Positions 1 to 32,279 of a DNA stretch of 32,279 nucleotides are shown piece after piece. The DNA is from Bacteroidia bacterium. Lineage in GTDB: Bacteria > Bacteroidota > Bacteroidia > Bacteroidales > VadinHA17. A program made the translations under genes and the position numbers. Positions within the stretch are counted from its first letter, which is position 1. Every line of letters begins with the position of its first letter. The stretch is taken from NCBI GenBank assembly GCA_026391215.1, contig JAPLDX010000049.1:1-32279 (forward strand), written 5' to 3'. Under the pieces are notes generated by a model. The model was not told the DNA's origin. It searched no databases and was given only the letters and a program-made list of their open reading frames with translations.

Positions 1-2560
1 AGTTACAGACGAGTCAGATAACTGCACGGCAGCACCGGTAGTAGCGTGGGTAAGTGATGTAAGTGACCTTAACACATGTCCGGAGGTCATCACGAGGACG
101 TACTCAGTAACGGATGCATGCGGGAACAGTATCAATGTAACGCAGACTATCACCGTAGATGACATTACAGCACCGATCATCACCGGCTGCCTGGCTAATA
201 TAACTGTATCCAATGATGCAGGAGACTGTTCGGCGGATGTTTCATGGGTGGCTCCTTCTGCAACAGATAATTGCGGATCAGTAACTCTTACAAGCACTTA
301 CGATCCGGGTGATACATTCCCGATAGGTACAACTACCGTGACATATACAGCTACAGATAACTGCGGAAATACGGCAACATGTACATTCACTATAACAGTA
401 ACTGATACTGAAATACCGGCAATAGCATGTCCTGCTGATATTATTGTAAATAACGAAGCAGGACTATGCGGTGCAATTGTTAATTTCATTGCTCCCATCG
501 GAACAGATAATTGTCCCGGAGCAACCACAATCCAGACTGCTGGTAAGGTAAGCGGGGCATTATATCCTGTCGGAACAACTGTAAATATGTACCAGGTAAC
601 CGATGCATATGGAAATACAAATACCTGCAGCTTCAATGTTACAGTCGTAGATGCTGAAAATCCTAATATAGTATGTCCGGGAAATCTAAGCGTTACCGGA
701 GTATGCAGTACAATAGTGACTTATGTTACTCCGGTCGGTACAGATAATTGCCCGGGTGCAACAACTGTTCAGACTGCTGGTCTTCCAAGCGGATCAACAT
801 TTACTGTTGGAATAACTACCAATTCATTTATGGTTACTGATGCTGCAGGACATACAGCGACTTGCAGCTTCACTGTTGAAGTCATCGATAATACTCCTCC
901 GGTAATTACCTGCCCGGCTGATATAGTTGTAAATAATACTTCCGGAACCTGCAGTGCAGTAGTTACTTATACAGCACCTGTTGGTACAGATAACTGCCCA
1001 GGAGCAACAACAGTTCAGATCGCAGGACTTGCCAGCGGTTCAACATTTCCTGTAGGAACAACCGTTAATACCTTCAGGGTGACCGATGGTTACGGTAATA
1101 CTGCACAATGCAGCTTCAATGTCACTGTAAATGATATTGATCTTCCAGTGATATCATGCCCTGCAGACATAAATGTTAATAACGATGCAGGGATTTGTGG
1201 TGCCGTTGTAACTTACGTGGCACCTGTTGGAACGGATAACTGTCCGGGAGCAATAACTACTCTGACCTCAGGACTTGCAAGCGGATCAGTATTCCCGGTT
1301 GGAACAACAACCAATGTGTTTACTGTTGTCGATGGTTCCGGAAACAGCGCCAGCTGCAGCTTTACTGTAACTGTCGTTGATAATACTTTGCCGGTTCGTG
1401 ATCTGTCACCTCTGCCAGATGTAACTGATGAGTGTTCAGTAACATCACTTATTGCACCAACAGCTTCAGATAACTGTGTCGCGGTGATAACAGGAACACA
1501 TAATGCATCCTTACCGATTACGACACAGGGTACAACCGTTGTCACCTGGACCTATGACGATGGCAATGGCAATATCTCTACACAGACACAGAATGTGGTG
1601 ATCGATGATGTCACAGCGCCAGTAACTGCAGCATTGACTGATGTAACAGGTGAATGCACAGCAACTATTGCAGTAATTCCGACAGCAACAGATAATTGTT
1701 CAGGTGTAATCACAGGTACAACAAGCGATCCTCTGACCTACAACACCCAGGGTACACATACTGTTACCTGGAGCTATGACGATGGCAATGGCAATATCTC
1801 TACACAGACACAGAATGTGGTGATTGATGATGTCACAGCACCAGTAACTGCAGCATTACCTGATGTAACTGGTGAATGCACAGCAACTATTGCTGTAACT
1901 CCGACAGCAATAGATAATTGTTCAGGTGTTATTACGGGTACAACTGCCGATCCTTTGACCTACAACACCCAGGGTACACATACTGTTACCTGGAGCTATG
2001 ATGACGGCAATGGCAATATCTCTACACAGACACAGAATGTGGTGATCAATGATATTACTGCACCGACACCTGATAGCCCGGGTCTGTCTGATGTTACAGC
2101 GGAGTGTACTGTAACATCTCTAACTGCACCGACAGCCACAGATAACTGCGGAGGCGCTGTAACTGTAAGCAATAATGCCACCTTGCCAATAACAACACAG
2201 GGAACAACAGTAGTTACCTGGACGTATGATGACGGAAACGGGAATACAGCAACACAGACTCAGAATGTTGTACTTGATGATATTACAGCACCAGTACCTG
2301 ATGTTGCAGTTCTTGCTGACGTCAATGCAGCATGCTCGGTTGCAGCTCTGACAGCACCTACAGCAACTGATAATTGTGCCGGAACAGTCACCGGAACACA
2401 TACAGCGACGTTGCCGATCACAGTCACAACATTAGTCACATGGACGTATGATGATGGTAACGGCAATACTGTAACACAGACTCAGAATGTAGTTATAGCA
2501 GATGTTACAGCACCAGTTCCTGATGTGGCAACCCTGACTGAATTACATTACCTGTTATAA
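1..2560 (+). CDS. Giant surface adhesin, HYR-domain/Cys-rich Ig-like repeat region (5'-partial; frame open from base 2; N-terminal part of the gene continued at 2542..4035)
   Basis: Frame 2 has no stop from window start (VTDESDNCTAAP...) to 2560. Tandem HYR-like units (P.I.CP.DI.V....G.C.A.V.Y..P.GTDNC...FPVGTT...TD..GN...CSF.VTV) are followed by 74-aa PTATDNC...WTYDDGNGN repeats. Confidence 0.88.
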   Translation, partial: VTDESDNCTAAPVVAWVSDVSDLNTCPEVITRTYSVTDACGNSINVTQTITVDDITAPIITGCLANITVSNDAGDCSADVSWVAPSATDNCGSVTLTSTYDPGDTFPIGTTTVTYTATDNCGNTATCTFTITVTDTEIPAIACPADIIVNNEAGLCGAIVNFIAPIGTDNCPGATTIQTAGKVSGALYPVGTTVNMYQVTDAYGNTNTCSFNVTVVDAENPNIVCPGNLSVTGVCSTIVTYVTPVGTDNCPGATTVQTAGLPSGSTFTVGITTNSFMVTDAAGHTATCSFTVEVIDNTPPVITCPADIVVNNTSGTCSAVVTYTAPVGTDNCPGATTVQIAGLASGSTFPVGTTVNTFRVTDGYGNTAQCSFNVTVNDIDLPVISCPADINVNNDAGICGAVVTYVAPVGTDNCPGAITTLTSGLASGSVFPVGTTTNVFTVVDGSGNSASCSFTVTVVDNTLPVRDLSPLPDVTDECSVTSLIAPTASDNCVAVITGTHNASLPITTQGTTVVTWTYDDGNGNISTQTQNVVIDDVTAPVTAALTDVTGECTATIAVIPTATDNCSGVITGTTSDPLTYNTQGTHTVTWSYDDGNGNISTQTQNVVIDDVTAPVTAALPDVTGECTATIAVTPTAIDNCSGVITGTTADPLTYNTQGTHTVTWSYDDGNGNISTQTQNVVINDITAPTPDSPGLSDVTAECTVTSLTAPTATDNCGGAVTVSNNATLPITTQGTTVVTWTYDDGNGNTATQTQNVVLDDITAPVPDVAVLADVNAACSVAALTAPTATDNCAGTVTGTHTATLPITVTTLVTWTYDDGNGNTVTQTQNVVIADVTAPVPDVATLTELHYLL
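1545..2050 (+). repeat. Intragenic near-identical tandem repeat, period 222 bp (74 aa)
   Basis: The string (T/C)GGCAATGGCAATATCTCTACACAGACACAGAATGTGGTGAT starts at 1561, 1783 and 2005. More diverged copies flank it. Confidence 0.9.
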
Positions 2561-4035
2561 CATGTTCATCAGATATTACACAGTTTGAAGATAATGGTTT
2601 CTCATATGCAACAGTCTTAGTTCCTGATGCTGTTATTTCCGATAACTGCTCAGTTTCAAGCCTTACATGGACATTGAGTGGTGGTACAGTTGCATCATCA
2701 CCTGCGGCTGGAATTAATCAGCTTGGAACATATGTTTTTAATTCAGGCGCTACTTCTGTTTCATATACTTTAACTGACGGTGCAGGGAACTCAGCGACAT
2801 GCAGCTTCAATGTCACTGTTGTTACACCGCTTCCTTTATCAGGAAGTATTGTAACACAGACCGATGTTGCATGTTATGGTACATCAACGGGAAGTGTCAC
2901 TGTAGCCGGTTCCGGAGGAGTAGCTCCTTATGAATACAGTCTTGATGGCAACCCTTATCTGGCATCGGATACATTTGATTCTCTTTATGCAGGATCATAC
3001 ACAGTTACTGTAAGAGATACCTACTTGAGTACTTTTGATATACTGGTTGCCATTACAGAACCTGCCGCACTTACGGTTTCGACAGTACAGACTGATGTGC
3101 TCTGTTCCGGTGGAACTTCCGGTACAGCTACAGCAACAGGTGCTGGAGGATCAAGCCTGTATACATACTCATGGAATACAACCCCTGCCCAGACATCAGC
3201 AACTGCAACTGGCCTTGCAGCAGGATTATACACAGTGATAGCAATCGACTCGAACGGATGTGCAGATACTGCAAGTGTAACAATCGTTGAACCTTTGCCT
3301 TTAGCTGCCTCGGTTACAGTTGCCAATGTCCTGTGCAACGGAGGAGCCAGCGGAAGCGCTGCTACTGTAGCAACAGGAGGAACAGGACCTTACAGCTACT
3401 CATGGAATACATCACCAGTCCTTACCACTGCTTCAATTGCCGGTCTGATAACAGGTTCTTATACAGTAACAGTAACAGATTCACTGGGTTGTACGGCTAC
3501 AGGAACTGCTCAGATAACCGAACCGAGTGCACTGTCGCTTGATGCAACACCTTCTTCAGCCAGCTGCCCTGATTCACCTGATGGTTCAATTACTCTTGTC
3601 ATCACAGGAGGAACATCGCCCTACGGCGTAATTTGGTCGGATGGCATAACAATTCAGAACAGAACTGGTTTGCTTCCAACCACATATAGTGTAGTGGTAA
3701 CCGACGCCAATGGATGCGCTGAAACACTTGATACTGAAGTTGATTATACCGGATCATTCGATTGTTTGTCCATACCTCAGATCATCACACCAAACAATGA
3801 CGGACATAATGATGAGTGGATAATAAGGAATATTGATATTTATCCTGACGCGGAGATCCTGGTCTTCAACAGATGGGGAAGGCTTATCTACCGTGAAAGG
3901 AATGTCCTGTCAAATCCCTGGGATGGTACGTTTAAAGGAAAACTGGTACCGACGGATTCATATCATTATATACTATATTTGAATGACGGATCTGCACCAC
4001 GGTCAGGAGTTATAAGTGTATTAAGGGAAGATTAA
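2542..4035 (+). CDS. C-terminal part of the adhesin: HYR domain, SprB repeats and gliding-motility/T9SS type-B C-terminal sorting domain (CHU_C)
   Basis: The frame is open upstream of the listed 2674 start to 2542 (ITLPVITCSSDITQ..., a HYR start). SprB-like repeats (C.G...G.......GGT.PY.YSW...VTVTD..GC) and a CHU_C-type tail (IPQIITPNNDGHND.W.I......IFNRWG...WDG....G......YHY) follow. No signal peptide of its own. Confidence 0.85.
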   Translation: MTLPVITCSSDITQFEDNGFSYATVLVPDAVISDNCSVSSLTWTLSGGTVASSPAAGINQLGTYVFNSGATSVSYTLTDGAGNSATCSFNVTVVTPLPLSGSIVTQTDVACYGTSTGSVTVAGSGGVAPYEYSLDGNPYLASDTFDSLYAGSYTVTVRDTYLSTFDILVAITEPAALTVSTVQTDVLCSGGTSGTATATGAGGSSLYTYSWNTTPAQTSATATGLAAGLYTVIAIDSNGCADTASVTIVEPLPLAASVTVANVLCNGGASGSAATVATGGTGPYSYSWNTSPVLTTASIAGLITGSYTVTVTDSLGCTATGTAQITEPSALSLDATPSSASCPDSPDGSITLVITGGTSPYGVIWSDGITIQNRTGLLPTTYSVVVTDANGCAETLDTEVDYTGSFDCLSIPQIITPNNDGHNDEWIIRNIDIYPDAEILVFNRWGRLIYRERNVLSNPWDGTFKGKLVPTDSYHYILYLNDGSAPRSGVISVLRED

Positions 4036-4056
4036 CGGAAAATCTGAAGGAAGAAT

Positions 4057-5055
4057 ATGAGATTTCTGAAAAACATATTATCGCTGATCCTGCTGAGTCT
4101 GTTGTGCGGAGAAGCATTTGCACAGCAGGTTCCTATGTACAGTCAGTACATAATGAACGGTTTCCTTATTAATCCGTCATTAGCCGGGCGTGACGGCTAT
4201 ACAACTGTCAACCTTACCATAAGGGAACAGTGGGTAGGCATGGATCAGGCACCAGGTACTTACGCAGCCAGCTTCCAGACACGTATCCTGAAGAACAGCT
4301 ATATCTCAAAATCCACCTCAGTAAGGAAGAAGAACGTTATGCCGACCAAAGGAGGAAAGGTTGGGCTTGGCGGGTACCTGTTCAATGATCAGAACGGTAT
4401 CATGAGGCGAACAGGTATGCAGTTTGCCTATTCTTATCATATCCAGATGGGACTGTCAAGATTGGGTCCGAGTGACCTGGCTTTTGGCCTTGCTCTGACA
4501 GCCTATCAGTTTGCTGTAAATACCCAGGGTTTAGTTTATGATCCCGATGATCCTTTGATAAATAACTATGACAGGTCAGTTTTCATCCCCGATTTTAACT
4601 TTGGTGCGAGCTATACAACATCAAAATACTATGTCGGATTCGCGATGACTAACCTCATCAGGGGACAACTTATGTTTGCAGATACTACTAAAACAGCAAG
4701 AACGGAACTGGGACATTATTTCCTTACGGGAGGAGTGAAATTTGATCTGGCTCCTGACTGGATACTTGAACCATCAGCATTCATCAAATCTTCTGACATG
4801 TTCTTTAAATCAATCCAGATGGACCTTACAGCAAGGGTTTATTATAAGGAAGACTACTGGGCAGGATTATCCTGGAGAACTGGTGATGCAATTATTCTTA
4901 TGATGGGTTTGAAATATGACAGGTTCCTTGTCGGATATGCAGTTGATTTTACATTTACCGATATCAGGAAACAAAGCTTTGGAACACATGAAATTACCCT
5001 GGCGATGAAATTTGGCGAAAGCGCCAGAAGATACCGCTGGATTAACTCATTTTAG
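4057..5055 (+). CDS. PorP/SprF family type IX secretion system membrane protein
   Basis: Signal peptide, then QQ.P.YSQY..N....NP..AG, R.QW.G...AP.T and C-terminal GT HEI.L motifs. Lies directly behind a type-B CTD gene. Confidence 0.92.
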   Translation: MRFLKNILSLILLSLLCGEAFAQQVPMYSQYIMNGFLINPSLAGRDGYTTVNLTIREQWVGMDQAPGTYAASFQTRILKNSYISKSTSVRKKNVMPTKGGKVGLGGYLFNDQNGIMRRTGMQFAYSYHIQMGLSRLGPSDLAFGLALTAYQFAVNTQGLVYDPDDPLINNYDRSVFIPDFNFGASYTTSKYYVGFAMTNLIRGQLMFADTTKTARTELGHYFLTGGVKFDLAPDWILEPSAFIKSSDMFFKSIQMDLTARVYYKEDYWAGLSWRTGDAIILMMGLKYDRFLVGYAVDFTFTDIRKQSFGTHEITLAMKFGESARRYRWINSF

Positions 5056-5063
5056 TACTTTTG
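5056..5063 (+). promoter_or_regulatory. Bacteroidota sigma-A -7 element (TACTTTTG)
   Basis: Matches TAnnTTTG 13 nt before the ATG at 5077. Confidence 0.55.
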
Positions 5064-5076
5064 CATAATAAATAAT

Positions 5077-6093
5077 ATGTCAGGAGGTATCGTTAAAAAA
5101 ACTACCGGTACTCTTTCGCTGCTTTTTCTGTTTTTAATCGAAGGCTATCCTCAGGAGACTTCTCCTCCTATACGTTTTATGTTTTATAATATTGAAAATC
5201 TGTTTGATACATACGATGATTCTCTCACTGACGATAATGAATTTCTGCCTGGCGGACTGAGAAGATGGAATTATCAGAGATATAACAGGAAGATCAGCTC
5301 CGTTTACAAGACGATTATGGCAGCAGGCGAGTGGGAACCTCCGGCCGTAGTTGCATTCTGCGAAATAGAGAACATCAGAGTCCTTGAAGATCTTGTATAT
5401 GGAACATATTTATCGAAATATGATTATAAAATAGTGCACGATGATTCCCCTGATGCCAGGGGCATTGATGTCTGTTTAATTTACAGGAAAGATATTACTG
5501 AGATAATTGATTACAGTTATTTTCAGCCTGCCGGAATAAATAAAGAAGAATATAATACAAGAAATGTCCTTTATGCCAGGTTCGTGATCCGAAGCGATAC
5601 TATTCACCTCTTTGTTAATCACTGGCCTTCAAGAAGGGGAGGGGTGCTTGCGGGCGAGCCCCTCAGGGTAAGAATAGCCGAAACGGTCAGAAGCAAGCTT
5701 GATTCAATAAACGAATCAGAAAATGGAAATGCAAGAATAATTGTCATGGGAGACTTCAATGCTACACCTGACGATCAGGTAATAGGCATACTCACCGGAA
5801 GTTTAAAGATTAGCAGCCTGATGATAAACCTGTCAGAGAAGTTGCAGGGTACATACCGTTATATGGGAACATGGGAAACAATTGATCAGGTCATTGTCTC
5901 TGGCATGCTTATTAATTGCAGGGACGGGATTTTTACTGATCCCGGACTTGTAAAGGTCTTCAGGCCTGATTTTCTTCTGAAACGTGATTTAAAATACCCG
6001 GGATTAAGTCCTTTTTCGACCTATTCAGGATACAAGTACCAGGGAGGATACAGTGATCATCTTCCTGTTTTACTTGATCTAAAGTCACGATGA
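5077..6093 (+). CDS. Exported endonuclease/exonuclease/phosphatase (EEP) family protein
   Basis: [27 protein letters not shown] and YSDHLPV motifs; hydrophobic N-terminus. Confidence 0.9.
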
Positions 6094-7515
6094 TCTGGGA
6101 TGTTTGAGGGGAGTGAGACCGATCTCTTTCCCTTTTTTTATCATGATTTTCCGTGCAGCTTTTTTCTCATTGGGGATTACCCCGTCAAGTATCGCGTCTC
6201 TTATTGCATTTTTAATTATCCCGACTTCCTTCCCAGGCTTAATGCCGAAGGTGCTTATGATCTCGCTTCCATCGACAGGGGGCTGAAAGTTTCTTAATGC
6301 ATCTTTCTCTTCAATTTCCCTGAGTTTTTTCCTGACATACTTGAAATTCTCGAGATGCCTGGTTTTCTTTTCTTCATTTTTAGAGGTAATGTCAGCTTCG
6401 CAAAGCAGCATCAGATCATCAATATCATCACCTGCATCAAAGAGCAGCCTCCTCACAGCCGAATCTGTCACTTCCTCCTGTGATAATACAATGGGACGGA
6501 GATGCAGCTCAACGAGTTTCTGAACATATTTCATCTTCTCATTCAGCGGCAGTTTCAGCTTTCTGAATATGTCAGGGATCATTTTTGATCCGATATATTC
6601 ATGACCATGAAATGACCATCCTGTTTCAGGCGTGTACTTTTTCGTTACCGGTTTGGCAATGTCATGAAGAAGAGCTGCCCACCTGAGCCATTGATTATCA
6701 GTTCGTTTGGAAATATTGTCCAGAACTTTTACTGAATGATGGAAATTATCCTTGTGAGCCTTCCCTTCTTTTTTGTCAACTCCTTTAAGCTTATCAAGCT
6801 CAGGAAAAATGATACTGAGCAATCCTGATTTCTCAAGCATAATAAATCCCATGGAGGGATGATCACTAATTATAATTTTATTCAGCTCGGTAGTTATCCT
6901 TTCCGGTGAAACAATCCTGATCCTTTCAGCATTTTCCGAGATTGAATCAAATGTATTCTTTTCGATAGTGAAATTCAGTTGTGCTGCAAACCGGATTGCA
7001 CGCATCATCCTTAAAGGATCGTCGGAAAATGTCCTGACAGGATCAAGCGGAGTGCGGATGATTTTATTCTTAAGGTCATCAATGCCGTTGAAAGGATCAA
7101 GAAATTCACCATATGTCTCTTTATTCAGGCTGATAGCAAGAGCATTAATCGTGAAATCTCTCCTTTTCTGGTCATCTTCAAGTGTACCTCCTTCAACAAC
7201 CGGTTTTCGTGATCCTCTCCTGTATGACTCTTTCCTTGCACCGACAAACTCGATATCATAATCATTCCACCGGAACATGGCAGTTCCAAAATTCTTAAAT
7301 ATGCTTACCCTGATCTTTGGATCAATCTTTCTGGCTGTTTTTCTTGCCGTTTCAATACCGTTTCCAATAATGACAATATCGATATCCTTTTCCGGATGCT
7401 CCCTGCTTAAGATACAATCCCTTACCCAGCCTCCAATCACAAAAGCTTTTACATCTTCAGCTGTCACTACCTCTGAAAGTATCTCAAATATTCTGTCATT
7501 CAGACATATATTCAT
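6085..7515 (-). CDS. cca: CCA tRNA nucleotidyltransferase / poly(A) polymerase family with HD domain
   Basis: [18 protein letters not shown] and DDPLRMMRA motifs plus an HD domain (LLHDIAK). ATG at 7515 preferred over the TTG at 7530. Confidence 0.9.
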
Positions 7516-7548
7516 ATATAGATATGACAATTTGTTTCTAAATCATGA

Positions 7549-7556
7549 CAAAGTTA
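7549..7556 (-). promoter_or_regulatory. Bacteroidota -7 element (TAACTTTG) for cca
   Basis: CAAAGTTA on the + strand, 33 nt upstream of the start. Confidence 0.55.
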
Positions 7557-7601
7557 CAATTAATAAGTAATTTTCTGTTAATTTAAAACTTTGCGGATAC
7601 G

Positions 7602-7617
7602 TGGCACAATGGTTGCA
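7602..7617 (+). promoter_or_regulatory. Sigma54 (RpoN) -24/-12 promoter upstream of trxA
   Basis: TGGCAC-AATGG-TTGCA has the exact GG-N10-GC spacing and lies 49 nt before the ATG. Confidence 0.7.
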
Positions 7618-7666
7618 GCAGATCAAACAATAATAGCTTTCAGGTGTTTAATAAAATAAAAACAAG

Positions 7667-8044
7667 ATGATAGAGCATTTGACGAAAGAGACATTTTTGA
7701 ATAAGGTATTCAATTATGAAAAGAATAAAGAATGGAAATTTGAAGGAGAAAAGCCTTGTATAATAGATTTCTATGCTGACTGGTGTGGCCCATGTAAAAT
7801 GGTAGCTCCAATTCTTGAGGATCTGGCTAAGGATTATCAGGGTAAACTGGATGTTTATAAGGTAAATACTGAGGAAGAGCAGGAGCTGGCTGGTGCCTTT
7901 GGTATAAGGAGTATCCCATCCTTCCTGTTTATACCGTCAAAAGGTCAGCCTCAGATGGCTATGGGGGCATTACCCAGGGAAACATTCATTAAAGCATTCA
8001 AAGATGTTCTTGGTGTAGAAAAAGAGTCAGTTCGTCAAAATTAG
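7667..8044 (+). CDS. trxA: Thioredoxin
   Basis: DFYADWCGPCK active site and the SIP cis-Pro motif. Confidence 0.95.
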   Translation: MIEHLTKETFLNKVFNYEKNKEWKFEGEKPCIIDFYADWCGPCKMVAPILEDLAKDYQGKLDVYKVNTEEEQELAGAFGIRSIPSFLFIPSKGQPQMAMGALPRETFIKAFKDVLGVEKESVRQN

Positions 8045-8107
8045 CCTGTTTCGTTTCAAAAAATAACGGCTTTGGTGAAACATTTCAAGTCTTTAATACG
8101 TTTAATC

Positions 8108-8200
8108 TTATAAGAGCAGTAACAGAAGGTTACAAGAATTTTTTTCATGGATTTAGGTTTAGGGTAGTAGTAAATCAGGGCTGAGGCCCTGATTTATTTT
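8108..8200 (+). ncRNA. Candidate ~90-nt small RNA (or trxA 3'UTR-derived RNA)
   Basis: ECF-like TGAAAC-N17-CGTT at 8076-8102, a U/G-rich single-stranded stretch antisense to start-codon contexts, and a strong terminator at 8171-8200. Confidence 0.4.
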
Positions 8201-8201
8201 T
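8171..8201 (+). terminator. Intrinsic terminator between convergent trxA and xseB
   Basis: TAAATCAGGGC-TGAG-GCCCTGATTTA is a perfect 11-bp stem followed by a T-run. Confidence 0.8.
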
Positions 8202-8397
8202 ATACCAGATCCTTGAAGATACTGTTAATCTCTTCCTCCGTTGTCCTCAGTTTCTTCTGACATTGCTTTATAAGCTCCGATGCCCGCTTCACAGCTACAG
8301 AAAGCTTATCAATATCAAGATCCCCGTTTTCAATCTCACCGAGTATCTTTTCAATCTCGGCTACTGCTTCACTAAATGAAAATTCCTTTTTTACCAT
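8200..8397 (-). CDS. xseB: Exodeoxyribonuclease VII small subunit
   Basis: FSEAVAEIEKIL.EIE.G.L.ID.L....KRA..LI..C...L pattern; downstream of xseA. ATG at 8397. Confidence 0.92.
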   Translation of the reverse strand: MVKKEFSFSEAVAEIEKILGEIENGDLDIDKLSVAVKRASELIKQCQKKLRTTEEEINSIFKDLV

Positions 8398-8430
8398 AAT
8401 CTTTTTCTTAAGGTCATGCAATCTTTTTTC

Positions 8431-9804
8431 TTATTTCTTTTGAATCACTTTGCTCTTTATGCTTCCATCGCTGAACCTGGTATCAATCAAATCATTTTCT
8501 GAAACCTGAACAACACTCTTAATTACCATGTTGTTACAGGTTGTTATTGTATATCCTCTTTTAAGCACATTCACAGGATCCAGGATCATCAGTTTATTTT
8601 CCAGGATCTCAGCTCTGCTGCTGATCTTTTCAATAAAATTTTTTGATCTGCTTATCAGTTCATGCCTCATATTTTCAACAAGCGTATTTTTTACAGTCGA
8701 ATAATAACCTGTGGCAGAAATCAGTCTGGATTTATGATTTGCCGGTATCAGGCCGGCTTTAACTATATATTCCTTACCAAAATTGATCAGTTCAATCAAC
8801 TTTTCAGAAAGGTTCTCTTTATTATCGGAGATCATAAGCTTTGCTACAGGGATCAGCTTCATACGGAAAGTCTCGAGCCGATTACGGTTATCATCAATTA
8901 TAAGCCTGGCGGTATCGCTCATCTCGTTGCTTATTTCCTCAAGGTGAGACTCAGTATTGGCAACACAGTCTATCAGGTGATCTGCGACTGCCGTAGGGGT
9001 CCTTAGTGACTGAAATGCAACCATATCAGTCACTGAAAGGTCCTTTTCATGACCGATGCCTGTTATCACCGGCAACGGGAACTGGGTTACATAATATGCA
9101 ATATTATAATTATCGAACCAGCTCAGGTCGCTTTGAGAACCTCCTCCCCTGATAATAGCAACGACATCAAACATTCCGGGATAAGCCGCGATCCTGTCAA
9201 GGGAATTTATGACACTCTGCTCTGTTTCAGACCCCTGCATAACTGTCTCAAACAGGGCAGTATAAAATATATATCCAAAGCTGTTCTTTGTAAGATGATT
9301 TATGAAATCAGAGTAGCCTGCAGCACCCTTTGAGGAGATCACTGCAATCCTTTGCGGGAGGAGCGGGAAAAAGAGTTCCTTATTCATAGTAAAGACTCCT
9401 TCTTCCTCAAGCCTTTTGATGATCATCTGGCGCTTCAATGCCATTTCTCCCATAGTGAATGAGGGATCAATATCGGATATTATGAGACTTAATCCATAAA
9501 GTTCATGATACTCAACCTTTGTCCTGACAAGAACTTTCATTCCCTCCCTTAGTTGTTCTCCGGTAATATTTTCAAATAATGATCTGAGGAAGTTGTACTT
9601 TTTGTTCCAGATAACGGCTTTTATCCGTGCCCGTGCATTTTTTTCGTCAGGATGTTTTTCAATAAGCTCCAGGTAGCAATGGCCGGCATAATTCTCCTTC
9701 ATTTCCGATATTTCAGCTATAACCCAGTACATGTCAGGCAGAGCCATGTAAAGGGAATCCTTTATAATAAGCTGTAATTCAGTCAGTGAGAGCCTTTCTT
9801 CCAT
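8431..9804 (-). CDS. xseA: Exodeoxyribonuclease VII large subunit
   Basis: OB-fold N-terminus (WV.AEISE...GHCYLEL), RGGGS..DL..F, GIGHE.D, TPTA and LKRGY motifs. Confidence 0.95.
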   Translation of the reverse strand: MEERLSLTELQLIIKDSLYMALPDMYWVIAEISEMKENYAGHCYLELIEKHPDEKNARARIKAVIWNKKYNFLRSLFENITGEQLREGMKVLVRTKVEYHELYGLSLIISDIDPSFTMGEMALKRQMIIKRLEEEGVFTMNKELFFPLLPQRIAVISSKGAAGYSDFINHLTKNSFGYIFYTALFETVMQGSETEQSVINSLDRIAAYPGMFDVVAIIRGGGSQSDLSWFDNYNIAYYVTQFPLPVITGIGHEKDLSVTDMVAFQSLRTPTAVADHLIDCVANTESHLEEISNEMSDTARLIIDDNRNRLETFRMKLIPVAKLMISDNKENLSEKLIELINFGKEYIVKAGLIPANHKSRLISATGYYSTVKNTLVENMRHELISRSKNFIEKISSRAEILENKLMILDPVNVLKRGYTITTCNNMVIKSVVQVSENDLIDTRFSDGSIKSKVIQKK

Positions 9805-9806
9805 GA

Positions 9807-11447
9807 TCAGTTGCTGAGCTTGATGATCTTATGGGTAAATGTGCCTGTACCGGTTATTACCCTGATGAAATACATCCCCTGTCGCATGTTATTAAGAGCC
9901 TGAATTCTTAATGTACGACCTGCATATTCCTCGAATTCTTTTCTGAAGAAAATAGTTCCCGATGCATTGAATATCTCAATCAGAATACTGCCCGGAGCTT
10001 CCCTGAAGGTAATCTCAACATCTCCGGTTGTAGGATTTGGCCCCGCAACAGATCCGATATCCGGCTTTATTACGTGCCTGTCCTGAAGCTGTTCCAGAGC
10101 TGTCAGCATATCCGGGATCCCATAGCCATAGAGCGAATCAGGGAGGCTGTATCTGTCGGCTGAGTAATGAAGAGCATCAATAATTTCAATATTCACGGCT
10201 GCCGGAACTGCCTGCATAAGGCAGGCGGCCATTCCGCTTAAGACCGGACAGGAGAAAGAAGTGCCGCTTGATCTGGTGACCAGTGAGACATCAGTTTGAA
10301 CGGCAACGCTGACTCCCATTGTGGCAATATCCGGTTTGATTCTCCTGTCAGCCGACGGACCGGCAGAAGAGAAAGCTGATATTAAGCTGTAACCGTCTAC
10401 GGCTCCCACTGAGATTACGCTGTCGCCATCCGAAGGGGCGAGAATACGTTGCCATGTTTTATTTCTTTCATTTCCGGCACTGCAGATCACCAGTATTCCT
10501 TTCGAAGCCGCAATATCGGCAGCCCTGGTTACAAAAGCCGTGTTCCCGTCAAGATCTGAAAATTTATAATTAAGAGATGGGTCATCAAAAGTAGAATAGC
10601 CTAATGATGAGGATATTATATCTGCACCTGCAGAGTCCGCAAATTCGGCTCCTGCAGCCCAGAGATCCTCTTCCACAGGAAATTCGCTCCCCGTATCTTC
10701 GGTCCGCAGGAGCAAAAAATCAGCCCCGGGAGCAGTTCCTTCAATCATCCCGGCAATTTGTCCTGCAAGAACAGAAAGAACTGCTGTTCCATGATTATGA
10801 TAGCTATAAACAAATGCATCATTATCAACAAAATCATAAGTCCCTTTAATACCATGACGGTTTCTGAGATGCTGCAGTGAGGAGACCATATCGGCATTAA
10901 AAAATCCGCCATCCAGAACGGCTATCAGGATCCCGTTGCCGTTAAAACCTGAGGTATGAAGCGGTAAGCCATTGACCATTGATATCGGCCGGTCATACGG
11001 AGGAGCATCAGCCTGTTCAGCTGGAAAAGCGAGCTTATCGGTATGGCCGCTTTTACCGGCAGGATTTTTAACTATTTTTACATCTGCCACATATGGCATG
11101 CTGAGGAGAATCCCCGGATCAACAGGGAGATTTGTCTTAAATAATCCCGTATTCATCCATTTTGATGTGCAGTGGAGAGTCAAACCAAGCGATGAAACTC
11201 CGGCCAGATAACCGGGAAATACAGGAAGATCCCTGGTATCCGGTACAGGTATTGCAGATCTGGCTCTTCGTTCAAGTGATCTTTCTGATAATAGCTGAGA
11301 AGCTGAAAAGCTCTCGGTATTGTATTCTCCCTTGTCCCTGAAATAAACTCTGTAGAAATAATTGAATTGTCCGCCCTGCCCTGATAAGATAGTGCATGTG
11401 AAAATAAGAAACAGTACAAATAGAGGTTGAATCCTTTTATTCTTCAA
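9807..11447 (-). CDS. S8 (subtilisin-like) serine peptidase with T9SS type-A C-terminal domain
   Basis: Catalytic motifs IAVLDGGF, HGTAV and SGTSFSCP. C-terminal PNP....GMYFIRV.....KIIK tail; signal peptide. Confidence 0.92.
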   Translation of the reverse strand: MKNKRIQPLFVLFLIFTCTILSGQGGQFNYFYRVYFRDKGEYNTESFSASQLLSERSLERRARSAIPVPDTRDLPVFPGYLAGVSSLGLTLHCTSKWMNTGLFKTNLPVDPGILLSMPYVADVKIVKNPAGKSGHTDKLAFPAEQADAPPYDRPISMVNGLPLHTSGFNGNGILIAVLDGGFFNADMVSSLQHLRNRHGIKGTYDFVDNDAFVYSYHNHGTAVLSVLAGQIAGMIEGTAPGADFLLLRTEDTGSEFPVEEDLWAAGAEFADSAGADIISSSLGYSTFDDPSLNYKFSDLDGNTAFVTRAADIAASKGILVICSAGNERNKTWQRILAPSDGDSVISVGAVDGYSLISAFSSAGPSADRRIKPDIATMGVSVAVQTDVSLVTRSSGTSFSCPVLSGMAACLMQAVPAAVNIEIIDALHYSADRYSLPDSLYGYGIPDMLTALEQLQDRHVIKPDIGSVAGPNPTTGDVEITFREAPGSILIEIFNASGTIFFRKEFEEYAGRTLRIQALNNMRQGMYFIRVITGTGTFTHKIIKLSN

Positions 11448-11464
11448 AGGAATAATATAAGTTA

Positions 11465-12253
11465 TTATCTTATTTCCCCCGTTTTTTCGGGATCAGCAAT
11501 TTTCTCTGAGTTTTTTTCAAGGGTATCGATATATTTTGAAACATCGATTTCCAGCTGCCTGTCATTTGTAACACCGTCAATGTAGTCCATCTTGTACAAC
11601 AGGTTCCCGTCCTGGTTATAAAGAAGCCATGTACCTTCCCGGCTGTCGTTTTCATAAAATCCCGAGAATTCAATCAGTCCGTTCTCAAACCATACCTCAA
11701 ATTTGCCGTTGAGCATGTCTCCTGAATAGAATGACCTGAGGAACATATTGCCATTCATGCGATACTGAAGCCATTCTCCCTCGCGTTTATCATTTATATA
11801 ATTCAGCCTTTCTGCAACAGTACCATCGGGATAATATTTCAGTGATGGTCCGTTTCTCAGATTTCCCCTGTATTCTTCTTCACTGATAAGATATCCTTCA
11901 ACATTTGCAGAATAGAATTTCCATTTGCCTTCTTTAAGCTGATTTATATATTTACCCTTTGATGATATGAAACCATTGCGGTGATAAATTGCAGCATCAG
12001 CTTCAATTCCATCGCTGCTATAGACAAGCACCGATTTCAATTTACTGTCTTCATAGTATCTTTTAAATTCTCCGACCGGATGATCATCCTTGAATTCTCC
12101 TTCATATTGAATTATGCCGTTTGGATATTTCTTCATCCAGTGTCCTTGTTTCATGCCCTGCTGGTCAGTTTTATTTATTTCCGGTCCCGTCTGACATGCT
12201 GCTATGGCGGGAAGGGCAAGTATTAAGGCTGCTGCTATTATCTTAAGATTCAT
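11465..12253 (-). CDS. Exported MORN-variant repeat protein (YwqK-like repeats)
   Basis: Repeated G.W..YY.NG......G.Y units; signal peptide. Confidence 0.8.
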   Translation of the reverse strand: MNLKIIAAALILALPAIAACQTGPEINKTDQQGMKQGHWMKKYPNGIIQYEGEFKDDHPVGEFKRYYEDSKLKSVLVYSSDGIEADAAIYHRNGFISSKGKYINQLKEGKWKFYSANVEGYLISEEEYRGNLRNGPSLKYYPDGTVAERLNYINDKREGEWLQYRMNGNMFLRSFYSGDMLNGKFEVWFENGLIEFSGFYENDSREGTWLLYNQDGNLLYKMDYIDGVTNDRQLEIDVSKYIDTLEKNSEKIADPEKTGEIR

Positions 12254-12286
12254 AATAATAAAACGAAATATTCACCATAAAAGTAC

Positions 12287-12316
12287 AAAAAAACAGCGTA
12301 GTTAAAAACTACGCTG
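12287..12316 (-). terminator. Intrinsic terminator downstream of dnaK
   Basis: CAGCGTAGTT-AAA-AACTACGCTG 10-bp stem with an A-run on its left, which is a U-tail on the minus strand. Confidence 0.75.
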
Positions 12317-12349
12317 ATCGGTTAATAATATGCTGATCTTTTAATAGCT

Positions 12350-12372
12350 GGGCGTAGTTTCTAACTACGCCC
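12350..12372. repeat. Second palindrome sharing the GCGTAGTT-N3-AACTACGC core (REP-like)
   Basis: GGGCGTAGTT-TCT-AACTACGCCC lies immediately after the dnaK stop codon. Confidence 0.7.
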
Positions 12373-12380
12373 GACGCTAT

Positions 12381-14303
12381 TTATTTGACTTCCTCAAAAT
12401 CTACATCGGTAACCTCATCGTTCCCGGATTTGGAGCTGCCTCCTGTATGGTCCTGACCAGGCTGTTCAGGTCCGGGCTGTGAGGTGGCCTGTCCGGTATT
12501 CTGAGCTGTTTTGTACATCTCTTCTGATGCTACCTGCCAAACGGCATTAAGGTCAGCAAGCGCCTTATCGATAGAAACAGGATCCTGGCTTTTATGAGCT
12601 TCCTTAAGCTTTGCAAGTGCATCTTCAATAGACTGCTTCTTATCTCCGGGTATCTTATCTCCATATTCACGGAGCTGCTTTTCAGTACTGAATATCATAC
12701 TGTCAGCAGCATTGACCTTATCAACTTTTTCCTTTGCTTTGCGGTCGGTTTCAGCGTTTGCCAGTGCCTCTTCGCGCATTCTTTTTATTTCATCGTCGCT
12801 TAATCCTGAAGAAGCTTCAATCCTGATTCTCTGCTCTTTACCTGTACCACGATCTTTTGCGGTAACATGCAGAATTCCGTTAGCGTCTATGTCAAAGGTC
12901 ACTTCTATCTGGGGGATGCCTCTGGGGGCTGGCGGAATGCCATCAAGATGAAAACGTCCAATAGTTTTATTACCTGAAGCTATAGGTCTTTCTCCCTGCA
13001 GGACATGAATTTCCACAGATGGCTGTGAGTCGGCAGCAGTGGTGAACACTTCAGTCTTCTTGGTCGGGATGGTCGTGTTTGATTCAATCAGCTTGGTCAT
13101 TACACCACCCATTGTTTCTATTCCAAGTGACAACGGAGTGACGTCAAGAAGAAGAACATCCTTGACTTCTCCTGTAAGAACGCCACCCTGTATTGCTGCA
13201 CCTACTGCAACGACTTCATCAGGATTGACTCCTTTTGAAGGGGTCTTGCCAAAGAATTTCTCAACAAGCTGCTGTACTGCAGGTATACGTGTTGAACCGC
13301 CCACAAGCAGAACCTCGTCAATTTCAGAAGCTTTATAACCTGAGTCGCTAAGGGCTTTCTGGCAAGGTTCAATACATGACTGGAACAGCTTATCACAAAT
13401 TTGTTCAAACTGAGAGCGTGTCAGAGTCTTTACAAGATGCTTTGGAATTCCGTCTACGGGCATAATGTAAGGGAGGTTGATCTCTGTTGAAGTTGTACTC
13501 GAGAGCTCAATCTTGGCTTTTTCAGCTGCTTCTTTAAGACGCTGGAGAGCCATTGGATCCTTTCTCAGATCGATACCTTCATTCTTCAGGAATTCATCAG
13601 CCAGCCAGTCAATTATCAGGTGGTCAAAATCGTCACCGCCCAGGTGGGTATCACCATTTGTTGACTTGACTTCAAATACTCCGTCGCCGAGCTCAAGAAT
13701 TGATATATCGAATGTGCCGCCTCCAAGGTCAAAGACAGCGATCTTAAGATCCTGCGACTTTTTGTCAAGGCCATAGGCAAGCGATGCTGCCGTTGGCTCG
13801 TTGATTATCCTTTTCACATTCAGTCCTGCTATCTCACCAGCCTCTTTGGTTGCCTGGCGTTGTGAGTCGCTGAAATATGCCGGTACTGTAATAACAGCAT
13901 CAGTAACTGACTGTCCGAGATAATCTTCTGCCGTCTTCTTCATTTTCTGAAGTACCATTGCAGATATCTCCTGGGGTGAATATAACCTGTTTTCAATTTT
14001 CACGCGGGGAGTGTTGTTATCACCTCTTACCACAGTGTATGTAACTCTTTTTATCTCCTTGTTCATTTTGTCAAATGTCTCACCCATGAACCTCTTGATA
14101 GAGTATACGGTGTTCCTTGCGTTGGTAATTGCCTGACGCTTTGCAGGATCACCTATTTTACGCTCACCTTTTTCAACAAATGCAACGATTGAAGGAGTGG
14201 TTCTTTTTCCCTCGCTGTTTGGGATAACCACAGGTTCGTTGCCTTCCATTACGGCGACGCATGAATTTGTAGTTCCCAGATCTATGCCAATAATTTTTCC
14301 CAT
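12381..14303 (-). CDS. dnaK: Chaperone DnaK (Hsp70)
   Basis: [25 protein letters not shown] and VGGSTRIP motifs; C-terminal DVDFEEVK. Confidence 0.99.
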
Positions 14304-14345
14304 TTTATGATGTTTTACGAAATTTCAAAATTGATATACATATCC

Positions 14346-14361
14346 TGCAATCCTTATGCCA
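14346..14361 (-). promoter_or_regulatory. Sigma54 (RpoN) -24/-12 promoter upstream of dnaK
   Basis: The minus strand reads TGGCAT-AAGGA-TTGCA, 42 nt before the start codon. Confidence 0.72.
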
Positions 14362-14440
14362 TTTGAATTTTATGACAAAACGGCAGTTTAATTGAAAAAA
14401 AGTAATTATGAGCACTCCCTATTCATCTGTTACAAATTAG

Positions 14441-14448
14441 TAACTTTG
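14441..14448 (+). promoter_or_regulatory. Bacteroidota -7 element (TAACTTTG) for panB-rluA
   Basis: Consensus match 26 nt before the ATG at 14475. Confidence 0.6.
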
Positions 14449-14474
14449 TGTCCTGTTATAAAAAGGTTGAAATT

Positions 14475-15290
14475 ATGCCTGTACATAAATCTGTCAAAAA
14501 GATCACCACTCATGTTCTTAATGAGATGAAGCTCAAGGGCGAAAAGATAGCAATGCTTACCGCCTATGATTATTCCATGGCCAGGATTCTTGATGAGGCC
14601 GAAATTGACGTCATTCTGGTTGGTGATTCGGCATCAAATGTTATGGCAGGTTTTGACACAACGCTGCCGATTACCCTTGATAACATGATCTATCATGCAG
14701 CCTCTGTCGTCAGGGCAGTTAAAAGAGCCCTTGTGGTCGTAGATCTGCCGTTCGGAACATACCAGGGAAATTCAAAGGAAGCGCTTGCTTCCTCAATAAG
14801 GATAATGAAAGAGACCGGCGCATCTGCTGTCAAGCTTGAAGGGGGTCAGCAGATTGAAGAATCAATAGAGAGGATACTTTCGGCCGGGATACCTGTTATG
14901 GGTCATCTCGGTCTCACTCCCCAGTCCATTCACAAGTTTGGCACTTATGTAGTCAGAGCGAAAGAGGAAGAGGAAGCCCGCCAGCTAATGGATGATGCAA
15001 AACTTCTGGAAAGAGCCGGCTGTTTTGCAGTCGTACTCGAAAAAATCCCTGCAAAACTGGCAGAAGAGGTCACAAACAGCATCAGGATTCCGACAATCGG
15101 AATAGGTGCAGGACCAAAAACAGACGGGCAGGTGCTCGTTCTTCATGATATGCTGGGTATAACACAGGAATTCTCACCAAGGTTTCTCAGAAGATATCAT
15201 AACCTTTATTCTGAGATAAAAGGGGCAGTGCAGACATATATCAGCGACGTCAGAACATTTAAGTTCCCGAACGAAAAGGAACAATATTAG
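14475..15290 (+). CDS. panB: 3-methyl-2-oxobutanoate hydroxymethyltransferase
   Basis: [27 protein letters not shown] and DGQVLV motifs. ATG 14475 preferred because the GTG at 14448 overlaps the promoter. Confidence 0.97.
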
Positions 15291-15292
15291 CT

Positions 15293-15973
15293 ATGCCTGA
15301 GATACTCTACGAAGACAATCACATCATTGCCATTAATAAAAGAGCATCCGATCTTTCTCAGGGCGATAAAACAGGAGATGCATCTCTGGATTCTGAAATA
15401 AAGAAATATATTGCTAAAAAGTACAACAAGCCGGGAGATGTCTTTCTTGGTATTGTTCACAGGCTTGATCGTCCTGTAAGCGGTGTTATATTATATGCCC
15501 GTACAAGCAAGGCGCTTGAGAGACTAAATGAAATGTTCAGGACAAACCAGGTGAGAAAATTCTACCTGGTAATTATTAAGGACAGGCCTCCTGAAGATAA
15601 AGCAACCATAAAACATTTCCTGAAGAAGAACGAAAAACAGAATAAAACTTTTGTATATGATACGGAAGTAAAAGGATCAAAGGAGGCGAGTCTTACATAT
15701 ACTCTTGCCGGACGGTCAGAACGTTATTATCTTCTTGAAATAGAGCTTCATACAGGAAGGCACCACCAGATAAGGGCACAGCTTGCAAAGATAGGTTGCC
15801 CGGTAAAGGGTGACCTTAAATACGGGTACCCGAGATCGAATAAGGATGGCAGTATCAGCCTCATGGCAAGAAGGCTGGAATTCATTCACCCTGTAAAAAA
15901 GGAACCGATGGTGATCACGGCGCCATTTCATGAGGGTGATATCTGGAAAGAGTTCCATTATGCAGAAGCATAA
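15293..15973 (+). CDS. RluA family RNA pseudouridine synthase
   Basis: VHRLDRPVSG, TGRHHQIRAQL and GDLKYG motifs. Confidence 0.93.
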   Translation: MPEILYEDNHIIAINKRASDLSQGDKTGDASLDSEIKKYIAKKYNKPGDVFLGIVHRLDRPVSGVILYARTSKALERLNEMFRTNQVRKFYLVIIKDRPPEDKATIKHFLKKNEKQNKTFVYDTEVKGSKEASLTYTLAGRSERYYLLEIELHTGRHHQIRAQLAKIGCPVKGDLKYGYPRSNKDGSISLMARRLEFIHPVKKEPMVITAPFHEGDIWKEFHYAEA

Positions 15974-16010
15974 AAAGAAAATGAGCACGGATTACTCCGC
16001 ACTCATTTTC
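15972..16010 (-). terminator. Intrinsic terminator for the 16078..16701 gene (possibly bidirectional)
   Basis: Minus strand GAAAATGAGTGCGGA-GTAA-TCCGTGCTCATTTTC-TTTTT. The two internal G.U pairs form only in the minus-strand RNA. Confidence 0.78.
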
Positions 16011-16077
16011 GGGAATGAACATGAAAGCCTGACCTGAATTATTTTTTCTCTGTCTTCTTTGTTTCAGTTTTTACAAC

Positions 16078-16701
16078 TTACTTTTTAGCTTCATCGCCGC
16101 TTTTTATGCCAAGTTTGCTCTCAACCATCTTAATTATCTCATTAGCTTTAGCTTCATCATCACTTTCTACGGTTACAACCACACCGTCTTTCGCAATTAC
16201 ATATTTGGTTACATCGGCACTCTCTCCATGATTTTCTGTGACTTTCCCGTCTTTAATAACAATGACCTCTTCACCTTCCCATTCATCCATTTTTTCTCCG
16301 GTACCCTTATCATTGCTATAGATATAAAGATGTCCCTTATCTCCTGCAGATGATACTGTCCATTTTGCTGAATCAGAACTCATTACGAAGATGTCCTTTT
16401 CCATATGTTTATTCCCGTTCTCATCAGCTTCGATGCTTACAATAACTTTTTTCCCCTCTGAAACATGCTTAAGGCCTGCTTCAGGTTCACCTATGAAAAT
16501 TACATTTCCGTCCTTTAGTTTTATTACCTCAGGATGAGAGGTTCCAGTTATAATGGTATCCAGAACAGTTTTAGCTCCTGATCCATCGTCAACAATGACC
16601 TTGATTTTCTTTTCATTCTTCTTTTCCTGGCCAAATGCCATCGATAAAGGAATCGAACAGGCCATAAATATTAAAAATAGGTTTCTGGTTATTCTTTTCA
16701 T
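16078..16701 (-). CDS. Exported hypothetical protein (K/E/V/I-rich)
   Basis: 207-aa ORF with a signal peptide (..AFG-Q), its own -7 box (TAATTTTG, 16725-16732) and a terminator. Confidence 0.75.
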   Translation of the reverse strand: MKRITRNLFLIFMACSIPLSMAFGQEKKNEKKIKVIVDDGSGAKTVLDTIITGTSHPEVIKLKDGNVIFIGEPEAGLKHVSEGKKVIVSIEADENGNKHMEKDIFVMSSDSAKWTVSSAGDKGHLYIYSNDKGTGEKMDEWEGEEVIVIKDGKVTENHGESADVTKYVIAKDGVVVTVESDDEAKANEIIKMVESKLGIKSGDEAKK

Positions 16702-16753
16702 GACTGGCTGGTTTTGATTTATAACAAAATTAGTTCATTACCTGTATGATACA

Positions 16754-16790
16754 GTTAATTTCAGGTTAATAAGAGTTAATGAAAAGTTAA
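16754..16790. promoter_or_regulatory. Four helically phased GTTAA direct repeats; probable OmpR/PhoB-type regulator site
   Basis: GTTAA at 16754, 16765, 16775 and 16786 (spacing 11/10/11) in the divergent promoter region of the two-component operon. Confidence 0.65.
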
Positions 16791-16830
16791 AACGCGTGCG
16801 AATTTTAGTCGGATAAGTTAAATTTGTGTC

Positions 16831-18456
16831 GTGAGCAGAAATAAATTCATAGGCCTCATCTTCATGATGCTCTTTTCGATTATCGGGATCATCTGGGTTC
16901 AGGTAATCTGGATAAGGAATGCAGTGGCTATCCGGAACGAAAGCTTCGATGCTTTTGTATCAGCAAGCATAAGGGATGCTGCAAAGTCAATTGAGTCATC
17001 CAGGAAGATGAGCTTCTTCAATGATAATATCCTGAAGGCTCCTTATGAATCGGAAAATCAGTCTGCTTCCGTTTCTGATTATGTAAATATAGAAAGTTAC
17101 ACTGTTGGAGGTGAAGGTAATTTCAGCGTCAGGATCACCAATCAGTCAGTTACAAAGAATCCCGGTGAAAAGCCTGTTATCATAACTCATGATACGACGA
17201 TTACCTCTGATTCGGAATCTTTTGTTGTGAGATCATCTGATGATCCTGGCAAAATTACCATTATAAAAAGCAGAGATTCTGCTCTGAAAAGCACAGGATC
17301 AGTTTATATAAAACAGCAGGAATTTATTGACTGGGTTAAAAAGAGGCAAGATGAATTCCAGAATATGAGCGATCAGATGATTGCCGACGTGTATCAGTGG
17401 GAAAAGACCATGGAGCTTGATAATCAGGCAATTGAATATGCACTGAACCGGTCATTGATGTTTTCAAATATACGGACACCTTTTGAATTTGCTGTAATCA
17501 GGGACGGTGTTGTAGCTGATGGCACTTTTAAGAAATCGAACAAAAATGATTTCCTTAAAAGCAGATATATGGTGCGCCTGTTCCCGGATAATATTATCCG
17601 CCAGGATCTTATCCTTTCTGTGGTTTTCCCTGAACGTGCCAATTATATCCTGGGATCATTAGCCTGGATGCTTGGAGGATCCTTTCTCTTTTCACTGATC
17701 ATCCTTGCCACATTTGCACTGAGCCTCTTTTTCCTTATAAGGCAAAAAAAGATATCGGAAATGAAATCTGATTTCCTCAATAATATGACTCACGAGTTCA
17801 AAACCCCGATAGCAACAATTTCACTGGCAGCAGATACAATAACCAATCCAAAGGTAATAAGTGACGAATCGAGCATCAGGCATTTCATAAGCCTGATAAA
17901 GAAGGAAAACAGCAGGATGAATAAGAAGGTTGAAACAATTCTGCAGATTGCATCGCTCGACAAAAAGGAAATAGAATTTAAGTACGAAAGCATCTCACTT
18001 CATTCTGTAATTGAACATGCAGTAGAAACAATAGAAATTTTGCTATTGCAGAGAGGCGGTACGATAAAGCTCAATCTTGATGCCTCTCAGCCCTCAATTC
18101 AGGGAGACAGCGAGCACCTGACAAACCTGGTGAACAATCTCCTGGATAATGCAATTAAATATTCTGAGGGTGCGCCCGAAATCTTTATTGAAACAAAAAA
18201 TAATGAAAAAGGCATTATCTTGTCAGTCAGTGATAAGGGAATAGGAATGAGCAAAACCGTACAGCATCGGATTTTCGATAGATTTTACAGACAAGCCTCC
18301 GGCAACGTGCACGATGTAAAAGGTTTTGGTCTCGGACTGAATTATGCCCTTGCTATTGTTGATGCCCATAAAGGAGATATAAAAGTATTCAGTGAGCCGG
18401 GAAAGGGCAGCCGGTTTGATGTATTTTTACCATTTAACCTGGAGAACGGAAAATGA
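16831..18456 (+). CDS. Sensor histidine kinase (RprX-like)
   Basis: Two TM segments, H-box (NNMTHEFKTPI), N-box (NLLDNAIKY) and G boxes (DKGIG, GFGLGL). Confidence 0.95.
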   Translation: MSRNKFIGLIFMMLFSIIGIIWVQVIWIRNAVAIRNESFDAFVSASIRDAAKSIESSRKMSFFNDNILKAPYESENQSASVSDYVNIESYTVGGEGNFSVRITNQSVTKNPGEKPVIITHDTTITSDSESFVVRSSDDPGKITIIKSRDSALKSTGSVYIKQQEFIDWVKKRQDEFQNMSDQMIADVYQWEKTMELDNQAIEYALNRSLMFSNIRTPFEFAVIRDGVVADGTFKKSNKNDFLKSRYMVRLFPDNIIRQDLILSVVFPERANYILGSLAWMLGGSFLFSLIILATFALSLFFLIRQKKISEMKSDFLNNMTHEFKTPIATISLAADTITNPKVISDESSIRHFISLIKKENSRMNKKVETILQIASLDKKEIEFKYESISLHSVIEHAVETIEILLLQRGGTIKLNLDASQPSIQGDSEHLTNLVNNLLDNAIKYSEGAPEIFIETKNNEKGIILSVSDKGIGMSKTVQHRIFDRFYRQASGNVHDVKGFGLGLNYALAIVDAHKGDIKVFSEPGKGSRFDVFLPFNLENGK

Positions 18457-19148
18457 ACATGAAGCCTTTTAATATATTTCTTGTCGAAGATGATCTGAGC
18501 TTCGGATCAGTATTGAAATCCTATCTTGAGATTAATGATTTTTCCGTTGACTGGATTGATGACGGGAAATATGCTGTTGATCATTTCAGAAAAGGGATGT
18601 TTGATATTTGCATCCTCGATGTAATGCTGCCTCATGTTGACGGTTTTACGATCGCAAATGAAATACGACAGATCAATAATTCAATACCTATCATATTCCT
18701 GACAGCCAAAAAGCTTAAGGAGGATGTCCTGAGGGGTTATGGGGCAGGAGGGGATGATTATATAACCAAACCATTTGATACTGATATTCTCCTGGCTAAA
18801 ATACGTGCAATAGTCGCACGGCTTGATTTTCAGAGCGGGACAAAGGATATTTTTGAAATTGGCAAGTTCATTTTCAATGCAAAGCTCAGAACACTGACAG
18901 CAGGTGATGATGAGAAGAAGTTGTCACCCAAGGAAGCTCAATTGCTGGAGCTCCTGGCCGTTAATCCTAATGCATTGATAAGCAGAGAGATGGCGCTTAA
19001 GAAGATATGGGGCAACGATGATTATTTTACTGCACGAAGTATGGATGTCTATATCACCAAGCTTAGAAAGATGCTGTCAGACGATCCACACCTTAATATA
19101 AAGAATATTCATGGGGCTGGATTCCAGCTTATCGTCAGCAAGGAGTGA
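18453..19148 (+). CDS. OmpR-family response regulator (RprY-like)
   Basis: VEDD, LDVMLP..DG, FLTAK and KPF motifs; winged helix RSMDVYITKLRK...NIHG.GF. Confidence 0.95.
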   Translation: MNMKPFNIFLVEDDLSFGSVLKSYLEINDFSVDWIDDGKYAVDHFRKGMFDICILDVMLPHVDGFTIANEIRQINNSIPIIFLTAKKLKEDVLRGYGAGGDDYITKPFDTDILLAKIRAIVARLDFQSGTKDIFEIGKFIFNAKLRTLTAGDDEKKLSPKEAQLLELLAVNPNALISREMALKKIWGNDDYFTARSMDVYITKLRKMLSDDPHLNIKNIHGAGFQLIVSKE

Positions 19149-19632
19149 CAGGTAAATTGTTCCTGCTGAACTGAAGAGGAAGAAGATCTCCTCCCTGCTC
19201 AATAACCTGAATTTTATTTTTGCTGCTGAGTATGATCCTGATGCTTTTACCGCTTCTGATCTCTTCTTCGGCGATCACCTGCCGGCAGTTGCCGCATGGA
19301 GATACAGGCTCATATGAGTTACCTGCTTCAGTAATTGCTGCTACGGCTAATACCATCGGAATATTACCCGGGTGATTTGCGGATGCATTTGATAAAGCAT
19401 TCCTCTCTGCACAGATACCTGAAGGAAATGCTGCGTTTTCAACATTGCTGCCAGTTACAATAATACCGCTGGCGAGTCGTACTGCCGCACCAACCCTGAA
19501 TCCGGAATATGGAGCATAGGCATTAAGGGCAGCTTCACTTGCTGATTTCACCAACTCACGATCCGAAGATTCCAACTCTTCGACAGTATCAAATTCTTTG
19601 AAAGTAAATGAGATATTATTGGTCTTTATCAT
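19135..19632 (-). CDS. cdd: Cytidine deaminase
   Basis: AYAPYSGFRVGAA, NVENA, CAER and PCGNCRQ zinc motifs. Confidence 0.94.
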   Translation of the reverse strand: MIKTNNISFTFKEFDTVEELESSDRELVKSASEAALNAYAPYSGFRVGAAVRLASGIIVTGSNVENAAFPSGICAERNALSNASANHPGNIPMVLAVAAITEAGNSYEPVSPCGNCRQVIAEEEIRSGKSIRIILSSKNKIQVIEQGGDLLPLQFSRNNLPVTPC

Positions 19633-19709
19633 ACCAGTGAAACTCTGTGGTTAATAAAAATACATGAAACCAAAACTCCTTTTTATTATTTTTGTCGAAA
19701 CTAATTGTT

Positions 19710-20747
19710 ATGCCGAGAAAAAGGTACCTTATATTTTTCTTTCTGATTCCCGTAATTTTTTATTCCTGCAGACCAGCAAGGCATGCAGTACAGCCATCTG
19801 GTGGAGAAGCAAATGCTGCAGCCTATATTGAAAAATATAAAGACCTGGCTATCAGTGAGATGAAAAGAACAGGAGTTCCTGCCAGCATAACACTGGCGCA
19901 GGGTATGATCGAATCTGATTTTGGCCACAGTACGCTTGCCCGCGAAGGAAATAATCATTTCGGTATAAAATGTCACAGCGACTGGACAGGACCTACCATC
20001 AGGCATCATGATGACCGCAGGAACGATTGCTTCCGGAAATATAAGAGACCGGAGGACTCCTTTTATGACCATTCAGATTTTCTTAGATCAGGTTCGCGGT
20101 ACAGTTTTCTTTTTGATATTGACAGAACCGATTATAAAGGATGGGCAAAGGGTTTGAAAAAAGCAGGTTATGCTACAAATCCTGATTATGCAAATATGCT
20201 TATAACAAAAATTGAAGAGAACAACCTGTATTACTTTGACCAGGATAAGCCTCTGGCGGAACAACCCGGAAAAACGAAAGCTAAAGTAGAAATTGAAACA
20301 GAAACAGCTAATGAAGCTGAAAAACCTGTCAGTGACAGCCTGACTGTAAAAGTACCCTTAGAAAATAATAAACCGGCTGTTGTCTCACAAGTTCAGAGAA
20401 TTATGGAAAACAACCGGGTTCAGTACATCATAGCAAAGGACGGAGAGACCCGTGAAATGATTGAAAATGAATTCCAGCTGCTCAAATGGGAGCTGTCAAA
20501 GTACAATGAGCTCAGCGAAGATTTCACTCCTGTTTCAGGACAGATGCTCTATCTTCAGCCAAAGAGGGATAAGGCAGAACCGGGTAAAGAGGTTCATGTT
20601 GCAAGTGAAGGAGATACAATGTATTCAATATCTCAGTCTTACGGAATAAAAAAGAATAAACTGTACGAGATGAACCGCATGATTGAAGGGGAAGAGCCTG
20701 TAGCTGGTAGCAGATTATGGCTGAGGACAATGAAGCCGGTTAACTGA
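19710..20747 (+). CDS. Glucosaminidase (GH73) domain + LysM peptidoglycan hydrolase, probable lipoprotein
   Basis: PASITLAQG..ES..G, NNHFGIKC and GYATNP.Y motifs; C-terminal LysM (GDTMYSISQ.YGI); FYSC lipobox; -7 box TATTTTTG at 19687-19694. Confidence 0.9.
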   Translation: MPRKRYLIFFFLIPVIFYSCRPARHAVQPSGGEANAAAYIEKYKDLAISEMKRTGVPASITLAQGMIESDFGHSTLAREGNNHFGIKCHSDWTGPTIRHHDDRRNDCFRKYKRPEDSFYDHSDFLRSGSRYSFLFDIDRTDYKGWAKGLKKAGYATNPDYANMLITKIEENNLYYFDQDKPLAEQPGKTKAKVEIETETANEAEKPVSDSLTVKVPLENNKPAVVSQVQRIMENNRVQYIIAKDGETREMIENEFQLLKWELSKYNELSEDFTPVSGQMLYLQPKRDKAEPGKEVHVASEGDTMYSISQSYGIKKNKLYEMNRMIEGEEPVAGSRLWLRTMKPVN

Positions 20748-21705
20748 TATGTATGGAATAGTCGGCGATTCTGAAACCACGCAGAAATTCAACAGTATTC
20801 ATCTTTTTTTTACCTTCAATCTGAAGATTTAATATATGTATGAATCCGTTCCTGCATGCTATTTTTATAAAGTGCTTCGCATCTGAAATTATATGGCCCG
20901 GCTTAAACCGGTGTTCCATATTTTCAGGTTCACTTTCATAGATCTTTAATGAAGAGACCTCTGTCCTTCGCCAGAGAAAGGTTCTCGCACAGGGATATGG
21001 AGCAAGACCCCTGATAAGATTATGAATCTTATCAGGATCGCTGTTCCAGTCAATAGTACAATTTTCAGACAGGATGCGGGGAGCTGTCTTAAGCACTTCG
21101 CCCGGCTTTATAAACTTTGACTGGTTTTGCGGCTTAATATTGTTTTCAACGAGTCCTTCCAGAGTTTTGATCATAAGCCTGGCCCCTTGTCTCATTAGCC
21201 GGTCATGAAGATCTCCGGCATTTTCGAATGGAATGATCTGAACCGTCTCCCTCAGGAGTATGTTCCCGGTATCAATTTTTTCATCAATAAGGAAAGTAGT
21301 AATTCCGGTTTCTGTTTCTCCGTTCATTATTGCATGGTTGATAGGAGCTGCGCCGCGATACTGAGGAAGCAGGGATGCATGGAGATTTATCGTTCCTAAG
21401 GATGGAATTCTCCACACAACTTCAGGAAGCATACGGAAAGCAACAACAATAATTATATCCGGCTTTAGTTTCTTTAAAGTAGTGATGAAAGAAGGATCTT
21501 TAAGGTTATCAGGCTGAATGATTGGCAGATAGCTGAATTCAGCAAATTCTTTTACAGCCGATTTGGTTATCTTTCTTCCTCTGCCGGCAGGTTTATCGGG
21601 CGCAGTAACGACGCCAACCACACTAAAGCCATTCATGATCAATGACCCAAGAGTTGCTACTGCAAACTCAGGAGTCCCCATGAAAACTATCCTGAGGCTT
21701 TTCAT
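20740..21705 (-). CDS. fmt: Methionyl-tRNA formyltransferase
   Basis: IVFMGTPEFA, PDKPAGRG and NLHASLLPQYRGAAPI motifs. Confidence 0.97.
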   Translation of the reverse strand: MKSLRIVFMGTPEFAVATLGSLIMNGFSVVGVVTAPDKPAGRGRKITKSAVKEFAEFSYLPIIQPDNLKDPSFITTLKKLKPDIIIVVAFRMLPEVVWRIPSLGTINLHASLLPQYRGAAPINHAIMNGETETGITTFLIDEKIDTGNILLRETVQIIPFENAGDLHDRLMRQGARLMIKTLEGLVENNIKPQNQSKFIKPGEVLKTAPRILSENCTIDWNSDPDKIHNLIRGLAPYPCARTFLWRRTEVSSLKIYESEPENMEHRFKPGHIISDAKHFIKIACRNGFIHILNLQIEGKKKMNTVEFLRGFRIADYSIHIS

Positions 21706-21745
21706 AAATGGTTAATTCAGCTAATATTACAAATCTATAAAAAAA

Positions 21746-22978
21746 TCAGTCCTTGGCAAAATGCTTGTAACATGTAAGATTGTGCCCCATTTTATTTGCT
21801 TTTGTCTCAAGATAGAACTGATTATGAGGATTGGGTTTAATAATAAGGGGAATAGTCTCAACTATTTGTATGCCATACCCTTCAAGCCCTGCACGTTTAA
21901 CCGGATTATTTGAAATAAGCTTTATTTTTCCAAGTCCAAGCTCCCTCATTATATTAGCTCCAACGCCATAATCCCTTTCATCCTCGCCGAATCCCAGTTT
22001 CAGGTTTGCCTGGACAGTATCCATACCTTCATCCTGGAGGCGGTAAGCTTTTATTTTGTTAAGGAGTCCAATGCCCCTGCCTTCCTGGCTCAGGTAAATG
22101 ACCACTCCTTTGCCTTCTTTCTCAACCATTTCCATTGCCTTGTGAAGCTGCGGGCCGCAATCACATCTCAGTGATCCGAAGATGTCGCCGGTAAAACAGG
22201 AGGAATGAACGCGAACCATTACAGTCTCATCTTTTGTCCATGTTCCTTTTACCAGTGCACAGTGTTCCTGCCCATTACTGATCTGCCTGAATGGAATGAA
22301 CTCGAAGTCTCCGCTTACAGTTGGCAGCATAACTCTTTCTCCTTTCTGTAAAATAGATTCCCTTTCGAGTTTATATTTAATAAGGTCGCGGATAGTTATT
22401 ATTTTGATGTCGAACTTTTTCCGGAGCTTTACCAGGTCATGAAGCCTTGCCATTGAACCGTCATCATTCATAATCTCAACAAGGGCACCTCCCGGATTAA
22501 GGCCTGCAAAGCGTGTAAGGTCAACAACAGCTTCAGTATGACCGGCTCTTCTCAATACACCTTTTGCTTTTGCCTTCAGCGGGAATATATGGCCTGGACG
22601 ACCGAGATCTGTCGGTCTTGTTATAGGATTTACCAGAGATTTTATCGTAAGCGCCCTGTCCTTTGCTGATACACCTGTAGATGTTTCTTCATTTATAAGA
22701 TCAACCGATACTGTAAACTGTGTTTCATGGAACGAAGTATTGTTCCCCACCATCAGATCGAGGTCAAGCTCTTCACATCTTTCTTCGGGCAATGCGGCAC
22801 AGATAAGACCGCGTCCGTGTTTTGCCATGAAATTGACAGTCTCCGGAGTTATCAGTTCAGCGGCACAGATGAAATCTCCCTCATTTTCACGATCTTCATC
22901 GTCAACCACGATCAGCAGCCTGCCATTCCTTATGTCCTCAATAGCTTCCTCAATAGTGTTTAATCTGATATTATTCAT
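21746..22978 (-). CDS. ribBA: Bifunctional DHBP synthase / GTP cyclohydrolase II
   Basis: [37 protein letters not shown] and QEGRGIGL motifs. ATG at 22978. Confidence 0.97.
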
Positions 22979-24482
22979 TTTGTTCTGTTTTATTATCAGG
23001 ATTAACTGTCTTCCCAAAGAATGTAATCCTGTATATAGAATCTTTTATCCTGCGTAAAAATGAAAGGTATGTTTCAATATTCATTATTACTGAATCTGTT
23101 GCTGCCTTATATGTAAGAAACAGTCCGATAGGCAGCAGTATATATGATGATGCCCACATTCCTGCAACTCCGCTGACAAGGTCTTCCTCAACAAGTTTCT
23201 CGCCAGATAATGAGATAACATACCAGATCACAAAGAAAAAAATCGATATTACAGCAGGAGTTCCAAGTCCTCCTTTTCTTATTATAGCGCCAAGGGGAGC
23301 TCCGAAAAAGAAGAAGATAAGGCAAGCAACAGGAAGAGTCAGCTTCCTGTGCCATTCAACCTCATACCTTTTATTACTCCTCGATTCATATTTCAGTGAC
23401 TCCAGATTATCAGTAAGAGCCAGGTTCGCATCCTTTAATTGTTCAATAGTTCTTGACAGTGTTACCCTCCTGTCTGAAATTGAGAGGGAGTCAAAAACCG
23501 CTTGCGGGTTAAATGTACTGATTGCTGTCCGTGATTTCAGTGAATAGTTTTTCTCTGATAAATCTTTTGATCCCAGCGGTTCAACGAAAATTTTCGATTG
23601 GGCGAATTCGCCAACCCATGACATTTGTTTTCCGGCATATCTTCCGCCTAGGGAATCAACGAAATGGGCAAGCTGTGACATATCCAGGCTCCAGGAAGTA
23701 GATGTAAACATCTCATTACCACTGCGTTCCAGGTCGAATCCGGTAAGACCAAGTACAATTGTCTGCTCTTTGAAAGTGTCCTTCCTGGAGGGATATCTTT
23801 TCTGATCAACTCCCGGATTTTCTTCTTCCATTTCATAGAACGATTCACCATTGTATAGGGTCATAATCAATGCTGTTTCATCCGGTGTGATCTTTATATA
23901 ACCTGAATCAGCACATATTACCGCAATGTTGCCCTTTTTGTCGCGATGGTCATAGACAATCAGTCCATCAAGACGGGTGGAAAAAGGATCTTTAGATGTT
24001 ATTTTGATGCTAAAGCCATCTATATCGTTATTGAACGAACCGGCCTGAAGATTAATATCTGGACGTTTGCGCCTTATATCTAAAAGCAGAGTTCTGGCCT
24101 GCCTGTTTGAATAGGGGAGAACAAAATTTGAAAAAAGAAAAGACACAAGAACCAGGAAAGATATCAGCACTATCAAAGGTCTCATTATTCTCTGAAGGGG
24201 AATCCCTGATGATTTTAGTGCCGTAAGTTCGCTGAATTCGCCCATGTTGCCGAATGTCATCAGAGAGGCCAGAAGGACTGCCAGTGGAAGCGCGGTTGGG
24301 ACAAAGGAAAGCGAGAACTGGAACAAGAGCTCCGAAATTATCTTAAGATCAAGCCCTTTGCCGGCAAGGTCATCGATATACATCCACAGGAACTGCAAAA
24401 GGAGGATGATAAGCACAATAAAAAATGTGAGTATCAGCGGGCCGATAAATGATCTCAAGACGAATTTGTCAACCTTCTTCAC
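22971..24482 (-). CDS. LptF/LptG family LPS export permease
   Basis: Three N-terminal and three C-terminal TM helices; [10 protein letters not shown]...R and [12 protein letters not shown] motifs. Confidence 0.92.
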
Positions 24483-24543
24483 TGTCTGGCTGAATTTGGG
24501 AGCGAAAATACTCGAATTTTGGGAAAAAACATAACTGATTAGC

Positions 24544-24592
24544 GGTGTAGTGGTATAATGGTATAACGGTATAATGGTAAATATGGTATGAT
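24544..24592 (+). repeat. Tandem octamer array GGTRTART (left arm of inverted pair)
   Basis: GGTGTAGT GGTATAAT GGTATAAC GGTATAAT GGTAAATAT GGTATGAT. Confidence 0.9.
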
Positions 24593-24610
24593 CAGATAAT
24601 GGGAAGAAGA

Positions 24611-24964
24611 CTAATGACTACGGGCAGCTATTAATTTTGAAAGCATTACAGAAATCTTCCTGCATTCATCTTTCAGAGCATTAGCATCATCAGCATTTAA
24701 ATAGCCAATTTCTTGAGCAATGATAATCTGGGTCAATAATTCAGCAGAAGAACCTTTAGCTATATAAAAGTGTTTTATTGATTGTTTATTGGTTTCCAGT
24801 TCATCACCTTCAGCAATGTTAGAAGGAATACTTACAGAAGACCGTTGAATCTGATCTTTGAAACCAAAGTCTTTGGAAAAAGACTGAGATTTTGTTATTC
24901 TATAAATGTTTACAGCGAGCATTTTGGCAGTTTGCCAAACACGAAGTTCTTGAAAATTTCCCAT
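24611..24964 (-). CDS. Four helix bundle protein (23S rRNA intervening-sequence protein / TIGR02436-like, Avd-related fold)
   Basis: 117 aa with F..L.VWQ.A..L...IY..T......DFG..DQI.RSSVSIPSNIAEG.......F..IAKGS..E..TQ...A...GY signature. Confidence 0.92.
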   Translation of the reverse strand: MGNFQELRVWQTAKMLAVNIYRITKSQSFSKDFGFKDQIQRSSVSIPSNIAEGDELETNKQSIKHFYIAKGSSAELLTQIIIAQEIGYLNADDANALKDECRKISVMLSKLIAARSH

Positions 24965-25018
24965 GATACAGCGAGATTAAAATATTAGCACTAAAAATTT
25001 AAAACCAGATTCTCGAAA

Positions 25019-25109
25019 ACCATTATACCACTAAACCACTAAACCACTAAACCACTACACCACTACACCACTACACCACTACACCACTACACCTTTGCTC
25101 CTTTGTGCC
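25019..25109 (-). repeat. Tandem octamer array (right arm of inverted pair)
   Basis: + strand: ACC ATTATACC (ACTAAACC)x3 (ACTACACC)x5, then degenerate TTTGCTCC TTTGTGCC. Reverse complement of the left-arm units. Confidence 0.93.
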
Positions 25110-25110
25110 T

Positions 25111-25491
25111 TTATATTCCCAACGCCCTTTTCAGATCTTCAATCTGACTATTCCACAAGCTGATGGCATCCTCTTTTTCTTCCGGTTCCGCGAAATCGGT
25201 TATAAGGAGGGCGAGGCTGCCGCTGAGTTCTTCAATATTGATTTTGAATTCAAAATAATTAGACTCTTCATCATCCGCATCGAGCCATTCAAACCTGACG
25301 AATTTATTTTCCTTAAATGCTGAAAGTCTTGCCTTAAGCTCTGACTTATTCCAGATGAAAGTAAAGATATCCCCTTCTACATTAACATCTTCAGCGAACC
25401 ACTCACCAAGTCCTTCCGGTGTGCTGAGCCGGGAGAAAAGGACTTTTGGAGAACAATTCAATGTATATTCCAGTTCGTACTTCAGTCTCAT
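25111..25491 (-). CDS. START-like (SRPBCC) domain protein, Bacteroidota type
   Basis: 126 aa with LSTP.GL.EWFA..V....F.F.W and L.ITDFA......W..QI..LK..LG pattern. Confidence 0.82.
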   Translation of the reverse strand: MRLKYELEYTLNCSPKVLFSRLSTPEGLGEWFAEDVNVEGDIFTFIWNKSELKARLSAFKENKFVRFEWLDADDEESNYFEFKINIEELSGSLALLITDFAEPEEKEDAISLWNSQIEDLKRALGI

Positions 25492-25576
25492 TATTAGTTC
25501 AATCTGTACTGCAATGCAATATAGAAAAAATATCGGAACATTAATAAATCTTGTTGTTCATTAACGGTAAACTGAT

Positions 25577-25584
25577 TATATTTG
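25577..25584 (+). promoter_or_regulatory. Bacteroidota -7 element (TATATTTG) for tRNA-Met
   Basis: TATATTTGCA 21 nt upstream of the tRNA. Confidence 0.7.
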
Positions 25585-25605
25585 CACCCGCAAAAGATGA
25601 CTGTT

Positions 25606-25679
25606 GGCGAGATAGCTCAGTTGGTTAGAGCGCATGATTCATAATCATGAGGTCCGGGGATCATTCCCCCGTCTCGCTA
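25606..25679 (+). tRNA. tRNA-Met (CAT), probably elongator; CCA not encoded
   Basis: Acceptor GGCGAGA/TCTCGCT+A, D-arm GCTC..GAGC, anticodon arm CATGA-TTCATAA-TCATG, T-arm CGGGG-ATCATTC-CCCCG. Confidence 0.93.
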
Positions 25680-25689
25680 CCTGAAAATG

Positions 25690-25729
25690 AAGCAGTTATG
25701 AAAACGATATTCATAACTGCTTTTTGTTT
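25690..25729 (+). terminator. Hairpin/terminator after tRNA-Met
   Basis: AAGCAGTTATGAA-AACGATA-TTCATAACTGCTT 13-bp stem plus T-run. Confidence 0.8.
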
Positions 25730-25881
25730 GAATACAAAGGTGCAAATATAAAATTATGGCTTGATGTAAAATGGTTGACAAAAAAAGTTCAAGGAATAGG
25801 CTTTTTGTTATTTGATTACATCAAAGTCTTTTTTACCTTTAATAGAAATAAGTCACTTGGTAGTTATTCATAGTCTTGGCA

Positions 25882-26990
25882 ATGAAAAAAGCAGCTCTTT
25901 CTTCAATTCTAATGGTAACCTGCATCCTGGCTTTATCCCAGGTCCCGGAATCCTTCAACTACCAGGTGGTGGTGCGTGATGGCTCTACAAATAGTCCATT
26001 AACGGATCAGAATGTATCGTTCCGGATGAGCATTCTCAAGGGTAACAGTTCGGGTGAATCTCAATATTCTGAATTGCATAGCGCTAATACCGGTACTTTA
26101 GGTATAGTGAATCTGGTAATTGGAAATGGGACCGACAAGACAGGTGACATTACTACCATTGACTGGGGAGCCGATACATACTATTTAAAAGTTGAGGTTG
26201 ATAAGACCGGAGGAGAGAGTTTTTTTGAGATGGGGACTACACAGTTGTTAAGTGTTCCTTATGCATTGTATGCGAATAAATCAGGTTTAAGTAAGGATAA
26301 CAAAGCATTTGATAGTTATATAAAAGATGATTTTACTTTAATTGCTTTACCTAAAATATTTGTTGAATATCCATATAGTTTAGTGCCAGCAGTAACCGAT
26401 GAAGATTGGAATACCTATAGCACTGTTAAAATTGGAACACAAATTTGGATGGCAGAAAACCTGAGAACTACGAAATACAACGATGGCTCTGATATACCAA
26501 ATTTGACATCAAGTGATGATTGGATATTGGAAGATGGAACAACAGGCATGATGGAGCATATTGTTGGTATGGTAATGAAGAGGCTACATATAAAGCCACT
26601 TGCGGTGCGTTGTATAACGGATATGCGGTGGTTAATACAAGAAAACTATGCCCCACTGGATGGCATATACCTGCTAATGAAGAATTTATAACATTTACAA
26701 CATATTTAGGTTCCTTGAAAGGTGGCAGATTAAAAGAATCAGGCACAACCCATTGGGAAGCGCCCAATACTGATGCAATAAATGATTGTAAATTTACAGC
26801 GCTCCCGGGTGGTTCCCGCGGTAATGATGGTGCGTTCGGTTATATTAGATACGACGGTTATTATTGGTCGGCTACAGAGGTTAATCCGACTCTCGCATGG
26901 ATCAGGCACCTAACCAACGTCAGCAGTGAAGAGCTTGAGGGCTATGTCAGTAAGAAGCAAGGCTTATCTGTTCGTTGCATCAAAGAATAA
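25882..26990 (+). pseudogene. Exported FISUMP (Fibrobacter succinogenes major paralogous domain) protein, frameshifted at ~26545
   Basis: ORF1 has a signal peptide, the Bacteroidota FNYQ.V.RD...LSVPYALYA domain and the FISUMP start (VKIGTQIWMAENL). ORF2 continues the same domain (GALYN...LCP.GWHIP...ALPGG.R...YWS.TE...GLSVRCIKE) in another frame. Confidence 0.85.
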
Positions 26991-27065
26991 TTAATAACGA
27001 GTTGGCAATTTAGGTTATCTCTTCCACAAGTGTAATATTAAGAATATTAACTAATTATTATAATT

Positions 27066-27260
27066 ATGTTCATCGGATCACGCAACAGGTTTAATGAATT
27101 CAAAGATGATTTCATTAAGGATACAGGAAAGAAAGCTGAAGAGAATATCGAGCTCTATACACAGTATGTGACAGCAAGATTTGCAGATCAGAACCATGCC
27201 CTGCTTAAGGAGCTCTCAATTGAAATACAGGACCTGTATAAAGTGCTGAAAAAGGTGTAG
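27066..27260 (+). CDS. Small hypothetical protein (64 aa, helical)
   Basis: ATG after an AT-rich leader, charged helical composition, fills the intergenic space. Confidence 0.6.
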   Translation: MFIGSRNRFNEFKDDFIKDTGKKAEENIELYTQYVTARFADQNHALLKELSIEIQDLYKVLKKV

Positions 27261-27353
27261 TCCGGGTTGTTCACCCACCGGTACTAAAGTTTGCTTTTGT
27301 GTTTTTTGATGAACTTTTATTATCTTTGTTTATCATCTTTAAATCATAAAAAC

Positions 27354-27605
27354 ATGAAACCAGGTTCATTTATTGCCGGATTGCTGACAGGTGCAGTTGT
27401 CGGCGGAGTTATTGCCCTTCTCTATGCGCCCAAAAGCGGAAAAGAAACTCGTGAAGATCTTAAGCAAAAACTTGAGGAATACGGCAAAAAGGTAGAAAAC
27501 ATTAAAGCCAAAGCCAGCCAGAAATCAAAACAGGTCCGCGAAGACCTGGCAGGCAAGATTGAGGATCTGGCAAAAGAGATAGATAACCTGTCAAAGGCCG
27601 TCTGA
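27354..27605 (+). CDS. YtxH domain protein
   Basis: FIAGLLTGAVVGG..ALLYAPKSGKETR motif plus coiled coil. ATG 27354; -7 box TATCTTTG at 27321-27328. Confidence 0.9.
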   Translation: MKPGSFIAGLLTGAVVGGVIALLYAPKSGKETREDLKQKLEEYGKKVENIKAKASQKSKQVREDLAGKIEDLAKEIDNLSKAV

Positions 27606-27621
27606 CCAGAATCCCTTTATC

Positions 27622-27978
27622 ATGCTTGAGGAAATTGAGAATATCAAAAAAGATATTCAGGAGTATATTGAGGTGAAGCTTGACCTGTTCAAGCTTCAGT
27701 CGGCTGAAAATATCTCCAGGGTCGTAAGCAATGTTGTGGTTGCAGTAATTGCTTTGCTGCTTGGTTCCCTTGTCCTTTTCTTACTTTCTTTTGCTGCCGG
27801 TTACTTCATGGCTTCTCTCCTTCATTCAAATGAACTGGGCTTCTTATGTGTGGCAGGTTTTTATATTCTTCTTATACTGATTATTCTGATTTTCAGGAAA
27901 TCGATCATCGATCGTCCTGTGATAAAATCAGTGATTAAGATATTCTTTCCAAAAACAGGCAGCGATGAAAAGAATTAA
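27622..27978 (+). CDS. Phage-holin-like (YqjE/holin superfamily III-type) membrane protein
   Basis: Y.E.K.DL.KL...E helix followed by two TM segments; directly behind ytxH. Confidence 0.75.
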   Translation: MLEEIENIKKDIQEYIEVKLDLFKLQSAENISRVVSNVVVAVIALLLGSLVLFLLSFAAGYFMASLLHSNELGFLCVAGFYILLILIILIFRKSIIDRPVIKSVIKIFFPKTGSDEKN

Positions 27979-28207
27979 TCAATATGATTATTCAGGTATC
28001 TCCTCTTTTAAGGATTTTCGCAAGGAGAAAGAGAGGCTGACTCTGAAAAGCAAAATCATTGATGCAAAGCTGTCACTTGGCTTTATGAAAATAAAGCAGG
28101 ACCTCACACCTTCAAACCTGCTGATCTCTCTGGCCAGGGAATATTTGCTGCCCCGGATTGCTAAGTTAACAGGATTGTCCTCTGCAGAGAGAGAAGATAT
28201 AACTTAG
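27965..28207 (+). CDS. Hypothetical protein (third gene of the ytxH operon)
   Basis: 80-aa ORF overlapping the stop of the preceding gene. Confidence 0.65.
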   Translation: MKRINQYDYSGISSFKDFRKEKERLTLKSKIIDAKLSLGFMKIKQDLTPSNLLISLAREYLLPRIAKLTGLSSAEREDIT

Positions 28208-29232
28208 TCCCTCATCCATTCGATAAGGTTATCGATGAATGGCTGGGGCATGATCTCCAGTCCGTTCATGTCGCCGATGAAGAATATCTTGCTCTTTTCC
28301 CATTTAAGTGTTCCCATCACGGGAGGAGCCAACGGCTCATTCTCATCCAATCCTCCGTTAAAGTTAAGATCGCCATATTCCTCTTCACCCAGCCAGCCGA
28401 GGACTTCAATGTCAGGATTCTGATCAAGGTTGGTCAGTACCGAGCCTGCGATATAGTCGATAGATGTGATATTCTTTGTTATCATGTGCGGAGTCAGCTT
28501 TGTGACCTTGCCATATGCGACACCCTCAAATTTCAATCCCAGGTGGTCGCCAAGCTCATCAACCCTGTCATATTTTTTGTGATCGGTGAAAAACACCAGG
28601 TTCATTCCGCGCCGTGCCAGTTTTGTATATATTTCAAGTTCATTTTCAGTATATCTTTCAAAGCCGTTGGTTCTTATGACAATATAACTTCCGAAGAACA
28701 TGCCCTCCTTAAGCTCTTCTCCCCGCCCCAGTTCCCTTACTTCCAATCCCTTTGACCTGAGCATATCGGCGAATGGTTTTCCCTGGTGCCATTGATCTTC
28801 ACTGAACCCGGTAAGAGGCGATTGTGGAAACCACCAGACACCTCCGTCGTGAGATGCATCAATGAGAATCTTCTTATTAAGCTGAACTGCTGATACTTCC
28901 CAGGTTGTTTTGTGCGATTCAAGATCCTGTATCTCGTACAGAACAGGCTGTGAAAAATCAACTGTCGATCCGCCGGAAACCTGCTCCCTTCCGTTTAAAA
29001 GAACACTGCATCCTTCCGGTACATTGAAGTCAGGGACCAGACGCGTGACATCCACACCAAAGTCCACTTCAAACCTTACTTCTCTCCTTGAATCATTGAA
29101 TTCTGTTGAGAGGGTTTGTCCGTTCGTATTGAAGGACAGGAAACCTGTCTGTTTGTAATTGACCTGTTCACTTCTCTCGCACGACAACAGAATCAGGAGC
29201 AAACCTGCAAGAATGATTTTACATGTTCTCAT
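28204..29232 (-). CDS. Lipoprotein with N-terminal Ig-like domain and C-terminal GATase-like/DUF4350-type domain
   Basis: LLSC lipobox; DVT.LVP.F......QVSG...VDFS.PV.Y Ig-like unit; ILIDASH...FFIGD.N alpha/beta domain. Confidence 0.65.
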   Translation of the reverse strand: MRTCKIILAGLLLILLSCERSEQVNYKQTGFLSFNTNGQTLSTEFNDSRREVRFEVDFGVDVTRLVPDFNVPEGCSVLLNGREQVSGGSTVDFSQPVLYEIQDLESHKTTWEVSAVQLNKKILIDASHDGGVWWFPQSPLTGFSEDQWHQGKPFADMLRSKGLEVRELGRGEELKEGMFFGSYIVIRTNGFERYTENELEIYTKLARRGMNLVFFTDHKKYDRVDELGDHLGLKFEGVAYGKVTKLTPHMITKNITSIDYIAGSVLTNLDQNPDIEVLGWLGEEEYGDLNFNGGLDENEPLAPPVMGTLKWEKSKIFFIGDMNGLEIMPQPFIDNLIEWMRD

Positions 29233-29330
29233 AGCTGTGCAATTCTGTTCTTAATCACAAAGTTACGCTATTAAAACGCTAAAGTCAATTTTTAATAAAA
29301 AACCCAGCTTCACAGCAAGGCTTTTATTCT

Positions 29331-29360
29331 CCTGACGCCCGATGCCTGACGCCTGATGCC
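29331..29360. repeat. Tandem heptamer array CCYGAYG x4
   Basis: CCTGACG CCCGATG CCTGACG CCTGATG CC abuts the stop codon of the 29360..30121 gene. Confidence 0.8.
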
Positions 29361-30121
29361 TAAAGCTCCTTCATCTTTATATTCCTGAACCACACTTTAC
29401 TGCCGTGATTCTGAAGCGAGATATGCCCTTCATCATATTTCCCGTAATCAGGATAATCTGCCCATTTCCCGCTGTTGCGAAGTTTTATCCATTCTTCAGA
29501 ATTTTTAACATACCTGACTGTAACTGAGTCGTTAAGAATAAATGTCACATCATTGCCATTCACAACGATCAAAGCCCGGTTCCACTCGCCGACCGGTTTG
29601 TAAGGTTTGACTAACGGAGGATTCATTGCGTAATTGGCTCCGCTTACCTGCCATACTTCCAGAGTGTCAGGCCAGCCTTCCTGGTCAATAATCTGGAACT
29701 CAGGACCTGTTTCATAAGGATAATGATAAAGGGTATCTTCAGCAACCTGGAAAATAAGACCGCTGTTGGCCTTTTTTGCCAGCTTGAATTCAGCATAAAA
29801 TGCATAACTCCTGTAAACTTTATCGGTTATGATGTCCTGGCTTTCAGCCCCACCCTCGGTGTTCATGGTTAATGTTCCATCTTCAATGGTCCAGCAATCG
29901 GGGAACTTACCCATATTATAACCATGCCATCCGTTTGTGGTCGTACCATCAAAGAGAAGCTGCCATCCCAGCTTCTTTTCCTTATTAGTTAAAGTGTTAG
30001 GTGCTGCTGTTTTATCAATTTCTGAATAAAGCGACACAGGATCCTTGCTTGGTTCCGATCCACAGGAACATAACAGGATCAGCAGAAGACCAATAAATGG
30101 TTTTGTTATTGATTTTTTCAT
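29360..30121 (-). CDS. DUF1080 (3-keto-disaccharide hydrolase-like) lipoprotein
   Basis: LCSC lipobox; GWQLLFDG....GW, NSG, GPEFQI.D, GEWN and GHI.LQNHG..VWFRNIK motifs. Confidence 0.9.
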   Translation of the reverse strand: MKKSITKPFIGLLLILLCSCGSEPSKDPVSLYSEIDKTAAPNTLTNKEKKLGWQLLFDGTTTNGWHGYNMGKFPDCWTIEDGTLTMNTEGGAESQDIITDKVYRSYAFYAEFKLAKKANSGLIFQVAEDTLYHYPYETGPEFQIIDQEGWPDTLEVWQVSGANYAMNPPLVKPYKPVGEWNRALIVVNGNDVTFILNDSVTVRYVKNSEEWIKLRNSGKWADYPDYGKYDEGHISLQNHGSKVWFRNIKMKEL

Positions 30122-30159
30122 TTTAGATAGTTATTAATTATTTATAATAAAGAAACATT

Positions 30160-32279
30160 TTAACGGGCATTTGGTGCATCATTCAACAGCTTTTGAATTA
30201 ATGATAACAGATCTTGTTCTTCTTTGTCAAGTTTTCTTTTTATCCTTTGTTCGTTTAATAAGACAGCTGAAGTTTTAAGATCGCTCTTATAACCGGAATT
30301 ATCACCCATCTGATATCGTAATCTTGACCTGAAATAGTAATAAGGGTATTCATCGGGACCCAGCTGAACAGCCTTATTCAGGTCATTTAATGCTTCCTGT
30401 AAATTTTCTGATTGCTGGAAAGCCAGGCCTCTGCTTAGGAAAACTTTTGCATCTTCAGGAAAGTTGTCAATAATTGTCGTAAATGCGAGTATTGCCTCCT
30501 TCCAGCGCTTCATGGAAGAATATATCTGCCCTGTCTTTTTCAGGACAGAAAAATTGAGAGACCATGTTTTCAGATAGTTTTCATATTCACCGAGTGCACC
30601 CTGAATGTTGCCGTTTTGTTCCATGATTTCAGCGCGGTCGATTAATAATGGGGCATTTTGAGGATTTTTTCCTATTTCTTCGTTCAGCAATGAAATTGCT
30701 TTGTCATAATCTATCCGCGCCAGGTCAGGAGATGAATTATTCCTGAAGAAAGAACCTCTTTCACGAAATCCTGTATAACTATTGGGATCAACTGATACTG
30801 CTTTGTCAAAATCAGCTTTTGCAGCCAGCCTGTCGCCTTTCGCTAAAGATAAGTTTGCCCGGGAAATATAGAACGCGGACTCGTTCGGATACCTCTCTAT
30901 TAATCTGTTCAACAAATCAAGAGATAGTTCCCTCTGGTTATTATTCTGATACAAAGTGGCCAGATTATAGGTAACTTTCATATTGTCAGGCTGCAATCCC
31001 AGCATCTTTTTTAAATAGGTTGCAGCTTTATTCCATTGCCCCATTTTTTGATAGCTTGTCGCAACTAATTCATATCCACTGAAGTTTTTCGGATTTGATT
31101 CCAGGACATTTAATCCATCCTTCAGTGCTCCATCATTGTCGTCCATCAATAATCGCAATTCGCCACGTTTGGCATATAATGATTTATCTGCCGGATTCTT
31201 CTGAATTTGGTCTTCAATCAGTCTTTTGGCAACAGCTCTGTCCTGAAGATCATTTTTCGACTTCGATCTCCCCAAAACTAAATCTACAGAAAGCCTGTTA
31301 TTATATGCATCAAAATATGTACTATCTGCTTTTAATGCGTTTTCAATGTTTACCAGGGCATCGCTGTACTCTTTAATAAATATGCTTAACGTAGCCAGCC
31401 GGTTGTAATACATCGCATTTTTGGAAAATTCATCAGTCATGTTCCTTAAATTCTGGACCTTACTGGCAAAAAACTCCGGGATATTAGCAGCTCTTTTATC
31501 AAAAACTAAATTTTCGAGTAAAACAGGAGGGGAATCGTTGCCATTTTCATCTATATGGGTAATGTATAGCTGGGTGTAAGGACCTCTGTTTTTTGAAGAA
31601 AAAACAAGCCATCTGCTATTGGGTGACCAGGAGTGCCATGAATTCATTTTTTCTGTATTGCATTTCATTAAGCGTGGATTTCCTCCCCTGGCTGGCATAA
31701 TATACAGTTTGCTGTCACCTTGTAACAGCATGAAGTTTTCCGACTGACAAAACACAATCCATTTACCATCGGGTGAATACCTGGCAAAGAAGTTGCTTTT
31801 ATTGTTATTTGAAGCGCCGGCAACAGGTATGGCCTTCCCGCCCTGGCCTTCATTAAACGGAATATGGTACAGATCAAACTTAAATTCCTTCTGTCTTGAA
31901 ATGAATTCTTTAACATCCTCTGAATTAAGCAATACGCTCTGTGAATTTTCAATTTTAGAAGAAATATACCTGTCAGCCCGGGTGAACAATACTTCAAGGC
32001 CGTCAGGCGACCAGTTCGGGTTGCTTTGAACATATTTTTTATCGGAAGCTCCCGGGAGCTCATAAAATTTCTTTGCATCCCTGTCATATACGCCAATTAT
32101 ACCTTTAATCGGGAAAAACAATTGCGAATAATCAAGGTTATCCACAGCCACAAACACGGAACGATCCTTTACCGTGGATAGCACATATTTACCATCAGGT
32201 GAAATCTGAGACAGTAAACCATATGTTGGTTCCCCTTCATCTCTTTTATAATCGCTCCATGTGATTATTTTATCAAAAG
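30160..32279 (-). CDS. PD40/TolB-like beta-propeller + TPR repeat protein (5'-partial; frame open to window end)
   Basis: SPDGKY, WSPDG, YSPDGKWIVF and WSPNSRW repeats, then many TPRs. No stop upstream of 32184 (..FDKIITWSDYKRDEGEPTYGLLSQISPDGKYV..). Confidence 0.88.
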   Translation of the reverse strand, partial: FDKIITWSDYKRDEGEPTYGLLSQISPDGKYVLSTVKDRSVFVAVDNLDYSQLFFPIKGIIGVYDRDAKKFYELPGASDKKYVQSNPNWSPDGLEVLFTRADRYISSKIENSQSVLLNSEDVKEFISRQKEFKFDLYHIPFNEGQGGKAIPVAGASNNNKSNFFARYSPDGKWIVFCQSENFMLLQGDSKLYIMPARGGNPRLMKCNTEKMNSWHSWSPNSRWLVFSSKNRGPYTQLYITHIDENGNDSPPVLLENLVFDKRAANIPEFFASKVQNLRNMTDEFSKNAMYYNRLATLSIFIKEYSDALVNIENALKADSTYFDAYNNRLSVDLVLGRSKSKNDLQDRAVAKRLIEDQIQKNPADKSLYAKRGELRLLMDDNDGALKDGLNVLESNPKNFSGYELVATSYQKMGQWNKAATYLKKMLGLQPDNMKVTYNLATLYQNNNQRELSLDLLNRLIERYPNESAFYISRANLSLAKGDRLAAKADFDKAVSVDPNSYTGFRERGSFFRNNSSPDLARIDYDKAISLLNEEIGKNPQNAPLLIDRAEIMEQNGNIQGALGEYENYLKTWSLNFSVLKKTGQIYSSMKRWKEAILAFTTIIDNFPEDAKVFLSRGLAFQQSENLQEALNDLNKAVQLGPDEYPYYYFRSRLRYQMGDNSGYKSDLKTSAVLLNEQRIKRKLDKEEQDLLSLIQKLLNDAPNAR

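What the first reader, a model, noticed from the sequence alone, without database searches (positions are those of the whole stretch)
24544..25109. Four-helix-bundle gene enclosed by mirror-image tandem octamer arrays: an IVS-like cassette in an mRNA context
Seen: in the minus-strand transcript the START-like stop codon is followed at once by GGCACAAA GGAGCAAA (GGUGUAGU)x5 (GGUUUAGU)x3 GGUAUAAU, then the 117-aa gene, then the complementary AUCAUACC AUAUUUACC AUUAUACC GUUAUACC AUUAUACC ACUACACC. Unit order is mirrored (GGTGTAGT outermost, GGTATAAT inner), so the arms can form an imperfect ~40-bp duplex looping out ~430 nt. The gene is AT-richer than its neighbours (30-35% GC in two 60-nt lines counted vs 47-60% in two flanking lines). 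There is no transposase or obvious target duplication. Established: this family was first found inside 23S rRNA intervening sequences, which are bounded by a stem and cut out by RNase III, and it shares a fold with the RNA-binding DGR accessory protein Avd. Inference: a small mobile or excisable unit whose repeat arms define an RNA (or cruciform DNA) substrate, possibly bound by its own protein and inserted just after host stop codons. I know of no mechanistic description of such a system.
Basis: partly seen in the sequence, partly recalled or inferred. Interest (0 to 1): 0.85.

Follow-up and report, generated by a model that had tools for sequence, protein, structure and literature searches.

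The report
Hairpin-bounded IVS-protein gene cassette
A small four-helix-bundle gene, of the family first found inside 23S rRNA intervening sequences, sits in the loop of a long hairpin built from mirror-image 8-base tandem repeats, and the same layout surrounds relatives of this gene in many bacterial phyla.

Summary
On the minus strand the START_2 stop codon is followed by an 8-mer array. Then come a 117-aa PF05635 gene, the complementary array and lptF. The arms close a stem of about 43 bp (z -6.1).

It is not a one-off. In 73 of 105 PF05635 loci from many phyla the two flanks are reverse-complementary beyond the 95th percentile of mismatched controls, against 18 of 346 other small ORFs of this genome. 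The arms are 7-9-nt tandem units that differ between loci. The 5' arm is G-rich in 64 of 72 loci. The gene is AT-richer than its neighbours in 109 of 111 loci.

At this site the cassette is old and under selection: an ortholog in one congener gives dN/dS 0.06. It was not found in 27 other congeners. One has a clean empty site and five keep gene-less arms.

An unrelated family, PDDEXK_3/GxxExxY, has the same kind of arms in 24 of 29 loci.

Best reading: the same kind of element as ORF-bearing 23S rRNA intervening sequences, living in mRNA spacers, probably cut out of host transcripts by RNase III. RNA processing and mobility are untested. My paper searches found no description of this layout.

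The parts
25111..25491 (-). Upstream host gene, START_2 / AHSA1-like, 126 aa. Its TAA stop lies 1 nt before the 5' arm.
   Evidence: Pfam PF19569, E 9.7e-38. ORF list. Found in 55 of 61 genus genomes.
25020..25109 (-). 5' arm, G/U-rich and without C from 25093 inward: GGCACAAA GGAGCAAA (GGTGTAGT)x5 (GGTTTAGT)x3 GGTATAAT GG. The two outer units resemble the gene-less arms found at this site in congeners.
   Evidence: Sequence. TRF period 8, 9.4 copies. Inverted repeats I1-I8. Congener spacers.
24965..25019 (-). 55-nt AT-rich leader inside the loop. The blocks AGTGCTAA and TCGCTG are conserved in the G125 ortholog although synonymous sites are saturated. Possibly a promoter or an RNA element; not resolved.
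   Evidence: Alignment of the two orthologous spacers. The strict Bacteroidetes -7 box TAnnTTTG occurs in only 6 of 68 loci, with 3.2 expected.
24611..24964 (-). [quoted passage not shown]
   Evidence: PF05635 E 1.6e-34. TIGR02436 and NF008912. PDB 2gsc E 1.1e-13. AlphaFold2 model with pLDDT 94.2 and four helices. Foldseek: 2gsc TM 0.91, 2rld 0.80, Avd 4dwl 0.80. dN/dS 0.056 against the G125 ortholog.
24544..24592 (-). 3' arm, C/A-rich: ATCATACC ATATTTACC ATTATACC GTTATACC ATTATACC ACTACACC. It is complementary to the 5' arm, largely through G:U pairs in the sense RNA.
   Evidence: Sequence. TRF period 8, 4.8 copies. Arm alignment shows 16 G:U-type and 1 A:C-type mismatches. Duplex energy is -91.0 kcal/mol for the sense strand and -62.7 for the antisense.
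24483..24543 (-). Host spacer before lptF, conserved in congeners with or without the cassette. It holds a TAnnTT(T/C)G-like box, which I take to be the lptF promoter; the consensus is recalled, not tested.
   Evidence: Spacer comparison across 28 loci.
22971..24482 (-). Downstream host gene lptF/lptG-family permease, 503 aa, followed by ribBA.
   Evidence: PF03739 E 1.4e-72; PF00926 and PF00925 for the next gene.

Best explanation
The feature is one copy of a widespread, hairpin-bounded single-gene cassette. A PF05635 four-helix-bundle gene lies in the loop of about 420 nt of a stem whose arms are locus-specific tandem 7-9-nt units. The arm on the 5' side is G/purine-rich and the arm on the 3' side is its complement.

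It is the same kind of element as the ORF-bearing intervening sequences of 23S rRNA. Here it lives in a spacer between protein-coding genes.

Proposed working (inferred, not shown):
1. The cassette is transcribed with, or through from, the upstream gene.
2. In that transcript the two arms pair into a duplex of about 40-45 bp.
3. The duplex is a substrate for the host's RNase III.
4. The cut frees the cassette RNA from the host message, so the insert is tolerated wherever RNA continuity is not needed: rRNA helix tips, tRNA operons, operon spacers.
5. Unit slippage lengthens and shortens the arms. A stem made of repeats still pairs after such slips.

At this site the cassette is an old, vertically kept resident whose protein is under purifying selection. 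What the protein does is unknown. Its Avd-like fold suggests nucleic-acid binding.
For: Shown here.

1. Anatomy and fold of the window copy.

2. The layout is general.
- In 73 of 105 usable PF05635 loci the upstream flank aligns to the reverse complement of the downstream flank with a score above 30, the 95th percentile of 400 mismatched flank pairs. In 60 of 105 it exceeds the 99th percentile.
- The 105 come from 111 loci; 6 were dropped for short or N-containing flanks. L090 duplicates L004. The loci span Bacteroidota, Clostridia, Vibrio, Verrucomicrobiota, Planctomycetota, Desulfobacterota, Patescibacteria and others.
- Only 18 of 346 other 90-160-aa ORFs of this genome exceed 30.

3. Arm properties.
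- Tandem arrays lie in both flanks in 60 of 104 loci, in one flank in 32 and in neither in 12. Periods are 7, 8 or 9, and the period is the same on both sides in 55 of 60.
- The units differ between loci while the two arms of one locus match.

4. The layout is tied to the direction of transcription.
- The 5' arm has G>C in 64 of 72 loci, C>G in 5 and equal counts in 3.
- The upstream neighbour is co-directional in 90 of 103 loci and both neighbours in 70 of 97. The genome baselines are 0.71 and 0.52.
- The arm starts at a median of -4 nt from the upstream stop codon.

5. Cassettes sit inside housekeeping operons: between an Fe-S_biosyn gene and sufB, between thiolase and acyl-CoA dehydrogenase, and between two tRNA-Leu genes.

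6. In the window the sense RNA pairs far better than the antisense: -91.0 against -62.7 kcal/mol, with 16 G:U-type and 1 A:C-type mismatches.

7. RNase III is encoded in this genome.

8. The orthologous cassette in G125 gives dN/dS 0.056.

From the literature (PMC4990558, abstract and passages read): the Coxiella 23S IVS is 428-444 nt long, is closed by a 28-bp terminal-repeat stem, carries a gene of this family, has tandem heptamers before the start codon whose number varies between strains, and is cut out by RNase III in vitro.
Against: - There is no RNA evidence of any kind here.
- Across 72 loci the arm mismatches are not biased towards G:U in the sense RNA: 188 G:U-type against 222 A:C-type, and 27 loci against 34.
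- The sense duplex is the more stable one in only 14 of 31 loci. Selection on a sense-strand RNA stem should favour G:U, so complementarity may instead be kept at the DNA level or by array turnover. Alignments of repeats are ambiguous in register, which blunts this test.
- Cleavage between cistrons could hurt downstream expression, yet cassettes sit in the suf and fad operons.
- The G125 ortholog folds with only a modest z-score of -1.7.
- 32 of 105 loci do not pass the arm test. Some have arms beyond 170 nt or arms of only 2-3 units.
- The loci come from related genomes and are not independent.
Confidence: 0.55

Rival explanations
1. The arms work at the DNA level. They fold as a hairpin or cruciform on single-stranded or supercoiled DNA and serve as the substrate for moving, copying or deleting the cassette. 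The enzyme is supplied in trans, for instance by the nuclease-family cargo of sister cassettes or by host recombination. The mirror-image arrays are kept alike by hairpin-templated repair.
For: - Patchy presence at one orthologous junction: the gene was found in the window and in G125, and in 0 of 27 other congeners, one of which has a clean 57-nt empty spacer.
- Gene-less arms remain at the same site in 5 of 27 congeners.
- The same units recur at unrelated loci. GGTRTAGT occurs at three places in G125, and GTCTTGCAG-type arrays at several places in the own genome.
- The gene is AT-richer than its neighbours in 109 of 111 loci.
- There is no G:U excess in the arms.
- PD-(D/E)XK-family genes sit in the same kind of arms.
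Against: - No target duplication and no recombinase in or beside the cassette.
- Arm sequences differ between loci, so no fixed end sequence exists for an enzyme to recognise.
- The window copy is orthologous to the G125 copy at saturated synonymous divergence.
- I found no near-identical copies at different loci, but I did not search for them systematically.
- The strong tie to transcription direction is not predicted by a purely DNA-level role.
Confidence: 0.2
2. The arrays are binding sites for the cassette's own oligomeric protein. One unit is bound per subunit, giving autoregulation or a ribonucleoprotein particle. The complementarity of the arms is secondary.
For: - The units have a regular 7-9-nt period with a median of 4.45 copies.
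- The fold matches Avd, which sits on RNA in solved DGR particles: 4dwl and 8ube at TM about 0.8.
- Solved homologs 2gsc and 2rld crystallise with five chains each.
- The strand polarity of the arms would fit recognition of one strand.
Against: - The unrelated PDDEXK_3 genes have the same kind of arms in 24 of 29 loci.
- Gene-less arms and solo arrays are common.
- Close protein relatives have different units. L001 and L012 are 61% identical, yet their units are GGTGTAGT and GGTAYGC.
- The truncated copy in this genome keeps its arms.
Confidence: 0.1
3. The arms have no function of their own. Slippage-prone intergenic hairpins are a general feature of these genomes, and small dispensable genes merely survive best inside them.
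For: - This genome has 211 short-period arrays, and 133 of them lie between ORFs.
- About eight are gene-less hairpins with short loops.
- In one operon of G001 almost every spacer is filled with such arrays.
Against: - 70% of PF05635 loci have matching arms, against 5% of other small ORFs.
- The rule holds in phyla with very different genomes.
- The same period occurs on both sides in 55 of 60 loci.
- Arm type is conserved between orthologs although synonymous sites are saturated.
Confidence: 0.1

Closest known systems
ORF-bearing intervening sequences (IVS) of 23S rRNA (Leptospira, Coxiella, Xanthomonas)
   Same: - Same protein family in the loop (PF05635).
- Similar size: 566 nt here, 428-444 nt in Coxiella.
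- Closed by terminal inverted repeats that form a long stem.
- AT-richer than the host.
- Tandem heptamers with variable copy number just before the start codon in Coxiella.
(PMC4990558, abstract and passages read.)
   Different: - This copy lies between protein-coding genes, not in an rRNA helix.
- Its stem is made wholly of tandem 8-mers.
- RNase III cutting is shown for the rRNA elements and untested here.
- In Coxiella the ORF is reported as decaying and unexpressed. Here it is under purifying selection.
Avd, the accessory protein of diversity-generating retroelements
   Same: Four-helix-bundle fold: TM 0.80-0.87 to 4dwl, and matches to chains of the DGR ribonucleoprotein 8ube and 8ub7.
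   Different: - Only 12% sequence identity.
- No reverse transcriptase was found anywhere in this 98.9%-complete genome.
- I saw no template or variable repeat pair.
REP sequences with their RAYT gene (REPIN-RAYT systems)
   Same: A single small gene flanked by inverted, hairpin-forming intergenic repeats, with gene-less copies scattered through the same genome. This genome has such a gene, Y1_Tnp at C100:45451-45897.
   Different: - RAYTs are HUH tyrosine transposases that recognise one conserved REP sequence per family (recalled).
- Here there is no transposase, and the repeat unit differs at each locus.
Short tandemly repeated repetitive (STRR) heptamers of heterocystous cyanobacteria
   Same: Intergenic tandem heptamers, many copies per genome, proposed to form stem-loops. 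This is recalled; my one search on it returned nothing useful.
   Different: As far as I recall they have not been described as enclosing a gene or as linked to PF05635. I did not examine cyanobacteria.
Group I introns and inteins carrying homing endonucleases (analogy only)
   Same: A selfish insert made harmless by removal at the RNA or protein level, carrying a small cargo gene. A nuclease-family cargo (PDDEXK_3) occupies sister cassettes.
   Different: There is no self-splicing and no ligation. Removal would depend on a host RNase and would leave the host RNA in two pieces.

Membership tests
PF05635 / TIGR02436 (23S rRNA-intervening sequence protein, four helix bundle protein) | Score above the curated cut-off of the family models | tested here: met
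   PF05635: 118.7 bits against a cut-off of 33.8. TIGR02436: 114.4 against 24. NF008912: 134.6 against 124.
PF05635 / TIGR02436 | Four-helix-bundle fold like the solved members | tested here: met
   AlphaFold2 model with pLDDT 94.2 and four helices. Foldseek: 2gsc TM 0.91, 2rld TM 0.80.
23S rRNA intervening sequence (IVS) | Inserted in a helix of the 23S rRNA gene | tested here: not met
   It lies between START_2 and lptF. Rfam finds no rRNA in 24300-25300.
23S rRNA intervening sequence (IVS) | Bounded by inverted repeats that form a long stem enclosing the ORF | tested here: met
   Arms of 39-40 nt, 80-82% complementary. They form the closing stem of the minimum-free-energy fold, z -6.13.
23S rRNA intervening sequence (IVS) | Cut out of the precursor RNA by RNase III | not testable with these tools
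   No RNA run was listed. An RNase III gene is present at C133:20555-20929.
Diversity-generating retroelement (Avd role) | Adjacent reverse transcriptase with a template/variable repeat pair | tested here: not met
   No RVT_1 match in the whole genome. I did not search for a template or variable repeat pair.
DNA transposon or MITE | Transposase (or a trans-acting one with matching ends) and a target-site duplication | tested here: not met
   The cassette holds one ORF, which is PF05635. Comparison with the empty site in L033 shows no duplicated target. Arm sequences differ between loci.
Anti-phage defence system | Match to a known defence protein model | tested here: not met
   No PADLOC family matched at E <= 0.01.

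The most novel reading that the evidence does not exclude
PF05635 genes and GxxExxY/PDDEXK_3 genes are alternative cargoes of one pan-bacterial class of non-ligating intervening elements.

- Such an element can settle at any point of a transcript where RNA continuity is dispensable: tips of rRNA helices, tRNA operons, spacers just after stop codons.
- It is cut out by host RNase III at a stem built from locus-specific tandem 7-9-mers.
- The arrays are made, measured and kept mirror-symmetric by an element-linked process, not by chance slippage.
- The many gene-less inverted arrays and solo G-rich arrays after stop codons are its footprints or non-autonomous derivatives.
- The classical 23S rRNA IVS would then be only the first-noticed special case.
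Probability: 0.3. Interest if true: 0.9.

Novelty: new variant of a known kind. Interest (0 to 1): 0.75.

Why it matters
What the intervening sequences of 23S rRNA are, and what their ORF does, has been open since the early 1990s (as recalled, and as stated in passages of PMC4990558).

This result reframes the question. The ORF family carries its stem with it wherever it lives, in many phyla, mostly outside rRNA. The stem has a peculiar and conserved construction of tandem 7-9-mers with a fixed strand polarity. An unrelated nuclease-family gene uses the same housing.

The problem therefore becomes testable in ordinary cultivable bacteria, for example in Flavobacterium species that carry a copy between an Fe-S_biosyn gene and sufB.

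It also gives annotators a rule: look for inverted short-period arrays around these genes. And it identifies a large class of intergenic tandem repeats that may otherwise be dismissed as noise.

Tried and rejected
1. Sense-RNA wobble test. I expected more G:U-type than A:C-type mismatches in the arms if the sense transcript is the selected form. This holds for the window (16 against 1). It does not hold across 72 loci (188 against 222) or in duplex energies (sense more stable in 14 of 31). RNA and DNA levels therefore stay unresolved.

2. RNAduplex on 150-nt flanks as a measure of arm specificity. It was noisy because G-rich 5' flanks pair loosely with any C-rich 3' flank. The cognate partner was the best one in 14 of 29 loci. 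I replaced it with a Watson-Crick-based local alignment.

3. Internal promoter. The strict Bacteroidetes -7 box TAnnTTTG (consensus recalled) occurs between -70 and -8 in only 6 of 68 Bacteroidota loci, with 3.2 expected. It is not a general feature.

4. Remnants of the gene in the other START-lptF spacers. tblastn with about 100 family proteins gave nothing convincing; the best hit had E 5e-4 in a tiny database and lay on the opposite strand.

5. Known RNA family: none. The only Rfam hit was a chance snoRNA match at E 0.29.

6. Defence system: no PADLOC match.

7. DGR role: no reverse transcriptase in the genome.

8. Expression data: no RNA holder was listed.

9. My first neighbour-strand count took the nearest ORF and was wrong even for the window. 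I redid it using the dominant ORF.

10. Papers.
- Searches for the family name with 'tandem repeats', for 'four helix bundle protein' with 'tandem repeats' and 'inverted', for TIGR02436, for 'intervening sequence protein' with 'heptamer', and for 'S23 ribosomal protein' with 'repeats' and 'cyanobacteria' each returned 0 papers.
- PF05635 returned one DGR review (passages read).
- GxxExxY was found in 3 papers, 2 of them listed; the passage I read was irrelevant.
- The STRR search returned one unrelated paper.
- Subscription journals and supplements were not searchable. The layout may be described there, or in database family comments that I could not see.

Full report
1. THE OBSERVATION

Reading the minus strand, the START_2 gene (25491-25111; PF19569, E 9.7e-38) ends with TAA.

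- One base later the 5' array begins: GGCACAAA GGAGCAAA (GGTGTAGT)x5 (GGTTTAGT)x3 GGTATAAT (25109-25022).
- A 55-nt AT-rich leader follows.
- Next comes a 117-aa ORF (24964-24611; PF05635, E 1.6e-34).
- Then the 3' array: ATCATACC ATATTTACC ATTATACC GTTATACC ATTATACC ACTACACC (24592-24544).
- After 61 nt of spacer comes lptF (24482-22971; PF03739), followed by ribBA.

Tandem Repeats Finder reports the two arrays as period 8, with 9.4 and 4.8 copies. The repeat finder gives inverted arms of 39-40 nt, 80-82% complementary, 440-446 nt apart.

Folded as RNA, the arms form the closing stem. The energy is -165.8 kcal/mol, against -129.7 +/- 5.9 for 100 shuffles (z -6.13); none of the 100 shuffles folds as well.

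2. THE PROTEIN

- Besides Pfam, it matches TIGR02436 'four helix bundle protein' and NF008912 above their cut-offs.
- It matches the solved structures 2gsc (E 1.1e-13) and 2rld.
- An AlphaFold2 model built on 27 relatives has pLDDT 94.2 and four helices.
- Foldseek ranks 2gsc (TM 0.91) and 2rld (0.80) first. Next come the DGR accessory protein Avd (4dwl, TM 0.80, 12% identity) and chains of the DGR ribonucleoprotein.
- It matches no PADLOC defence model.
- The genome, 98.9% complete, has no RVT_1 reverse transcriptase, so the protein is not acting as a DGR Avd.

3. THE LAYOUT IS A FAMILY TRAIT

The genome holds one other PF05635 match, a truncated copy on contig C107. It too lies between inverted tandem arrays, but of another unit: AAAGTC-type upstream and (GACTTTACA)n downstream.

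PF05635 is found in 37 of 41 related genomes, with up to 18 matches per genome. I read the flanks of the best locus from each. I also read 80 loci from a scan of one genome per species across prokaryotes.

Those 80 loci come from Bacteroidota, Clostridia, Vibrio, Pseudoalteromonas, Verrucomicrobiota, Planctomycetota, Desulfobacterota, Patescibacteria, Bipolaricaulota, Acidobacteriota and others.

Most show a tandem 7-9-mer array upstream and its reverse complement downstream, with a different unit at each locus.

Quantified:

- 105 of the 111 loci were usable. Six were dropped for short or N-containing flanks, and L090 duplicates L004.
- I aligned the 170-nt upstream flank against the reverse complement of the downstream flank. 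The median score is 43, against 19 for 400 mismatched pairs.
- 73 of 105 loci exceed the controls' 95th percentile (30), and 60 exceed the 99th.
- Comparing the two flanks in direct orientation gives a median of 20.
- The same test on all 346 other non-overlapping 90-160-aa ORFs of this genome gives 18 above 30.
- TRF finds arrays in both flanks of 60 of 104 loci, in one flank of 32 and in neither of 12. Periods are 7 (107 arrays), 8 (35) or 9 (12). The period is the same on both sides in 55 of 60.
- The loop between the arms has a median of 422 nt.

4. STRAND AND CONTEXT RULES

- The 5' arm has G>C in 64 of 72 loci with significant arms, C>G in 5 and equal counts in 3. It is purine-rich in 62 of 72.
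- The upstream neighbour is on the same strand in 90 of 103 loci, the downstream one in 87 of 105, and both in 70 of 97. The baselines in this genome are 0.71 for a pair and 0.52 for both.
- Where an upstream co-directional ORF ends nearby, the arm starts at a median of -4 nt from its stop codon, and within 10 nt in 27 of 63.
- The gene is AT-richer than its flanking genes in 109 of 111 loci, by a median of 9.3 points.
- Hosts include housekeeping operons. In L083 the cassette lies between an Fe-S_biosyn gene and sufB. In L120 it lies between thiolase and acyl-CoA dehydrogenase. In L021 it lies between two tRNA-Leu genes on its own strand.
- By eye, the same junctions recur in several Flavobacteriia and Cytophagia loci.

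5. HISTORY AT THIS SITE

START_2 followed by lptF is conserved in the genus. Of 30 loci fetched, 28 hold both genes.

- Among the 27 loci other than the window, none has the gene.
- The relative with the most similar neighbours is L033 (START 86%, LptF 84% identity). It has a clean 57-nt spacer.
- Five loci (L041, L047, L048, L051, L060) have gene-less inverted arrays of GGCGCAAY-type units directly after the stop codon. L035 and L052 have traces. These units resemble the window's two outermost units.

A pattern search for the window's unit in 151 genus genomes found three genomes, the window's own among them. One of the other two, G125, holds the orthologous START-cassette-lptF locus.

- START is 82% identical, the cassette protein 84%, and LptF 71%.
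- The two genes differ at 71% of synonymous sites but only 11% of non-synonymous sites, giving dN/dS 0.056.
- The arms are of the same GGT..../....ACC type but differ in unit number and order.
- Two blocks of the leader are conserved.

So the cassette here is old, inherited and selected.

If G066 (the genome of L033) is truly closer to the window's genome than G125 is, the cassette was deleted precisely in that lineage. This rests on two proteins only and is an inference.

6. ARMS WITHOUT THE GENE, AND OTHER CARGO

- The own genome has 211 arrays of period 6-11, and 133 of them lie between ORFs.
- Under a strict test, 24 form inverted pairs. About eight of these are short-loop hairpins with no gene, several sharing the unit GTCTTGCAG. 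The same unit flanks PF05635 genes in two relatives (L030 and L031).
- In a 19.5-kb stretch of G001, almost every spacer of a long same-strand gene string is filled with 7-8-mer arrays. It holds four PF05635 genes among AAA_14/DUF4143, AbiEii and glycosyltransferase genes.
- Solo G-rich arrays directly after stop codons occur in G125 (L146 and L151) and in the window itself at 29331-29361.

The other small ORFs of this genome with strongly matching flanks are one PDDEXK_3/GxxExxY gene, four DUF559-like genes and one IS200-like Y1 transposase. I scanned one of the four DUF559-like genes against Pfam; the other three look alike by eye.

I followed up the first family. Of 29 usable PF13366 loci from relatives, 24 score above 30 and 22 above 36. 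Their arms are again tandem 8-10-mers such as CACAGAG, CACAAAG or CGCAAAG. These genes are AT-richer than their flanks in 29 of 30 loci. Their arm polarity is weaker, with G>C in 12, C>G in 7 and equal counts in 5.

The housing is therefore not specific to the four-helix-bundle protein.

7. HOW IT MOST LIKELY WORKS

The nearest described thing is the ORF-bearing 23S rRNA IVS. According to PMC4990558 (abstract and passages read), the Coxiella element has these features:

- It is 428-444 nt long.
- It is closed by a 28-bp stem of terminal inverted repeats.
- It encodes a protein of this family.
- It has three or four tandem heptamers before the start codon, whose number varies between strains.
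- It has lower GC than the genome.
- It is cut out by RNase III in vitro.

That paper also cites the old idea that the IVS is a mobile element whose ORF serves its mobility.

The window's cassette matches every structural point except the location. I therefore read it as the same kind of element living in an mRNA spacer. I infer the following steps:

- Read-through transcripts fold the arms into a duplex of about 40-45 bp.
- The host RNase III, which this genome encodes, cuts that duplex.

The tie to transcription direction and the G:U-rich pairing of the window's own arms fit an RNA role.

Against it, the arms across loci show no excess of G:U over A:C (188 against 222). No RNA data could be had. 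A DNA-level role of the hairpin in gain, loss or homogenisation of the cassette therefore remains a serious rival. The two are not exclusive.

Binding of the arrays by the cassette's own protein is made less likely by the shared housing with PDDEXK_3 genes and by the many gene-less arms.

8. NOVELTY

That PF05635 proteins occur in 23S IVSs and share a fold with Avd is known. Three points appear to be new:

- The family, in and out of rRNA, is housed between mirror-image tandem 7-9-mer arrays of locus-specific sequence and fixed polarity.
- These cassettes sit directly after stop codons inside operons.
- GxxExxY genes share the housing.

I found none of this in the papers I could search. That library lacks most subscription journals, supplements and database comments, so the absence is not proof. 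I rate it a new variant of a known kind.

9. LIMITS

- The loci come from related genomes and are not independent. The P values overstate.
- Alignments of tandem repeats are ambiguous in register.
- Neighbour strands come from a longest-ORF rule, not from a gene caller.
- The scan kept the 80 best of 596 confirmed relatives, all carrying one conserved peptide pattern, so it samples one part of the family.
- Nothing here shows RNA processing, protein binding or movement.

Noticed in passing
own genome C101:36580-36957 (L174); relatives L155-L184: Genes of the unrelated PDDEXK_3 / GxxExxY family (PF13366, TIGR04256) are enclosed by the same kind of inverted tandem 8-10-mer arms. Of 29 loci, 24 score above the control threshold. 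The units are of the type CACAGAG, CACAAAG or CGCAAAG, and resemble the window's two outer units GGCACAAA GGAGCAAA.
   Followed up: partly
own genome C16:1601-2005, C38:110804-111181, C111:62401-62793, C88:11366-11764: Four small genes are flanked by G/C-run inverted repeats that each contain their own hairpin. These are not tandem arrays. The C111 gene matches PF04480 (DUF559); the other three look alike by eye. They seem to be a different kind of hairpin-flanked small gene.
   Followed up: partly
own genome C100:45451-45897: An IS200-like Y1 transposase gene (PF01797) lies between short REP-like palindromes, as in REP/RAYT systems.
   Followed up: partly
window 29331-29361: A solo tandem array lies directly after the stop codon of the gene 30121..29360; on the minus strand it reads GGCATCA GGCGTCA GGCATCG GGCGTCA. 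No complementary partner is nearby. The unit is the one that forms the 5' arm of PF05635 cassettes in L063, L065 and L066.
   Followed up: partly
L142 (G001:C71:7500-27000): In a long same-strand gene string, almost every spacer is packed with one to six different 7-8-mer arrays. The string holds four PF05635 genes next to AAA_14/DUF4143 ATPases, an AbiEii gene and glycosyltransferases. PF05635 genes also cluster within a few kb in other relatives (G007:C45, G010:C1, G005:C8).
   Followed up: partly
L021 1302-1960: A PF05635 cassette sits between two tRNA-Leu genes (anticodons CAG and GAG) on the same strand. This is a stable-RNA operon setting, halfway between the rRNA and mRNA cases.
   Followed up: partly
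L043 and L054 (START-lptF spacers of G010 and G020): The same junction holds a different insert of about 500 nt that is shared by two congeners and has its own internal inverted repeats. It contains no PF05635 gene. I did not identify it.
   Followed up: no
window 24965-25019 and L012, L018, L025, L063, L065, L066, L153: The subfamily closest to the window's gene has a longer leader with conserved blocks (AGTGCTAA-like, and TCGCTG just before the ATG). The blocks persist between orthologs although synonymous sites are saturated. This could be a promoter or an RNA element.
   Followed up: partly
window 1540-2064: A 222-nt tandem repeat with 2.4 copies and 92% matches, probably a repeated domain of a large coding gene. 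It is unrelated to the finding.
   Followed up: no
L146 and L151 (G125:C2), L147 (G153:C33): Arrays of the window's own unit type (GGTRTAGT, up to about 12 copies) occur at other loci of congeners directly after stop codons. They have no partner arm and no PF05635 gene.
   Followed up: partly
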